Source of the DNA: Candidatus Binatia bacterium
GTDB lineage: Bacteria; Desulfobacterota; Binatia; HRBIN30
Direction of reading: 5' to 3'
Length of the DNA stretch: 64,000 bases
NCBI GenBank assembly: GCA_038245295.1
Contig: JBBRSP010000002.1
Span: 128,001-192,000 of the forward strand
Shown one piece after another: positions 1-64,000 of this stretch. Below the pieces are notes generated by a model. The model made no database searches. It saw only the letters and a program-made list of their open reading frames with translations, and was not told the DNA's origin. Made by a program: the position numbers and the translations under genes. How positions within the stretch are numbered: the first letter of the stretch is position 1; each line of letters begins with the position of its first letter.

Positions 1-4
1 CAGC

Positions 5-2347
5 ATGCTGCCGGCGGGATCACCCGGCTTCGACAACTTCAAGACGTTGATTGCCGACTTCGGGCAGCTCGATGAGCTCGTTGTGTTGATCGACGGCGAC
101 AGACCCGAGCAGGCGCAGGAGTTTGCCGATCTGTTCACGGCGCGCGTCGCCGCGCTGGGGTCGGTGAGCAGTGTGCAGGGCAAACTCGATCCGACGCGCC
201 TGTTTGACGAGCTCTTCGGGCGCCACAGCTTGAACTACCTTTCCACCGAGCAGATTCGTCAGCTCAACGAGCAACTCAGCACCGACCACATCGAGGAGAC
301 CATGCGCGGCAATCGCGCCGCCTTGCAGGCGCCGCTTGATCTGCAGGCGGGACAGTGGATTCGCCGCGACCCGCTCGGCATCGCGCGATTGGCGGCGCAA
401 GGGCTGTCGGATACCTTCGGCGAGCGCAAACTCGGGCCGACCAACGGATACCTCAGCAGCACCGATGGACGCGCCGTTCTCGTGCTCATCCGACCAACAG
501 GGAGTCCGTTCGACGCGCCATTCACCACCGAGTTTATCGCCGCTGTGCGCGCCGCCGAGGACGCAACCCACCGAGCGACCAACGACTGGAGCGCCGTGCG
601 CGTGCGCTACACCGGCAGTTACGCTTTCGCACACGAGGATGCCGCAACCATCCAGGCGGACATCACCCGCTACACCGTCCTCGCCTTGCTCGGTGTGCTG
701 GCGATCTTCTACGCCGGTTATCGCAACCTGCGAATCATCCCCTTCGTCACCTACCCGACATTGCTCGGCACACTGATCACCTTCGTGCTGTCCCTGGCGA
801 TCTACGACCAGCTCAATGCCGTCTCGATGACCTTCGCGGCAATCTTGTACGGTGTCTCCATCGACTCCGGCATCCAGTACTACACGCGTCTGGTGCAGGA
901 GCTCCGCAGCAAGGATCTGCCCCGCGCCGTCGCCGCCACGGTGCGTGGTTTGGGTGCGGCGAATATCATCGCTTCCACGACGACTGCGGCCGGGTTCGCG
1001 GTGATTGGCATGTCGCGTATCGTCGGCATCAGCCAGCTTGGTTACCTGACGGCGCTCGGTATGCTGATCGACATCGCCGAGTTCTTCCTGATCTATCCGG
1101 CGCTCAGCTTCATCATGTCGCCGCGGGCTCTCGCCGATCGGCAAATCGAGACGCCACGCCTCGGGGCTATTACGGCGGCCTCGGTACGGCTCGCCTGGCC
1201 GATCACGCTCGCCACCGCGGCGATCACGGTGGTGCTGGCTCTGGTGGCGAGCGGCACCGACTTCGATGTCGACCTGACGAGCTTGCGGCCCGGTGGGACA
1301 CAAGCCGCGGCGGTGCAGGAGGAGATCGCGACGCGGTTCATCGGCAAAGCCGACAGTGGTGCCATCCTGGTGCGCGGCGGCAGCGTCGACGCGGCGCTGG
1401 AGGCAAGCGAGAAGCTCAACACGATTCTCGAGAAGTATCGCCGCGACGGACTGCTCAGCGAAGTCCATTCGATTACACCGCTGTTGCCCTCGGCCCACAC
1501 ACAGCGCGAACGCTTGGCCGCCGCCACGGCGCTGCCGCGCGAACGTATCGTCGCCGACCTACGTGCCGCCAGCGAGCATCAGGGATTTCGTCGCGAAGCG
1601 TTCGAGGGCTTCGCCGAACAATTCCTGCATCCAGACACGTCGATCGTTTCCTACGATGATCCGGCTCTAGGTGCACTCGCCGGCTTGGTGCAGCATCATG
1701 TCCGCGTCCACGACTCGACCGTGCGGATCGCCACCTATATCGAACCCGTCGCCGGAACGCGGCTCAGCGCCATCGCCGAGCGGCTTGGGCACGACGCGGC
1801 GGGTATCGACATGATCGTTGCCGGACGCGGCATGATGGAGGAAGACCTATCGCACCTGTTGAAACGCGAGCTGACTTTATTCTGCTTGGCGGCGTTCTTG
1901 CTGAACCTGGTGCTGATCGTCTGGCGTTTTCCATCGCTGCGTGACGCGGCGGCGTTGCTCTATCCCGAGCTGCTGGTGATTCTGGCGTTCTTGGCCATCC
2001 TGCACCTCAGCGGCCTGCGCCTCGATCCAGTCAGCGTGATCGTCGTGCCGATCATCCTCGGCATCGGTGTGAACAACTGCGTCTACATCGCCGAGCGGGC
2101 ACGCCGCGGCATGGTACTCGGGGAGGCGGTGCGCCTCGGTGGCCGCGCGCTGGTGCTATGTTCGCTAACGGCGACGGCCGGCTTCGGCTTCCTCGGTATG
2201 TCGGACTACCCGGCGCTGTCGCGCATGGGGCTGCTGGCCGCGGCGAGCCTGCTCCTATGCCTGATCACCTCGCTCACGGTTCTGCCGGCGTTGTGGTCGG
2301 TGGGAAGAGCAGATGCGTCCTCGCCGGGCGCTGGGCGCCGCGGGTAG
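5..2347 (+). CDS. MMPL/RND-family exporter, 5'-truncated by window edge
   Basis: Two large soluble loops each followed by TM bundles with G(V/I)(S/G)(I/V)(D/N) motifs (YGVSIDSGIQY, GIGVNNCVY) and STTTAAGF/SLTATAGF motifs; frame is open at the window start. Confidence 0.85.
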   Translation: MLPAGSPGFDNFKTLIADFGQLDELVVLIDGDRPEQAQEFADLFTARVAALGSVSSVQGKLDPTRLFDELFGRHSLNYLSTEQIRQLNEQLSTDHIEETMRGNRAALQAPLDLQAGQWIRRDPLGIARLAAQGLSDTFGERKLGPTNGYLSSTDGRAVLVLIRPTGSPFDAPFTTEFIAAVRAAEDATHRATNDWSAVRVRYTGSYAFAHEDAATIQADITRYTVLALLGVLAIFYAGYRNLRIIPFVTYPTLLGTLITFVLSLAIYDQLNAVSMTFAAILYGVSIDSGIQYYTRLVQELRSKDLPRAVAATVRGLGAANIIASTTTAAGFAVIGMSRIVGISQLGYLTALGMLIDIAEFFLIYPALSFIMSPRALADRQIETPRLGAITAASVRLAWPITLATAAITVVLALVASGTDFDVDLTSLRPGGTQAAAVQEEIATRFIGKADSGAILVRGGSVDAALEASEKLNTILEKYRRDGLLSEVHSITPLLPSAHTQRERLAAATALPRERIVADLRAASEHQGFRREAFEGFAEQFLHPDTSIVSYDDPALGALAGLVQHHVRVHDSTVRIATYIEPVAGTRLSAIAERLGHDAAGIDMIVAGRGMMEEDLSHLLKRELTLFCLAAFLLNLVLIVWRFPSLRDAAALLYPELLVILAFLAILHLSGLRLDPVSVIVVPIILGIGVNNCVYIAERARRGMVLGEAVRLGGRALVLCSLTATAGFGFLGMSDYPALSRMGLLAAASLLLCLITSLTVLPALWSVGRADASSPGAGRRG

Positions 2348-2458
2348 GGCGTGGGCGCGGGATCGAGTGCACGCTGAAGTTTGCGCCTACCGAGTTCAAA
2401 GGCGCACAGCCAGGTGCAGATCAACGCGCCAGGCGGGCGCTGATCCAAAATTGAGACA

Positions 2459-3553
2459 CTACCGGGCGCTCACATCGGGCAGTGCCGATAGTGCCGTCGT
2501 GCGGCCGAGTTGGTACCAATACGCCGTACTCGAGTAGTCGTTAGCCAGGGCGTTGTTGTGGCCGGTTTCGATGCTGACGCGGATCGACTTCTCGAAACGA
2601 ATCGGGTCTTCGATGTGGAAGCGGTACATCGAGTTCTTGCCGCCCCAGGGCCACTCTTCGGTGCCGCTGTAGAGCGTGATGCCGTGGTAGGGGGCGCTGT
2701 ATTCCTGTGTCGGGCAGAAGGCGGTGTTGAAGTAATCTTCGGTGCCGGTGCCTTGCAGGCGCGGCGGCCACGGCTCGCCGTCGATGAAGATCATGTCGTC
2801 GCCTTCGCCGTACCAGTCATTCACCTGGCGATCAAAGACGTTGATGTTGAGGTTGCAGCCGACATAGTGGCCGTTGCCCTGGACATCCAGAATGACGTAG
2901 TTGCGTTCGCCGGTGAGATTGGGCTGCCGCCACGGGCCCCGCAGGGCGAGGCCGGGACCAGACGGTCGCTCGTCCGTATAGCCGTAGTCGCGGCGTGTGT
3001 ACCCTTGCTCGCGCGCCGTGCCGGCGGTTGGGTTGACGCGGTTCCACCAGGCATGGAAACGCGCCTGGTCGGGGTCACACGCTTCATGTTCTTCGTAGTC
3101 GATGTAGAAATAGAAGATGCGGCGCTGGCTACCCTGATTCTCGACCTCGACGCGCGCCCCTTGCGCGAACGGCATCGGGAACCAACAGTTGAAGCTCTTG
3201 CCGTCCTGCGGGCTCATTTGCAGCGGCAGGGAAACGAAATTGCGGCGCAGGCCGAAGCCGAGTCCGAAGAAATCGCCGAGCGGCACTTCGACGCTTGGCG
3301 TCGGTTCGCCATCCCAGAACATGCGCAGGACAGTCTGTCGCAGCTCCTGAGCTTCCTCCGGCCACGACATCATGGTCATCCAAATGTGTCGCACACAGCC
3401 CGCGCCGGCGATCTCGCCGATGATCTTGCACTCACCGGGCTCGATCAGAACGGCGTCGAAGTTGCCGCCGCTCCGATCCCATGAAGAAAGCCGCTGACTC
3501 TTGTACCGGCGCAGGCGCGCCAGATTGGCCAACGAGCCGCTGCCTAGATCCAT
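2459..3553 (-). CDS. DUF2961 / GH172-like glycoside hydrolase
   Basis: SSWDRSGGNFD, LRMFWDGEPTPSVEVPLGDFFG, WYGEGDDMIFIDG, GTGTEDYFN, YSSTAYWYQ motifs. Confidence 0.85.
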   Translation of the reverse strand: MDLGSGSLANLARLRRYKSQRLSSWDRSGGNFDAVLIEPGECKIIGEIAGAGCVRHIWMTMMSWPEEAQELRQTVLRMFWDGEPTPSVEVPLGDFFGLGFGLRRNFVSLPLQMSPQDGKSFNCWFPMPFAQGARVEVENQGSQRRIFYFYIDYEEHEACDPDQARFHAWWNRVNPTAGTAREQGYTRRDYGYTDERPSGPGLALRGPWRQPNLTGERNYVILDVQGNGHYVGCNLNINVFDRQVNDWYGEGDDMIFIDGEPWPPRLQGTGTEDYFNTAFCPTQEYSAPYHGITLYSGTEEWPWGGKNSMYRFHIEDPIRFEKSIRVSIETGHNNALANDYSSTAYWYQLGRTTALSALPDVSAR

Positions 3554-3555
3554 CG

Positions 3556-4587
3556 TTACTCCTGAGCTGGAGGAGGAGTCTCGCCACCACCTTCGCCGCC
3601 TGCACCCCCTTCGCTGCCTGCACCCCCTTCGCTGCCTGCACCACCGCCGCCGCCGCCGCGCCGCCCACGGCCGCGCTCGCGACCGCGACCGGCGCTGATT
3701 CCCTTCGGCAGGATCACCAGCTTGCGATAGAAACCCTCGCCGGAGCTCTTGGTGGTCAACTCGGCGTCGCCCTGCAGCGCCAAATGGACAATGCGGCGAT
3801 CGCGCGGGCTCATGGGATTCAACGTCACGGGACGTTTGCGTTGCTTGGCTTGTTCGGCCATGCGCGTCGCCATCTGTTCCAGCGACTCGCGCCGCCGCGC
3901 CCGGTAGTTCTCCGAATCGACGACCAGGCGAACCGCATCGGTCTGATCTTTCAGAACGATTCGATTGAGGACGTACTCGAGGGCGTCGAGCATCTGCCCG
4001 CGGCGTCCGATCATCAGGCCGCTGCCGTCGCTGACGATATCGAGCACGGCCGAGTCTTCTTCCTGGCGCACGTTCACCGTCGCCTCGGCACCGATCTGCC
4101 CGATGATCTCCTGCAGAATCCCGCGCGCTTTCTCGACCAATGCCGCGTCGATGGGTGCTTCGGACTCAGCACGCGGGGCGGCCGGTGGACGCGGCGTAGC
4201 CGGCCGTGGTGGTGCAGGTGGCCGCGGCGCCGATGGTGCCCTCGGAGGTGTTGGGCCGCGTGATCCGCCAGGGGGGCGGGCAGCCGACGAGACAGGAGCG
4301 CGCCGCCTCTCCGGTCGACCGAGAAGCGGCTGTTCTTCGTATGGATAATCCGGGGCGCTGACCACCGTCTGATCGGTCGCCGGTGCCGGCGGTGCACCCT
4401 CGGGACGCATCGTCGCGCGAACTCGGGCACGGCGCGAGCCGAATCCGAGGAGTCGGCGTGAACCGCCGCCGAGAACTTCGACATCTACTCGGTCGCGTTC
4501 GACGCCGAGCATCAAGAGAGCGCTCTCCGTCGCTGATTCGACGGTTTCGCCTTCCGCTTCTACTGACTCCAGTGGTGTGTTTCCCAT
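3556..4587 (-). CDS. khpB: RNA-binding protein Jag/KhpB (Jag_N, KH, R3H)
   Basis: Jag_N start, IGRRGQMLDAL KH loop, PMSPRDRRIVH R3H motif; directly downstream of yidC. Confidence 0.93.
   Translation of the reverse strand: MGNTPLESVEAEGETVESATESALLMLGVERDRVDVEVLGGGSRRLLGFGSRRARVRATMRPEGAPPAPATDQTVVSAPDYPYEEQPLLGRPERRRAPVSSAARPPGGSRGPTPPRAPSAPRPPAPPRPATPRPPAAPRAESEAPIDAALVEKARGILQEIIGQIGAEATVNVRQEEDSAVLDIVSDGSGLMIGRRGQMLDALEYVLNRIVLKDQTDAVRLVVDSENYRARRRESLEQMATRMAEQAKQRKRPVTLNPMSPRDRRIVHLALQGDAELTTKSSGEGFYRKLVILPKGISAGRGRERGRGRRGGGGGGAGSEGGAGSEGGAGGEGGGETPPPAQE
3590..3643. repeat. 3 x 18-bp tandem repeat encoding GGAGSE-type units in the Jag tail
   Basis: ccttcgccgcctgcaccc / ccttcgctgcctgcaccc / ccttcgctgcctgcacca. 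Confidence 0.9.
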
Positions 4588-4593
4588 GGTCCC

Positions 4594-6243
4594 CTACGTT
4601 TTGTTGCGATTCATGAGGTACTGCTGGACGATCGTCAACACGTTGTTGACGAGCCAGTAGAGTGACAGACCGGCCGGAAAGTTGACGAACATGAAGGTCA
4701 TCATGAGCGGCATGACCATCATCATTTGCCGCTGTGTCGGGTCGCCCATACTCGGGGTCATCCACTGCTGCAGGAACATACTGGCGCCCATCAGCAGGGT
4801 GAGAACCGGAATGCCGGGATGCTGCACGAACGGAATCTGCAAGGCGCCCAGACGATCCGGCGCGGCAAGGTCGTGGATCCAGAAAAAGAACGGCGCGTGG
4901 CGTAACTCGATGGCACTATTGAGCGCGGTGTAGAGTCCGATGAACACGGGAATCTGCAGCAGCATCGGTAGGCAGCCGCCGAGCGGATTCACCTTGTGCT
5001 TGCGGTACAGCTCCATGATCTCTTTGTTCATCTGCTCGCTGTTGTCTTTGAAGCGTTCGCGGATCTGCGTCATCTGCGGCTGCAGCTTCTGCATCTCCTT
5101 CATCGACTTCATGCTGGTGCGCGTGAGCGGGATGAACAGCACCTTGATGATGACGGTCATCAGGATAATGTCGAGACCGTAGTTGCCCGTGAAGGTGTGG
5201 AACACGCGCAGCACGTGCAACATCGGTAGGGCGATGAACCAAAAGATGCCGAGATCGACGGCACGATCGAAGTCGTGCCCGGCTGCCGTCAGCGCATCGA
5301 CATCCTTCGGTCCGGTGTAGAGGTCGAGCCCAACTTCCACGCTGCCTTGCGACATCGTGAGGAGGAGTTTCTCTTCGATCGTCTGGCCGCGCAGCTTGAG
5401 CCACAGACGCGGGTTGCGCGGTTCGCTCGGCGCCATGCCGACGAAGAAGTGGCTCCCGGAATGTCCAACCCAGCGCACGTCGACATCCTGGATCACTTTG
5501 CCGTCGCCGAGCGACGCGTAGGCATCGTTCTTCAGCTTGTGGGCTTCGAGATGGGCAACTTGATCGAAGGTGTGCGTCGGGCTGGCCGGTCCGGGAGGTG
5601 GCGTGCCTTCGCTCCAGGTCAGCGCCACTTCGTTGTAGGCGGCAGGCGCATTACTGACCGTGACGACGGCTTTGGAGCCGTAGGTATCACCTTTGAAGCT
5701 GAAGCGTTTACGCAGGCTAACGCCGTCGAGTGTTCCGGAGAGCTCGACAACACCTTCCTCACCGCCGGTGAGCTTCAACTCCGACACGTCGCTACTGTAC
5801 GACACGGCCGCATCGGAAAGCACCGCCGTACCTTGCGGACCACGCAGCTCGACACCAATCGGCACTTCGCCGCCCTGGCCGGGCAGGATCAGTTCCTGGG
5901 GCGGGCTGTCCGATTCCACCGTCGCCCGATAGTGCTTGAGTCGAATACTGGTGAGACGGCCGCCGATCGTGCTGAGTGTGGCGAAGTAACGCTCGGTCTC
6001 AACCTTGATCAGCTTCTCGGGCATGGCCGGCTGACCCGCGGCAAGCGCCGGTGCCGGACGGTCGTCGGGCACGGCCGCAGCCGGGTGCGGGGCATCCATT
6101 GACGGTGGCGCTGGTGCCGTCGAGGGCGGAGCGTCTTCGACGATCGCCGGACGAGTTTGGGGGAAGAAGCGCTGCAGCACTTCCTGGTAGACCATCAGAA
6201 TTGCGATCGAGATGCCGACCGCGAGCAGGACGCGTCGTTCCAT
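4594..6243 (-). CDS. yidC: Membrane protein insertase YidC
   Basis: GNYGLDII, KSMKEMQKLQP, NPLGGCLPMLLQIPVF, PAGLSLYW motifs; conserved gene order. Confidence 0.97.
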   Translation of the reverse strand: MERRVLLAVGISIAILMVYQEVLQRFFPQTRPAIVEDAPPSTAPAPPSMDAPHPAAAVPDDRPAPALAAGQPAMPEKLIKVETERYFATLSTIGGRLTSIRLKHYRATVESDSPPQELILPGQGGEVPIGVELRGPQGTAVLSDAAVSYSSDVSELKLTGGEEGVVELSGTLDGVSLRKRFSFKGDTYGSKAVVTVSNAPAAYNEVALTWSEGTPPPGPASPTHTFDQVAHLEAHKLKNDAYASLGDGKVIQDVDVRWVGHSGSHFFVGMAPSEPRNPRLWLKLRGQTIEEKLLLTMSQGSVEVGLDLYTGPKDVDALTAAGHDFDRAVDLGIFWFIALPMLHVLRVFHTFTGNYGLDIILMTVIIKVLFIPLTRTSMKSMKEMQKLQPQMTQIRERFKDNSEQMNKEIMELYRKHKVNPLGGCLPMLLQIPVFIGLYTALNSAIELRHAPFFFWIHDLAAPDRLGALQIPFVQHPGIPVLTLLMGASMFLQQWMTPSMGDPTQRQMMMVMPLMMTFMFVNFPAGLSLYWLVNNVLTIVQQYLMNRNKT

Positions 6244-6252
6244 AGAGATTGC

Positions 6253-6465
6253 TCAGTGCACCGGGTCCCATCCGCCCGGATGAAACGGATGACAACGCGC
6301 CAATCGCCGCAAGGCCATCCAGGCGCCGCGTCGCACGCCGTGACGGTGAACCGCCTGGCGCGCATACTCGGAGCACGTCGGATGAAAGCGACAGGCGGGG
6401 CCGATCAACGGAGATAGGGTGACTCGATAGACGGCAACGAGCAGGTCAACGGCGCGAACCGTCAT
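6253..6465 (-). CDS. yidD: Membrane protein insertion efficiency factor YidD
   Basis: [18 protein letters not shown]...[13 protein letters not shown]; start taken at ATG 6465, exact start uncertain. Confidence 0.9.
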
Positions 6466-6518
6466 CGTCGGGCCATCCAGCGTGCCCAGCGGCTTTGATG
6501 AAAAGTTAGAAAACCCGG

Positions 6519-6594
6519 CTTCGACGGGCTCAGCCTGAGCGGTCCTTGGTCCTCGATCGCGAGCATCAGCCCGCTCGCCCTGAGCCCGTCGAAG
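6519..6594. repeat. REP-like inverted repeat (CTTCGAC.AGCTCAG family) between rnpA and yidD
   Basis: Arms 6519-6542 and 6571-6594 are 21/24 reverse-complementary; a related element lies at 40473-40549. Confidence 0.8.
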
Positions 6595-6610
6595 GATGAG
6601 CTTGTGCACG

Positions 6611-7156
6611 TCAGGCGTCGACATGGAGCCCCAGCAAGAAACTCAGATCACGGTGCACTTCGGCGCGACCGATTTCGGCTGCCGCCGAGCGCGCAATGAC
6701 GACGATGTCACGTGGCTCGAGGAGGTGTTGGTGATGACGAAAAAACTCGCGCACCATCCGTTTGATCCGGTTGCGCACGACGGCGTTGCCGACCTTTCGG
6801 CTAGCGGTGATGCCCAGACGTGGCTCTGTTGCACGGGTCATGGCCGTAAGCACCACAAAGGTCGGTCGCGCTCGCCGTTGGCCAACCCGCTCGGTACGCA
6901 GGAACTCGGCCCGCTTGCGCAGGCGACGTGAGTTCGGAAAGCGGCGGTCGACTAACCGCGGCGTTGGCTCGGTTGCTTCGGCGGGATCGAGACCGTAAGG
7001 CGCTTGCGCCCCTTGTCGCGTCGGCGCTTCAGTACGGCGCGGCCGCCGGGAGTTGCCATACGGGCGCGAAAGCCGTGAGTGCGTTTGCGACGCCGGTTGC
7101 TCGGTTGAAATGTTCGTTTCATCACTGCCTCTCGGAGGTTTGGCCGTGCCAGCCAT
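6611..7156 (-). CDS. rnpA: Ribonuclease P protein component; conserved domain ~6611-6950, only canonical in-frame start upstream of the domain is ATG 7156 (overlaps all of rpmH)
   Basis: [37 protein letters not shown] (RNR motif), DIVVIAR; start uncertain. Confidence 0.9.
6952..7122 (-). CDS. rpmH: 50S ribosomal protein L34 (56 aa; not in ORF track)
   Basis: Hand translation: [64 protein letters not shown]-like sequence upstream. Confidence 0.97.
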
Positions 7157-7198
7157 TTCTCACCACGGCCGACGATCTATTCGTTTCGGCGGCACGCA

Positions 7199-7226
7199 GG
7201 ACTAACAAACAAAACCCTGCCGTCAA
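7199..7226 (-). promoter_or_regulatory. Putative sigma70 promoter of the rpmH/rnpA operon
   Basis: TTGACG-N16-TAGTCC on the minus strand. Confidence 0.4.
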
Positions 7227-7315
7227 GTCGTTTGACCCCAAAAGCAGGTTCGCATGCCCTTGCCCTGAGCACCGTCGCAACGTCGAGATTTTCAGACGAA
7301 CGGGTCGCCCGCTGC

Positions 7316-7546
7316 CTAAGCAGCGGCAGCGACGGCGTCCGTCTTCTTCGCGTATTCCTTGGCGTAGTGCTCGACGCACAAGCTGCGACGTGAGCGTGGC
7401 TTGTGGCAGTTCTCGGCGGTGCAGATCGTGTAGCGCGGCTTGCCAAGCTTGCCTTTGCGCCACTGGCGATAGTGCCGGTCGCAGTAGCCCTTGGCGCGGA
7501 CGTCCTTCTCGCAGGCCTCAGCCTTGCACGTTCCTTTGTTCGACAT
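7316..7546 (-). CDS. Small basic protein with two C-x4-C-x9-C-x2-H motifs (resembles myxobacterial vegetative protein VegA-type zinc fingers)
   Basis: CKAEAC-x9-CDRH and CTAENC-x9-CVEH; GGAGG SD overlapping the gpsA end. Confidence 0.75.
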   Translation of the reverse strand: MSNKGTCKAEACEKDVRAKGYCDRHYRQWRKGKLGKPRYTICTAENCHKPRSRRSLCVEHYAKEYAKKTDAVAAAA

Positions 7547-7550
7547 GTTC

Positions 7551-8549
7551 CTACCTCCAAAATTCCGGCTTGGCCTGGCGGCGCATCAAATCGCCGACCA
7601 CCTGCGAAGCGGGCTTGCCCTCGTGAAGCAGAAGGCGGACCTGTTCTGCAATGGGCATCTCAACTCCGGCCTGTCTTGCCAGGCCTGAGACACTGATGCT
7701 GTTGCGCACCCCTTCGGCCACTTGACGGGTGCTGGCCATGATATCGTCGAGCGTTTCTCCGCGTCCTAGTCGTAGCCCGACCGTGCGGTTGCGGCTCAAA
7801 TCACCGGTGCAGGTAAGCACCAGATCACCGACACCGGAGAGGCCGGAGACGGTCATTTCGGCGCCGCCCATCTTGGCGACCAGCCGGCCGATCTCTGCAA
7901 CGCCGCGGGTAATCAGCGCCGCGCGGCTGCTGTGGCCGAGCCCAAGCCCATCACTGACGCCGGCGGCAATCGCGATGACGTTCTTCACCGCGCCACCGAG
8001 CTCGACACCGACGCAATCATTGCCGGTGTAAACGCGGAAGGTGGGCGCTTGGAACGCCGCCTGCGCCGCCTGGGCGGCAGCCTCCGAGCATGACGCGGCG
8101 ACCACGGCGGTCGGCATCCCGGCGGCAACTTCTTTGGCAAAGCTCGGACCGGACAGCGCCACGACGCGCCCCGGATCGCCGAACACTTCGGCGAGAACCT
8201 CGGTCATGCGCTTGAGCGAGCCTTCTTCGACACCCTTCGAGGCCGAGACAACCACCGGGGAGCCGCTGGCGAAGGGCCGCGCCGCGAGCATGACCTCGCG
8301 CATGACGTGTGACGGACTGGCCGCCAACAACATCTCGGCCCCGTGCACCGCCTCTTCCATCACGTTGGTGGCGCGTAGGCTCTCCGGCAACTCGAGCCCA
8401 GGCAAGTAGGTGGAATTTTGTCGCGTCTCATTCAGCGTGCGGCACAACTCGGCGTTGCGCAGCCACATGGTGACCGCATGGCCATTGTCGGCCAACAGCT
8501 TCGCCAGAGAGGTGCCGAAGCTGCCGCCGCCGATCACACCAATTCGCAT
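7551..8549 (-). CDS. gpsA: NAD(P)H-dependent glycerol-3-phosphate dehydrogenase
   Basis: GGGSFGT Rossmann motif, LSGPSFAKEV, GGAVKNVIAIAAG, GDLVLTC...SRNR. Confidence 0.96.
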   Translation of the reverse strand: MRIGVIGGGSFGTSLAKLLADNGHAVTMWLRNAELCRTLNETRQNSTYLPGLELPESLRATNVMEEAVHGAEMLLAASPSHVMREVMLAARPFASGSPVVVSASKGVEEGSLKRMTEVLAEVFGDPGRVVALSGPSFAKEVAAGMPTAVVAASCSEAAAQAAQAAFQAPTFRVYTGNDCVGVELGGAVKNVIAIAAGVSDGLGLGHSSRAALITRGVAEIGRLVAKMGGAEMTVSGLSGVGDLVLTCTGDLSRNRTVGLRLGRGETLDDIMASTRQVAEGVRNSISVSGLARQAGVEMPIAEQVRLLLHEGKPASQVVGDLMRRQAKPEFWR

Positions 8550-8685
8550 GGCCGCGACTTGGCACAACGGGGGACGGGGTTCAACACAAGGTCGGCGGTT
8601 GCGCGGTTGGGCGGCAGGTAAATGGGTCCCACCCTTTACGGCGTTGCGGAGCCGGAGGCCAACAGATCAAAGGCGGGACGTGTAA

Positions 8686-9924
8686 TCACGGGACCTGGCC
8701 GGAGTCAGCGCCGACCTGCAGCGACGACTCATCCACGACTTCAAAGTCGGCGCCGTGCAGTTGCTGCAGCTGGTGCAGATCATCGTTGTCCCAGCGCGCG
8801 TCGGCGACGCCGCTGACGAACATCGATGAGCCGTTGTCGGCGAGGAGCATGCCGTATTTCTTCAGGGCGGTGAGGATGACCTGGTTGTGCGCCGAATAGG
8901 CTGACATGTCGAACGACGACTTGAGCCGCAGGCGGATGCCCATCGGCGGCAGGCTCGGGTCGGACGATGAGCTGGCGAAGTGTCGCGCCGGCCAGACATA
9001 GGAGCGCTGCGTCTGGCTGGCGGTGAAACGTAGCGCGTGGTTGATGCTTCCGGCGGCGACCTCGTCGTAACGCGCCAGTCCGGGCAGCATTGGCAGGCCA
9101 GCCGCGTCGGCCGAGGTCCAGGTGTCCGAGCGCAGGTTGTTGCTGTTGAGGTCCCACGTCGCGCCGGATCCGGCGCTCCACGACTTGCCGCGGCCGTGCC
9201 AGCGGGCACTGTAAATCTCGTACAAATGACAGGTCGCCGAATCGACGATCAGGATGTGCCGGTCGCCGGCTCCGTCACCTGGCCGCTTGCCGCCTTCGAT
9301 TGGTGCGTAGGGCGGGATTGGATACGGACCGGCGTCACTCTCGTCGGCGTATAGAAAGCTGATGGGGATGAGCGGCTGGATGCTCGGCACCACAGTGTAG
9401 GGGATGCCGATGGGTCGTTTGTTGTAGAGCCCCGAACCGAAGTCGGGATGCAGAGCGTTCGCGGCACCGATGCTGTTGATCCAGGTCGTCGAGCTCGCGT
9501 GCACCGGAAGCGCCGAAATATCCGCGTTCCAGACATTGTTCGTCGGGAACAGGGTGCACGGCACCGGCAACGGTTGCGGAATACAGCCTTTGATGTAGGC
9601 GGCGCAGCGTTGGCCGCCGTCATCATTGAGAAAGATCGTGCAAGTCGGCGGTGGCGTCGTGCGCGCCGGGTTGCCGATGGCCGCCAGTGTGCAGCCTCGC
9701 GAGCTGCTGCCGGTGCTGCGGACACAGGTCGTTTGATTGTCGAACGCCTGGCTTTCCAGGCTCAGCTCATTACCCCAGCGCAGGGTACCGACAATGCCGC
9801 TGGCACTGACGATGATGGTCCCGTCGCGCATGTGGCCGGTGCGGCATCGGGTTACGCCGTGCGCCGCAGGCGAAGAGAATAGGACAAGCGCCAGTGCCAG
9901 AGGGGCGACGCGAAGCTCGCGCAT
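8686..9924 (-). CDS. Secreted conserved hypothetical protein with a Cys-rich N-terminal module
   Basis: Signal peptide; C-terminal region with GIPYTVV, YADESDAGPYPIP, GDRH, SADAAGLP, LKKYGMLLADNGS motifs. Confidence 0.7.
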   Translation of the reverse strand: MRELRVAPLALALVLFSSPAAHGVTRCRTGHMRDGTIIVSASGIVGTLRWGNELSLESQAFDNQTTCVRSTGSSSRGCTLAAIGNPARTTPPPTCTIFLNDDGGQRCAAYIKGCIPQPLPVPCTLFPTNNVWNADISALPVHASSTTWINSIGAANALHPDFGSGLYNKRPIGIPYTVVPSIQPLIPISFLYADESDAGPYPIPPYAPIEGGKRPGDGAGDRHILIVDSATCHLYEIYSARWHGRGKSWSAGSGATWDLNSNNLRSDTWTSADAAGLPMLPGLARYDEVAAGSINHALRFTASQTQRSYVWPARHFASSSSDPSLPPMGIRLRLKSSFDMSAYSAHNQVILTALKKYGMLLADNGSSMFVSGVADARWDNDDLHQLQQLHGADFEVVDESSLQVGADSGQVP

Positions 9925-10005
9925 GGTGGTTCCCTTTCGCGGTCAAGGATGCCTCAAGCGGAGGCGGCAAGCCATCGGTTTTCTCGACGGACGGGCGCGT
10001 CGACG

Positions 10006-11508
10006 TCAGGCCCGCGTGCGCCACAGCAGCAGCGCCGCGATGGCAACGACACTCCAGGCAAACACGTCACCGAAACGGGTGTAGAAGGTTTGCAGATCGA
10101 GCAGATGCACCGGCGCTTCGACGACTTCGGTGGTGAACAATCCACCCTGGGCCACAACACGACCGGCAGCATCGATGACGGCGGTGACGCCGGAGTTCGA
10201 GCCACGCAGCAAATAGCGGCGATTCTCGACAGTGCGCCACAAGGCAAGCGCCTGATGTTGATACGGCGCCGCGCTATCGCCATACCACGCGTCGTTGAGG
10301 ATATTGATCAGCACTTGTGCGCCGGCCTCGGTCGTATGGCGCGGCATGTTGGAGACGATGTCCTCGTAACAAATGAGTTGCCCGACCTTCGCTTTGCCGC
10401 CGATGTCGAACACGGCGACCTGGCTGCCGCTGGTGAAGTGACCGGTTTCCGGACTAAGTTTGTAGATCCACGGGAAATACTCGCCGAGCGGAATGTACTC
10501 GCCGAACGGCATCAGGATGCGTTTGTCGTAACGATCGCGCAGTTGCGCCCCAGGACCCATCAGAAAGGCGCTGTTGAACTCGTCGGCCATGTCCGGCCCC
10601 GTCAGTCGGAACGACAGGCCGCCGAAGATGAGGTTGGTGCGCAGGATGCCGAACGGGTTCTCCTTCGGCGGGATGGTGGTCGCGTCGACCGGGATCCAGT
10701 GTTGGTTGACCGTCTCCGGCCAGACGATCAGGTCGACACGATCCTGCAGCTCGGCCGACAGATCCTGATACTTGTCGAGGTTGACATCGAAGTAGCGAAC
10801 GTCGCCTTTCTCTTTGAGGCCGACGTTGCCTTGCACCAGCGCCACACGCAGGGTGGGGGCGGCGGCGATCGCCGCATCGACCTGCGGCAGACGGACTTCT
10901 CCGTACACGAACAACGCGATGGCCGCAGCGCTCGCCGCTAGCAGCGGCACAAATCGGCGCTGCGATTCGAGAATCGCATAGGTCACTGCCGACGCAAACC
11001 AAACGATGACGAAGCTCAGCCCGTACGGCCCGGTGATCTCACCGATCTGGATGAGCGCCGGCACCTGCCACTGAGTGTGCCCCATGCGCCACGGAAACTC
11101 GTTCGGAAAGAGGAACTCCAGACTCACCCACAGGAATGGCGCCGCCAAGCCGAGGGCTCCGAATCCAACCCGGCGCCAGGCCACGGCAAAGAGCAGGAAC
11201 TCCGTGGCGGTGAGGATCGTGAGCAACGCGTACAGCGCGATGGCAACGGCATAGGGAAAGCCACCGAACACCTCGAAGGTGTAGGCCAGCCAGTAGAACG
11301 CCGGCAGGTTGGTGACGAGGCCGGCGACATACCCAACGCGCGCCGCCTGCCGCGCCGACTGCGTCTGGCGCAGGGCCCACAGCAGCGGCACGAATGCGAC
11401 CCAGGCAAGCGGGTACAACCAGAAACGCAGGAAGCTGGCGGCGATCGCCGCGCCACTGGCGGCGGCGGCCCAGTAAAGCCGCGATGTCTTGGGAGCGGAA
11501 GGCGCCAA
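10006..11508 (-). CDS. lnt: Apolipoprotein N-acyltransferase
   Basis: TM N-terminus; VQGN, WPE, YDKRILMPFGEY, ICYE, NDAWYG nitrilase-fold motifs. Confidence 0.93.
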   Translation of the reverse strand: MAPSAPKTSRLYWAAAASGAAIAASFLRFWLYPLAWVAFVPLLWALRQTQSARQAARVGYVAGLVTNLPAFYWLAYTFEVFGGFPYAVAIALYALLTILTATEFLLFAVAWRRVGFGALGLAAPFLWVSLEFLFPNEFPWRMGHTQWQVPALIQIGEITGPYGLSFVIVWFASAVTYAILESQRRFVPLLAASAAAIALFVYGEVRLPQVDAAIAAAPTLRVALVQGNVGLKEKGDVRYFDVNLDKYQDLSAELQDRVDLIVWPETVNQHWIPVDATTIPPKENPFGILRTNLIFGGLSFRLTGPDMADEFNSAFLMGPGAQLRDRYDKRILMPFGEYIPLGEYFPWIYKLSPETGHFTSGSQVAVFDIGGKAKVGQLICYEDIVSNMPRHTTEAGAQVLINILNDAWYGDSAAPYQHQALALWRTVENRRYLLRGSNSGVTAVIDAAGRVVAQGGLFTTEVVEAPVHLLDLQTFYTRFGDVFAWSVVAIAALLLWRTRA

Positions 11509-11520
11509 ACTGGGCGCCGG

Positions 11521-11724
11521 TCAGCGGTTCTTCAGGCCCAGGGCTTGCGGACCCTTCTCGCCCTTGCGCACCTGGAACTCGACCTCTTCGCCCTCGCGTA
11601 GATCGTCGAAGATGACGCGCGGCGCCAGGCTGCTGCGGTGGAAGAACACATCGTCGCTGCCGTCGTCGGGTGTCACGAAGCCGAATCCCTTGTCGCGTAC
11701 GATTTTCTTGATGGTACCAAACAT
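11521..11724 (-). CDS. Cold-shock domain protein
   Basis: KGFGFV (RNP1), DVFFH (RNP2), KGPQA; AGGAG-like SD. Confidence 0.93.
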   Translation of the reverse strand: MFGTIKKIVRDKGFGFVTPDDGSDDVFFHRSSLAPRVIFDDLREGEEVEFQVRKGEKGPQALGLKNR

Positions 11725-11752
11725 GTCGTCTCTCCTCCGCTTGTGAAACGCC

Positions 11753-13051
11753 TCAACGGCGCCGTGGCGGCCCGCCACGACGGCCACCGGGTGGTCGACC
11801 GCCATGTCCCCCACCGGGCCGGTGCGTGGTTTCTCGGCGAGCTCCTTTGGGTGCAACGAACAGCTCGTCGCTCGGTTCGCCAACGGGAATCTTGAAGGTG
11901 GTGAGCTGCTCGATGCTCTCGAGCGCCTCGACATAGTCCTCACACGCTAAACTGATCGCCTTCCCGGAGGCGCCGGCACGCGCCGTGCGGCCGACGCGAT
12001 GGACATAGTTCTCCGGGTCCTGCGGCAGATCGTAGTTGAACACGTGTGTCACATCGTCGATGTGCAGGCCGCGCGACGCGACATCCGTGGCGACCAAGAT
12101 CGGCAGCTCTCCGGAGCCGAACTCCTTGACGACACGCAGGCGCACGCGTTGATCGAGATCACCCGTAATGGCGCGAGCGCGGTAACCGTTCTCATCGAGG
12201 CGATTGGCCAACCACTCGCCGGTGCGCTTGGTATTCACGAAAACCATGGCCCGCTGCGGTTTCTCGCGCGCGAGTAGACCCAACATGAGAGGCAACTTCT
12301 CGTTTTTGCCGACGTGAAACAGCTCATGCTCGACATTGATCGCCGTCACCTGCTCGGGATTCACCGCGACTTTCACGGGATCGTTCATGTGTTCGTAGGC
12401 AAGCTCCATCACCGAGTACGACAGAGTTGCTGAGAACAGCATCGATTGGCGACGGTTGTATGGCGGCAGGCGTCGTAACATGAAGCGCAGATCGGCGATG
12501 AAGCCCATGTCGAACATGCGGTCGGCTTCGTCGATCACCAGGACCTGAACATGGCGCAGCGAGTAGACGTGTTGCTTGAAATAGTCGATCAGCCGCCCGG
12601 GGGTGCCAATCAAGATGTCGCAGCCTTGCGCCAACAAGTCGCGTTGCTTGCGATAGTCGATGCCACCAAACACGGCCTGCATGGACAAGCCGGTAAACTG
12701 CCCGAGCGCCTGGGCATCGCGCAGGATCTGCATCACCAGTTCGCGGGTCGGAGCGATGACGAGCGCACGCGGCGCCGGTTCCTGGCTGTCGGCTGGTGGA
12801 TGGGCGAGCAAACGGGTGAACGTGGTGACCAGGAACGCGGCCGTCTTGCCGGTGCCGGTTTGCGCCTGACCGGCGACATCCTTCCCCGTGATCGAGAGAG
12901 GCAAGATGCGGGCTTGAATCGGTGTGCACTTCTCGAAGCCGACTGCACGGATGCCACGTTGCACCGGTTCCGGGAGAGAAAGTTCGTCGAATCTCTCGAC
13001 GACAGGAGTAGCCCCCGGCTCTACCGATGGCGTGGCTGTTTGCGAAGTCAC
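11753..13051 (-). CDS. rhlB: DEAD-box RNA helicase, RhlB-like
   Basis: AGQAQTGTGKT, PTREL, DEAD, SAT, RGLHI, HRVGRTAR, ISLACEDY. Confidence 0.85.
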   Translation of the reverse strand: MTSQTATPSVEPGATPVVERFDELSLPEPVQRGIRAVGFEKCTPIQARILPLSITGKDVAGQAQTGTGKTAAFLVTTFTRLLAHPPADSQEPAPRALVIAPTRELVMQILRDAQALGQFTGLSMQAVFGGIDYRKQRDLLAQGCDILIGTPGRLIDYFKQHVYSLRHVQVLVIDEADRMFDMGFIADLRFMLRRLPPYNRRQSMLFSATLSYSVMELAYEHMNDPVKVAVNPEQVTAINVEHELFHVGKNEKLPLMLGLLAREKPQRAMVFVNTKRTGEWLANRLDENGYRARAITGDLDQRVRLRVVKEFGSGELPILVATDVASRGLHIDDVTHVFNYDLPQDPENYVHRVGRTARAGASGKAISLACEDYVEALESIEQLTTFKIPVGEPSDELFVAPKGARRETTHRPGGGHGGRPPGGRRGGPPRRR

Positions 13052-13199
13052 CGGGCGCGCAATCTAGCGCCACCCCGGTGGAGCCACAACCCAATCCGGG
13101 GTGACCGCCGGTGCCCCCCCATTGGCAGTGGCGCAGAAAAACGGATAGGAACGCGCGCAACAAAGCATGCGAAGTTGGCACCACAGTCCGCAGGGTACC

Positions 13200-15209
13200 A
13201 TGAACGTTCAAACCGGCGAGGCGCGAAACACGACGCGGAGTCTTGCGACGCGGTGGAAGGCACCTGTGTGCACCCTGTGCGCCTTGCTGTTGCTGAGCAG
13301 CACGGTCCGCCACAGCCAGGCTCAGGTGGCCGGCGACGCCAACTGCGATAACGTCATCGACGCGAACGACGTCTCGGCACTGGTCGAGACAGCGTTCAAC
13401 TCGCCCACCAATCCGGCCTGCGGCTTTGCCGATGTGAACGGCGACGGGCGTGTGGACGCCGGCGACATCGTCTCCCTGGCGCGCATCCTTGCACCGCCTC
13501 CTGCCGGTCCTGTCCTCAGCTACTTCGGCATTGCCAGCGCCGAGGGTGTAGCGGCGGGGTCGGTAGGCTCGGTTGGCGCCGTGCCGATCTTTTTCCGCCG
13601 CATCGGTTCGGGCTTTCAAATCGTCGTCGAAGGACGGGCCGGCAGCAACGGTCGTGCACCTGGGCTGACCACGTACAATCCGGACCCGCGTGATCCAGCC
13701 AAACGGCCCGACATCCAGCTTTTGAGCGCCCGGGCTCTCGGTGACGGCAGCCGCGAGGTGTGCCTCGGCGGCGTACCGGCCGTCGATCCCCCGACATTTG
13801 GTCCGCAGCAACCTATCGCCGATGCCCTCAACGACATCGGCTGCAACTTCATTCTATCGAGCCAGGGTAGCTGCACACAGAACTCCTTTGGTCAGCCGGC
13901 CTTCCTCGGCAGCGGCACGCAGGCCCAGTTTTGCCTACTGGTGCCGCGCACCCTTGCGCTGCCGGACGGCGACACGCTGCTGAGTGTGCGGCTGCGTGAT
14001 GCCAATGGTGTTGTCGGACCAATTCGCCAAATGATCATTCGCGTCGGCAACGACGCGCCGCCGACGTTCACTTCCACTGCGACAAGCACACGTACTCCGA
14101 CACGCACGGCAACACCGCCGTTTACGATCCGACCAACCAATACACCGACGGGACCGCGGCCCCCTTCGCGTACACCGACCGCCACGCCGCGCAGCGCCTC
14201 GGCGACAGCAACCTTACGCCCGACCGATACGCCGGCCAACGCGACGCCCAATTCACCGACGCGAACCGCCACACGTTCGGCAACGCCAACACTCACCCAG
14301 ACAGCATCGCTGACGGCAACCGGACCGCGCCCGAGCGTCACGAAAACCCCGACGGCCACCATCACCATGGTGCCGGTCCGCACGCCGACACCGACAGCAT
14401 CGCTGCGGCCGACCGCAACGGCCACGGTCACGACGACAGCCCCGCGAGCCACGCCGACGCGGACGGCAACCAGCACGGCAACAACGACGCGCTCGCTAAC
14501 GCCGACCCGCAGCGTGACAAGAACTGCAAGCCCCACACCGCCGGTAACGGTGACACCGACACGCACGCAGACGCGAACCCCGCGGTCGACACCAACACCC
14601 ACGCCAACCGACAACGGCGCGCAGGGACCGCAGATTACCTACTTCGGTCTGACCCGCGCCGACGACTCGCTGGTCGAGCCAATCGGCAACACGCAGGACA
14701 GTGTGCCGATCTATACGCGACCCGCCGGAGCCGGATTCTCCCTGTTGATCGAAGGGAAGCCGGGCGCCAGCCGCGCCGCGCTAGGACAGTCGACGTACGT
14801 CGTTGGTTCCGACGCACTGCCGGATCTGCAGATTGTCGCGTCGCGACAGCTTGGCGACGGCAGCCCGGCGATTTGCGATGTCACACCTCCCGACGTCGGT
14901 GGTGTTCCGGCTCTCGATCCACCGATCTTCGACGATAGTCAGAACGTCATCGACACCGTGAACGACCTCGCCTGCCGTTTCGTCGACGGCAGTGGCCAGC
15001 CAAGAGGGCGCGGTCAAAACGACGCCTGCGTCCTGTTCTCGAACGGTGACTATCGCTTCGTCAGTCCATCGTCGATGCTCCAGTTCTGCGGCTTCATCGA
15101 CGGAGCCCTGCACTTCCCCAATGGTGACACGCGCTTTACAGCGCGCCTGCGCGACGCCCAGGGCAATGTCGGCCTACCGCGCCAGATCGTCGTCCGAGTC
15201 GGCCAGTAA
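13200..15209 (+). CDS. Secreted protein: dockerin-like EF-hand pair + two copies of an unknown ~180-aa domain separated by a Thr/Pro-rich linker
   Basis: Signal peptide; GDANCDNVID and ADVNGDGRVDAGD loops; internal duplication visible in the translation. Confidence 0.8.
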   Translation: MNVQTGEARNTTRSLATRWKAPVCTLCALLLLSSTVRHSQAQVAGDANCDNVIDANDVSALVETAFNSPTNPACGFADVNGDGRVDAGDIVSLARILAPPPAGPVLSYFGIASAEGVAAGSVGSVGAVPIFFRRIGSGFQIVVEGRAGSNGRAPGLTTYNPDPRDPAKRPDIQLLSARALGDGSREVCLGGVPAVDPPTFGPQQPIADALNDIGCNFILSSQGSCTQNSFGQPAFLGSGTQAQFCLLVPRTLALPDGDTLLSVRLRDANGVVGPIRQMIIRVGNDAPPTFTSTATSTRTPTRTATPPFTIRPTNTPTGPRPPSRTPTATPRSASATATLRPTDTPANATPNSPTRTATRSATPTLTQTASLTATGPRPSVTKTPTATITMVPVRTPTPTASLRPTATATVTTTAPRATPTRTATSTATTTRSLTPTRSVTRTASPTPPVTVTPTRTQTRTPRSTPTPTPTDNGAQGPQITYFGLTRADDSLVEPIGNTQDSVPIYTRPAGAGFSLLIEGKPGASRAALGQSTYVVGSDALPDLQIVASRQLGDGSPAICDVTPPDVGGVPALDPPIFDDSQNVIDTVNDLACRFVDGSGQPRGRGQNDACVLFSNGDYRFVSPSSMLQFCGFIDGALHFPNGDTRFTARLRDAQGNVGLPRQIVVRVGQ

Positions 15210-15257
15210 CGTAAAAGGATGAAGTGTGAGGGTGAGTCACCCTTCACCGTTCACTCT

Positions 15258-16577
15258 TCAAACGGCTTCCGACCGACAAGCCTGATCACAGCCGTCGCCG
15301 TTGTCACGGTTGCCGTCGTCGCAGGTCTCGTGATCGCGCTGCACGATTCCGTCGCCGCAGGTGCTGGGACGGCAGTAGAGCTGCAGGCCGTCACGATCGC
15401 GCGTGCCGTTGGAGCTGATGGCCTGCAGACGGAAGCGCTTGCGACCGGCGAGCAACCGTCCACTCTGATTCGAACCCAGCGGTACCTGTAAGGCAAACCA
15501 AGCGCTGCATGCATCGATGCGATCGTTGGCGCCGCCGCTTTGAACGATGGTCTCGCGTCGAGCCACTGTGAGACGCAGCCCCGCGTGCCCTGCCGAGTCT
15601 TCGAGACGCAACAGATTAGCGGCGTCGGCGCTGTCTAGGAGGCCATCCGGGCGCGGCATCCGTACTTCGAGAGTTTTGACGTCGCTGGCGACACACTTGG
15701 ACAGGCGCGGATCGGCGTTGTTGATGCACAGCCGGGCGCGAAACGTGCAGCTCTGATTGTCGAGATCGGGATCGTCGTCGCAGGTCGGATCCCCTTCGTA
15801 ACAAACCAGCTTGCCCTTCGGCATGCCGCCGCGATCCGGCAGCGGCGCCGGCCGGGTGACCCACTCGACCAGACAATCGGTGGACTTCGGTCCGCCGCCG
15901 CGCACGCACGGGTTGGTCGTGGCCGCCCCGGTGCATTGGCCTGGTGTCGGCGACACCGTTGTTGTCGCCGTGCCGGTGCGTGTCGCGGTCGCCGTTGGCG
16001 TCGCCGTCGGGGTCGAGGTCCGGGTCGCCGTCGCCGTGACGGTGGCTGTTACGGTGATTGTGGGCGTTCGTGTCGGTGTCGGTACGACCAACGCATAGGC
16101 CGACGAGGTGGTATTGCCGATCGCGCCATTCAGCACCGGCGAGGCGGACATGAGGATCGTCTTGTTACCCGGCGTGCTGCCGTTGGTAATGTCGCGCAAG
16201 ACAATCGTCAGTGGTGTGCCACTAGCGGCGTTGATCGGCGAGATGAACGTAATGGTCTGGCCGGCGTTGCCGATGAAGCTCTCGATCGGAATGCCGTTGA
16301 TGCTGCCGGCCGAGACGGTTCCCACCTCGGTGTCGACCTGGAACAAGATGGTGACGTAGCTCACCGTCGTCAGATCGCAGCCGCTCAAGTTCGGAACGGC
16401 GGTTTCAATGGTGAAGTCGCTCAAGCGCGACGTGATCGGACTCGCCGCGGTAACCGTGATTGGCTGAAACGTTCTACCGCCGCAATTGTAGGCCAGGGCC
16501 GCATCCGTCCAAGGAAAGACGGCAACCATTGCGACTACTGAGCCCGTAAGGATGGAACGAACTACCCCGAGATTCAT
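15258..16577 (-). CDS. Secreted Cys-rich protein with Thr-rich linker and C-terminal Myxococcus cysteine-rich repeat (DUF4215-like)
   Basis: Signal peptide; CGDGIVQRDHETCDDGNRDNGDGCDQAC; GAGGAGG SD. Confidence 0.8.
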   Translation of the reverse strand: MNLGVVRSILTGSVVAMVAVFPWTDAALAYNCGGRTFQPITVTAASPITSRLSDFTIETAVPNLSGCDLTTVSYVTILFQVDTEVGTVSAGSINGIPIESFIGNAGQTITFISPINAASGTPLTIVLRDITNGSTPGNKTILMSASPVLNGAIGNTTSSAYALVVPTPTRTPTITVTATVTATATRTSTPTATPTATATRTGTATTTVSPTPGQCTGAATTNPCVRGGGPKSTDCLVEWVTRPAPLPDRGGMPKGKLVCYEGDPTCDDDPDLDNQSCTFRARLCINNADPRLSKCVASDVKTLEVRMPRPDGLLDSADAANLLRLEDSAGHAGLRLTVARRETIVQSGGANDRIDACSAWFALQVPLGSNQSGRLLAGRKRFRLQAISSNGTRDRDGLQLYCRPSTCGDGIVQRDHETCDDGNRDNGDGCDQACRSEAV

Positions 16578-16935
16578 AGTGCACCTCCTCGCGCCAAGTT
16601 GACGCAGAGGAGAGCACGCGGCTTGCCAACTCCGGCAAGCACGAAAGTCGGCGCGGCGCGGCCAACCCCGCCGCTCAGGCGGACTCACTCAGAGTCGCGT
16701 CGAAGGCTCAGTCTGATGCCACCACTGCATGGCTGCATTGAACCTAAGCCAAGCAGGGATGTCGTTTGGTGCGACGCGGCTGAGCACGCGAAATGGCCAC
16801 GCAGCACAGCTCCAGGCGCAGAAGATGTCTCAACACTGGGAAGGCCAGCCAACGGCCGGGCTGCGCCCGTCGCAGGGTGAGCCTACGTTTCGAGACAGCC
16901 GGCAATGCGCCGACCGGTTTGTCTTGCGTGCCGGG

Positions 16936-17748
16936 TTACGGCATGCAGGTCAGCTTGAGCACATCGCGATCCGAGCGCTTCCGGCTACCGGTCGAGTTGA
17001 GAAAGCGTTGCGCGCTGAGGCCGAGATATTTAGTGGTCGCCAGAGCCTGCCCCGTCGAGCTCATGCGCAGCGGGATGGTGAAGTCCGCAAACGCGGTACA
17101 CGCCCCTTCATCTTGCAACGATGGGTTGAAGCGGATGGAGCTGATGACACACTGGCCGTCGAAGGTGTTGAATCCGGAATCGCAATCGGTGTCTAGCGTG
17201 CAGGCCTGGCTGTACTTGTTGGTGGCGGCATTGCAGCGGCCGCGTTCGACGACGCCGCCGAGACCAAGAAGCTCGTCGATGATCGGATTGCCGAGGTTGG
17301 GATTGCGCGCGTTGTAGAGCAGTCGGACCCGATCGATGGCGTCCGGTGCACAGGATAGAATACGGGGATCGGTGTTGTTGAAGCACAGGGCAACGTGGAA
17401 GGTGCAGGCCTCGTCTCCGGGTGAGCCAAAATCGCACGCCGGATCATCATCCTGGCACGATACCGTCAGCCGGTTGGCGTCCGTCGACTGAGTCGGAATC
17501 GGCTCCGTCATCCATTCCTGGAAGCATTCCTTGTAGTCGAATCCTTTCGACCCCGGGATGAGCTCGTAGCGGCAGGTCGAGGAACAGAAGTCGTAGTCGA
17601 CCAGATTGCCGTCATCGCATTGCTCGCCAACGTCGACGACGCCGTCGCCGCAGGCGGCCCGCGACGTGCCCGCCGCCAGCAGCAGAAGTGCCGCGCTTGC
17701 CAAGCATCGACCGAAGAAACGCCACCCGACTGAAATTTCCTGTCTCAT
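16936..17748 (-). CDS. Secreted Cys-rich protein with N-terminal Myxococcus cysteine-rich repeat
   Basis: Signal peptide ending SRA; CGDGVVDVGEQCDDGNLVDYDFCSSTC; shares a domain with the downstream gene. Confidence 0.8.
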   Translation of the reverse strand: MRQEISVGWRFFGRCLASAALLLLAAGTSRAACGDGVVDVGEQCDDGNLVDYDFCSSTCRYELIPGSKGFDYKECFQEWMTEPIPTQSTDANRLTVSCQDDDPACDFGSPGDEACTFHVALCFNNTDPRILSCAPDAIDRVRLLYNARNPNLGNPIIDELLGLGGVVERGRCNAATNKYSQACTLDTDCDSGFNTFDGQCVISSIRFNPSLQDEGACTAFADFTIPLRMSSTGQALATTKYLGLSAQRFLNSTGSRKRSDRDVLKLTCMP

Positions 17749-17930
17749 AGTCAACCCCTCACTAGCCGTCTCGCTCGCTCGGCCTCCCGTAACGGTTATC
17801 GCCTCGGAACCAAGCGGTCTATTGCCTGTCGCATACCGAGACGACCTTTTGCAAGGAGGATTGAGCCTCGGTTGTGGGTAAGCCTTCCCATACCCGTACC
17901 GGCTCGTGCTAGAAGCGCCCACCAATACGT

Positions 17931-18536
17931 ATGGCGAACGCGAAGAAACACTTCTCAATGCTGCGTAGTTTCCACCTGGCTGACCTGTTCACTCTGGGAA
18001 ACGGCGCCTGCGGCGTGGCGGCAATCTTTCATGGCATGCGTTTCATGGACACGCAGTACAACCCGCACCTCTTCCTGGCGGCGGTGCTTGTCCCCGTAGC
18101 CCTCGTTTTCGATGTTCTCGACGGGCGAATTGCTCGCTGGCGCCACAAGGCTTCCCCCATGGGCCGCGAGCTCGACTCCCTTGCCGATGTAATTTCGTTC
18201 GGCGTGGCGCCTGCCTGTATCGGCTTCGCCATCGGCCTGCGCTCGGCCCTCGACCAGGCGGTGCTGCTGTATTTCGTGCTCTGCGGCTTGAGCCGCTTGG
18301 CGCGCTACAATATCTCGGCCGACGACATGGCGTCGCAGACCGGCAAGGTCGAGTACTTCGAAGGCACCCCGATTCCGACAAGCATCGTGCCTCTGCTCGG
18401 CGTTCTGCTCCTGTATTGGTACGAAGCACTCGGAATGATTCACCTCGCTGGCCTGCCGCTCCACCCGGCCACCCTGCTCTTCGCCTTGTCCGGCAGCTTG
18501 ATGATCAGCAAGACCATCCATATTCCAAAACCGTAG
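17931..18536 (+). CDS. pssA: CDP-diacylglycerol--serine O-phosphatidyltransferase (CDP-alcohol phosphotransferase family)
   Basis: DVLDGRIAR...GRELDSLADVISFGVAP, RLARYN, FEGTPIP. Confidence 0.85.
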   Translation: MANAKKHFSMLRSFHLADLFTLGNGACGVAAIFHGMRFMDTQYNPHLFLAAVLVPVALVFDVLDGRIARWRHKASPMGRELDSLADVISFGVAPACIGFAIGLRSALDQAVLLYFVLCGLSRLARYNISADDMASQTGKVEYFEGTPIPTSIVPLLGVLLLYWYEALGMIHLAGLPLHPATLLFALSGSLMISKTIHIPKP

Positions 18537-18637
18537 ATGTGCGGCGAACCGCCTGTCGGCGTTCGTGGGAACAACGCTTGAGCGGATTGTATCAACCGCG
18601 CCGTTCACGTAGGGCCACAGCAGGAGTTCCGTCGCGT

Positions 18638-19642
<1,005 letters not shown>

Positions 19643-19705
19643 CCCCCGCCCGCGCCCCCGCCCGCGTTCGAGGCGGGGGCACGGGCGCGGGCGAAGGCGG
19701 GGGGT
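19643..19705. repeat. GC-rich short-period palindrome after nadA (REP-like / hairpin)
   Basis: cccccgcccgcgcccccgcccgc...gcgggggcacgggcgcgggcgaaggcgggggg. Confidence 0.6.
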
Positions 19706-19750
19706 GTAGCTTGATTCCCGCCCGCCGTTGGGCCAATCCCTTGGCCGCGT

Positions 19751-20851
19751 ATGCCACAACCATTGTCATCTGTTCGCATCGGGATGGTCGGTGCCGGAAT
19801 CATCGGCGGTACCCACTCCGCCGTCCTCCAACAAATCCAACTGGCGCTGGGTGACAAGGTCGAGCTGGTCGCCATCGCCGACCCGGACGAGAAGCACCGC
19901 CAGTTCTTCGGATCGGTGTACGGCTACCGCGAGCAATACAGGTCGGCCGAGGAGTTGCTCACCAACGCCGACGTCAACACGATCTTCGTCTGTACGCCGA
20001 CCAAGTTCCACGCCGAGCTGGTGCACGTTGCCGCGGCGCGCGGCCTGCACATCTTTGCCGAAAAGCCGCTGGCGATGGATTACGCCGAGGCCAAGGGCAT
20101 GGTGGAAGCGGTCGACCGCGCCGGTGTGACCACGCAGATCGGGCTGGTGTTGCGCTTCTCGTCGGTCTTCACGGTGATTCGCGACCTTGTCCGGTCCCCG
20201 CAAGCCGGACACCCGATGGCCGTCGTCTTCCGCGACGATCAGGTGTTCCCCATCCGCGGCGTACACGACACACCGTGGCGCAAGGACCGTACTCTGAGTG
20301 CCGGTGGCACGCTGATCGAACACGGGGTGCACGATCTCGACATTCTGACATGGCTATTCGGACCCGTGGCACGCCTGCGCGCCTGGGAGCAGAACCGCGC
20401 CGGTCATCCGGGCATCGAAGATTACGTTGCCGTCGACTTGGAGTTCGAAAACGGTTTGCACGCGCAGCTCATCAATGTGTGGCACAACATGGTGCAGCGC
20501 CACTCGAATCGGCGCATCGAAATCTTCTGCGAGAATGCCTTTGTCGCCAGCGAGGCCGACATGATGGGATCGATCACCGCGCAGTTCGGCGAAGGCAGTG
20601 AGCAGGTGATGGCTGATGACGAGATCATGCGGCGCTTTCTCGAACACCATCCGAAGGCGCCGGAAGGACTGCGCGGCATGTATGGCATTGCCTACCTGGT
20701 GCAGGACTTGAGCTTCATCGCCGCACTCCTCGAAGGCCGCACTGCCGATCCATCGATCCACGTCGGTCTCGAAGCACAGCGCCTGGCTGCCGCGACCTAT
20801 CACTCGGCCCGGACGGGGGCAGACGTCGATGTCCGCACCTTCCAGGCCTGA
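19751..20851 (+). CDS. Gfo/Idh/MocA family oxidoreductase
   Basis: GMVGAGIIG, EKPLA, GGTLIEHGVHDLD. Confidence 0.9.
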   Translation: MPQPLSSVRIGMVGAGIIGGTHSAVLQQIQLALGDKVELVAIADPDEKHRQFFGSVYGYREQYRSAEELLTNADVNTIFVCTPTKFHAELVHVAAARGLHIFAEKPLAMDYAEAKGMVEAVDRAGVTTQIGLVLRFSSVFTVIRDLVRSPQAGHPMAVVFRDDQVFPIRGVHDTPWRKDRTLSAGGTLIEHGVHDLDILTWLFGPVARLRAWEQNRAGHPGIEDYVAVDLEFENGLHAQLINVWHNMVQRHSNRRIEIFCENAFVASEADMMGSITAQFGEGSEQVMADDEIMRRFLEHHPKAPEGLRGMYGIAYLVQDLSFIAALLEGRTADPSIHVGLEAQRLAAATYHSARTGADVDVRTFQA

Positions 20852-20895
20852 GCCAGGCCCGCCAGCCAGAATGTTCAGACAAGTCTCGACGCAAG

Positions 20896-20957
20896 CCAAT
20901 CTCCCTTCTCCCACTCCGAGCGGACTCGCCATCGGTGGGAGAGGGTTAGGGTGAGGG
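20896..20957. repeat. REP-like element (CCCTCTCCC...GGGAGAGGGTTAGGGTGAGG family)
   Basis: Hairpin arms tctcccac/gtgggaga; shares its leader and tail with the element at 24304. Confidence 0.75.
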
Positions 20958-20990
20958 CCCGAAGTCTTCCCAAAAGGAGCCAACAAGAAC

Positions 20991-22199
20991 ATGGACGCTA
21001 AAAAAGACACGCCGGAACAAGCTGAGTTCCGCGACCACGCGCGCCGCTGGCTGCGCGAAAACAAGCCGGCGCCGCTCTCGACACGCTTGCCGGAGTATCC
21101 GATCGAAGTCGTGTCGGACGAACACCGCCGTTACCTCTGCGACTGGCAGAAGAAATGTTACCAGGCCGGTCTGGTCGCCTGCGACTATCCGAAGGAGTTC
21201 GGCGGTGGCGGTCACTCCGGTTTCCAGCGTATTGCGTCGCAGGAAATGGGCGCCGCCGGCACGCCCTACCTGATCAATGTCATCGGCCTCAACATGGCGG
21301 CGCCGACGATCCTGCATCACGGCAGCGACGAGCTGAAGCGCAAGTTCCTGCCGCCGTTGTTCGCTGCCGATGAGATCTGGTGTCAGGGTTTCTCCGAGCC
21401 CAACGCCGGCAGCGATTTGGCCGGCGCACAGACCTCGGCCGTGCGCAGCGGCGACAACTGGATCCTCAACGGCCACAAGGTGTGGACCAGTCTGGCCACC
21501 TTCGCCAGTTGGATGATCATCCTGTGCCGCACCAGCAACGACGACAAATACAAAGGCCTGACATACTACGTCACCCCCATCGCCAACACCAAAGGTGTCA
21601 CGGTGCGCCCGCTGATCAAGATCACCGGCCAGGCCGGATTCAATGAAGTATTGTTCGAAGACGTGGTGATCCCCGACGCCTATCGCCTCGACGAGGTCGG
21701 CAACGGCTGGCAAGTCGCGATGACCACCCTGTTGCACGAACGCGGCGCCGCCGAAGGCGCCGGTGGTGGTGGCGGCGACACGCTCGAAGAACGCACCGCC
21801 GGACTGGTTCGTCTCGCCAAGCGGATGAAGCGCAATGGCAAGACGGCTTGGGACGATGCGGCGATTCGCGATCGCATTATGCAGATCATCGTACGTGCCG
21901 AAGGCATGCGTCAGTTGTATCGCCGGGCTCGCGTCGGCGGGCTCATCGAACATCCGATGCGCATCCCGTTGCAGGGCAAGCTGCTGATCAGCGAGCTCTT
22001 GCAGGATGCCTCGGCGCTCGGAATGGAGATCGCGGGTGCGCACGCGTCGCTGTACCTCGGCGATGCGAATGCTCCCGACGGCGCCGAATGGCCGCTGTCG
22101 TACTTGAACTCCTACGGTATCACCATCGCCGCCGGCACGAGCGAAGTGCAGCGCAACATTCTCGGCGAGCGGGTACTCGGATTGGCCAAGTCGAAGTAG
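20991..22199 (+). CDS. Acyl-CoA dehydrogenase (heteromeric FadE type, larger subunit)
   Basis: WCQGFSEPNAGSDLA, NGHKVWTS, FNEVLFEDV, TIAAGTSEVQRNILGERVLGL. Confidence 0.92.
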   Translation: MDAKKDTPEQAEFRDHARRWLRENKPAPLSTRLPEYPIEVVSDEHRRYLCDWQKKCYQAGLVACDYPKEFGGGGHSGFQRIASQEMGAAGTPYLINVIGLNMAAPTILHHGSDELKRKFLPPLFAADEIWCQGFSEPNAGSDLAGAQTSAVRSGDNWILNGHKVWTSLATFASWMIILCRTSNDDKYKGLTYYVTPIANTKGVTVRPLIKITGQAGFNEVLFEDVVIPDAYRLDEVGNGWQVAMTTLLHERGAAEGAGGGGGDTLEERTAGLVRLAKRMKRNGKTAWDDAAIRDRIMQIIVRAEGMRQLYRRARVGGLIEHPMRIPLQGKLLISELLQDASALGMEIAGAHASLYLGDANAPDGAEWPLSYLNSYGITIAAGTSEVQRNILGERVLGLAKSK

Positions 22200-22203
22200 A
22201 AAA

Positions 22204-22282
22204 CTTGCCCTTGCCGTTGCCCTTGCCCGTGCCCTGGTTCCAGCCGGGTCGGACAAGGGCACGGGCAAGGGCACGGGCAAGG
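22204..22282. repeat. 6-bp-period inverted repeat (TTGCCC / GGGCAC) between the two ACAD genes
   Basis: Perfect 15-bp arms 22221-22235 and 22256-22270 with extra flanking units. Confidence 0.85.
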
Positions 22283-22291
22283 AAGAACAAA

Positions 22292-23455
22292 ATGGCACAA
22301 CCAAAAGATTTCGGATTCGGTGAAGACGAACAGATGCTGCGCGATTCGGCGCGCAAGTTCCTGGCGGACAACGCGGGCATCGAGACCCTGCGCCGCAGCG
22401 TCGCGCATGATCATCACGAGGCATACGAGAGCCCGGTACCGCCGGCGACCTATGACGCCGACTTGTGGGCGAAGATGGTCGAGCTCGGCTGGACGACACT
22501 GGCGGTGCCCGAAAGCAGTGGCGGCTCCGGGATGAAGATGGTTGCCGTCGCCGCGTTGGCGGAAGAGGCGGGGCGCGCCGCGCTCGTGTCGCCGTTGATC
22601 ACGACGCTGCTGGCCACCTGCACGCTACGCGAGGCAGCGTCCGACGGCGCACGCGCCGCGTTGACGCGTATCGTCGGCGGTGAAGCATCGGCGTTGGCGA
22701 TCACGAATGCCGATGGTGTTTGGGATAGCGCCGATAGCGGCGTAACCGCGAAGGTGACCAAGAAGGGTGCGACCCTGAACGGCACCGTGCATTTCGTTCA
22801 AGACGCGCGCAAAGTCGCCTTCTTCGTTGTCGCCGCCAAGAGCGGCAAGAAGGTCGGCCTCTACGTCGTCAACGCCGACACACCGGGCGTGACGATTCAT
22901 CCCGATCGCATCGTCGACCTGACGCGCGACCAGGCGCACATCACCTTCGAGAACGTGACGATCCCGGCAACTCAGATCGTCGCGCCGGCAGGCGAAGGCG
23001 AAGCGGTGCTGACCAAGGCGATGCCGGCGTGGCTGACCATTGTGGCCGCCGACATGTGTGGCGCCGGTGAGTGGCAATTGCAGACGACAACGGCCTACGC
23101 CCAGATGCGTAAACAGTTCGATCATCCGATCGGCTTCTTCCAGGCAGTGAAACATCCACTCGTCAACATGATGGTGAAGATCGATGAGGCGCGTTCGCTG
23201 GTCTATGCCGCGGCCTGCGCCATCGATGTCGAGCCGAAGAGCGCCGAGCGTTATGCGCGATTGGCCAAGTCGAGTGCTTCCGACATGGCGGCGTTCTGCT
23301 CCGGACGTTCGGTGCAATTGCACGGTGGCATCGGCTTCACCTGGGAGTGCGACGTGCACATCTACTTCAAGCGCCAGAAGCACAATCAGATGTTGTTCGG
23401 CGACGGGTTGTTCCAGCGCTCTAAACTCGCCGACATGTTCGACAGCGCCGCCTAG
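22292..23455 (+). CDS. Acyl-CoA dehydrogenase (partner subunit)
   Basis: RKQFDHPIGFFQAVKH, VQLHGGIGFTWE. Confidence 0.92.
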   Translation: MAQPKDFGFGEDEQMLRDSARKFLADNAGIETLRRSVAHDHHEAYESPVPPATYDADLWAKMVELGWTTLAVPESSGGSGMKMVAVAALAEEAGRAALVSPLITTLLATCTLREAASDGARAALTRIVGGEASALAITNADGVWDSADSGVTAKVTKKGATLNGTVHFVQDARKVAFFVVAAKSGKKVGLYVVNADTPGVTIHPDRIVDLTRDQAHITFENVTIPATQIVAPAGEGEAVLTKAMPAWLTIVAADMCGAGEWQLQTTTAYAQMRKQFDHPIGFFQAVKHPLVNMMVKIDEARSLVYAAACAIDVEPKSAERYARLAKSSASDMAAFCSGRSVQLHGGIGFTWECDVHIYFKRQKHNQMLFGDGLFQRSKLADMFDSAA

Positions 23456-23472
23456 ACGCGGAGGTTTTTGGC

Positions 23473-24267
23473 ATGGCCAAGCCGCTCTTAGAGTACCGTG
23501 ATCGGGTGGCGCTGATCACCGGCGCGTCCAGCGGGATGGGTCGCCTGCTGGCTCTGCGTATGGCGCAAAAGGGCGCCGACATTGCCCTGGTCGCGCGGCG
23601 TCGTTCGGAGCTCGACGAGGTGGCGAAGGAGATCCGCGCCCTTGGCCGGCGCGCGCTGGTGCTTCCGGGCGATGTCGCCGAGCGCGCCGAGGTTTTCGCC
23701 GGGGCATCCGCGGTGCTCGACGAGTTCGGACACGTCGACATCCTGGTGAACAACGCCGGCTACGGGCATCATCGCACCTTCCTCGAGTGGGACCTCGACG
23801 ACATGGAGCGCATGATGCGCGTCAACTTCTTCGGCACGCTCTACTGGACGAAGGCACTGCTGCCGCAGATGGTCGAGGCGCGCAGCGGTTGGATCGTCGT
23901 CATGGCGTCGGTTGCCGGCAAACTTGGCGTGCCCGAAGAGAGTGCCTATGCGGCGTCGAAGTTCGCCCAGGTCGGATTGGCGGAAGCACTGTCGTACGAA
24001 GTCGAAGACCTCGGCGTACACGTCATGACCGTCTGCCCGGGCGCCATCAACACGCCCTTCTTCGATGAAGAAGCCCTGCGCCGCATGCCCAAGGTGGCCA
24101 AACGCCTGATGATCGAGCCCGAGGTAGTCGTCGACGCGGTGATCAATGGATTGGCCAAGTCAAAACGCGAAATCACCGTGCCGCGCCTGATCAAGAGCGG
24201 CTACATCGTCCGCACCCTGGCGCCGGGCCTCATGCACCGCAACACCAAACGCACGACGATGCGCTGA
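23473..24267 (+). CDS. Short-chain dehydrogenase/reductase
   Basis: TGASSGMG, NNAG, YAASK. Confidence 0.93.
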   Translation: MAKPLLEYRDRVALITGASSGMGRLLALRMAQKGADIALVARRRSELDEVAKEIRALGRRALVLPGDVAERAEVFAGASAVLDEFGHVDILVNNAGYGHHRTFLEWDLDDMERMMRVNFFGTLYWTKALLPQMVEARSGWIVVMASVAGKLGVPEESAYAASKFAQVGLAEALSYEVEDLGVHVMTVCPGAINTPFFDEEALRRMPKVAKRLMIEPEVVVDAVINGLAKSKREITVPRLIKSGYIVRTLAPGLMHRNTKRTTMR

Positions 24268-24303
24268 GGGACGTGAGCCTTGCTCCTTCGCCAACAATGG
24301 AAA

Positions 24304-24446
24304 CCAATCTCCCCTCTCCCGCTGCAAGTGAAACCAAGACCCGCGGGAGAGGGTTAGAGTGAGGGTGCACCTGGTGGAACCCTCGGCGGGCCCTCACCCC
24401 GACCCTCTCCCACCATTCTGCGTTACACCCGATGTGGGAGAGGGAG
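24304..24446. repeat. Paired REP-like elements (same family as 20896)
   Basis: gggagagggttagagtgaggg ... ccctcaccccgaccctctccc ... gggagaggg. Confidence 0.8.
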
Positions 24447-24492
24447 CACCCGCGAAGGCCCCACCCCCGACCGAAAACGCCCGACCTGTCTG

Positions 24493-24966
24493 ATGGGCCT
24501 CCTAGTCATCATCGGTATCCTCGTCGCTGCCGTCGGCGGCATCTTCGGCTTTGCCATCGCCCTGAGCCTCGGCGCCGCGCCGGGTGGTTCGACGTTGCAG
24601 AGCGCCGTGGTGCTGGAGGCGCTCTACTTGTCCCCGGCCATCTGTGTGCTCAGCGGCCTGAACGCCCTGAGTCGGATCCGCAACGGCGACGGCTGGAAAG
24701 CACCGCTCGCCGCGCACTTCGTCTGGTCGGTCCTGGTCGCCCCGGTTGCGGCGTTGCCGCTGTTCCTGGCCGCCAGTCTGCTTGGCAGACTCGTCGGTAT
24801 CGCCACCTTCGAGGGCGACGCCGGTATGGTGATGGTGGTAATCCCGGGAGTCATGCTCGCGCTGTCTCTGGCGCTCTTCGCCGTATCGATTGTCATCGCC
24901 ATCCGCACAGAGAACGCCGCGAGCAGCGCACCCAAATCTCAGCCCCCATTTCAAGACCTCGACTGA
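24493..24966 (+). CDS. Hypothetical membrane protein (about 4 TM segments)
   Basis: Hydrophobic 157-aa ORF; no recognisable motif. Confidence 0.5.
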   Translation: MGLLVIIGILVAAVGGIFGFAIALSLGAAPGGSTLQSAVVLEALYLSPAICVLSGLNALSRIRNGDGWKAPLAAHFVWSVLVAPVAALPLFLAASLLGRLVGIATFEGDAGMVMVVIPGVMLALSLALFAVSIVIAIRTENAASSAPKSQPPFQDLD

Positions 24967-25475
24967 CAACACAGCGTTTGCCATCCCCCGCCTCGGTGCC
25001 GTCGGGTTCTCAAGAATTTTTGGGCGCTCACCGTAGTTGTGACGCACCAGGAAGCCCCAGGACGAACGATCGAGGCCCGGGATGACTCTACCTAGGCACG
25101 CAAACTCAACGTTTTTCGGCGATTTGTCGCTCCGACCATTGAAATTACTAGGGAATCTTGTCGCGCCGGTTGCTTTCGCCCGCGACCCCGACACCCCATG
25201 GGCGCTCCTTGCGCCTCCGTCCGATAGTCTCGGCAGGCATCGGCATTTCGCCGCTGTCCAGGCCGGCGAAGGGAATCGTCCGTTGGGTCGACCAGTCAAC
25301 CGAATACATCCAGCGTTCCGCACCAGAGCGAGTCCTGGAAGCGGATCCGCTCGAACTCCCCCGAACCGTCGTACTGACTAAGGCCGGCGATCCTCGAGCG
25401 CTCGCCACGCAGATTGTCCGGTTGCAACGCGGCGGCGCTACGCATAGCTTCGCCGCATAACGACGAGGAGAAGCC

Positions 25476-26280
25476 GTGGCCGTACTCTACGATTGCGTCA
25501 TTCGCGGCGGCACCATCGCTGACGGAACCGGCAGCGCCTTGCGCCAGGCCGACGTTGCGATCCAAGACGGATTGATCGCCGCAGTCGGCGCGGTGCAAGG
25601 CCGAGGCGCCGAAGAGATCGACGCTCGTGGTCTGTTGGTTACACCAGGCTTCGTCGACATCCACACGTACTACGACGGACAGGCCACCTGGGACACACGT
25701 CTGACGCCTTCATCCTGGTACGGCGTGACGACCGCCGTGATGGGCAACTGCGGCGTTGGCTTCGCTCCAGGCGGACGGCCGCGGCATGCTCTACTTCCCA
25801 TTTCTCAACTACGCCGAAAGCTCGCTCGATCCTTCTCTGGTGATGATGCACAGCCCGAACACCGTGCTCGGCCTCGGTGACGGCGGCGCCCACCTCGGTA
25901 CAATCTGCGACGCCAGCCTCACCACGCATATGCTCACGCACTGGAGCCGTGACCGGCGTCGCGGCGACAAGGTTCCGGTCGAAACCGTCGTAAAGTGGCA
26001 CACACAGGACACCGCCGCCGCCGTGGGCCTACTTGATCGCGGTGTGCTGCGGCCCGGCTACAAGGCCGACATCAACATCATCGACTACGACAATCTGCGG
26101 CTGCGCCCGCCCCACATCGTACGCGATTTGCCCGGTGGCGGTCGCCGCCTCGTGCAGGAGGCTGACGGGTATCGTTTTGCGATTGTTTCCGGCCAGATCA
26201 CCTATCGTGATGCGGCGCCGACCAAGGCGTTGCCAGGCCGCCTGGTGAGCGGCGCGCAATCCGCACCGGCGAGCCGTTGA
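25476..26280 (+). pseudogene. N-acyl-D-amino-acid deacylase family amidohydrolase with large internal deletion and frame change at ~25770
   Basis: N-terminus (PGFVDIHTYYD...GNCGVGFAP) joined out of frame to the C-terminus (GDGGAH...TICDAS...ADINIID...DLPGGGRRL); the central part is missing. Confidence 0.85.
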
Positions 26281-26293
26281 GAGAGGAGAAACC

Positions 26294-27319
26294 ATGACAC
26301 AGACGCCGCGAGTTCTGGAACCACAGTGTGAGTGGACCTCGTCGCAAGTTGCCGACGAGTCGCTATGGACGGAGCACTTCACCATGCCCGAGCTCGACGA
26401 GCTCGATCGAGCCCTACGACACGCACTGGCAAAGTCGGACGATGTCCCGAAGATCGGCCGCGCCGACTTCCCGCTGCCTGAGCTGAGCGCGCGCCTGCTC
26501 GACATCGAGCGCCAGCTCATCGAAGGTCGCGGCTTCGTGCGCCTGCGTGGAATCAATCGCGCCCGCTACTCGCAGGCCGAAATGGAGATGCTCTACTGGG
26601 GTATCGGCATGCACCTCGGCGCGCCGTGGGCCCAGAACCATTATGGTCATGTCCTGGGTGACGTCACCGACCAGGGCAAAGCGATGAACGATCCGACAGC
26701 ACGCGGCAACGAGCTCGGCGGGATACCGCTGCCGTTCCACTGTGACGGCTCCGACCTCGTCGGCCTGATGTGCCTAACCAACGGTGTGCGCGGCGGTCTC
26801 TCGGCCGTGGCCAATTCAGTCACCATTCACAACCAACTAGTGCGCGAAAGCTCCGAGCTGGCGGCCGAACTCTACCAGCCGCAACCCTACGATTTCAGGG
26901 GCGAGCAGGCGACGGGCGGCAAACCCTTCTACCTGCTGCCGGTCTTCACCGAGTGGCATGGCCGCCTCTTCGTACGTTGCATTCCGCCCTACATCTACGC
27001 CTCGCAGCGCCATGCACATTCGCCGCGCCTCACCGACCTCGCGCAGCAGGGACTGGCGCGTCTCGTCGACATGGCCAACGATCCGGCCAACCACGTGACC
27101 ATGGAGCTGCGCCCGGGCGACATTCAGTTCATCAACAACTACCACGTCATGCACGGACGTACCTCCTACGAGGACAACCGCGCCGCCGGCCAGATCCGGC
27201 ATCTCAAGCGCTTGTGGCTCGAGACTGACGTGCTCAAAGATCGGCCGCCATACTCTGCCAATAATGTCAGCTCGCATTGGACGGCGCGCCGCAGCGCCAG
27301 CCGCATGCAGGTGCAGTAG
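26294..27319 (+). CDS. TauD/TfdA family Fe(II)/2-oxoglutarate dioxygenase
   Basis: FHCD (HxD), PGDIQFINN...HGR, RHLKRLWL. Confidence 0.88.
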   Translation: MTQTPRVLEPQCEWTSSQVADESLWTEHFTMPELDELDRALRHALAKSDDVPKIGRADFPLPELSARLLDIERQLIEGRGFVRLRGINRARYSQAEMEMLYWGIGMHLGAPWAQNHYGHVLGDVTDQGKAMNDPTARGNELGGIPLPFHCDGSDLVGLMCLTNGVRGGLSAVANSVTIHNQLVRESSELAAELYQPQPYDFRGEQATGGKPFYLLPVFTEWHGRLFVRCIPPYIYASQRHAHSPRLTDLAQQGLARLVDMANDPANHVTMELRPGDIQFINNYHVMHGRTSYEDNRAAGQIRHLKRLWLETDVLKDRPPYSANNVSSHWTARRSASRMQVQ

Positions 27320-27320
27320 C

Positions 27321-27478
27321 CATTGGGTCATTTGTCATTGGGGCATCTCAGGTCGTGGGTGCTCCGCAAGGGTGGCTCGGCTCGCCAACCAACGCATCTG
27401 GCGCGGCGGACGAGTCAAACCACCCACGGAACCAATCAACTGGCCAAATCGCCAAATGGCCAAATGGCCAAATGAACC
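27321..27478. repeat. 8-bp-period imperfect inverted repeat (CATTGG / CCAAATGG) between convergent genes
   Basis: cattgggtcatttgtcattgg ... ccaaatcgccaaatggccaaatggccaaatg. Confidence 0.65.
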
Positions 27479-28902
27479 TACTCCGCTCCCATCACAGCTT
27501 TGACTTCGAGAAACTCTTCAAAGCCAACCTCGCCCCATTCGCGGCCGTTACCGGATTGTTTGTAACCGCCGAAGGGTGCGGCAAAGTCGGCGCCGGCGCC
27601 GTTCAGGTGCACGTTGCCGGTACGCAGGCGTGACGCCACTTTCAACGCGTGTTCGGTGTTACCCGACGACACATAACCCGACAGGCCGTAGACGGTATCG
27701 TTGGCGATCTTGATCGCCTCTTCTTCGTTCTCGTACGGCAGGATCGACAGCACGGGTCCAAAGATCTCTTCGCGCGCGATGGTCATGTCGTTGCGCACGT
27801 TGGCGAAGACGGTCGGGCGGATGAAGTAGCCGCGCGTCATGCCTTCCGGACGTCCCAAGCCACCCGCCACCAGCTCGGCGCCTTCCTTGATGCCGGCCTC
27901 GATGAGGCGCTGGATCTTGTCGTACTGCGTCTTGCTGACCACCGGTCCGATCGCCATGCCTTCGGCCTTTGGATCGGCAACCTGCGTTGCTTCGGCCGCG
28001 GCCTTGGCGATCTTCACGGCTTCCGCATGTTTGGCCTTCGGCACGAGCATGCGCGTCGGCGCGTTGCACGACTGACCGCTGTTGGTGAAGCAGTTGCGCA
28101 CGCCACCTTCGACGGCACGCTTGAGATCGGCGTCGTCGAGGATGATGTTCGCCGACTTGCCCCCGAGCTCCTGAGCGACGCGCTTGACCGAATCAGCGGC
28201 TGCTTTCGCAACCTGCACGCCGGCGCGTGTCGAACCGGTGAACGACATCATGTCGATGCCCGGGTGCGCCGACATGGCCGCGCCGACGGTCGGACCGTCG
28301 CCATTGACCAGGTTGAACACACCAGCCGGCACACCGGCTTCGTGCATGATTTCGGCGAACAGAATGGCATTGAGCGGGGCGATCTCGGTGGGCTTCAGCA
28401 CCATGGTGCAGCCGGCGGCGAGAGCCGGGGCGACTTTGCAGGCGATCTGGTTGATCGGCCAGTTCCACGGCGTGATCAGGCCGCAGACACCGATCGGCTC
28501 GCGCACCAACAGCGTCGAGCCCTTCTTTTCAGAGAACTCGTAGGTCTTCAAAACTTCGAGCGTCTGCATGAAGTGCGCGAGGCCAGCCGGGGCCTGGGCG
28601 GCATTGGCCAACCACAGCGGGGCCCCCATCTCGGAGGAAATCGTCTCGGCGATCTCTCCCAGACGTCCCATGTAGACAGCGATGATGCGCTCCAACAACG
28701 CAACCCGCTCTTCGCGCGTCGTGTGGCTGAAGGTCTCGAACGCAGCGCGCGCCGCGGCGACGGCTTTGTCGACGTCGGCAGCGCTTCCCATACTGATACG
28801 GCCGATCGGTTCCTCGGTGGCCGGGTTGATGACGTCGAGGGTCTTCGGCACGACGGGGTCGACCCACGCACCATTGATGTAGAACTTCAGGGCTTCTTTC
28901 AT
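27478..28902 (-). CDS. Aldehyde dehydrogenase
   Basis: ITPWNWP, FTGST, ELGGKS, GQSCNAP, EEIFGPV, PFGGYKQSG. Confidence 0.95.
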   Translation of the reverse strand: MKEALKFYINGAWVDPVVPKTLDVINPATEEPIGRISMGSAADVDKAVAAARAAFETFSHTTREERVALLERIIAVYMGRLGEIAETISSEMGAPLWLANAAQAPAGLAHFMQTLEVLKTYEFSEKKGSTLLVREPIGVCGLITPWNWPINQIACKVAPALAAGCTMVLKPTEIAPLNAILFAEIMHEAGVPAGVFNLVNGDGPTVGAAMSAHPGIDMMSFTGSTRAGVQVAKAAADSVKRVAQELGGKSANIILDDADLKRAVEGGVRNCFTNSGQSCNAPTRMLVPKAKHAEAVKIAKAAAEATQVADPKAEGMAIGPVVSKTQYDKIQRLIEAGIKEGAELVAGGLGRPEGMTRGYFIRPTVFANVRNDMTIAREEIFGPVLSILPYENEEEAIKIANDTVYGLSGYVSSGNTEHALKVASRLRTGNVHLNGAGADFAAPFGGYKQSGNGREWGEVGFEEFLEVKAVMGAE

Positions 28903-29003
28903 GGGCAGCTCCTTTTCCGCGTTCGCACGACGGATTTGTGTTGTGTACCCCGTAGATGACCGGATCGCGGCGTTGGGTCAATACGGTGACTGCCTGGGGC
29001 TCG

Positions 29004-29172
29004 AACAGGATGTACAGGATGAACAGGATAGACACGTCGTGAATCGCACCTCGTCACACCTGGCGTGAAGTCTCGCCTCAGGAAGACGCGAGAGCAATGT
29101 TCCTTGAGGCACACGATGGGGCAACGAGCCCGCACCGGGCGCGATTATCCTGTTTATCCTGTCCATCCTGTT
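29004..29172. repeat. 9-bp-period inverted repeat element (ACAGGAT x3 ... ATCCTGT x3)
   Basis: Arms 29004-29030 and 29146-29172 are 25/27 reverse-complementary. Confidence 0.85.
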
Positions 29173-29242
29173 AGAACCCCGCGGTGAATCCCGAGCCCAA
29201 ATCGCCCTTTGCCCACGCCGCGCCACGCGATAGGGTGTCGCA

Positions 29243-30382
29243 GTGGCGGATGGGATGATGGAGCGGAAAGCGGCGGGGCCGGACGATGCACTCGATGCAC
29301 CAATTGTCTTGCGCACGGAAGTGAAGCGGCGCGCTACCAAACCGGGCAAGCCGCGCTCGCGCAGCAAGAAGAAAAAACCGAAGGTTTCGCGGCTGAGTTG
29401 GGTGGCCCTGGGCCTGGAGAGCATCGCCCTCCTCAGCGCCGCGCTGATCCTCGTCATCGCCTTGCTCGGGAATGCCGCCAGCCGCTTCTCCGGCATCGAC
29501 TTGTGGAAGAGTCTGCTGCCGTTCGCCGCCAGCGTGTTGGCGATCCTGGTAGGTGGGCTGGCCGTGGCGTCTGTGTGGCTGTGGCTGCGCCGCAAACTGG
29601 CCACATTGTGGTTCGGCATCCCGGCAGCCGTCGCCCTGGTGATGGTAAGCGGAGCGATCTGGTTAACCTGGCAACCGCGCTTTCAAGAAGAGGTACTGCA
29701 CTTGCAGACGTTCGTAGGCGGTCACGCCGAAGCGGAGCGCCAGGCGATCGCGCATCAAGTCTACGCCGCCTATCGGCGCGCCAACCGCAAGGATCTGCAG
29801 ATCATGCTGGACAGGGCGCACGCCTTCGAGCCGGTGATCCTCGAAGCCGGTATAGCCTTTGGCCTCGACGCCGAAGTTCTCGTCGGCATCGGTGCCGCCG
29901 AATCGTCGTTCCTGCCGCGCGACAGCAAAGACGGCGGACGCGGTTTGTTCCAGATTACACTGGCCCCGGCGGCGGCCGAGTCCGATGTGCGAGCGCGCCT
30001 CAAGGTCGACAAGCTCGACCCGGTCAACCCGCGCCACAATGCCTTCATCGCCGCCGCGACGTTGCGTCACTACCTCGACGAGATGAACGGCGACCTCTTC
30101 CTGGCCCTGCTGGCCTACAACATCGGCCCGCGTAACGGCGGTATGGCGTCGATCATGAAACAGTATGGCGCACGCGACTTCGTCACCATCCAACCCTACC
30201 TGCAGAACCTGCCGCGCGACTATCCGATCCGTGTCTTGTCGTCGGCCCTGGCGTATCGCCTGGCACGGCGGGAGGGAACTCTCGTCGCCTACGAGGACGG
30301 CACCAACGCAGCGCACATTCAGGAGATTGGTATTCCCGGGCTTGACCCCGACCGGAGCGCGGCGCTCCGCGCCGCCCCGTGA
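29243..30382 (+). CDS. Membrane-anchored lytic transglycosylase (SLT domain)
   Basis: TM helices then AAESSF (catalytic Glu), GLFQI, LAYNIG; start may be ATG 29255. Confidence 0.82.
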   Translation: MADGMMERKAAGPDDALDAPIVLRTEVKRRATKPGKPRSRSKKKKPKVSRLSWVALGLESIALLSAALILVIALLGNAASRFSGIDLWKSLLPFAASVLAILVGGLAVASVWLWLRRKLATLWFGIPAAVALVMVSGAIWLTWQPRFQEEVLHLQTFVGGHAEAERQAIAHQVYAAYRRANRKDLQIMLDRAHAFEPVILEAGIAFGLDAEVLVGIGAAESSFLPRDSKDGGRGLFQITLAPAAAESDVRARLKVDKLDPVNPRHNAFIAAATLRHYLDEMNGDLFLALLAYNIGPRNGGMASIMKQYGARDFVTIQPYLQNLPRDYPIRVLSSALAYRLARREGTLVAYEDGTNAAHIQEIGIPGLDPDRSAALRAAP

Positions 30383-30396
30383 CACTCCATCGGCGC

Positions 30397-30559
30397 AAGC
30401 TTGCGCCTACCCGGAACGGATGCCGATGCGCGCCGGGTCGGAGGTAGGCGCAGGTCTTCAGCCTGCGCCGTGTGGTCGAACGCAGCGCTACGCCGCAAGC
30501 TGAAGCTTGCGCCCACCCGGAACGGATGCCGATACGCGCCGGGTCGGAGGTAGGCGCAG
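30397..30559. repeat. GTAG-type REP doublets, two 57-bp units
   Basis: Units 30397-30453 and 30503-30559 differ at 2 positions; GTAGgcgcagg...cctgcgc hairpin. Confidence 0.88.
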
Positions 30560-30577
30560 CCTCGCGCTGGCGGCCTC

Positions 30578-31987
30578 CTACTCCACCCGCGGCATCAGCT
30601 GAGACGCCAAAGACTCGATCGTCTCCAGCGATACGGATTGCATCCCGCCGACGATACGCTGGCTCGAGGCATACAGACGCGCCGCCAGAGACGGCCAATC
30701 GATACCGACGAGACGGCCCTGCCGCTTGACGATTTTTCCTCCGACTAGAACCGTATCGACATCACTCGCATTGGCATTGAGGACGACGGCACCAACCGAG
30801 TCGATCGCCGGCGTCATGTGAATCGCATCGGTGCGGATCAAGACAATGTCCGCCAGCTTGCCGGGCTCGAGGGTTCCGACGCGATGCGCCAGGCCGGCGG
30901 CCTCGGCGCCACCTCGGGTCGCCAGGTCGAGGACGTTGCGGGCGGTAACGCGTATACGACGCGGCGAACGGCCGCGTTGCTCGTACTCGCGATTCTCGTT
31001 GGCCCGCGTTGCCTGCAAGCAGAGACGCATCGGCGTAAACATGTCTCCGGCGTAGTTCGACACGATGTCAACGCCGAGTGAGCTGCGCACACCGGCGTCA
31101 CGAGCCCGAACTGCCACGGGGAAGCCCATGCCCATCTGCATCTCGGTCTCCGGCGTCGACGACACGGCCGCGCCACTGTCGGCCATGGCCCGCAGCTCGT
31201 CGTCGGTCAACGACGCGCCGTGCACGAAGAGCAGATCCTCACCGAGCAAACCGTCCTTTGCCATGCGCCCTACGAAGCGTTGGCCTGAGTCGTACGCACC
31301 CATCGCCACGTGGCAAGAGATGCGCTGCGCCGACAGCTCGCGGCCCAAGCGGATCTCCGCAATATTGATGTCGTAAGGGTTGGCGTCGATCTCGGCCGGG
31401 GCAAAGCCCATCAGGATACGCGCATCATCGGATGACAGGCGGTCACGCCGGAGACGCAGCGCGTCCTGCCGGCGCCAATCCGCCGGCAACGACGATCGGC
31501 GCACGTCCTCGCGGTAGGAAGGGCTTTCGAAGAGTCCGTAACAGAAGACAGCGCGAATACCCGACTCGTCCAGGCCGCGCAGCGCTTCGTCCGTGTGCTC
31601 TGGGGTATGCAAGATGTGGCAATGATCGACGACCGTCGTGACTCCCGCGTCGAGCGCTTCGAGGGCGCCGACGTGGTTGCCGAGGAACACATCGTCGGGC
31701 TCATAGAAGGCGGAATACATCAGACGCATCTGCGTGAAGTAGTTGAACAGGCTCCAGTCGGTCGCCACCGTGCGCAGCTGTGTCTGCCAGACGTGGCGGT
31801 GGGTGTCGACGAAACCCGGCAGTACGATCATGCCGGCGGCTTCGATGATCTGAGCGTCGGCACAGGCAAGAGCCGGGGCGACTTCAACGATGCGCCCGTC
31901 GCGCACCAGCACGTCAGCGACGACTTCGTTGGCTCCCGGGAGCATGGTCAGCACGCGCCCGCCGCGGATGAGGAGTTGTTCGGTCAT
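30578..31987 (-). CDS. Amidohydrolase (metal-dependent deaminase-like)
   Basis: PGFVDTHRH, LGVD, GTLEPGKLADIVL; AAAGGAGG SD; ATGA overlap with the upstream gene. Confidence 0.88.
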   Translation of the reverse strand: MTEQLLIRGGRVLTMLPGANEVVADVLVRDGRIVEVAPALACADAQIIEAAGMIVLPGFVDTHRHVWQTQLRTVATDWSLFNYFTQMRLMYSAFYEPDDVFLGNHVGALEALDAGVTTVVDHCHILHTPEHTDEALRGLDESGIRAVFCYGLFESPSYREDVRRSSLPADWRRQDALRLRRDRLSSDDARILMGFAPAEIDANPYDINIAEIRLGRELSAQRISCHVAMGAYDSGQRFVGRMAKDGLLGEDLLFVHGASLTDDELRAMADSGAAVSSTPETEMQMGMGFPVAVRARDAGVRSSLGVDIVSNYAGDMFTPMRLCLQATRANENREYEQRGRSPRRIRVTARNVLDLATRGGAEAAGLAHRVGTLEPGKLADIVLIRTDAIHMTPAIDSVGAVVLNANASDVDTVLVGGKIVKRQGRLVGIDWPSLAARLYASSQRIVGGMQSVSLETIESLASQLMPRVE

Positions 31988-33162
31988 CGTCGGTGTTCCT
32001 CCTTTGGAAGCGAGCGCCACGCCGCGGCGGCCAGCACTGCCGTCAGGGGAAGGATGGGAAGGATGTAGCGTACTCCCGGGTGGATGGCGGCGTGAACGGC
32101 GGTGTAGGCCGTAATGAGCAAGACACAAGCGCCTGCCACGAGGCGGCTCTCGTTCGCGCCGCCCGCGCGCTTCAAGCCCAGGCCCGCCGCAACCAACAAG
32201 GCTCCATGCAATACGGCGTACAGCGCCATGCTGAGACGGCTGCGCCCGAGGTACCAGGTCAACACAAGGTTGCGTGCCCATAACCTGAGGGCTGCGGTCG
32301 GATGCGCGGAAATCCACTGGTGTGCCAGCGCCCCAGCGGTGCCAACCCGCAGCGCCGCATCGGCATCGGCAGCAATGCCGCGGGCTGCAAGCTCGGCGTC
32401 CATCTCGCGTTCGGCATCAATCACAAGATCACCCGACGGTGTTGTCCAACTGACGTGACGCGACACGTAGAGCCCCTGGTACAGTGCTCTTCCTGCCATC
32501 GAAGACGCGGCGACACTGCCGTTGGAAGCAAACTGGTAAGCGAGCCATGGCAGCAGCGCCAGCAGGGCCACGACCATCACGCGCGCCGCGGCACGCCCGC
32601 TATTGCGCCACGCGATGAGCGGCAGCAGGACGACATGAATCCACGCCACACTCTTGGTCAGCAGTAGCGCACCCCAGCTTAGACCCGCCTGTGTCCAGCG
32701 CCGCGCCACGATCACCTCGACCTGCCACAGCAACAAGAAACCATAGGGAACTTCGGTAAACGGGCGCGCCGCGTACAACAGTAGACCTGGGTGCACGGCG
32801 CAGAAGAGCGCTGCCGCTATGGCACCTGCCCGTGATGCGAGACGTGACGCCAGGCGGAAGACGATCACACACGACCAGGCGCCGAGCAGCGACTGCATGA
32901 CCTGCCACGGCCAATCGGCAGTGCCGAACACGACGCGCAACGAAGCAAGAGCCAGCGGATAGAGAGGCAATCTCTCGACAGATTCCGTACCCGCGTCGAG
33001 ACGAAACCCGTCGCCGTTCACCAGCGACGCGGCGATTTGGTCGTACCCATCGCCAGCGCCCAGGTTCAGTCCGAGATGGGGGTACACAACAGAGAAGAGC
33101 AACCGCATCCCCAGGGCAAAGACAAAGATCACCATGGGGCCGCGTTGCGTCGGATGCTGCAC
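31984..33162 (-). CDS. Integral membrane glycosyltransferase (GT-C / PMT_2, ArnT-like)
   Basis: DGYDQIA...ERLPLYP, multiple TMs, TEVPY, RYILP; start may be ATG 33135. Confidence 0.7.
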   Translation of the reverse strand: MQHPTQRGPMVIFVFALGMRLLFSVVYPHLGLNLGAGDGYDQIAASLVNGDGFRLDAGTESVERLPLYPLALASLRVVFGTADWPWQVMQSLLGAWSCVIVFRLASRLASRAGAIAAALFCAVHPGLLLYAARPFTEVPYGFLLLWQVEVIVARRWTQAGLSWGALLLTKSVAWIHVVLLPLIAWRNSGRAAARVMVVALLALLPWLAYQFASNGSVAASSMAGRALYQGLYVSRHVSWTTPSGDLVIDAEREMDAELAARGIAADADAALRVGTAGALAHQWISAHPTAALRLWARNLVLTWYLGRSRLSMALYAVLHGALLVAAGLGLKRAGGANESRLVAGACVLLITAYTAVHAAIHPGVRYILPILPLTAVLAAAAWRSLPKEEHRR

Positions 33163-33266
33163 GATGCGCTGGCTATAATGCCGCTACGTGCAATTACGCA
33201 ACGCCTGGGCAGGATCGGTGTGACTTCCCAGGCGTCACCCTTCGCTCAGGCACCCGCACCCTGCGC

Positions 33267-33296
33267 TTGAAGGGAAAACTACTATTGTATTACATT
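33267..33296 (+). promoter_or_regulatory. Putative brnT promoter with overlapping operator palindrome
   Basis: TTGAAG-N18-TACATT; TGTAtTACA palindrome at 33286-33294; ATG 6 nt downstream. Confidence 0.55.
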
Positions 33297-33302
33297 AGAT
33301 CA

Positions 33303-33569
33303 ATGCGGTTCCAATGGAACACTCGCAAGGCGACGGCCAATCTCAAGAAACACGGGGTGTCGTTCGACGACGCATCGACGGCGTTCGACGATGAGCTGGG
33401 CGCCTACTATCCCGATAGCCTTTACGAGGATCGTTTCATCTTGTTTGGGTACTCCAAAGCCCAGCGACTCCTCTACGTCGTGCATGCCGAAGTGACCCAG
33501 GAGCTGATCCGCATCATCAGCGCACGAAAGGCCACCAGACATGAAAAAGCGCGCTACGAAAACGACTGA
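33303..33569 (+). CDS. brnT: BrnT family toxin
   Basis: MRFQWNTRKATANLKKHGVSF...EDRFILFG...IRIISARKATRHE. Confidence 0.92.
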   Translation: MRFQWNTRKATANLKKHGVSFDDASTAFDDELGAYYPDSLYEDRFILFGYSKAQRLLYVVHAEVTQELIRIISARKATRHEKARYEND

Positions 33570-33876
33570 TCCTTTGGATGGCGAAGTGGACTTCGCCCGT
33601 TTCGGACCGGTGCGGCGCAACGCTTTCGCCGGCGCCGGCGAGCCCGGTGGTCCGTCCCTTCTGGCGCTCTGGGAAATGCCTCAGCTCGCAAGCAGCGCCG
33701 TGTTGCTGCGGCGTGGTCACCCGGGGAAAGGCAAGCAGCGAACAACCCAGGTACGGTCGGTGCGCTTGCCGGAGGCGCTCTGGAACGAGTTGGAGCAAGC
33801 GGCCCGTGCCAAACACCTCAACCTGCACCAGGCGATGCGGGCGGCGCTGCTGGGTTGGATTCGGCGGGCGAGTTGA
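33541..33876 (+). CDS. Putative BrnA-like antitoxin with C-terminal ribbon-helix-helix
   Basis: Overlaps the brnT end; EVDF, RRGHP, VRSVRLPEALWNELEQAA. Confidence 0.75.
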   Translation: MKKRATKTTDPLDGEVDFARFGPVRRNAFAGAGEPGGPSLLALWEMPQLASSAVLLRRGHPGKGKQRTTQVRSVRLPEALWNELEQAARAKHLNLHQAMRAALLGWIRRAS

Positions 33877-33898
33877 TCACTCCACAAAACGCGAACAG

Positions 33899-33969
33899 CC
33901 GCAGAGAAGCAGAGGCGCAGAGAAGATCCCATCCGATGGCGGGCACCTCTGCGTTTATGTCCTCTGCGG
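33899..33969. repeat. CGCAGAG / CTCTGCG inverted-repeat element between convergent genes
   Basis: ccgcagag...cgcagag ... ctctgcg...ctctgcgg. Confidence 0.7.
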
Positions 33970-33985
33970 TGAGAACGTAGGTTAG

Positions 33986-36900
33986 TCAGCTCGACGACAG
34001 TGCCTCGAAGTGTGTCACGGCCTCGTCCAGCATCTCGCGCTCCCAGACCTCGAGGCGGATCTGCTGACCAGCATCATCTAGTTCCACGAAGAACAAGAAG
34101 GGCGTTTCGAATGGCCCACCGTCGCGGCTCCCCTGCCAGGCGCACTCGAGGAGAGCCCCGCGTTCGCAGGTGCGCACGTGGTCGACACGGAAGCGCACGT
34201 CCGGCGCCAGTTCCACCAGCTCGATCAAGGTGGGCACCCAGGCGCCGGGGCCGCGCAGCGTTCCCCAGCCGACCAGACGGTTGTTCAGTGCGATCTCACT
34301 TGCCGCCGCCAGCCCTGCCATCGCGTCCCAGTCGCGCGCCGCGAATGCGCGGCGGAACTTCGCCACCCACTCCGAGGCACGCGGGTGGAGCCTCGCCTCG
34401 GCCGCTATTTCATCGAAGCGCGCCCGAGCTTCGTCGAGCTTCTCGGGCTCCCAGACGTCGACGCCCCGGGCGCGGCCGTCCGTGGCCAGCTCGACCACCG
34501 CCACGAGGAGGTTCTCGAACTCGCCGCCTTCACGCGTGCCATGCCACGCGTACTCAAGAAGCGCGCCGCCCTCGCGCGACCGGACGTGATGCACCCGCAT
34601 CTTCGTGTCCGGGGCCAACTCAATCTGAACTTTCATCGTGGCGACGAGAGCGGCCGCACCTTGTAGTGTTCCCCAACTCACCAGACGGTGACTGCGCGAC
34701 ACAAGTTCCGGCGCCATGATCGCGGTCATCGCCTCCCAGTCGCGTGCCGCGAATGCACGCTGATAGTCGGCGATCCACGCCGACGCGAACGGCTGGGCGG
34801 CCGTCTCACCCGCGAACCAGCGCCTCTCAAGCTCGACGTAGGCGGCATCGAGGTCTTCGACGTCGAAGCGTACGGAACCGACGATGAGCCCGCGCTCATC
34901 GACCTCGTTGATGATGACGAAGGCGATCTCGCTCGGGCCAACGTCGGCGTCGCTGAACTCGAAGCACGGATGTGTCAGCACCAAGCGCTCGCCGCGCGTG
35001 GCGAGCAAGCGTGACTTACAGCGGATTGTGCGCCCGTCGGCGACCTCGCGGGTGAACTCGACGTACTGACTTCGATCGAGCTCGAGCTGCACGACGCGCC
35101 GCCGGTCGGACATGCGGAAGTTCTCCGCGAATAGTCGCTCGAAGGTCTGCCAATCGTGAGCGACCATGGAGCCATTGACCGCATTCGCCATCGCGCTCGC
35201 CACGTTGGCGAAATGCACCGGCGGCGCCGCTCCTCGCAGCTCCTCGAAACGGGCGCGCGCCTGTTGGAGTTGCTGCGCGTCCTCATCGTAGATGTCGGCG
35301 CGCCCGACCTGGTTGTGCGCGTCCATCTCAAGGACCGCGTTGATCGCGATCTCGTACGGCCCGCCCTCGCGCGTGCCACTCCAGGTGCCGACGGACCAAA
35401 TTCCGTGAGCCCCGAAGCGAAGATGATCGACCCGGTAAATCGTATCGGGCGCCAGTTCGATCAAGGTGCGGAAGTTTTGCGCCCATGCCTCGGCGCTGCG
35501 CGTCGTCCCGAGCAAAGCAACCGGGCGATGGTCGTACTCGACGAAGGTCGGAGAGCACTGGGCGACCACGGGATCCCAGTCTCGCTTCGCGATTGCCGCG
35601 GCGAAGCCCCGCATCAAGACACCGTGTGCCGGGTAAGACTTACCCTCGCCTGCGTAGTAGCGCGCATCGAGTTCGGCATCGGCGGCGGCCAGATCGTCGG
35701 GGTCGTAGACAACGACCGCCGTGTGATCGCCGTGCTCGTCGACCTCGACGATCACCAACCAGTCGATCTCGCTCGGACCGATGTCGCCGTCCGCGCCGCG
35801 CCAGAGCATGCGGTGGAGCGCTAGGCGTTCACCTCGCGTGGCAAGGAGCTGTTGCAGAACCGGGCCTGACGTCAGCTCGATGATCTGGCGAAAGGAGGTG
35901 AGCCATTGTTTTGCGTCAGACTCCAGCTGCACCATCCGGCGGCGGTCGAAGTGGCGCGCGCCGGAGGCGAACAGGTTGGCGAACCCCACCCAGTCGCGTA
36001 CCCCGAGGGCGGCGGTACCGCGGTCGGCGGTGCGTGTCGCAGCGTTGGCGAAGAGCTGCGGCGGCAGTACCGGCGTCGTCAGCTCGTCGAAGCGCGCCTG
36101 TGCTTCGATGACGCGGTCGACGTCGAAGGTCTCATCGCACGCAACCAGACCGTCAACGCCAAACTTCCACAAGAGAAGGAACGAAGACTCAAAAGCCCCA
36201 CCGCTGGCGCGATCAATCCCAGACGTCGTCCAACGCAACAAAATGGCACCTGGCTCGATCGCGAGTACGTCGTCGACCCGGGTGGTCACGTTGTCGGCGA
36301 GCTCGAGCAGAGATCCGAAGCCGCGCAATAGCGTCTCGGCGCCGCGGCCGGAGGCGAAACCGACGGTGCGGTGGTCGGCAAACGCGAAGCCCGCTGCCAG
36401 CGCCGACGCGTAGCGCTCCATGTTCGGCGGCGCCGCCAGTGCCGCGATCGAACGGGCTATCGCCGCGGCGCGCTCGCGCTCCGCACCCGCCGGCGGACCG
36501 AAGCCTCCCGTGGAGGACCCGGCGGGAAGCAACTCGGCGTAACGCTCATACAAGCGCGCGATCGCGTCGCCGACACGTGTGGTGTCGAAGACCTCGGACC
36601 GCGATGCACGGCCTTGCGCGTCAACCTCGAGCAGGACCGCGGTGTCGATCGAGACGGGCCCGAACGACCCCGATCGAGTCTCGGTCCCTGCGTGGGATGC
36701 CCCGCGCCGAACCAGGGCCAGCGAATCTCCGAAAGACGCCAGGATCTCCTGGCTGACGGCGAAGTTCGTCGCCGCAAACAGGGGACGGAACCCGGCGACG
36801 AGCTGCGCCAGTCCATACACGGAGCCTGTTGGATGGTAGATGACCTCCAACCCCGGAGAGCTCGAGGCCGTCAGGGCATCGAAGTCGCGCGCCGTCATCG

Positions 36901-39900
36901 CGGCGAGGAATTGCTCGGCGTTCCGCGTCGCAGCGTTCGGGCGCACACGACGTTGCGCTGCGCTCGTCCGACCGACGGCTTTGGCGGGAGCACTCGGCAT
37001 CAACACCGGCGTCGGGTGCTGGCCGTCTCGGCGCGCGCGCTCGGCCAGCAAGGTGGCTCCCTTGGCCTCCCACAGCTCGATGGCGCGCCGCTCCTCGGCG
37101 TCCGCTTCGGCGGCGCGGCCGGTGGCGCGCAATGCCGTCGCCAGCGCCAGACGGGCGTCGGCGTGATCGAGCAACGCGTCGGTTGCGGCGGCAATCGCCA
37201 CGGCGGATTGCGCCAGCTCCACCGCAACCTTCGTCTCGCCCCGGCTTGCCAGTGCCTCGGCGCGCACGCCGCGCCAGGCAATGGCCGCCTGCAGGTCATC
37301 GCCGGCGAGCGCCTCGCTTTCCTGGCTCGATCTCTGCGCTTCCGCCACCTTACCCTGAGCCAGCTGTGCTCGTGCCAATAGCGCCCCGGCGCGCGCCGCA
37401 TCGATGCCGAGGCCGAGCTCGCGCAACCCCTCGTACGCGCCTTTCAGTTTACCCTCGGCGGCGAGGGCGTCGCCTTCGAGCAAGTCGATGCGCCCGGCAA
37501 ACACATCGGCCTCGAAGAGCCGGTGCGCGATGCCCAAGTCCTCCACCATCTTGCGCGACGACGCGATCATGCGCCGCGCCGCTTCGGTGCGGCCGCGCAA
37601 CGCTTCGAGTACTCCTTGGCAGCTCAGCGCCACGGCCTCCACGGCCGGCGCACCCTGCGTGATGCGCAGCACGCGCACGACATCGAGACAGCGGCCGCTG
37701 GCGCGGGTCACCGGACTCGGTCCCCACAGAGCCGCCAGCGGCGCACCGGCCAGCACCGCATTGGCCCGGCGTCGATCGCCCGCTTTGCGTGCCGCCGCCA
37801 AGGCCTTGTCGAGCGCCGCTTCCGACGCGCCGACCTTGCCGAGTCGCGCCAGGGCCTGAGCGTGCACCGAATGGGCTTTGGCTTCGCCGGCGTCGTCGCC
37901 CAAATTGGCCAGCTCAGCGGCCGCCGTGGCGACGGCATCGGCCGTGGCTTGCAGCTTTTGTGGCTCGGTCAGCGCCGTGAGCTGGCCCACGAAGCAGGTA
38001 TGCCAGGCGTTGAGGCGGGGGTTCAGCGATCCACGCCCGTCATTCCGGCGAAAGCCGGAATTTCCCGAGCATTCCCGGGTGGTTTCCAGTTGAGGAGATC
38101 CCGGCTTTCGCCGGGATGACGATATGGGACCTTCAGTGGTCGCGGGAGCTGGGAGAAATCTGCCCAGCTCTTCAATCGCGTTTGCCGCAGCCACGACATC
38201 CCCGGCGCTGAGCAATGCTTCGCACCAGTCGAGGGCTAGCTCGGCTCGGTTCGGGTGGTCGGGGTCGAGACGGTCGATGGCTCGGCCGAGTAGGTTTGCG
38301 GCCAGCGGCGTGTCGTCGCGCGCCAGGGCGCGTTTTCCCGCGGCGGCAAGACGCTGTGCGGCGCGTTCGCCAAGAGCCTTGCCGTTGGCGTCGAGGGGGC
38401 CCAATTCGCGGCGCAGCTGGTGCGCCTGCTCGAGGTGCCAGCCGATGGTTTCGTCGTGTTCGGCGGCGTCGCCGACTTGGGCCTCGATCCAATCCGCCAG
38501 ACGTTCGTGCAGCTCGGCGCGCGTGCCCTTGAGCAGGCGGCGATAGGCGGCGTCGCGGATCAGCACGTGATGGAAACGCAGCACCGGCTCGCCGAGAAAC
38601 CAGCCGCTGTCGGGCTCGATCAATTCGCTGCGCCGCAGCAACTCGAGTCGCGCATCGAGGTCGGCGGCATGTTGCGGCAGCAGCGCCGCCACGGCACTAC
38701 GCGAGAAGTGGCGGCCGACCACGGCGGCGCACTCCAACACGCTACGCTCCTCAGGTCTTAGGCGCTCGATGCGCGCCGCCAACAGGGCGTGGATCGTCGG
38801 CGGCATCTCCAAGGCCGCCAACCCGGCGCCGGCTGTCCAACGTTCGCCCTCTTTGGTCAGCGCGCCTTCGCGCACCAGCATGCGCACCAACTCGCCGACG
38901 AACAGCGGATTGCCTTCACTGGTGGCCAGCACCTTGGCAGCGACAGCGGCGGGCAGATCAGCGGCGCCAATCACGCTGGCGGCCAGGCGCATGGCGGCGC
39001 CGGCATCGAGGCCGCCGAGGGTGACGACGTCGGAAACGAAGCCACCCGGCGTCACCAGCGACGAGCGCAGATCACGCAGCTCCGGGCGTGCGCCGATCAG
39101 GACCAACAGCGGTACGCCGCTGCCCCACTGCACCAGATGTTCGACCAGGTCGAGCAACAACGACCCAGCCCAGTGCAGGTCGTCGATGATCAGGATGACC
39201 GGTTTGACGGCGGCAAGTCCGGTGAGCAGGCGGCGGATGACGAAGAAGGTCTCTTCGGTCGACGCCGGCTTGCCGGCGAGCAACGCGCTGATGCCCTTTA
39301 CGATGCGGGCTCGCTCGACCTCATCGCCCGGTGCGGCGGCAGCGAGCGCCGCATTCTGTGTCGGGCTGTCACTGCCGAGGAATTCACGCAGCGCCGCGGC
39401 GATCGGCGCGAACGTGGCGCCGCCGGCGGCGTCGCATTGCGCGGTCAGCACACTCACCGTATTTTCGTGTCGTTCGACAAACTCGTCGATCAGTCGCGAC
39501 TTCCCCAGCCCCGGTGAGCCAAGCAAAACGGCGAGCCGTGCCGCCGGCTTCGCCACGGCGGCGTCGTAGACGGCATTGATGCGCCCCAGCTCCTCGGCAC
39601 GCCCGACGAAAGCGGCGGTCGCGGCGCCCACCGGACGCTTGAGCGACACAACGCGGTAGCCTTTGACGGTCTCGGCGCGCCCCTTGAGCGTCAGGCTGCC
39701 AAGCGGCTCCAGGGTCACCAGTGACGCCACCAGTCGATGCGTCGCCTCGCCGATCACCACCTCACCGTCGCGCGCCTCTTGCTGCAAGCGAGCGGCGACA
39801 TTGACCGGATCACCGACGATGTCGGTGTTGTCGGCACTGACGACAACTTCACCCGTATTGATGCCGACGCGCAGGCCGATCTCACCGACGGCCGCGAGAC

Positions 39901-40429
39901 TCTGGCGCGCCAACTCGCGGAAAGCCTGCTGCATGGCGGCACCGGCGTGTACGGCGCGGCCGGCGTCGTTCTCGGCGACGCGCGGCACGCCGAAAGCGGC
40001 CATGACCCCGTCGCCGAGAAACTTCACGACAGTGCCCTGGTGGGTTTCGACCGCACCGCGCATGGCGCGGTAGTAACTCTCCATGAATGAACGCACCGAC
40101 TCCGGATCGAGCCGTTCGTGCAGCGCCGTCGAGCCGGCGAGATCGGCGAAGATGATACTGACAACTTTACGCGCGCCGGAAAGGCCAGGTTGCGCATTGG
40201 GTGGGGTGGTCGCCGGTGGGGTGTTAGCGATTGGGGGATTGACGTGTCCCGGAGCACCTAGCCCCCGAGAGCCGGGCGCGTTCACTTGAGCACCGCACTC
40301 CAGACAGAACTTCGCCGCCGGTGGCAGCTCAGTGCCGCAACTGGCGCAGCGCGCGCTGAGCGGCGTTCCGCATTCGAGGCAGAACTTGGCGCGCTCCGGG
40401 TTGGCGTTGCCGCACGAGTGGCAGTTCAT
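33986..40429 (-). CDS. Double zinc ribbon + class III adenylate/guanylate cyclase + STAND (AAA_16-type) ATPase + TPR-like helices + 7 NTF2/SnoaL-like repeats
   Basis: Four CxxC; FADLAGST, KFLGDG, GINTGEV, GDPVNVAARLQ; Walker A GSPGLGKS, Walker B IIDDLHWA, SEGNPLF, FHHVLIRDAAY; ~130-aa repeats with RD(W/F) and DHR/DRR motifs. Confidence 0.9.
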   Translation of the reverse strand: MNCHSCGNANPERAKFCLECGTPLSARCASCGTELPPAAKFCLECGAQVNAPGSRGLGAPGHVNPPIANTPPATTPPNAQPGLSGARKVVSIIFADLAGSTALHERLDPESVRSFMESYYRAMRGAVETHQGTVVKFLGDGVMAAFGVPRVAENDAGRAVHAGAAMQQAFRELARQSLAAVGEIGLRVGINTGEVVVSADNTDIVGDPVNVAARLQQEARDGEVVIGEATHRLVASLVTLEPLGSLTLKGRAETVKGYRVVSLKRPVGAATAAFVGRAEELGRINAVYDAAVAKPAARLAVLLGSPGLGKSRLIDEFVERHENTVSVLTAQCDAAGGATFAPIAAALREFLGSDSPTQNAALAAAAPGDEVERARIVKGISALLAGKPASTEETFFVIRRLLTGLAAVKPVILIIDDLHWAGSLLLDLVEHLVQWGSGVPLLVLIGARPELRDLRSSLVTPGGFVSDVVTLGGLDAGAAMRLAASVIGAADLPAAVAAKVLATSEGNPLFVGELVRMLVREGALTKEGERWTAGAGLAALEMPPTIHALLAARIERLRPEERSVLECAAVVGRHFSRSAVAALLPQHAADLDARLELLRRSELIEPDSGWFLGEPVLRFHHVLIRDAAYRRLLKGTRAELHERLADWIEAQVGDAAEHDETIGWHLEQAHQLRRELGPLDANGKALGERAAQRLAAAGKRALARDDTPLAANLLGRAIDRLDPDHPNRAELALDWCEALLSAGDVVAAANAIEELGRFLPAPATTEGPISSSRRKPGSPQLETTRECSGNSGFRRNDGRGSLNPRLNAWHTCFVGQLTALTEPQKLQATADAVATAAAELANLGDDAGEAKAHSVHAQALARLGKVGASEAALDKALAAARKAGDRRRANAVLAGAPLAALWGPSPVTRASGRCLDVVRVLRITQGAPAVEAVALSCQGVLEALRGRTEAARRMIASSRKMVEDLGIAHRLFEADVFAGRIDLLEGDALAAEGKLKGAYEGLRELGLGIDAARAGALLARAQLAQGKVAEAQRSSQESEALAGDDLQAAIAWRGVRAEALASRGETKVAVELAQSAVAIAAATDALLDHADARLALATALRATGRAAEADAEERRAIELWEAKGATLLAERARRDGQHPTPVLMPSAPAKAVGRTSAAQRRVRPNAATRNAEQFLAAMTARDFDALTASSSPGLEVIYHPTGSVYGLAQLVAGFRPLFAATNFAVSQEILASFGDSLALVRRGASHAGTETRSGSFGPVSIDTAVLLEVDAQGRASRSEVFDTTRVGDAIARLYERYAELLPAGSSTGGFGPPAGAERERAAAIARSIAALAAPPNMERYASALAAGFAFADHRTVGFASGRGAETLLRGFGSLLELADNVTTRVDDVLAIEPGAILLRWTTSGIDRASGGAFESSFLLLWKFGVDGLVACDETFDVDRVIEAQARFDELTTPVLPPQLFANAATRTADRGTAALGVRDWVGFANLFASGARHFDRRRMVQLESDAKQWLTSFRQIIELTSGPVLQQLLATRGERLALHRMLWRGADGDIGPSEIDWLVIVEVDEHGDHTAVVVYDPDDLAAADAELDARYYAGEGKSYPAHGVLMRGFAAAIAKRDWDPVVAQCSPTFVEYDHRPVALLGTTRSAEAWAQNFRTLIELAPDTIYRVDHLRFGAHGIWSVGTWSGTREGGPYEIAINAVLEMDAHNQVGRADIYDEDAQQLQQARARFEELRGAAPPVHFANVASAMANAVNGSMVAHDWQTFERLFAENFRMSDRRRVVQLELDRSQYVEFTREVADGRTIRCKSRLLATRGERLVLTHPCFEFSDADVGPSEIAFVIINEVDERGLIVGSVRFDVEDLDAAYVELERRWFAGETAAQPFASAWIADYQRAFAARDWEAMTAIMAPELVSRSHRLVSWGTLQGAAALVATMKVQIELAPDTKMRVHHVRSREGGALLEYAWHGTREGGEFENLLVAVVELATDGRARGVDVWEPEKLDEARARFDEIAAEARLHPRASEWVAKFRRAFAARDWDAMAGLAAASEIALNNRLVGWGTLRGPGAWVPTLIELVELAPDVRFRVDHVRTCERGALLECAWQGSRDGGPFETPFLFFVELDDAGQQIRLEVWEREMLDEAVTHFEALSSS
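38038..38121. repeat. 84-bp palindromic element lying in-frame in the cyclase gene
   Basis: Arms cgtcattccggcgaaagccggaattt and agatcccggctttcgccgggatgacg are 23/26 reverse-complementary. Confidence 0.88.
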
Positions 40430-40472
40430 TTGGTGGACGTCTCGTCTCAGCCGAGCGGCCCTTTGAAGCACC

Positions 40473-40549
40473 CTTCGACGAGCTCAGGGTGAGCGGGCGA
40501 AGGCATTCCAAACTCGGGTGGGGATCCGCTCATGCCGAGCCAGTCGAAG
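40473..40549. repeat. REP-like inverted repeat (same family as 6519-6594)
   Basis: cttcgacgagctcagggtgagcgg ... ccgctcatgccgagccagtcgaag. Confidence 0.8.
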
Positions 40550-40568
40550 CACGGGGTGGGGTTGTTCA

Positions 40569-41250
40569 TCAACCAATTTCTCTCGCCAGCCGCTCCACAT
40601 GAGCGGTGGCACCCATCTCCTGATGCAGGCGTCGTGCCTCGCGCAACGCCTTGTCGCGTCCCACAGCATCGCGACGTTGTCGCGCCAACTCGGCGCGCAA
40701 TTCGTGGCACTCGATCACATGGGTTCTCTTGGCGGCGCGCCCACTCCTCACCTTCGCGCTGCAACTCATCGACTTCCTGTTGCGCAACACCGCGCCGCCA
40801 GGCGTGCTCCAGGATCATGACGCGGGCACGGATGCCCAGCTGGTTGGCGAGGGCCGGGTCTGAAATCTCGTCTGCCAACTCGCGCACCCGCTGCCAGTGC
40901 CGGGTAGCTTCACCCGAGTTCCTTCCGGCGATCCACTCGGCCGCACGCCGGTGCCACAATGCCGCCGGCTGCGCCTCGCCCGCCTCGCTCCAATGGTGCG
41001 CCAACAAGGCGGCCTGTTCGTCGAGGTTGCCGCCGTAGCTCTCGAGCGCCCGCGCCACCGCCGCGTGCAGCGAGTGCCGACGCTCGGCCAGCAGAGAATC
41101 CGCCGCGACGGCCTGCGTGAGCGGATGTTTGAAGCTGTACTCGGCAACCGGATAGACCGACTTCTCGTGCAGGAACTCGCCGCTGCGCAAGCGCGCCAGT
41201 GCTTCGCGGAGGTCGCGTTCGGGAAGCTCGGCAACCGCGGCGAGGAGTGC
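40569..41250 (-). pseudogene. Remnant B of a cyclase-STAND paralogue (post-ATPase winged helix/TPR part + C-terminus)
   Basis: EYSFKHPLTQAVA...LLAHHW.EAGE...WHRRAAEW, then frame change at ~40722 to LREARRLHQEMGATAHVERLAREIG*. Confidence 0.82.
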
Positions 41251-41820
41251 GTCAGCATCCGCGCCACACGTTCGGCGTGTCCAGACGCGTCCATTTCGGC
41301 GAACAGCCGATGCGCTTCGCGCAACCATTGCTGGCGGCCATCGATATCGGACAGTAGGCCGGCGAGGCCGGCCCGTTCGACGAGGATCTGCGGCTCGTAC
41401 GAGCGAGCGCCCGTGGATTGGACAAGGGCGAGCGCGCGATGGAGCGCGCCTTCGACCCTCTCCACGCCCTTGAGCCCTTCGCTGGCGCGGAGAACCCGCG
41501 CCAGGGCAAGTTGCGCGCGCACTTCGGCGACCAGCAGCTGCGCGCGCACGGCAATTTCGATCGCCTCCATGAGACAGGGTGTTAGGTGTTACGGTGTTAG
41601 CTGTTAGCGGATCCGCGAGTTCCGTAACACCGAACACCCTAACACCGAACACCTTCTCATCCGGCACCTTGACCTCAGCGCCGCACTCGCCGCAAAATTT
41701 CTCGCCGGCATCGTACGGTGTGCCACAAGACGCGCACGCGAGCGCCAATGCCGCACCGCATGCACCGCAAAACTTGCGCCCGGCGCGGTTCTGGTGGCCG
41801 CAGGTGGAGCAGGTGATCAC
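41251..41820 (-). pseudogene. Remnant A of a cyclase-STAND paralogue (N-terminal double zinc ribbon joined to C-terminus)
   Basis: GTG start; CSTC..KFCGAC..CASC..KFCGEC, then jump at ~41570 to LREAHRLFAEMDASGHAERVAR; cyclase and ATPase domains absent. Confidence 0.82.
41578..41653. repeat. GGTGTTA / (T/G)AACACC short-period inverted repeat inside remnant A
   Basis: ggtgttaggtgttacggtgttagctgttag ... taacaccgaacaccctaacaccgaacacc. Confidence 0.85.
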
Positions 41821-41854
41821 GCGGGGTTCCGGGCTGGATATGTGGCGCGCACCG

Positions 41855-42133
41855 TCAAGCGGCGTGCCGCTTCGCCATCGATTCGGCAAGGAGCAACTTG
41901 ATTAACGCCTGGTACGGAACGTCACGTGCCGACGCGACAGCCTTCAATTGGTTGAGCAGCGCCGAGGGAAGACGAATCGACACGACTTGCGTTGGAGCTA
42001 CCTTCGGAAGTTCAAGGCCCAACTGTTCCAACGTAAGCGGTCTGGTTGGATCGATCATCACCGACGTGTCCTGCGTATCGTAGTCGCGGATCTCCTTGCG
42101 GCGTGGTTTCGTCGTCTCACGCTTCTGCGTCAT
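41855..42133 (-). CDS. BrnA/CopG-like antitoxin
   Basis: VVSIRLPSALLNQLKAVASARDVPYQALIKLLL; overlaps the toxin end. Confidence 0.85.
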   Translation of the reverse strand: MTQKRETTKPRRKEIRDYDTQDTSVMIDPTRPLTLEQLGLELPKVAPTQVVSIRLPSALLNQLKAVASARDVPYQALIKLLLAESMAKRHAA

Positions 42134-42416
42134 AGATGCGTCTCTCCTGACGTGAGGCGGTGCGGGCCGTGATGACGCGAACCTTTCGACCGCGGCGCGT
42201 GAAGCCAACCATCAGCACCCGAGCTTCCAAACTGCGCCCATACAGAACGTAACGAGCTTCACGGCGGCTCGAGTGGTGCAGATCCTCGAACAGACGCCGG
42301 CGGGGATCGTAGAAGGCGCTTTCCGCCTCGAGACGCGAACCCCCATGCTTGATCTCGTTCTTCTGCACATTCCATTGGTCCCAGTTAAAAACGATCTCCG
42401 CTATTTCGCTACTCGT
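42117..42416 (-). CDS. brnT: BrnT family toxin; homology extends upstream of the first GTG to an in-frame ACG (non-canonical or mutated start)
   Basis: (T)SSEIAEIVFNWDQWNVQKNEIKHG...EAESAF...EARYVLYG...VRVITAR. Confidence 0.8.
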   Translation of the reverse strand, partial: TSSEIAEIVFNWDQWNVQKNEIKHGGSRLEAESAFYDPRRRLFEDLHHSSRREARYVLYGRSLEARVLMVGFTRRGRKVRVITARTASRQERRIYDAEA

Positions 42417-42421
42417 GGCAA

Positions 42422-42450
42422 GGTTTACGCGGCACGCGGTGTAGCGTCAA
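42422..42450 (-). promoter_or_regulatory. Putative sigma70 promoter of the second brnT/A pair
   Basis: TTGACG-N17-TAAACC. Confidence 0.55.
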
Positions 42451-42524
42451 CCACTGCATCAAAGCGATGCACGCCGTCGGTAAGGATCTGGAAGAAGCGG
42501 TCGAGGATGGAAATTCGACGACGA

Positions 42525-42941
42525 CTACACGCCTCGGGATTCAAAGCCTAAGGCACGGGCGGCGGTGGCTTGTTGAGCGTCGTGCGTAGCGAACACGAGT
42601 TGGTGACCGCGCCGCTCCTGCAGCAGCATGGCGCTGGCCAGATGGATCGCATCGAGCGTCTTGACCGCGGTGGCCATGGGCAGGGCGGCACGGCGCAGGA
42701 CCGCTCGCGTCAGCGCAATCCGACCGATGGTCGATTCGATGGTGGCCAGGCCTTCGTGAGCGAGCGCGACACCGTCGTCGTCGAGCGCCGCGGCCAAACG
42801 CAAGCGATCAATCACCCGGCGCACCTCGACTCCCATCAATTCGCTCGCCCACGCCGCTTCCCACTTGCCCCACGCGTCCAACGGCTTGCCCTGAGCCAGC
42901 AGCACGCGCAGCACAGTGCTGGTATCGAGATACACCTTCAT
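42525..42941 (-). CDS. vapC: VapC family PIN toxin
   Basis: YLDTS, VE, KTLDAIHLASA, FATHD; ATGA overlap with the antitoxin. Confidence 0.9.
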   Translation of the reverse strand: MKVYLDTSTVLRVLLAQGKPLDAWGKWEAAWASELMGVEVRRVIDRLRLAAALDDDGVALAHEGLATIESTIGRIALTRAVLRRAALPMATAVKTLDAIHLASAMLLQERRGHQLVFATHDAQQATAARALGFESRGV

Positions 42942-43195
42942 CGCTGGTCGCGGCTTTCGCGGAGGAGCCGGCTCACATCGACGCGCCGCCGTAGGCGGAT
43001 CGGTTGCAGCTTCCTCAAGTCGGAGAGCGGCCGGTGCGGCTCGTCCACGTGCAGGTCGCTCCCGTTCTCTTCGATCGGAACGATGCGGGCTATCGGCGTC
43101 TTTCTATCGTAGACCTCGACGGTCTGGCCGCGCCGCACCTCCGCGAGATAGCCACTGAGACGCGCCTTCAACTCGGACACCTTCGCCTGTTTCAT
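42938..43195 (-). CDS. Phd/YefM family antitoxin
   Basis: VSELKARLSGYLAEVRRGQTVEV...PIARIVP. Confidence 0.9.
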   Translation of the reverse strand: MKQAKVSELKARLSGYLAEVRRGQTVEVYDRKTPIARIVPIEENGSDLHVDEPHRPLSDLRKLQPIRLRRRVDVSRLLRESRDQR

Positions 43196-43201
43196 GGCCT
43201 C

Positions 43202-43230
43202 GTTGTGGCCAGATGTGGCCCGGAAGTCAA
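43202..43230 (-). promoter_or_regulatory. Putative phd-vapC promoter with GGCCACA direct repeats
   Basis: TTGACT-N17-CACAAC, ATG 6 nt downstream. Confidence 0.55.
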
Positions 43231-43413
43231 TCTGTACCCCTGGTTGCGGCTCTCGTGCGGAGGTCTCCGTCGATCGGCATGCGTCAGCGGGACGGTCCTA
43301 CCACTTCCGCGGACCTGTTGTTGAAGGGACCCGCGATTCACACGGGTTTGCAACGCGCTCATCTCGTAGTACTGCGAGGAGCAACAACGTTACCAGCAAC
43401 ACAGGAGCCGCCG

Positions 43414-43803
43414 ATGCCCCAGCACGAGATCGAGATCATTCTGATCCGGCAACTCGCCAGTTATCTGGCGATGCCGATCTTCGTCGTCGACGACGCCGGC
43501 AATCTCGTCTTCTACAACGAACCGGCGGAGCATCTCCTGGGCCGGCGCTTCGACGAGACCGGAGAGATGAGCGCCGCGGAGTGGGCCATCGCATGGGCCC
43601 CGGTCGACGACGAGGGGCATGGCCTGGCGCCAGAGGATCTGCCGCTTTACGCCGCCCTCAACGATGGCAGACCGGGCTATCGACGCTTTTGGATTCGCGG
43701 ACTCGACCAGATCAAGCGCCACATCGAATCGGTTGCGTTTCCGCTTGTCGGCCAGGCCGGCAGAAGTCTCGGAGCTGTAGTCATCTTCTGGGAGGCAGTG
43801 TGA
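43414..43803 (+). CDS. Stand-alone PAS domain protein
   Basis: PIFVVDDAGNLVFYNEPAEHLLG...IESVAFPL...GAVVIF. Confidence 0.82.
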   Translation: MPQHEIEIILIRQLASYLAMPIFVVDDAGNLVFYNEPAEHLLGRRFDETGEMSAAEWAIAWAPVDDEGHGLAPEDLPLYAALNDGRPGYRRFWIRGLDQIKRHIESVAFPLVGQAGRSLGAVVIFWEAV

Positions 43804-44645
43804 GAGTGACGTTCTGGGGCACGCGCGGTTCGCTGGCTGCGCCCGGCGCCGACACGGCACGTTACGGTGGCAACACGTCATGCGTCGAAGTGCGCGGCCC
43901 CGAGGGCAGCGTCGTGGTGATCGATGCCGGGACCGGCATCCGCGCCCTTGGTCAATCACTCCCAGCGGATCTCAAACGCGTCGACATCCTCCTCACCCAT
44001 CTCCACATGGATCACGTGCAAGGGCTCGGGTTCTTCGCGCCGCTCTACAATCCAGGCGTCGAGGTCCACATCTGGGGGCCCGCCAGCACGACGGCGCCGC
44101 TGCGCACCCGGCTCATGCGCTACCTATCGCCACCGCTGTTCCCGGTGCACTTGCGCGACCTGCCGTGCCAACTGATCCTGCACGAAGTGCCGTGCGAACG
44201 GCTACCCATCGGCGAGATGGTCGTGTCGGCCAGCTTGGTGTGCCACCCGGGACCTACCGTCGGCTATCGCATCGAGTCAAAGAACGGATCGCTCGCCTAT
44301 CTATCGGATCACGAGCCGGCGTTGGGGGCGCGTAATTTTCCTGAGTCTGCCGAGTGGACTTCCGGCTACGCGATCGCCGCGAACGTCGACTTGCTGATCC
44401 ACGACGGCCAGTACACCCGCGACGAGTATCTCGAGCACGTCGGCTGGGGACACTCCGCCGCGGAGGACGCGGTGAACTTCGCGAAACTGGCGCAAGTGAA
44501 AGAGCTTGTACTCTTCCACCATGACCCGAACCGAACCGACGCGGAGGTGGATCAGCTCCTGGAGACCACGATGGCGCGCATGCAGACGCCGTTCGCCGTC
44601 ACCGCCGCGGCGGAAGGCACGACGGTCGACATCGGCGCAGCCTAG
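43800..44645 (+). CDS. MBL-fold metallohydrolase (RNase Z / phosphodiesterase-like)
   Basis: FWGTRGS, YGGNTSC, DAGTG, THLHMDH, GWGHS, LFHHDP; GTGA overlap with the PAS gene. Confidence 0.9.
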   Translation: MRVTFWGTRGSLAAPGADTARYGGNTSCVEVRGPEGSVVVIDAGTGIRALGQSLPADLKRVDILLTHLHMDHVQGLGFFAPLYNPGVEVHIWGPASTTAPLRTRLMRYLSPPLFPVHLRDLPCQLILHEVPCERLPIGEMVVSASLVCHPGPTVGYRIESKNGSLAYLSDHEPALGARNFPESAEWTSGYAIAANVDLLIHDGQYTRDEYLEHVGWGHSAAEDAVNFAKLAQVKELVLFHHDPNRTDAEVDQLLETTMARMQTPFAVTAAAEGTTVDIGAA

Positions 44646-44709
44646 TTGAGCCCGAACATCGTCAAACTCACGGATCGCACCGGGCAAATGACACCACTAC
44701 CGTGCGCTC

Positions 44710-46989
44710 CTACTGCATCGCCAGCTGGGCTCGGTCTTCACGCTGGGGATCGCGTTGCGACTTGCCCAGGACCTCGACGATGACGTGATCGAGCACGCCC
44801 GGTGTGATCGCGGCGCTACCCTGCAACACCGGAGCGATCGGCGTCATGCGCTGGTAGCCGACGGTAAACGGATCGACGCCGTAGGTGAACGGGGTGACGC
44901 GCGGAATGAACCCGCGGCCGACGGGAACGTCGCCGTACCACAGCTCGAGATCGCCGTTGCCGGAGAGGGGTGCCGCCGGCGTGAACGTGGCGCGCACCAG
45001 CACCTCACCGGCGGGCAGCTCGACGCTTGCCGAAACGGTGGTGAGTTCCGCGCCCAGCAGGTTGTTCACGTAGTGGAGACGGCGGCCGGCGAGATACAAT
45101 GCATAGCCGCCGCAGTGCCCACCGTGGGCGACGAGCACACCCTCGCACGGGCCAGCGGCCGGCACGCGCAGTGAGGCGAGGATCTGGAACTGGCAGTTGC
45201 GTAGGTTGGGCGCCATGGCCTCGGGGATGGACGAGATGCCGGGATAGAAGACGTAACGCTTGCGTCGGAAGCGGGTGTCGCCGTAGCGGCCGGGCTGGTT
45301 GTTGAGCGGCAGCACCTGATGGCGCTCGGCCTCCTTCCACCACAGGTCCTTGAGCTCTTCCAGCTTCTCCGGGTGCTGCGCCGCAACGTCGTGGCACTCC
45401 GAGAAATCTTCGGCAACGTGGTACAGCTCCCAGATGTCTTCATCGAAACTGCGGCTGGCGTCGCTGCCGTCATAGGCGAGCGGCACCGGAGGGTGAAACA
45501 CCACCGCCTTCCAGCCATCGTGATACAGCGCGCGCGAGCCAAGCATCTCGTAGTACTGCGTGAGATGGCGACTGGGCGCCTTCGCCTCTTGCAGGGTGTG
45601 GGCGAAGCTCGTGCCGTCGAACGGACGCTGCGCCACACCGCCGATCTCGTGCGGCGCCGCGATGCCGATGAGATCGAGCAGCGTGGGAGTGACGTCGATG
45701 GCGTGCACGTACTGCTGCCGCGTCGCCCCCGGCGCACCCAAGCGCGCCGGCCAGTGGACGATGAGCGGATCGCAGACCCCGCCCTCGTGCGTGTCGCGCT
45801 TGAAGCGCTTGAGCGGCGTATTTCCCGCCCAGGCCCAGCCCCACGGATAGTGGTTGTTCGCCCGCGGCGTGCCGAGATCGTCGATGCGGCGCAGGTTCTC
45901 CTCGAGGCTCTCCGGAACGAAGTTGAAGAAGTACTGCTCGTTGAACGAACCGCGCGGGCCGCCCTCGGCGGAGGCACCGTTGTCGCTCATGATGAGCACG
46001 ATCGTGTTGTCCGATTCACCGAGCCGCTCGATGAAGTCGAGCACGCGGCCGATCTGCGCGTCGGTGTGGGTGAGAAATCCCGCGTACACTTCCATCATGC
46101 GCGCGTAGAGACGGCGCTCGTCGGCCGACAATGTTTCCCAGGCCGGCACCCAGGACGGACGTTCGGACAGCTGGGTGCCGGCGGGCAGCAGGCCCGACGC
46201 CGTCTGGCGCGCGAAGACCTGCTCGCGCCACGTGTCCCACCCCTGATCGAAGCGGCCGCGATACGGCTGGATGAACGAGCGCGGCGCCTGGTGTGGGGCA
46301 TGGCAGGCGCCCGGCGCGAAATAGAGAAGAAACGGTTTGTCGGCACGGTAGGCGCGTAGATCCTTGATGTAGGAGATGGCGCGATCGGCGAGGTCCTCGG
46401 TGAGGTGGTAGCCCTCGTCGGGCGAACACGGCGGCGACACTTGATGATTGTCGTGGATCAGGTCGGGGTGGTACTGGTCGGTCTCGCCGGCGAGGAAGCC
46501 GTAGTAGCGCTCGAAGCCTTTACTCAGCGGCCAGTGATGCCGCGGCCCGCCGAGGGTCATCTCCGTTGCCGGTGCCAGATGCCACTTGCCGAGCGCGAAG
46601 GTGGCGTAGCCGTTGCGTACCAGGATCTCGGAGAGAAAGCCGTTCTCGGCGGGAATCGTCGCGTCGTAACCGGGGAAGCCGGAGGAGAACTCGACGATAC
46701 GCGCCATGCCGTTGACGTGATGGTTGCGGCCGCTGAGCAGACACGCACGCGTCGGGGAGCACAGCGCGGTGGTATGAAAATTCGCGTAGCGCAGCCCACC
46801 GGCGGCCAGACGGTCGAAGGTCGGCGTGGCGACGTCGGCGCCGTAGCAACCGAACTGGGCGTACCCGACATCGTCGAGCAGCACCATCACGACATTGGGC
46901 GCCCCCGCCGGCGCCTGCTCGAGCGGCGGCCACGCGGCGCGCGACTCTGCAAACGTGCGACCGATCACTCCGTCAAATTTCTTGGCCAT
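44710..46989 (-). CDS. Arylsulfatase (Cys-type)
   Basis: LDDVGY, ALCSPTRACLLSGRNHH, GKWHL, SDNG. Confidence 0.93.
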   Translation of the reverse strand: MAKKFDGVIGRTFAESRAAWPPLEQAPAGAPNVVMVLLDDVGYAQFGCYGADVATPTFDRLAAGGLRYANFHTTALCSPTRACLLSGRNHHVNGMARIVEFSSGFPGYDATIPAENGFLSEILVRNGYATFALGKWHLAPATEMTLGGPRHHWPLSKGFERYYGFLAGETDQYHPDLIHDNHQVSPPCSPDEGYHLTEDLADRAISYIKDLRAYRADKPFLLYFAPGACHAPHQAPRSFIQPYRGRFDQGWDTWREQVFARQTASGLLPAGTQLSERPSWVPAWETLSADERRLYARMMEVYAGFLTHTDAQIGRVLDFIERLGESDNTIVLIMSDNGASAEGGPRGSFNEQYFFNFVPESLEENLRRIDDLGTPRANNHYPWGWAWAGNTPLKRFKRDTHEGGVCDPLIVHWPARLGAPGATRQQYVHAIDVTPTLLDLIGIAAPHEIGGVAQRPFDGTSFAHTLQEAKAPSRHLTQYYEMLGSRALYHDGWKAVVFHPPVPLAYDGSDASRSFDEDIWELYHVAEDFSECHDVAAQHPEKLEELKDLWWKEAERHQVLPLNNQPGRYGDTRFRRKRYVFYPGISSIPEAMAPNLRNCQFQILASLRVPAAGPCEGVLVAHGGHCGGYALYLAGRRLHYVNNLLGAELTTVSASVELPAGEVLVRATFTPAAPLSGNGDLELWYGDVPVGRGFIPRVTPFTYGVDPFTVGYQRMTPIAPVLQGSAAITPGVLDHVIVEVLGKSQRDPQREDRAQLAMQ

Positions 46990-47111
46990 GACTTTCTCCT
47001 TCCTTGTACTACTCGCGTTCGATTCCTTCGCAGGACACGCCCAATTCGTTCTGTGGGGCGTGGGGGTTTGGTTTCGGGCGAGCGCTGTGTCGTGTTCTGG
47101 CACACTCGGGC

Positions 47112-47492
47112 TCACCAAACCGTCTTCACGATCTTCGACTTTCTGAGCAGTTTGTCCTTTGTGATCAGCGCAACGCGATGATGAATCGCCGTTGCAACCA
47201 GGAAGCGGTCTGCCGGATCGGGGTGCATACTCAGGCCGTCGGCCAGTATCGCAATTTCTGGCGTCAGCGGGACCGCCTCGACACGCGGAATCCGCTGAAG
47301 CATCTCCGCCCATTCCAGCACCGACATGCCGAGATCGAGGCGGCCCTTACGAACCAGCAGCGCCGTCTCCCAGAACACGATGGCGGGAATACCCAAGCGA
47401 TCTGCCTTGTCGATCGTTGCGGATGCTTTGGCGCTCAACCGCCCGGGGTCGCCTGCCCACCAGACGACCGCATGGGTATCGAGCACGATCAT
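47112..47492 (-). CDS. vapC: VapC family PIN toxin
   Basis: LDTHAVVWW, WE, HPDPADRFLVATA, LITKD. Confidence 0.92.
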   Translation of the reverse strand: MIVLDTHAVVWWAGDPGRLSAKASATIDKADRLGIPAIVFWETALLVRKGRLDLGMSVLEWAEMLQRIPRVEAVPLTPEIAILADGLSMHPDPADRFLVATAIHHRVALITKDKLLRKSKIVKTVW

Positions 47493-47495
47493 GGG

Positions 47496-47765
47496 CTACT
47501 CGTCGTCGGCGAGTCGCCAGCCCGCCTCAGTGGTTAGCGGTCGGAGGAATTCCCGCTCGCTTACCAGCATCTTGGCGCGGCCGCGCAACGCAGCCAGGAT
47601 CTCTTCTTCACGTTCGCGTTTGCTCACCATCGGTACCAGGCGCGCCACAGGCCGTCCGCGTTTGGTGATCACAACCTCCGTGTGCGTCGCCGCCACCTCG
47701 TCCAGGATCGCGAGGCAACCTTGCTTAAATGCACCTGCGGGAATCGCTTTCGAACTCATGGACAT
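47496..47765 (-). CDS. Phd/YefM family antitoxin
   Basis: AGAFKQGCLAILDEV...VVITKRGRPVARLVP; start 47765 or 47759. Confidence 0.92.
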   Translation of the reverse strand: MSMSSKAIPAGAFKQGCLAILDEVAATHTEVVITKRGRPVARLVPMVSKREREEEILAALRGRAKMLVSEREFLRPLTTEAGWRLADDE

Positions 47766-47810
47766 GATCCATGGACATATGCCACGTGCTACTCGCGCAC
47801 AAGCGCAGGC

Positions 47811-47925
47811 TCAGGCCTCGATTGACCTCGCAGACTCGTCGCAGCCGATCACACCCATCTCGGCGAAGAGACGCCGCGCCTCCGTCAGGTCGCGGGTCAT
47901 CCCGTCGATGTCACCCCGCAAGTGG
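47811..47925 (-). pseudogene. Remnant C: extreme C-terminus of another cyclase-STAND paralogue (not in ORF track)
   Basis: Hand translation HLRGDIDGMTRDLTEARRLFAEMGVIGCDESARSIEA*, matching the termini of remnants A and B. Confidence 0.65.
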
Positions 47926-48099
47926 GAAACGTCGCTCCATCGGCAGCGACCGCGGCGATGTCGAGGTCTTCAAACAGGTGGAGGAACTCGCCTACGAGAC
48001 TGCCAGCGATTGCTACGGCCACCAGGTCGGACCCTCGTGCCACCGGTGAGCCACGCCAACTCTCTAACGCCAGGCTTCACTGGACGAACCCGGCGCGTA

Positions 48100-48261
48100 G
48101 GTCCCGTCTTCATGGGAATCGGCAAACCAGAGCCGCTCAAAGAAGCGCTTCCCGGTTGGTGGTCACGACGCATTACCGGCGAGCACCGACTCGTGTACCG
48201 GGTGGTCGGCAAGGGCACGGCGCGCGAGCTGCAGATCGCGCAGGGCAGCTACCACAACTAA
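48100..48261 (+). pseudogene. Txe/YoeB toxin C-terminal fragment
   Basis: GIGKPEPLKEALPGWWSRRITGEHRLVYRV...IAQGSYH; N-terminus and antitoxin not found. Confidence 0.8.
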
Positions 48262-48368
48262 CCCTGAGGCGACTGCGTGACTTCACGACCGCGGAGTTTC
48301 ACGCCTCGACGTTTGGAAGCCGCTCGGAACGGCATCTTGGTTGGGAGGCAGTGGTCAGTAGCGAGTCG

Positions 48369-48746
48369 TTAGAGCTTTCGCGTTCCCAGGGCCAACTCCA
48401 CTGCGAAATCGAGCTCGCGGGCCGATATGGGTTTACACAGATAGGCGACGCCACCGCTGCGTCGACCCCATTGGGCGTCGTTATTGGCGCGTCGAGCCGA
48501 AGAGGCGAAGATCACTGGAATGGAGCGGATCTGATCGTCGGCTTTGATCTTGCGGCACAGGGCGTAGCCATCATCTCCGGGAAGCACGACATCGAGTACG
48601 ATGACATCAGGTTGAAAACGCTTGATTTCGTCGTTTAGTCCGTCGCCGGTCGGGCGGAGTACGAACTCGTCGCCTCGAGCCTCCAGTAGGATCCTAAGGT
48701 TAGTGGCTTCTATAGGGTCATCCTCGACGATCAGGATTTTGGGCAT
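48369..48746 (-). CDS. Single-domain response regulator
   Basis: ILIVEDD, PDVIVLDVVLP, IPVIF, KP. Confidence 0.9.
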   Translation of the reverse strand: MPKILIVEDDPIEATNLRILLEARGDEFVLRPTGDGLNDEIKRFQPDVIVLDVVLPGDDGYALCRKIKADDQIRSIPVIFASSARRANNDAQWGRRSGGVAYLCKPISARELDFAVELALGTRKL

Positions 48747-48780
48747 TCGAACTCTCCTAGGGCATGTCTTGTCGGGGTGG

Positions 48781-50481
48781 CTAGCCCGGCAAGGTGATAC
48801 GAAAACACGTCCCCTCGCCCAGCTTGCTCTCCACCGTGACGGACCCCCTTAACAGTGTGACCAACCGATGCACGATGTACAGCCCGAGACCGCTGCCACC
48901 GGCGTTCACCGACGACGCGCCGTGTGCCTGGCTGAAGGGATCGAACAGCCGCGCAATCGCGTCTTGGGCAATGCCGACGCCGGTATCGCAGACGGACAGC
49001 TCAAGCTTGTCATCAACCACCCGCGTGGCAACCGTAATCCGTCCATGTTTGGTAAATTTGAACGCGTTGTCCACTAGATTCCTGACGATTGCTTTTAGTT
49101 CCGGCGCGGGTAGCCGCAGTCCAGCCGTGCCGGGAGCAAGGCTCCAGATCAACTCGACATCAGAATGCCGGCTAGGCGGTTGGAGATCTATGCTGAGCTG
49201 GTGCAAGATCTGATCGACAGGCTCGAAGACGCGATTGCTGCCCTCGGCGACTGCCTCGGACTGAAACAGTTGTAGGGTGACGCCAACGATGTCCAATCCC
49301 TCGGCGGCTCGCGCTCTGAGCGTCCGGACGAGTTCCAGTTGATCGGCGCTCATGGTTCCGGCGTCGTCGGCCAACATTTCGGCGATGCCGTGAATTATCG
49401 CAAATGTGCCGCGCAATTCGTGCGACAGAGTCGAGGCGAAGTAGGTCTTGATCCGCGTCGCCTTGTCGAGATCCTCGGCCCGGCTTGAGGCTTCGAGGGC
49501 CAGCGCGCCAACCTGTCCTATGCCTTCGAACACGGCGCGTTGAGCTTGCGTGAATGCCTTGCCTGGGCTGCGGTACCCGGCCACTTGAACACCGTAGATC
49601 TCGTCGCCGCGTCGTAATCCGATCATCAACACTCGGGCGATTCCCAATTCCGCCAGTAGTTGCGTCGAGCGGGTCTCTTTTCGCGACGCGTCAATCTCGA
49701 GCAGTTCGTGAAGCTGGATAGCTTTCATTTCATCTGGGACCTGGTCGCTGCGCACAGCGATCCCGAGTGCTTCGCTGAGTCGGGTTGGTTCGCCTTCCCA
49801 GCCAGCAATGACGCGATAGGTATCATCCTCGGAGTTCCAGCGAATCGTGTGCGAGAAGTCACTCTGCATGACCTCGGCGGTAACCTTGCACAATCGATCG
49901 AGAAGGTTGGGGGCGCCCAGTCCTGTGATCAGCTCAAGTCCGACGCGGGTCAGCGCCGTTGCCGTCAACCTCTGTGTGGTCTGCTGACGTAGCAGCCGTT
50001 CCATCTGGAGATGCAAAACCACCTGATCGCGCACGAGTTCAAGAAGACGGCGCTGCGAGCGATTCAACTCCCGTGGCACATGGTCGATGACGCAGACTGT
50101 GCCAATTCGCACGCCATCCTCGATTTCGAGCGGCGCGCCTGCATAGAACCGGATATTGGGTTCCCCTTGCACTAGAGGGTTCTGCGCGAAGCGTTCATCC
50201 TGCTCCGCATCCCGGACCTCGAAGAGGTCCGAGCCAAGGATTGCGTGCGAGCAGAACGCTACATCCCGACTTGTTTCGGAAACTCCCAGTCCGACACGTG
50301 ACTTGAACCACTGGCGGTGTTCGTCGACTAGGCTGATCAGAGCGATCGGTGCTTCACACGCCTGCGCCAGCATGTCCGTGAGATTATCCCACGCTTCATC
50401 GGCGTTTGTATCGAGTATCAGACAATCGTTCAGCACGGCCAAGCGGTGGGCCTCGTTAGGGGGAAGTTCGGCAATCCTCAT
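48781..50481 (-). CDS. GAF-GAF sensor histidine kinase
   Basis: AFCSHAI, RFYAGAPL GAF; SHELR, NLVDNAFKF, DTGVG, GSGLGL. Confidence 0.92.
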   Translation of the reverse strand: MRIAELPPNEAHRLAVLNDCLILDTNADEAWDNLTDMLAQACEAPIALISLVDEHRQWFKSRVGLGVSETSRDVAFCSHAILGSDLFEVRDAEQDERFAQNPLVQGEPNIRFYAGAPLEIEDGVRIGTVCVIDHVPRELNRSQRRLLELVRDQVVLHLQMERLLRQQTTQRLTATALTRVGLELITGLGAPNLLDRLCKVTAEVMQSDFSHTIRWNSEDDTYRVIAGWEGEPTRLSEALGIAVRSDQVPDEMKAIQLHELLEIDASRKETRSTQLLAELGIARVLMIGLRRGDEIYGVQVAGYRSPGKAFTQAQRAVFEGIGQVGALALEASSRAEDLDKATRIKTYFASTLSHELRGTFAIIHGIAEMLADDAGTMSADQLELVRTLRARAAEGLDIVGVTLQLFQSEAVAEGSNRVFEPVDQILHQLSIDLQPPSRHSDVELIWSLAPGTAGLRLPAPELKAIVRNLVDNAFKFTKHGRITVATRVVDDKLELSVCDTGVGIAQDAIARLFDPFSQAHGASSVNAGGSGLGLYIVHRLVTLLRGSVTVESKLGEGTCFRITLPG

Positions 50482-50921
50482 AGAGCTTCGCGATCTGTGC
50501 GGGCGATTAAACACTTTCCAGCAGCGCTCGGCAACGGCCAGCCGACTCCATCAACTTGTCAGCGCGGCAAACCCGGCAGCGCCGCTGACGGTTGTGAGTT
50601 GCCCGAACCACTACGTGGCAGGCCGGACCCGGCCGCCGGAACACACTCCCGCGTACTCCCGGCGCGTGCGCTCGGGGACACCTGTCCGCAGAGGGCCCCC
50701 TCTGCCGTCGACCCAAGTCAACCTGGACACGCGGTGGCGGTCGGGCAGACCCCTGCAGACCGCGGTTCGCTGCTGGCATTGATGTGAGTACTGGCAACGA
50801 TTCACACTGAGTACACCCAACTTGCTTTGCTGGGCCAAGCCCCGTTGACGGCGTGCCATGTGGTCTTGGCCCTCGGTTTGATGAGTCTGTCGCGGCGTGC
50901 CGCGCCCGCTATAATGACAAT

Positions 50922-52829
50922 GTGTCCGATGAAGCAGCGCCCGCACAGACCTTGCCCGGCAAGGGCCCCAGCCTCGAAGACAAGCTGGAGGCGGTTCAGC
51001 CGCGTCCGGGCGTCTATCTCCTGAAGGAGAAGGGTGGCAAGGTCATCTACGTCGGCAAGGCGAAAAACCTGCGCAACCGCGTGCGTCAGTACTTCCGTGG
51101 CGGTGACGGGCGCCACCAGGTGTTGTTCCTGATGCAGCGGGTAACCGATCTCGAGACGCTGGTCACCACCAACGACAAGGAAGCGTTGATCCTCGAGAAC
51201 AATCTCATCAAGCAGTACAAGCCGCGTTACAACATCCGGCTGAAAGACGACAAATCGTACGTCAGTGTGAAGGTCACGACGCGCGACGACTGGCCGCGCA
51301 TCCTGGTGACCCGCAAGATCGTCAAGGACGGCAGCAAGTATTACGGCCCCTACGACTCAGCGAGCAGCGTGCGCGAGACGATCGATACGATTCGCAAGAT
51401 CATCCCGCTGCGCACCTGCAGCGATGGCGTGTTCCGCAATCGTTCGCGCCCGTGCCTGGAGTATCAGATCAAGCGCTGCCTTGGGCCGTGCGTTTTGCCG
51501 GTCGATCGCGCGGTTTACGCGCGCCATCTCAGCGAGGCGACGATGTTGCTCGACGGCAAGAGCCAGGTACTGGCACAGTTGCTCGAAGAGGAAATGACCA
51601 AGGCGGCGGCGGAGCTGCGTTTCGAGGAAGCAGCGCGGCTGCGCGATCAGATCCGCGCCATCGACAAGACCAACGAGAAGCAGAAGATGGTGTCGCATTG
51701 GGGCATCGATCAGGACGTCTTCGGCCTCTACCGCGAGGGCGGCTTCATCGAGGCGCAGGTGCTGTTCGTGCGTCAGGGCAAGCTCACCGGTAACCAGACC
51801 TACAGCTTCGACGACTACGAGTTCGCCGACGAGGAAGTGCTCGAGGAGTTGCTGACGCAGTTCTACCAAGGTGAACGCTACATCCCGGACGAAATCCTGT
51901 TGCCCGTGGACCTCGAAGACACGGAGGTTCGCGCCGAATATCTGGGCGAGCGTAAGGGGCGGCGCATCGAGGTGATGCGGCCGCAGCGCGGCGACAAAGT
52001 TCGCTTGATCGAAATGGCGCAGGAGAACGCGGCGCAAAGCTTCCGCGAGCGGCGCGATGCCGACAGCCAGCGCGAACGCATGTCGGAAGAACTGCAGAAG
52101 CGCCTGAACCTGCGCAACGCGCCGAAACGCATCGAGTGCTTCGATATCTCCAATATCCAGGGCCGCGTCGCCGTCGGCTCGATGGTAACCTTCGATGAAG
52201 GCGAGCCCGACAAGAGCCGCTACCGCCGTTTCCGCATCAAGACCGTCGCCGGCGCCGACGACTTCCGCATGATGTACGAAGTGTTGCACCGTCGTTTCAC
52301 GCGCGCCAAGGAGGAAGGTAGCTACCCCGATCTTCTCTTGGTCGACGGCGGCAAGGGACAGTTGGGCGTCGCGGTGGAGGTGCTACGTGAGCTCGGCATC
52401 ACCGAGGTCGACTGCGCCGGTCTGGCAAAGGACCGTGTGGCGCAAGACGTTCACTCCACCGAGATCGTCCACAGCGAGGAGCGGGTGTTCCTACCGGGCC
52501 GCAAGAATCCAGTCGTCCTCAAGCGCAACTCGAATGCGCTCTTCCTGTTGCAGCGACTGCGCGATGAGGCGCATCGGTTCGCCATTACCTATCACCGTCA
52601 GTTGCGCAGCAAGGAACGTCTACGCTCGATGCTCGATGACATCGTCGGTGTCGGTCCGACACGACGGCGACGCTTGCTGCGTCACTTCGGCAGCCTGCAG
52701 CGCGTGCGGGATGCGAGTCTGGAAGAGCTGCAGCAGGTGGCAGGGATCTCGGAAGTTCTGGCGCTGCAGATTCACCAGGCGCTGCGCTCGACGGCGCCGG
52801 TCAGCGCAGCATCCGCTGAGGAAAGCTGA
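50922..52829 (+). CDS. uvrC: Excinuclease ABC subunit C
   Basis: PGVY...IYVGKAKNLRNRV, RIECFDIS, DGGKGQ, RDEAHRFA, HhH; GTG 50922 lies 6 nt after TATAAT. Confidence 0.97.
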   Translation: MSDEAAPAQTLPGKGPSLEDKLEAVQPRPGVYLLKEKGGKVIYVGKAKNLRNRVRQYFRGGDGRHQVLFLMQRVTDLETLVTTNDKEALILENNLIKQYKPRYNIRLKDDKSYVSVKVTTRDDWPRILVTRKIVKDGSKYYGPYDSASSVRETIDTIRKIIPLRTCSDGVFRNRSRPCLEYQIKRCLGPCVLPVDRAVYARHLSEATMLLDGKSQVLAQLLEEEMTKAAAELRFEEAARLRDQIRAIDKTNEKQKMVSHWGIDQDVFGLYREGGFIEAQVLFVRQGKLTGNQTYSFDDYEFADEEVLEELLTQFYQGERYIPDEILLPVDLEDTEVRAEYLGERKGRRIEVMRPQRGDKVRLIEMAQENAAQSFRERRDADSQRERMSEELQKRLNLRNAPKRIECFDISNIQGRVAVGSMVTFDEGEPDKSRYRRFRIKTVAGADDFRMMYEVLHRRFTRAKEEGSYPDLLLVDGGKGQLGVAVEVLRELGITEVDCAGLAKDRVAQDVHSTEIVHSEERVFLPGRKNPVVLKRNSNALFLLQRLRDEAHRFAITYHRQLRSKERLRSMLDDIVGVGPTRRRRLLRHFGSLQRVRDASLEELQQVAGISEVLALQIHQALRSTAPVSAASAEES

Positions 52830-52860
52830 CGGAGCGCGCCACTCCGTGGCGCCCAGCACC

Positions 52861-52883
52861 GCAAGCTAAAGCTTGCGCCTACC
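52861..52883. repeat. Single GTAG-type REP (family of 30397)
   Basis: gcaagctaaagcttgcgcctacc. Confidence 0.7.
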
Positions 52884-52933
52884 GGTGCTCTGGGTGTCAC
52901 GCAGGGACGCACTGCTGGACGTCGGCTGCGGCG

Positions 52934-54304
52934 TTACAAATCATCCCCGCCCGGATAGTGCACTTCCTCCGGGGCGCGATTCTCAAAACGCGTGTACTCG
53001 TTCATGAAGGTCAGCTGCACCGTATCGGTCGGCCCGTTACGCTGTTTGCCGACGATCACTTCGGCGGCGCGCTCCTCGGCGGTCTTGTCGTAGACGTACG
53101 GGCGATAGAGAAAGGCGATGAGATCGGCGTCCTGTTCGATGGCGCCCGACTCACGCAGATCAGCCATGCCGGGACGCTTGTCGCCGCGGCTTTCGACCTG
53201 ACGATTGAGCTGCGACAGGGCGATCACCGGTAAGTGCAACTCCTTGGCCAGCGCCTTGAGCGAGCGTGAGATGCTGGAGATCTCCTGTTCGCGGCTGTCG
53301 TTGCGCTCGCTACCGCGCATCAGTTGCAGGTAGTCGATCATGATCAGACCGAGATTCGATTCGCGATCGCGCTTGAGGCGCCGCGCTTTGGCGCGCAGCT
53401 CGAGGATGCTGAGCGCCGGCGTATCGTCGATGTAGATCGGCGCCTCTGAGAGGCGGCTGGCGGCGAGCACCAGCTTCGGCATGTCGCGATCGGCGGCGCT
53501 GCCGGCACGCACCCTCGACTGGTCGACGCGCGCTTCGCCGCACAACATGCGCATCACCAACTGTTCCTTGGACATTTCAAGCGAGAAAACCGCGACGCCG
53601 ATTTTGGCGACCATGCCGGCGTAGGTGGCGATGTTGAGGGCGAAGGCGGTTTTACCCATCGACGGGCGGCCGGCGATGATGATGAGGTCGGACGGCTGCA
53701 AACCGGCGGTGAGTTTATCCAGATCCGTGAAGCCCGTCGGCACACCGGTGACCAACTCCTTGCGTTCGTAGAGCTGCTCGATGGCATGAATCGAATCGAT
53801 GGTGAGATCGCGGATGCGGAAGAATTGTGGCTTCACTTTACGTTCGGAGATCTCGAAGATTTTCTGTTCCGCCTGATCGAGGAAGGCCTCGACGTTGGCG
53901 TTGTGCTCGTAACCTTGCGTGGCGATCTCAGTGGCCGTTTCGATGAGGCCGCGCAGAATCGCCTTCTCGCGCACGATGCGGGCGTAGAAGGCGACATTGG
54001 CGGCGGTCGGCACTTTCTCGACGAGCTCGGCGAGATAGGACGCGCCGCCGACGTCTTGCAGCTCACCGCGGTTACGCAGGGATTCGGACAGCGTGATCAG
54101 ATCGACGGGTTCCGAGCGCTGATTCAGATCGGTCATGGCGCGCATGATCTTGCGATGCGCCTCGCGATAAAAGTCGTCGGCAACAACCGCTTCGACGACG
54201 CGATCAATCGCGGTGTTGTCCAAAAGGATTCCACCCAGCACCGACTCTTCGGCTTCGATGCTGTGCGGCGGAGTTTTGCGAAGAGTCTGTTCGATGCGGT
54301 CCAT
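52934..54304 (-). CDS. dnaB: Replicative DNA helicase
   Basis: PPHSIEAE, GRPSMGKT, SLEM, IDYLQL, LSQLNR, DLRESGAIEQDAD, KQRNGP; no intein. Confidence 0.98.
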   Translation of the reverse strand: MDRIEQTLRKTPPHSIEAEESVLGGILLDNTAIDRVVEAVVADDFYREAHRKIMRAMTDLNQRSEPVDLITLSESLRNRGELQDVGGASYLAELVEKVPTAANVAFYARIVREKAILRGLIETATEIATQGYEHNANVEAFLDQAEQKIFEISERKVKPQFFRIRDLTIDSIHAIEQLYERKELVTGVPTGFTDLDKLTAGLQPSDLIIIAGRPSMGKTAFALNIATYAGMVAKIGVAVFSLEMSKEQLVMRMLCGEARVDQSRVRAGSAADRDMPKLVLAASRLSEAPIYIDDTPALSILELRAKARRLKRDRESNLGLIMIDYLQLMRGSERNDSREQEISSISRSLKALAKELHLPVIALSQLNRQVESRGDKRPGMADLRESGAIEQDADLIAFLYRPYVYDKTAEERAAEVIVGKQRNGPTDTVQLTFMNEYTRFENRAPEEVHYPGGDDL

Positions 54305-54371
54305 GTGAGGGTGCGGACGATAGACGCATCGGCGGAACGAACTCAAGCCGGGGGGCACTGCTCCGCTCCGC

Positions 54372-54442
54372 AAGCTTCCGCTTACCCAGAACGGATGCCG
54401 ATCGGCGCAGGGTCCGAGGTAGGCGCAGGTCTTTAGCCTGCG
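54372..54442. repeat. Third copy of the 57-bp GTAG REP doublet
   Basis: aagcttccgcttacccagaacggatgccgatcggcgcagggtccgaggtaggcgcaggtctttagcctgcg. Confidence 0.85.
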
Positions 54443-54502
54443 CTGGTGGCACGAGCGGTCCCCCCGGTGTCATCGTCATCGATTCGACGTTAAGAAACCC
54501 AC

Positions 54503-55996
54503 GTGAGCCAGCAAACATTCCCGCGACGCGCCGGTATTGGTTTGCCGCTGTTCTCCCTGCGGGGCGAGTTCGACGCGGGCAGCGGTACCATGCTCGATCT
54601 GCTGCCGTTTCTCGATTGGCTGCGCGCAGGCCGGCAGACCGTGCTGCAACTACTACCGCTCAACGAATCGCCGCCCGGTGAGATGAGCCCGTACACAACC
54701 CTGAGCGCCTTCGCCTTCGATCCCGAGTACATCGCGGCACACGCCGTCGTCGATGTGCAGGCGAGCCATGAGGCCCAGGATTGGCTGCGCGGGGCACGTG
54801 TGCGCGGCTTCCTCGAGCGTATGCAACGCTCGCGGCGACGCTGGCGCCGTGCCGCCCAAAGTTTCCAGAAGCATCTCCTGGAGTTTGGCTTTGCCGAGTT
54901 CGAGCACGCCGCGACGGCCGAGCGACGGGCGCAGTTTGACGCCTATCGACAGGACGAATCGAGCTGGCTCGACGCCTACGCCCATTTTCGCGCCCTGTAC
55001 GAGAAGCACGGCGAGAGACCATGGTGGGAATGGCCCGACGAAGCCGAGCCCGACGCGACACGGGTGCGCTTCGCTCAGTACGTGCAATGGATCGCGGCGC
55101 AGCAGTGGAGTACGGTACGGCGTCACGCTGCCGCCTGCGACGTGCTGCTCAAGGGCGATCTGACCTTCGTTTGCGGCCGCGATAGTGCCGACGTGTGGAG
55201 CCGCCAGGACGAGTTTGATGCAACCAGCTCGGCCGGCGCGCCACCCGATGCGTTTAGCGAGACCGGACAGAAGTGGGATCTACCGCTTTATCGGTGGGAC
55301 CAGATGCGTGCCCGCAACTTCGATTGGTGGCGCGCCCGCGTGCGCCAGGCGGCGGCGTTGTACGATATGGTGCGCATCGATCATGTTGTCGGGTTGTTCC
55401 GCACCTACGCCATTCCGATCGTTCCCGGCGGCACAGAAGGGTTCGTGCCCTCGCAAGAGTCAGAGCAGTACCACCACGGCACGGCCTTGATGGACGCAAT
55501 CCTCGAGGCAGCCGGGTCCGGCTGTCGTGTCGTCGCCGAGGATCTCGGCACGGTTCCGGATTGGGTGCGCCACGCGCTGCACCAACGTACGATCCCTGGG
55601 TACAAGGTGTTTCGCTGGGAGATGGACGGCAGCGACTTTGCCGAACCACGACACTACCCCGAGCTGTCGATCGCAACCAGTGGCACACACGATACCGACA
55701 CGCTGGCGCAATGGTTGGGCGAGATTGACGCGTCTACACGACACGCGCTGCAGCGTTTGGTGGGAGCGACGGATCTCGAAGCGATTCTGCGGCGCCTATA
55801 TGACGCCGGCTCGGCTTTGACGATCCTGCCGCTGCAAGATGTGTTTGGTTGGCCGGATCGCATCAACGTACCGGGCACGTCGAATCGGCAGAACTGGAGC
55901 TATCGCTTGCCAACGATCGAGGCGCTGCGCCGGACGCCGGCGGTGATGCAGCGATGGGAAGAGGCGGCGCGGCTTATCGAAGCAAGCGGGCGTTAG
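54503..55996 (+). CDS. malQ: 4-alpha-glucanotransferase (GH77)
   Basis: QLLPL, SPY, GAPPDAFS.TGQ.W, RIDHVVG, AEDLG, THD, RINVPG. Confidence 0.92.
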   Translation: MSQQTFPRRAGIGLPLFSLRGEFDAGSGTMLDLLPFLDWLRAGRQTVLQLLPLNESPPGEMSPYTTLSAFAFDPEYIAAHAVVDVQASHEAQDWLRGARVRGFLERMQRSRRRWRRAAQSFQKHLLEFGFAEFEHAATAERRAQFDAYRQDESSWLDAYAHFRALYEKHGERPWWEWPDEAEPDATRVRFAQYVQWIAAQQWSTVRRHAAACDVLLKGDLTFVCGRDSADVWSRQDEFDATSSAGAPPDAFSETGQKWDLPLYRWDQMRARNFDWWRARVRQAAALYDMVRIDHVVGLFRTYAIPIVPGGTEGFVPSQESEQYHHGTALMDAILEAAGSGCRVVAEDLGTVPDWVRHALHQRTIPGYKVFRWEMDGSDFAEPRHYPELSIATSGTHDTDTLAQWLGEIDASTRHALQRLVGATDLEAILRRLYDAGSALTILPLQDVFGWPDRINVPGTSNRQNWSYRLPTIEALRRTPAVMQRWEEAARLIEASGR

Positions 55997-56018
55997 AACG
56001 CAGGCGGGGGTTGTGCGC

Positions 56019-56546
56019 TCAGCCGGCGCCGCCACCGACGTGATACAGGAGAAAATACACGGCAACGCCGCTGACGGAAACGTAGAGCCAGATTGGAAAC
56101 GTCCAGCGCGCCAAACGACGATGGCGCGCGAAATCGCCGCGCCACGCGTAGGACAGGGTGAACAGGGCCAAGGGGACAATCGTCGCGGCGAGCAGGATGT
56201 GTGGCCCGAGGATGCCGAGATAGACCGGCTTCAACCAATCGGGGCCGGCGAACTTCACTGATCCGGCCTGCGCGTGGTGCAGGACATACGTGACCAGGAA
56301 CAACACCGAAACGACAAGCGCCGTCACCATACACGCCTGGTGGGCGCTGCGTTTGCCTTGGCGGATGAAGCGATAGCCGGCAATCAACAGGACCGCGCTG
56401 GTGGCGTTGAGTGTGGCGTTGACGGCGGGAAGACGTGAGTCGACAGCGCCAGCAGCGACGCTGCTGCGCAGGATGAGCAGGGCGACGAGGCCGTTGACGA
56501 CGAGCGAGATGGTCGCAATCGCCCAGCGCAGAGTCGATTCGGACAT
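56019..56546 (-). CDS. DUF420 family membrane protein
   Basis: LPAVNATLN, HQACM, HILLA, HRRLARWTFPIWLYVSVSG. Confidence 0.9.
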   Translation of the reverse strand: MSESTLRWAIATISLVVNGLVALLILRSSVAAGAVDSRLPAVNATLNATSAVLLIAGYRFIRQGKRSAHQACMVTALVVSVLFLVTYVLHHAQAGSVKFAGPDWLKPVYLGILGPHILLAATIVPLALFTLSYAWRGDFARHRRLARWTFPIWLYVSVSGVAVYFLLYHVGGGAG

Positions 56547-56558
56547 CGTACGTGCTGT

Positions 56559-57107
56559 TTACTTGAACGAGCGCGCGAACAAATCGTCGATCGCCGCCTT
56601 GCCGTTGTCGTGCAGATACCGTGTGCCAGTGCCGCAGATCTCGGCGTGTGTGATGGTGGGAACGTGTTTCTCCCAGGCCTCGCCGGTCCAGCGCATCCAG
56701 GCGTCGCGGTCTTGATCGAAGACGAACAGCGGCTTGTTGCACAGCTTGGCGAACTCGGCGCCCCACCCGGTGCCGCCCATCACCGTATCGTCGTCGAGGA
56801 TCTTGCCGACGACGTAGATCTCCTGGGCGCTGTTGACCTGATGCCAGATCGTTTGCAGCACCTTCTTGAAGTAGTCGGTGTCGGGGTAGTGGCGCTGCAT
56901 CAGCTTGGCCACATAGGTGAGGCTGACATCACCCTTGAGCAACTCGAGGTGACTGAGCACGTGCAGGCCGCGAGTGCGCTCGACGGGATGTCCGTCGAAG
57001 GTGAAGGTAACCTCTTCGGCACCATGACGCTCCGCCGCCGCACCAAACGCCGCCTCGGCACCTTTGAGTCCGCCGCTGTACAGAACACAGTCGCTGGCTT
57101 TGAGCAT
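56559..57107 (-). CDS. Conserved hypothetical protein, possibly SLOG superfamily
   Basis: LYSGGLKGAE, GGTGWG, KPLFVFDQ, GTGTR; GGAGG SD. Confidence 0.7.
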   Translation of the reverse strand: MLKASDCVLYSGGLKGAEAAFGAAAERHGAEEVTFTFDGHPVERTRGLHVLSHLELLKGDVSLTYVAKLMQRHYPDTDYFKKVLQTIWHQVNSAQEIYVVGKILDDDTVMGGTGWGAEFAKLCNKPLFVFDQDRDAWMRWTGEAWEKHVPTITHAEICGTGTRYLHDNGKAAIDDLFARSFK

Positions 57108-57259
57108 CACGATCCCTCCTGTCGACACGACCATGCATTGCCGAGGAGCATCGACAATGCAAGGCGTAGGCGAGAGGGCAGTCGTCGGGTGAACCAAACT
57201 CAGATGGATCCTACGGATCCCTTGCGGTTCAATGAAGGCCTGGACTATGCGTGCCGCCG

Positions 57260-59989
57260 ATGTCCCGAACTCCCTGGTTGGCTGGTTGTGTTGCTATTGT
57301 CGCCTTGACGCTGAGCGGTTGCGCCGGTGATGGCAACGGTGTCGTCGCGGCGCCGGCGGCAACCACGACGCCGTCGGTGACACGAACTGTCTCGCCCGCC
57401 CCTTCTGCTACAGCGAGCGCCGCCCCGAGCCCGACATCGTCCACCGTCCCGTCGACCACGTCCACGTCGACGTCACAGCCAAGCGCGACCCCAACCCCAA
57501 CCGCAACGCTGCCGGCGTTGGCGACGGCAACGATGCCCGCCCAAACGCAGATCATCCTGTCCCGCGGCGCGTTTTCCCTGGTAGTGGCTGCCAACCCGCC
57601 GGCGCTGACCCTGCAGCGCGGCAGCACGACCCTCCTCTCGTGGCCGGCCGATGCGCTGCAGCTCGGACGCGTCGACGCCGTCGACAACGCGCGCAACTAC
57701 GATCCGTATTACCTCTATCTCAACGACCCCTTGTTCCAGCCGCCGGCCGGCCTGCGTTGGCTGTCGCCGCAGTCGGCTCAATTGACCAGCAGCAATGCCG
57801 ACAGCGCAACTTTGACACTGACCTACCCCGAAGACGTGCACGCCACGTTGACGATACAGGCAACCGTCGAAGGCCGTTTCGAAGCCCGGCTACAGCCAAC
57901 CGCCGGCGGACCCATCGCGTACTTCCGCCTGCGACCACGAGCGGATCACACGGAAGGCTTCTACGGACTCGGCGAATCCTTCGACGACGTGAACCAGCGC
58001 GGCAAGCTGCGCGCCATGCAGCTCGAGCTCGACGGCAACATCGAGAGCTCCGACAACGAAGCACACGTGCCGATTCCCTTCCTCATCGGCACCACCGGGT
58101 GGGGGCTCTTCGTCAACTCACCCTATCCGGCGACCTTCGACGTGGCGCGCCAGGCCGACGATCTGGTCGAAGCAACGTTCGCTACGGCCGCGGCGTCGAA
58201 CGAAGGCCTGGTTTTCCACATTCTCGCGGCTGCCGAACCGCTCGATCTGACCAAGCACTACTACGACCTTACCGGCCTGCCGCAATTGCCGGCGCGTTGG
58301 GCGCTGGGTCCATGGATCTGGCGCGACGAGAACCGCGACCAAGCCGAGGTCGAGAACGACGTGCACACGCTGCGCGAGCTCGACCTGGCGACGACGGCGC
58401 TTTGGGTCGATCGCCCCTACGCCAGCGGTGTGAACACCTTCGACTTCAAATCCTCGCAGTTCCCCGACCCGAGCAAGATGATCCAGGTCGTCCACGATTA
58501 CGGCCTGCGCTTCGCCCTCTGGCATACGCCGTACCTCGATCGCTCCGATCCGACCACCCTCGAATTGCGGCAGTTCGCGTCGGCCAACGAATACTACCCT
58601 GTACGTTCGGGATTGCTTCTCAATGGTTGGGGGCGTCCGATCGATCTGACCAAGCCCGAGGCCTACCAGTGGTGGCAGGGTCTGATCCGCCGCTACACCG
58701 ATCTTGGCGTCGAAGGCTTCAAGCTCGACTACGGCGAGGACGTGGCGGTCGGGGTGTCGACGGCACGCTCCATCTGGCAGTTCCACGATGGCAGCGACGA
58801 ACGCACGATGCACGGGCGGTATCAGCTCTTCTACCATCAGGTGTACAAGGAGACGCTGCCGGAGACCGGCGGGCTCCTGCTGTGCCGTCACGCCACCATC
58901 GGCGACCAGCGCAACGTCAGCGTCATCTGGCCCGGCGACCTCGACGCGTCGTTCGCCAAACATCGCGAGGAAGTCACCGACGGTAACAGCACGTACATCG
59001 CGGTTGGCGGTCTGCCCGCCTCGATGATTGCTGGGATCACGCTCGGGCCGTCCGGTTTCCCCTTCTATGGCGCCGACACCGGCGGCTACCGTCATTCACC
59101 GCCCGACAAGGAACTGTTCACGCGCTGGTTCGAGCAGACCGCTCTGTCCTCGGTCATGCAGATCGGCACCAGTACGAACAATGTCGCCTGGGAGTTCAGT
59201 TCTGAAACCGGCTTCGATCAGGAGATGCTCGACTGGTATCGCCGCTACACACGCTTGCACCTGCGGCTGTTCCCCTACGAGTGGACCTACGCGCAGCGCA
59301 TCGCCCTTGACGGACGGCCGATCCAGCGCCCACTCGGTCTGGCGTATCCGGAGGTGGGACAACACCCGTCCGACGAGTACCTTTTCGGCGACGACCTGCT
59401 GGTGGCGCCGGTGGTCACGCGCGACCAACGGCAACGGCCGGTGATCTTCCCGGCGGGGGAATGGATCAACTGGTGGACCGAGCAAAGCCAACCCGGCTCG
59501 ACGACAGCGATGATCGATGCACCGCTCGATACCTTGCCGCTGTTCGTGCGGCGCGGCGCCATCATCCCTCTGCTGCGACCGACCATCGACGCGATGGCAC
59601 CGACGACGCAGCCGGACATGGTGGATTCGTACGCCACGACACCTGGGCGGCTGTATGTTCGTGTTGTGCCGGGCGGCGATACGTCCTTCGACGTCTTCGA
59701 CGGCGCCCATCTGGCGCAGCGTCTCCAGATCGGCGACGTCACCGACCGCATCGAGCTTGATCTGGACGGCGGGACGGAGTTCAGCCGCGGCGCGGTGTTC
59801 GAGGTCTTCGGGTATCCGGTGGCGCAGGTCATGACGGTCGCGGACAACGGCGCCCCCATGACCAGGAGCGACTCGTTAACGGCGCTGGAGACAATGGACG
59901 CCGGCTGGACTCTCGACGGACGCCTCTACGTCAAGGTCGGCACCGGATCACACCGGATCGTCGCCGCCGTCTCCCAGATTCCCAACTGA
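57260..59989 (+). CDS. GH31 family glycoside hydrolase, lipoprotein with Thr/Ser/Pro linker
   Basis: Lipobox LSGC; YGLGE, GFKLDYGE (nucleophile), WPGD, YLFGDDLLVAPV. Confidence 0.88.
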   Translation: MSRTPWLAGCVAIVALTLSGCAGDGNGVVAAPAATTTPSVTRTVSPAPSATASAAPSPTSSTVPSTTSTSTSQPSATPTPTATLPALATATMPAQTQIILSRGAFSLVVAANPPALTLQRGSTTLLSWPADALQLGRVDAVDNARNYDPYYLYLNDPLFQPPAGLRWLSPQSAQLTSSNADSATLTLTYPEDVHATLTIQATVEGRFEARLQPTAGGPIAYFRLRPRADHTEGFYGLGESFDDVNQRGKLRAMQLELDGNIESSDNEAHVPIPFLIGTTGWGLFVNSPYPATFDVARQADDLVEATFATAAASNEGLVFHILAAAEPLDLTKHYYDLTGLPQLPARWALGPWIWRDENRDQAEVENDVHTLRELDLATTALWVDRPYASGVNTFDFKSSQFPDPSKMIQVVHDYGLRFALWHTPYLDRSDPTTLELRQFASANEYYPVRSGLLLNGWGRPIDLTKPEAYQWWQGLIRRYTDLGVEGFKLDYGEDVAVGVSTARSIWQFHDGSDERTMHGRYQLFYHQVYKETLPETGGLLLCRHATIGDQRNVSVIWPGDLDASFAKHREEVTDGNSTYIAVGGLPASMIAGITLGPSGFPFYGADTGGYRHSPPDKELFTRWFEQTALSSVMQIGTSTNNVAWEFSSETGFDQEMLDWYRRYTRLHLRLFPYEWTYAQRIALDGRPIQRPLGLAYPEVGQHPSDEYLFGDDLLVAPVVTRDQRQRPVIFPAGEWINWWTEQSQPGSTTAMIDAPLDTLPLFVRRGAIIPLLRPTIDAMAPTTQPDMVDSYATTPGRLYVRVVPGGDTSFDVFDGAHLAQRLQIGDVTDRIELDLDGGTEFSRGAVFEVFGYPVAQVMTVADNGAPMTRSDSLTALETMDAGWTLDGRLYVKVGTGSHRIVAAVSQIPN

Positions 59990-60032
59990 TCGCTTCCGAC
60001 CACGTGCCGCGCGGCGTGGAAGCGCTGGTCTT

Positions 60033-60359
60033 CTAGTGCTTGTTCGCCGCGGCGGGCGCGGGGTTGGCCGCCACGTCGCCGATGGTGATCTGGGCGCGCA
60101 ACGCGGCCAGATTCTTCTCGCCGATGCCTTTGACGTTCTTCAGATCGTCGACGCTCTTGAACGGGCCGTTCTTGTCGCGGTGATCGACGATCGCCTTGGC
60201 CCTCGAGCTGCCGATCCCCTTGACGGTCTCGAGCTCGATGGCCGAGGCGCTGTTGATGTTCACTTGTTTGGCTTCCGTCGCAGCCAGAGCCGGCAGCGCA
60301 GCGGCAAACAGCCACGCTCCCAGCACCGCCGCCAACAATCCTCGCTTCTGAATGGTCAT
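60033..60359 (-). CDS. comEA: ComEA-like helix-hairpin-helix DNA-binding protein
   Basis: Signal peptide; VNINSAS..ELETVKGIG...NGPFKSVDDL..VKGIG. Confidence 0.88.
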   Translation of the reverse strand: MTIQKRGLLAAVLGAWLFAAALPALAATEAKQVNINSASAIELETVKGIGSSRAKAIVDHRDKNGPFKSVDDLKNVKGIGEKNLAALRAQITIGDVAANPAPAAANKH

Positions 60360-60432
60360 CTCGTTTTCCTCCTTCGTTCGGGGCGCTTCCACGCCAACGC
60401 GGCACACGCTTAGAATAATGAGCTATACAATC

Positions 60433-60453
60433 TTACAGTCAACTTGACTGTAA
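60433..60453. promoter_or_regulatory. Perfect 10-1-10 palindrome, candidate operator between divergent genes
   Basis: TTACAGTCAA-C-TTGACTGTAA in an AT-rich intergenic patch. Confidence 0.65.
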
Positions 60454-60554
60454 AGCATAGATGCAGGGAAGAGATGCGGTCGGGCGACCCGGGTGCGGTG
60501 CCCCTCGCAATCGTCGCGCAACTTTCGCTATTCGCTCACGTTGGTGGCGTCACT

Positions 60555-62810
60555 ATGAAACCTGCGACGTGTCGTTGGTTGTTTGCTGCGTTTGTCTTTC
60601 TCGGCTTCGCGGTCCCCTCGGTAACCTGGGCGGGACGCGACGGCGCCACTCCACCGCGTTTGAGCATGATCGAAGGCCAGGTCGCCCACTGGCGGCCCGG
60701 CAACGAAGACTGGGAAGAAGCCACCCTCAATCTGCCGATGGCTCCCGGCGACGCACTCGCCGTCGGACACAGCGGCAAGCTCGAATTGCAACTGGGCTCG
60801 CGCACTTTCCTGCGCGCCGGAGCCGACAGCGAGCTGGCTCTCGAGACACAAGAACCCAACTACATCTTCTTCAAGGCAACCGCAGGGCGCATCTCGCTCG
60901 ATGTACGCCACCTCGGGGCTGGTGAAACGATCGAGATTGGAACTCCACAGACGGCCCTCACCATCGAACAAACCGGTTACTATCGCCTCGACCTCGACGA
61001 ATCGGAAACTCGCATCACGACGCGTCGCGGCGGCCGCGCCCGGTTAACCACTCCACAGCGCGGTGTTGAAGAGATCGCTCCGGACGAAGAGGTCGTCGTC
61101 GACAGTTCCGGCGTCGGTCGTCGGCGCGATGCCTATGACCTCGACGACTGGGATCAGTGGAACTACGAGCGCAGCGAGCGAATCATCAGTGCGCCCACGC
61201 CACGTTATGTATCCGAAGATGTCTACGGCGCCGACGAGCTGGAGCATTACGGCACGTGGCAGGAAGAGCCGACCTATGGCCACGTCTGGGTGCCGCAGGT
61301 CGAAGAGTCGTGGGTGCCTTACAGCAGCGGCCGCTGGGTTCACGATCCGTTCTACGGTTGGAGCTGGATCGATACGGCGCCGTGGGGCTGGGCCCCCTTT
61401 CACTACGGCCGTTGGGTCCGCATCCATCAGTATTGGGGCTGGGCACCCGGGCCATTCGTCGTACGCCCCGTGTACGCTCCGGCCCTTGTTGCTTTCTTTG
61501 GCGGTTCCGGGTTCAGCGTCGGTTTCACCGTCGGGGTGCCGGCCGTGAGCTGGGTACCCCTGGGCTGGGGTGAGCCGTGTTTGCCCTGGTGGGGCAGCGT
61601 TGGCTTTGTGGGATATCCCTGGTGGGGTGGCTGGGGCGGCCCGCGCTGGCATCACGACGACGGCCATCACGATGACGGCCACCATTCGGGTGATGGATCG
61701 CACAACCATGGCCACGACTACGGACATGTCCACGACTACCAAAATGCCCGTGACCCACATGCCATCGTTGCCGTCGCCCGCGGACGGTTCGGCAACAGTC
61801 CCGTGGACAGGGTGCGCCTGGCACGAGTCGAAAACGAAAACCTGCGGCCGCTGCGGCAGCCCGAGCCGCGACGCCCCGACACAATCAACACCCGCCCGCG
61901 CCGCGAGACGGTCGACGCGCGCGACACCGTCTTGAGTCGTCCGGTGGTCTCACCCGCCGAGGCGGCACGCCGCAATCGCTCGGCAGTCGATCGCGTCCCG
62001 GAACGGTTCCACGGCACAGATGCCACCGTGGAGCGCCATCATCCGGTGAGTCCCACCTCCTCAGCCCCTGCCGCGGCTCCGGCTGGTCCGCGTAAGTTCT
62101 CCAATGCGGATCTCGACAACAACGGAGAGAGTGCCGCGCATCGCGACACGATTGATCGCCACGGGCCGCCGCCGCGCTTTGATCAGGACCGGCTGATGCA
62201 ATCTCGGGAACGCCGCGTTCCGGATACGTCGGGCGCGGCGCCGATGCCGGGGCATGGCGACATCGGCAAAACCAATGGAGTCGGTGAGCCGTCGCGACGA
62301 GGCGATCTCGAGTCGCACCGCCCGCGCCCTGACTTCGAACGCATCGAGCGCAACCATCCTGCCAACCAGGGAGGCGGCATTGGTTCGCCGACCGGTGGCA
62401 GCACCACCGGTACGCAGCCGGTACCGGCACGCGAGCAGCGTCGCGATCTCTACGAGTCGCGGGACCATCTTCCCGACCGTATTGAGCGGCAGCGAACCGA
62501 TTCGACTGCGGTCCACGAGGCCCCCGTTTACCACGCACCACCGCCGCAGCCGGTGATGCAAGACGCAGCGCCGCCTATCGAGCGCCACCGTCAAGAACGG
62601 CCGGAGCACATTGAGATACAGCATGCGCCGGCGCCACCGCCGGTGGTTTATCACGCTGCGCCCGCGCCGGCGCCACCGCCGATGGTTTATCACGCTGCGC
62701 CTGCTCCGGCGCCGGCACCAAGCGGCGGTGGCGGCGGCGGCGCTCCGGGTGGCAATGCGGGCGCTGGCTCCGTGCAACCCTCGCGTGGTCAGCCTCACCA
62801 TGCACGCTAG
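60555..62810 (+). CDS. Secreted FecR-like + DUF6600 (Trp/Gly/Pro-rich) protein with disordered tail
   Basis: RLSMIEGQV..NLPMAPGD; YGTW...WVPYSSGRW...PWGWAPFHYGRW...PVYAPALVAF. Confidence 0.82.
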   Translation: MKPATCRWLFAAFVFLGFAVPSVTWAGRDGATPPRLSMIEGQVAHWRPGNEDWEEATLNLPMAPGDALAVGHSGKLELQLGSRTFLRAGADSELALETQEPNYIFFKATAGRISLDVRHLGAGETIEIGTPQTALTIEQTGYYRLDLDESETRITTRRGGRARLTTPQRGVEEIAPDEEVVVDSSGVGRRRDAYDLDDWDQWNYERSERIISAPTPRYVSEDVYGADELEHYGTWQEEPTYGHVWVPQVEESWVPYSSGRWVHDPFYGWSWIDTAPWGWAPFHYGRWVRIHQYWGWAPGPFVVRPVYAPALVAFFGGSGFSVGFTVGVPAVSWVPLGWGEPCLPWWGSVGFVGYPWWGGWGGPRWHHDDGHHDDGHHSGDGSHNHGHDYGHVHDYQNARDPHAIVAVARGRFGNSPVDRVRLARVENENLRPLRQPEPRRPDTINTRPRRETVDARDTVLSRPVVSPAEAARRNRSAVDRVPERFHGTDATVERHHPVSPTSSAPAAAPAGPRKFSNADLDNNGESAAHRDTIDRHGPPPRFDQDRLMQSRERRVPDTSGAAPMPGHGDIGKTNGVGEPSRRGDLESHRPRPDFERIERNHPANQGGGIGSPTGGSTTGTQPVPAREQRRDLYESRDHLPDRIERQRTDSTAVHEAPVYHAPPPQPVMQDAAPPIERHRQERPEHIEIQHAPAPPPVVYHAAPAPAPPPMVYHAAPAPAPAPSGGGGGGAPGGNAGAGSVQPSRGQPHHAR
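62625..62702. repeat. 2 x 39-bp tandem repeat (APAPPPxVYHAAP)
   Basis: Direct inspection of the sequence. Confidence 0.85.
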
Positions 62811-62819
62811 GGGAGGCTT

Positions 62820-63119
62820 ATGAATCGAGTTGCCTGGATTCGCGACACGCTGGCGCAGACCTTTGCGCCGGCGCATCTGCAAGTAGACGATGATAGCGCC
62901 AAACATGCCGGGCACGCCGGGGCGCGCGGCGGCGGCGGGCATTTCAGCGTCTTGATCGTCAGTGAAGCATTCGATGGGCTCGATCTGGTGACGCGTCAGC
63001 GCCGCGTCTACGCCGCCCTGGGCGACGCCATGCGGCAGGAGATTCATGCGCTGGCGCTGCGCACGTTGACGCCGGCGGAATGGACGGCATCTCCCGGCGA
63101 CCGAAGCCCTGCGGGCTAA
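62820..63119 (+). CDS. bolA: BolA family protein
   Basis: DDSAKHAGH..GGGHF..IVSEAF...RQRRVY..IHAL. Confidence 0.93.
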   Translation: MNRVAWIRDTLAQTFAPAHLQVDDDSAKHAGHAGARGGGGHFSVLIVSEAFDGLDLVTRQRRVYAALGDAMRQEIHALALRTLTPAEWTASPGDRSPAG

Positions 63120-63219
63120 CCCGTAAACATCCCTTCCAGAGGCCCCGGCCCTGCCACCCACATCTAATTGAATTCTCGGGAGGCCTCTTCTATGGTTCCC
63201 CGCCGAGGTTTAAATCCCA

Positions 63220-64000
63220 GTGCTGAAGTTTATGCGACGCAATCCAGATGCGTTCTGGATCAAGGGTTTGTTCGGCGTTATCGCCGCCATCTTCATCTTT
63301 TGGGGCATCGGAGTTGTTGGCTCGGGTGGCCGCCGACGCGGCGTCGGTGGCGGCGCTTCCAAAGACGGTGGTTTGGTAACCGTGGCGATGGTGAATGGTG
63401 AATCTATTGAAGAGACCGATTATCGCCGCGCCTACGCCAACATGGAGCGGTTCTACCGCGAAATCTATAAAGACCAATTCAAGCCCGAGCTTCTCGAGGC
63501 CATGGATCTGAAGGGCAAGGCTCTCGATCAGCTGATCCATACGAGCCTTCTGCGTCAAGAAGCCGAGCGCCTCGGCCTCGAGGTTACGGACAGCGAGATC
63601 CGTGACAGCATCGCCGCGATGCCCAGCTTCCAGCAGGACGGACGCTTCGACAAGGACCTGTACGTTCGTGTCTTGCACGCCAATCGGCTTACGCCGGCGC
63701 AGTTCGAAGATTCGCAACGCCAGGACATTCTAGTGCGTAAACTCCAGGGCATGATCACCGACGGCGTCAGCGTGTCGGAGGCTGAAGCCAAGGAACGCTA
63801 CCAGTTCGACAACGACAAGATCGATCTGAAGATCGCCCACTTCGAAGGCGCCGCGTACACAGCGGAAGTGAAGCTCGCCGATGGCGATGCCCAGGCCTAC
63901 TACGACAAGCACAAGGACACCTTCGAACTGCCCGAGCAGGTCAAAATCGAATACGTGCTCTACCCAGCGGACAAGTTCGCCGACAAGGTCGTGCTCACCG
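63220..64000 (+). CDS. SurA-N-domain peptidyl-prolyl isomerase (PpiD-like), runs off the window end; not in ORF track
   Basis: Hand translation MLKFMRRNPDAFWIKGLFGVIAAIFIFWGIG...VAMVNGESI...ALDQLI..LLRQEAERLGLEVTDSEI. Confidence 0.88.
   Translation, partial: MLKFMRRNPDAFWIKGLFGVIAAIFIFWGIGVVGSGGRRRGVGGGASKDGGLVTVAMVNGESIEETDYRRAYANMERFYREIYKDQFKPELLEAMDLKGKALDQLIHTSLLRQEAERLGLEVTDSEIRDSIAAMPSFQQDGRFDKDLYVRVLHANRLTPAQFEDSQRQDILVRKLQGMITDGVSVSEAEAKERYQFDNDKIDLKIAHFEGAAYTAEVKLADGDAQAYYDKHKDTFELPEQVKIEYVLYPADKFADKVVLT

Follow-up and report, generated by a model that had tools for sequence, protein, structure and literature searches.

How is the protein subunit of RNase P started at a locus where its reading frame encloses a whole second gene and offers no ordinary start codon next to the conserved domain? 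In the window (the whole stretch of 64,000 nucleotides analysed here) the minus strand carries, in this order, a 76-aa gene (7546-7316), rpmH (7122-6952), rnpA, yidD and yidC. rpmH lies entirely within the rnpA frame, which is +2 (equal to -1) relative to that of rpmH. A preliminary description had proposed either a Thermus-like gene-in-gene in a distant lineage or a non-canonical reinitiation or frameshift coupling L34 and RnpA. The features concerned are the following:

7199..7226, minus strand: promoter-like site of putative function, with TTGACG at 7226-7221 and a degenerate -10 element
7160..7171, minus strand: conserved leader motif CGG(C/G)GGTG(A), ending 7 nt before the rnpA ATG; GGTGA at 7164-7160 is a candidate weak Shine-Dalgarno sequence
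6611..7156, minus strand: extended form of rnpA, 181 aa, ATG 7156 to TGA 6611, from a stop-free translation
7124..7156, minus strand: rnpA codons 1-11, encoded in the leader 5' of the rpmH start
7128..7132, minus strand: Shine-Dalgarno-like AGAGG, read from the sequence, with a putative role for rpmH; relatives have a purine-rich block
6952..7122, minus strand: rpmH, ribosomal protein L34, 56 aa, ATG 7122 to TAG 6952 (PF00468 and TIGR01030 over cut-off)
6950..6964, minus strand: junction at the rpmH stop, read in rnpA as codons ACG (65), CCG, CGG, TTA (68) and GTC (69)
6632..6940, minus strand: RNase P protein domain with RNR motif, codons 73-175 (PF00825 and TIGR00188 over cut-off)

rnpA and rpmH at the locus

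The rnpA frame is free of stops from 7156 to 6611 and reads the rpmH start as GAT GAA, both as first described. Its in-frame ATG, GTG and TTG codons are codon 1 and then just codons 101, 102 and 106, all within the domain, which bears out the earlier statement that none stands between ATG 7156 and the domain. Solved RnpA structures match the 181-aa protein from residue 70-77 onward only, so that a start at codon 101 would cost the first 28 residues of the domain. Near-cognate codons 5' of the domain are ACG (codons 4, 14, 25, 46 and 65) and ATT (codon 16). At the junction TTA codon 68 overlaps the TAG of rpmH (TTAG/TAGTC). A canonical start overlapping or directly following the rpmH stop (ATGA/GTGA/TTGA or TAATG) is absent at the locus, and the nearest near-cognate codon there is ACG, three codons before the TTA.

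The domain itself matches PF00825 (Ribonuclease_P; residues 73-175, 99.1 bits against a cut-off of 22.3) and TIGR00188 (79.4 bits, cut-off 38.35). It is the sole PF00825 match in the genome. rnpB is present, too (230.9 bits, over cut-off), and no match to PF08745 was detected in the genome, which is 96.6% complete; RnpA must therefore be made from this gene. Arg, Pro, Ala and Thr abound among the 72 residues of the extension. The same extension is present in most of the best 120 database matches, predicted proteins about 170-245 aa long, whereby the full-length query favours long forms. One such extended homologue (P0031) is named Candidatus Binatia, as is the record of the closest titled L34 (88% over 50 aa).

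In rpmH the Ribosomal_L34 domain occupies residues 1-44, and an alternative start, GTG 7125, stands one codon before ATG 7122. L34 comprises 49-56 aa in the class loci inspected, compared to the 44 positions of the Pfam model; the protein described here has a 12-residue C-terminal tail (6952-6990 of the window, minus strand) with an (I/V/T)P(P/A)K motif conserved in nearly all class loci inspected. The 76-aa gene at 7316-7546 (minus strand), directly upstream of the rpmH promoter, is Cys/His-rich and consists of two similar halves. It had no Pfam or NCBIfam match, and the atlas cluster closest to it bears the automatic name 'Vegetative protein family protein' (0.96, with a recognition score under the threshold of the tool). 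Downstream, between rnpA and the yidD core, positions 6501-6612 of the window hold a dispersed palindromic repeat with 67 blastn matches in its own genome (72-97% alike among the 25 matches listed, self match aside) and high depth in other sequencing runs. This repeat sits within the long yidD ORF, which starts at ATG 6624 and overlaps the rnpA end; the YidD domain begins at residue 58-61.

The open frame and its leader among relatives

Taken alone, the open frame at this locus is within chance, since 7769 of 20037 57-codon windows (38.8%) in the long coding-like ORFs of the genome are stop-free in frame +2; it is non-random only across relatives. For this comparison 125 loci were fetched from the 245 genomes of the class with a match. 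They include all 40 matches of the first search, the rest being taken by best score or by hand, and rates across the class are thus not those of random samples. All loci except L023, which lies at a contig end, were scorable (124 of 125).

In the own family of the locus (f1), the layout recurs in 22 of 24 genomes: the domain is in frame +2, the frame is open through rpmH, and an in-frame start stands upstream. No stop interrupts the frame within rpmH in any of these 22, and no ATG or GTG overlaps the rpmH stop, so that neither of these two objections to nesting applies in the family. A canonical start near the domain is lacking in 19 of the 22. The two exceptions, L011 and L031 of one genus, have a long spacer with its own ATG and no match to the leader promoter. 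Families f2 (5/5) and f3 (2/2) are nested as in f1. Metagenomes were scanned with a pattern that joined the 3' motif of the leader to rpmH codons 1-7 and was blind to the rnpA frame. The scan gave 30 loci, of which 28 of the 29 scorable ones look nested; the remaining one is unrelated and has a start of its own. After removal of one locus without the domain, the unrelated one and six with a repeated rpmH, 22 distinct loci were left. Together with the 29 genomes of f1, f2 and f3 they form the nested set of 51 loci; groups were set by family and frame.

All 51 loci of this set have an open frame +2, vs 31 of 54 in ten other families. A synonymous T that would create a stop in frame +2 is found at 0 of 429 positions in the nested families compared to 32 of 448 in the ten others. 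This avoidance spans the whole of rpmH and is seen already within codons 2-15 (0/160 vs 16/169). When the counts are collapsed to family-codon columns (here with f10 and f11 added to the nested set) they become 0/58 and 24/107; raw or collapsed, the counts come from kin and overstate independence. In f4, a sister family of the same taxonomic order that serves as a natural control, the rpmH stop is overlapped by a GTGA or TTGA in all eight genomes. An open frame together with an upstream start is found in none of them, and two carry stops in the frame. Across relatives with their own start the +2 frame is open in 41 of 70. A codon-shuffle null, which predicted 9-15 open frames of 45 where 43 were seen, was dropped because it underestimates openness in the controls, and the empirical control was used instead. 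Judged from these comparisons, nesting is conserved and selected across the relatives, and the check suggested in the preliminary description thus turned out in its favour as regards the stop-free frame and the upstream ATG. The reduced synonymous variation in rpmH that it had foreseen was not seen: variation at four-fold sites, which is near saturation, gives ratios of 0.80-1.19 in nested loci vs 0.79-1.16 in the others. Selection on the amino acids of the extension is consequently not seen.

The leader points in the same direction. A motif, CGGCGGTG, was located without reference to frame or ATG, a unique match with at most one mismatch being required, and is present in 28 of 42 loci with the promoter. 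In all 28 an ATG stands exactly 7 nt behind it. The distance from motif to rpmH falls into seven classes (41, 56, 68, 71, 80, 83 and 116), all of one phase; leader length differs among relatives by multiples of 3 nt only. Six free length changes would hold the phase about once in 700 cases by chance. Leader ATGs in f1-f3 are found 30 times in frame +2 and 2 and 3 times in the remaining frames. The conservation of this ATG and of its phase is the strongest sign that ribosomes may start at ATG 7156 and read through the leader. The rnpA start lies 34 nt upstream of the rpmH ATG here and 31-109 nt upstream in relatives, and both starts are preceded by motifs of their own. With GGTG(A) of this motif the 16S rRNA tail, as we presume it to be, would pair at a spacing longer than optimal, which fits a weak start; the tail motif was not found in this assembly.

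A candidate promoter had been placed at 7199-7226. A scan for consensus promoters returned no site, but TTGACG at 7226, 104 nt before the rpmH ATG, stands where relatives carry TTGAC[A/T] followed by a TGTGGT-like block.

As to RNA structure, we consider as a hypothesis a stem that would form between the motif and the stretch preceding the rpmH Shine-Dalgarno sequence. Hairpins are predicted in many single leaders, and the two arms of the proposed stem are 81% paired vs 27-59% when slid, a value inflated by the metagenome rows, which were chosen on the 3' arm. Covariation of the stem was no higher than in shuffles, RNAalifold found no consensus leader fold, an Rfam scan of 6500-7600 gave no match at E <= 1, and the leader of this locus folds no better than shuffles (z -0.25). 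We consider it rather unlikely that the leader is a regulatory device in which the motif pairs with the stretch just 5' of the rpmH site and so links the two initiations at a distance. Strong ATGA/GTGA coupling would then be counterselected, leaving this route as the sole source of RNase P protein, and lineages of the class would flip repeatedly between nested and coupled states.

Further families of the class vary this layout. In f10 (L051, L066-L080) an ATG stands invariably at -10, in ACGGATGA; 14 of 16 genomes have an open frame, 13 of 16 look nested, and stop-creating changes are absent (0/114). This ATG is kept in 16/16, including three genomes with their own rnpA start, and may therefore double as part of the rpmH ribosome-binding site. 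L078 and L079 of this family begin rnpA with a GTGA and show stops in the frame; in L074 an insertion is accompanied by a GTG start. These are apparent reversions. In 5 of the 8 genomes of f11 (L081-L088) the rnpA frame is open and has a TTG at -13 in phase with it, a third spacing in the class. Ten loci of f7, f14 and f19 (L050, L052, L061, L064, L112, L116, L120, L121, L123 and L124) have rnpA in frame +1 of rpmH. Nine of them lack a canonical start near the domain and seven have a TTG about 124 nt inside rpmH; in f7 an ACG directly after the rpmH stop aligns with the ATG of the relative L115. These loci apparently start rnpA in a second unusual way within the class.

Proposed route to RnpA and competing explanations

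We consider it probable, on the comparative evidence above, that an extended RnpA made from its own weak start at ATG 7156 is the sole or main product. A single transcript from the promoter at about 7226 would then bear two separate initiation sites. Most ribosomes would bind the purine-rich sequence in front of ATG 7122 and translate L34, while a minority would load 34 nt farther upstream at ATG 7156, behind the weak GGTGA, translate 11 codons of the leader, pass through all of rpmH in the -1 frame and enter the RNase P domain. The product would be a 181-aa RnpA whose 72-residue extension is, to judge by its composition, probably unstructured and would be tolerated rather than functional. Selection would act on the open, in-phase frame and not detectably on the residues of the extension, and a low ratio of RnpA to L34 would be the likely result. 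As to origin, a plausible path leads from a coupled GTGA ancestor with rnpA in the -1 frame through a frame open by chance, as in about half of the controls, to the gain of the upstream ATG and finally to the loss of the junction start. A midpoint-rooted tree of L34 plus the RnpA domain, with 124 loci and many weak nodes, favours neither an ancestral nesting nor several separate gains in the class and gives no direction of change.

Translation from ATG 7156 may also be one of two routes, to which we assign a small additional probability. Ribosomes would then use the upstream ATG and, besides, reinitiate at a weak codon on the rpmH stop; RnpA of normal length would be made, too, and may dominate. 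A CTG overlaps the rpmH stop in 30 of the 51 nested loci and a TTG in seven, ATG and GTG never. In the 37 loci where rpmH ends in TGA, the preceding base is accordingly C (30) or T (7) and in no case G or A; the background at four-fold sites is 42% C, 37% G, 15% A and 7% T. This bias may equally be read as avoidance of strong ATGA/GTGA coupling, and few independent lineages stand behind the count. Furthermore, an open upstream start together with a canonical start near or at the domain occurs in 10 of 124 class loci, and the public annotation of a relative gives a short form starting at the junction (P0115, 115 aa). On the other hand, 14 of the 51 nested loci, including the one described here, end rpmH with TAA or TAG and have no NTG at the junction, and 16 of 43 nested genomes have no CTG, ACG, ATA, ATT or ATC near it.

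The same 16 genomes, devoid of a near-cognate junction codon, weigh against a further explanation by which RnpA would start at a non-canonical junction codon only, the open frame and upstream ATG being by-products of GC-rich codon use or of a leader RNA motif. The class probably does use such starts: in L114 and L118 a stop interrupts the frame, a canonical start is missing and the junction has ACG or ATC, and families f7, f14 and f18 show apparent ACG, ATC or CTG starts. Background openness is high (39% in the own genome, 41/70 in own-start relatives), and f10 retains its -10 ATG without need. What this explanation leaves unaccounted for are the stop-creating changes (0/429 vs 32/448), the leader indels in threes and the absence of the feature in f4; moreover, no junction codon is conserved, ten different tetramers being found in 29 genomes. 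We therefore hold it to be quite unlikely.

A -1 ribosomal frameshift during L34 translation, yielding an L34-RnpA fusion, would suit the -1 frame of the RNase P domain and the conserved Pro-Pro-Lys tail of L34 near its stop. A scan with heptamer and three hexamer patterns found no slippery motif in 45 of 51 loci, the six matches sharing no conserved site, and a shift inside rpmH would need neither stop avoidance in rpmH codons 2-15 nor a conserved leader phase, which makes this explanation very improbable. The reinitiation and frameshift alternatives raised in the preliminary description are thus both disfavoured by the sequence evidence. That an assembly error in a genome of 129 contigs conceals a normal start is an almost negligible chance, since a contig of run X1, possibly the source sample, is identical over 6514-7500, a contig of run X3 from a different study covers 6812-7257 with 18 substitutions and zero gaps, and the layout recurs in dozens of relatives.

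Comparison with Thermus and occurrence outside the class

In Thermus, rpmH is fully nested in rnpA, with one Shine-Dalgarno sequence and both starts in AUGGAUG, and was called the only described bacterial case in 2022 (PMC9841429); Thermus rnpA-rpmH and comS in srfAB figure as two earlier out-of-frame examples (10.1101/520783). The likeness to our locus is close: rpmH lies wholly inside rnpA and out of frame, RnpA is extended at its N-terminus, and the relative frame is the same, the Thermus start 4 nt upstream being in frame +2 like the one at -34 here. The initiation sites differ, however. Thermus uses a shared Shine-Dalgarno sequence and starts 4 nt apart, whereas here the distance is 34 nt (31-109 in relatives) with a conserved motif of its own, and 10-36 rnpA codons are encoded in the rpmH leader of this locus and its relatives. 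Expression has been demonstrated in Thermus, while the extended RnpA described here is predicted from sequence. Since layout and frame agree but the shared Shine-Dalgarno sequence does not, we class the locus as a variant of the Thermus system in a different phylum; of the earlier proposal, the gene-in-gene stands, with a start farther upstream than in Thermus.

The extension of RnpA in Thermus thermophilus is reportedly dispensable, as Feltens et al. are said to have found in 2003 for rpmH in rnpA.

With ordinary rpmH-rnpA cotranscripts the locus shares the order rpmH-rnpA-yidD-yidC and the need for little RnpA, and f4 uses the usual GTGA/TTGA; it differs from them in having no canonical start between rpmH and the domain, and an open frame across rpmH that is under selection. 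PMC9945441 describes GUG/UUG starts and RnpA as kept low, about 130-fold below L34 in E. coli. The AUGUG/GUGUG sites of E. coli (PMC9841429) and comS in srfAB (10.1101/520783) likewise yield two frames from one mRNA stretch, but the two proteins of our locus are conserved housekeeping ones whose starts lie well apart. The available parts of PMC2566870, PMC12439589 and PMC4919922 contain nothing on the overlap. In the literature covered, to which subscription journals and supplements did not belong, there was no report of such nesting for Binatia or other taxa outside Thermus.

Outside the class, the 30 loci with the best scores in the phylum's other classes include two that look nested (L207, L214), and 20 further loci from there, picked for long open frames, include two more (L238, L239), a set which gives no rate. 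All four have no canonical junction start and an upstream ATG. The frame of L239 is open at 31% GC; in L237 the frame is open and there is no canonical start anywhere. Among titled bacterial loci (61 scorable of 80), two look nested without an own start, a Binatia record and an ambiguous Acidobacteriota record. In an Acidobacteriota clade 7 of 29 scored loci lack a canonical junction start. In all seven (L286-L288, L290, L299, L304 and L307) the junction is CTGA, the frame is open and a TTG is conserved at -25, immediately after the -10 box. They may be either nested or CTG-started, since the frame is likewise open in 14 of the 15 own-start relatives with rnpA in frame +2.

The precedent in Thermus lessens the surprise of this layout. 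For annotation it means that gene callers must pick between an RnpA of 115 aa and one of 180 aa. The class holds natural controls in its nested, coupled and reverted sister lineages, so that the origin of gene overlaps becomes testable. If the proposed route is true, full out-of-frame nesting of two essential genes would be no oddity of Thermus but a repeatedly used means of limiting RnpA in relation to L34.
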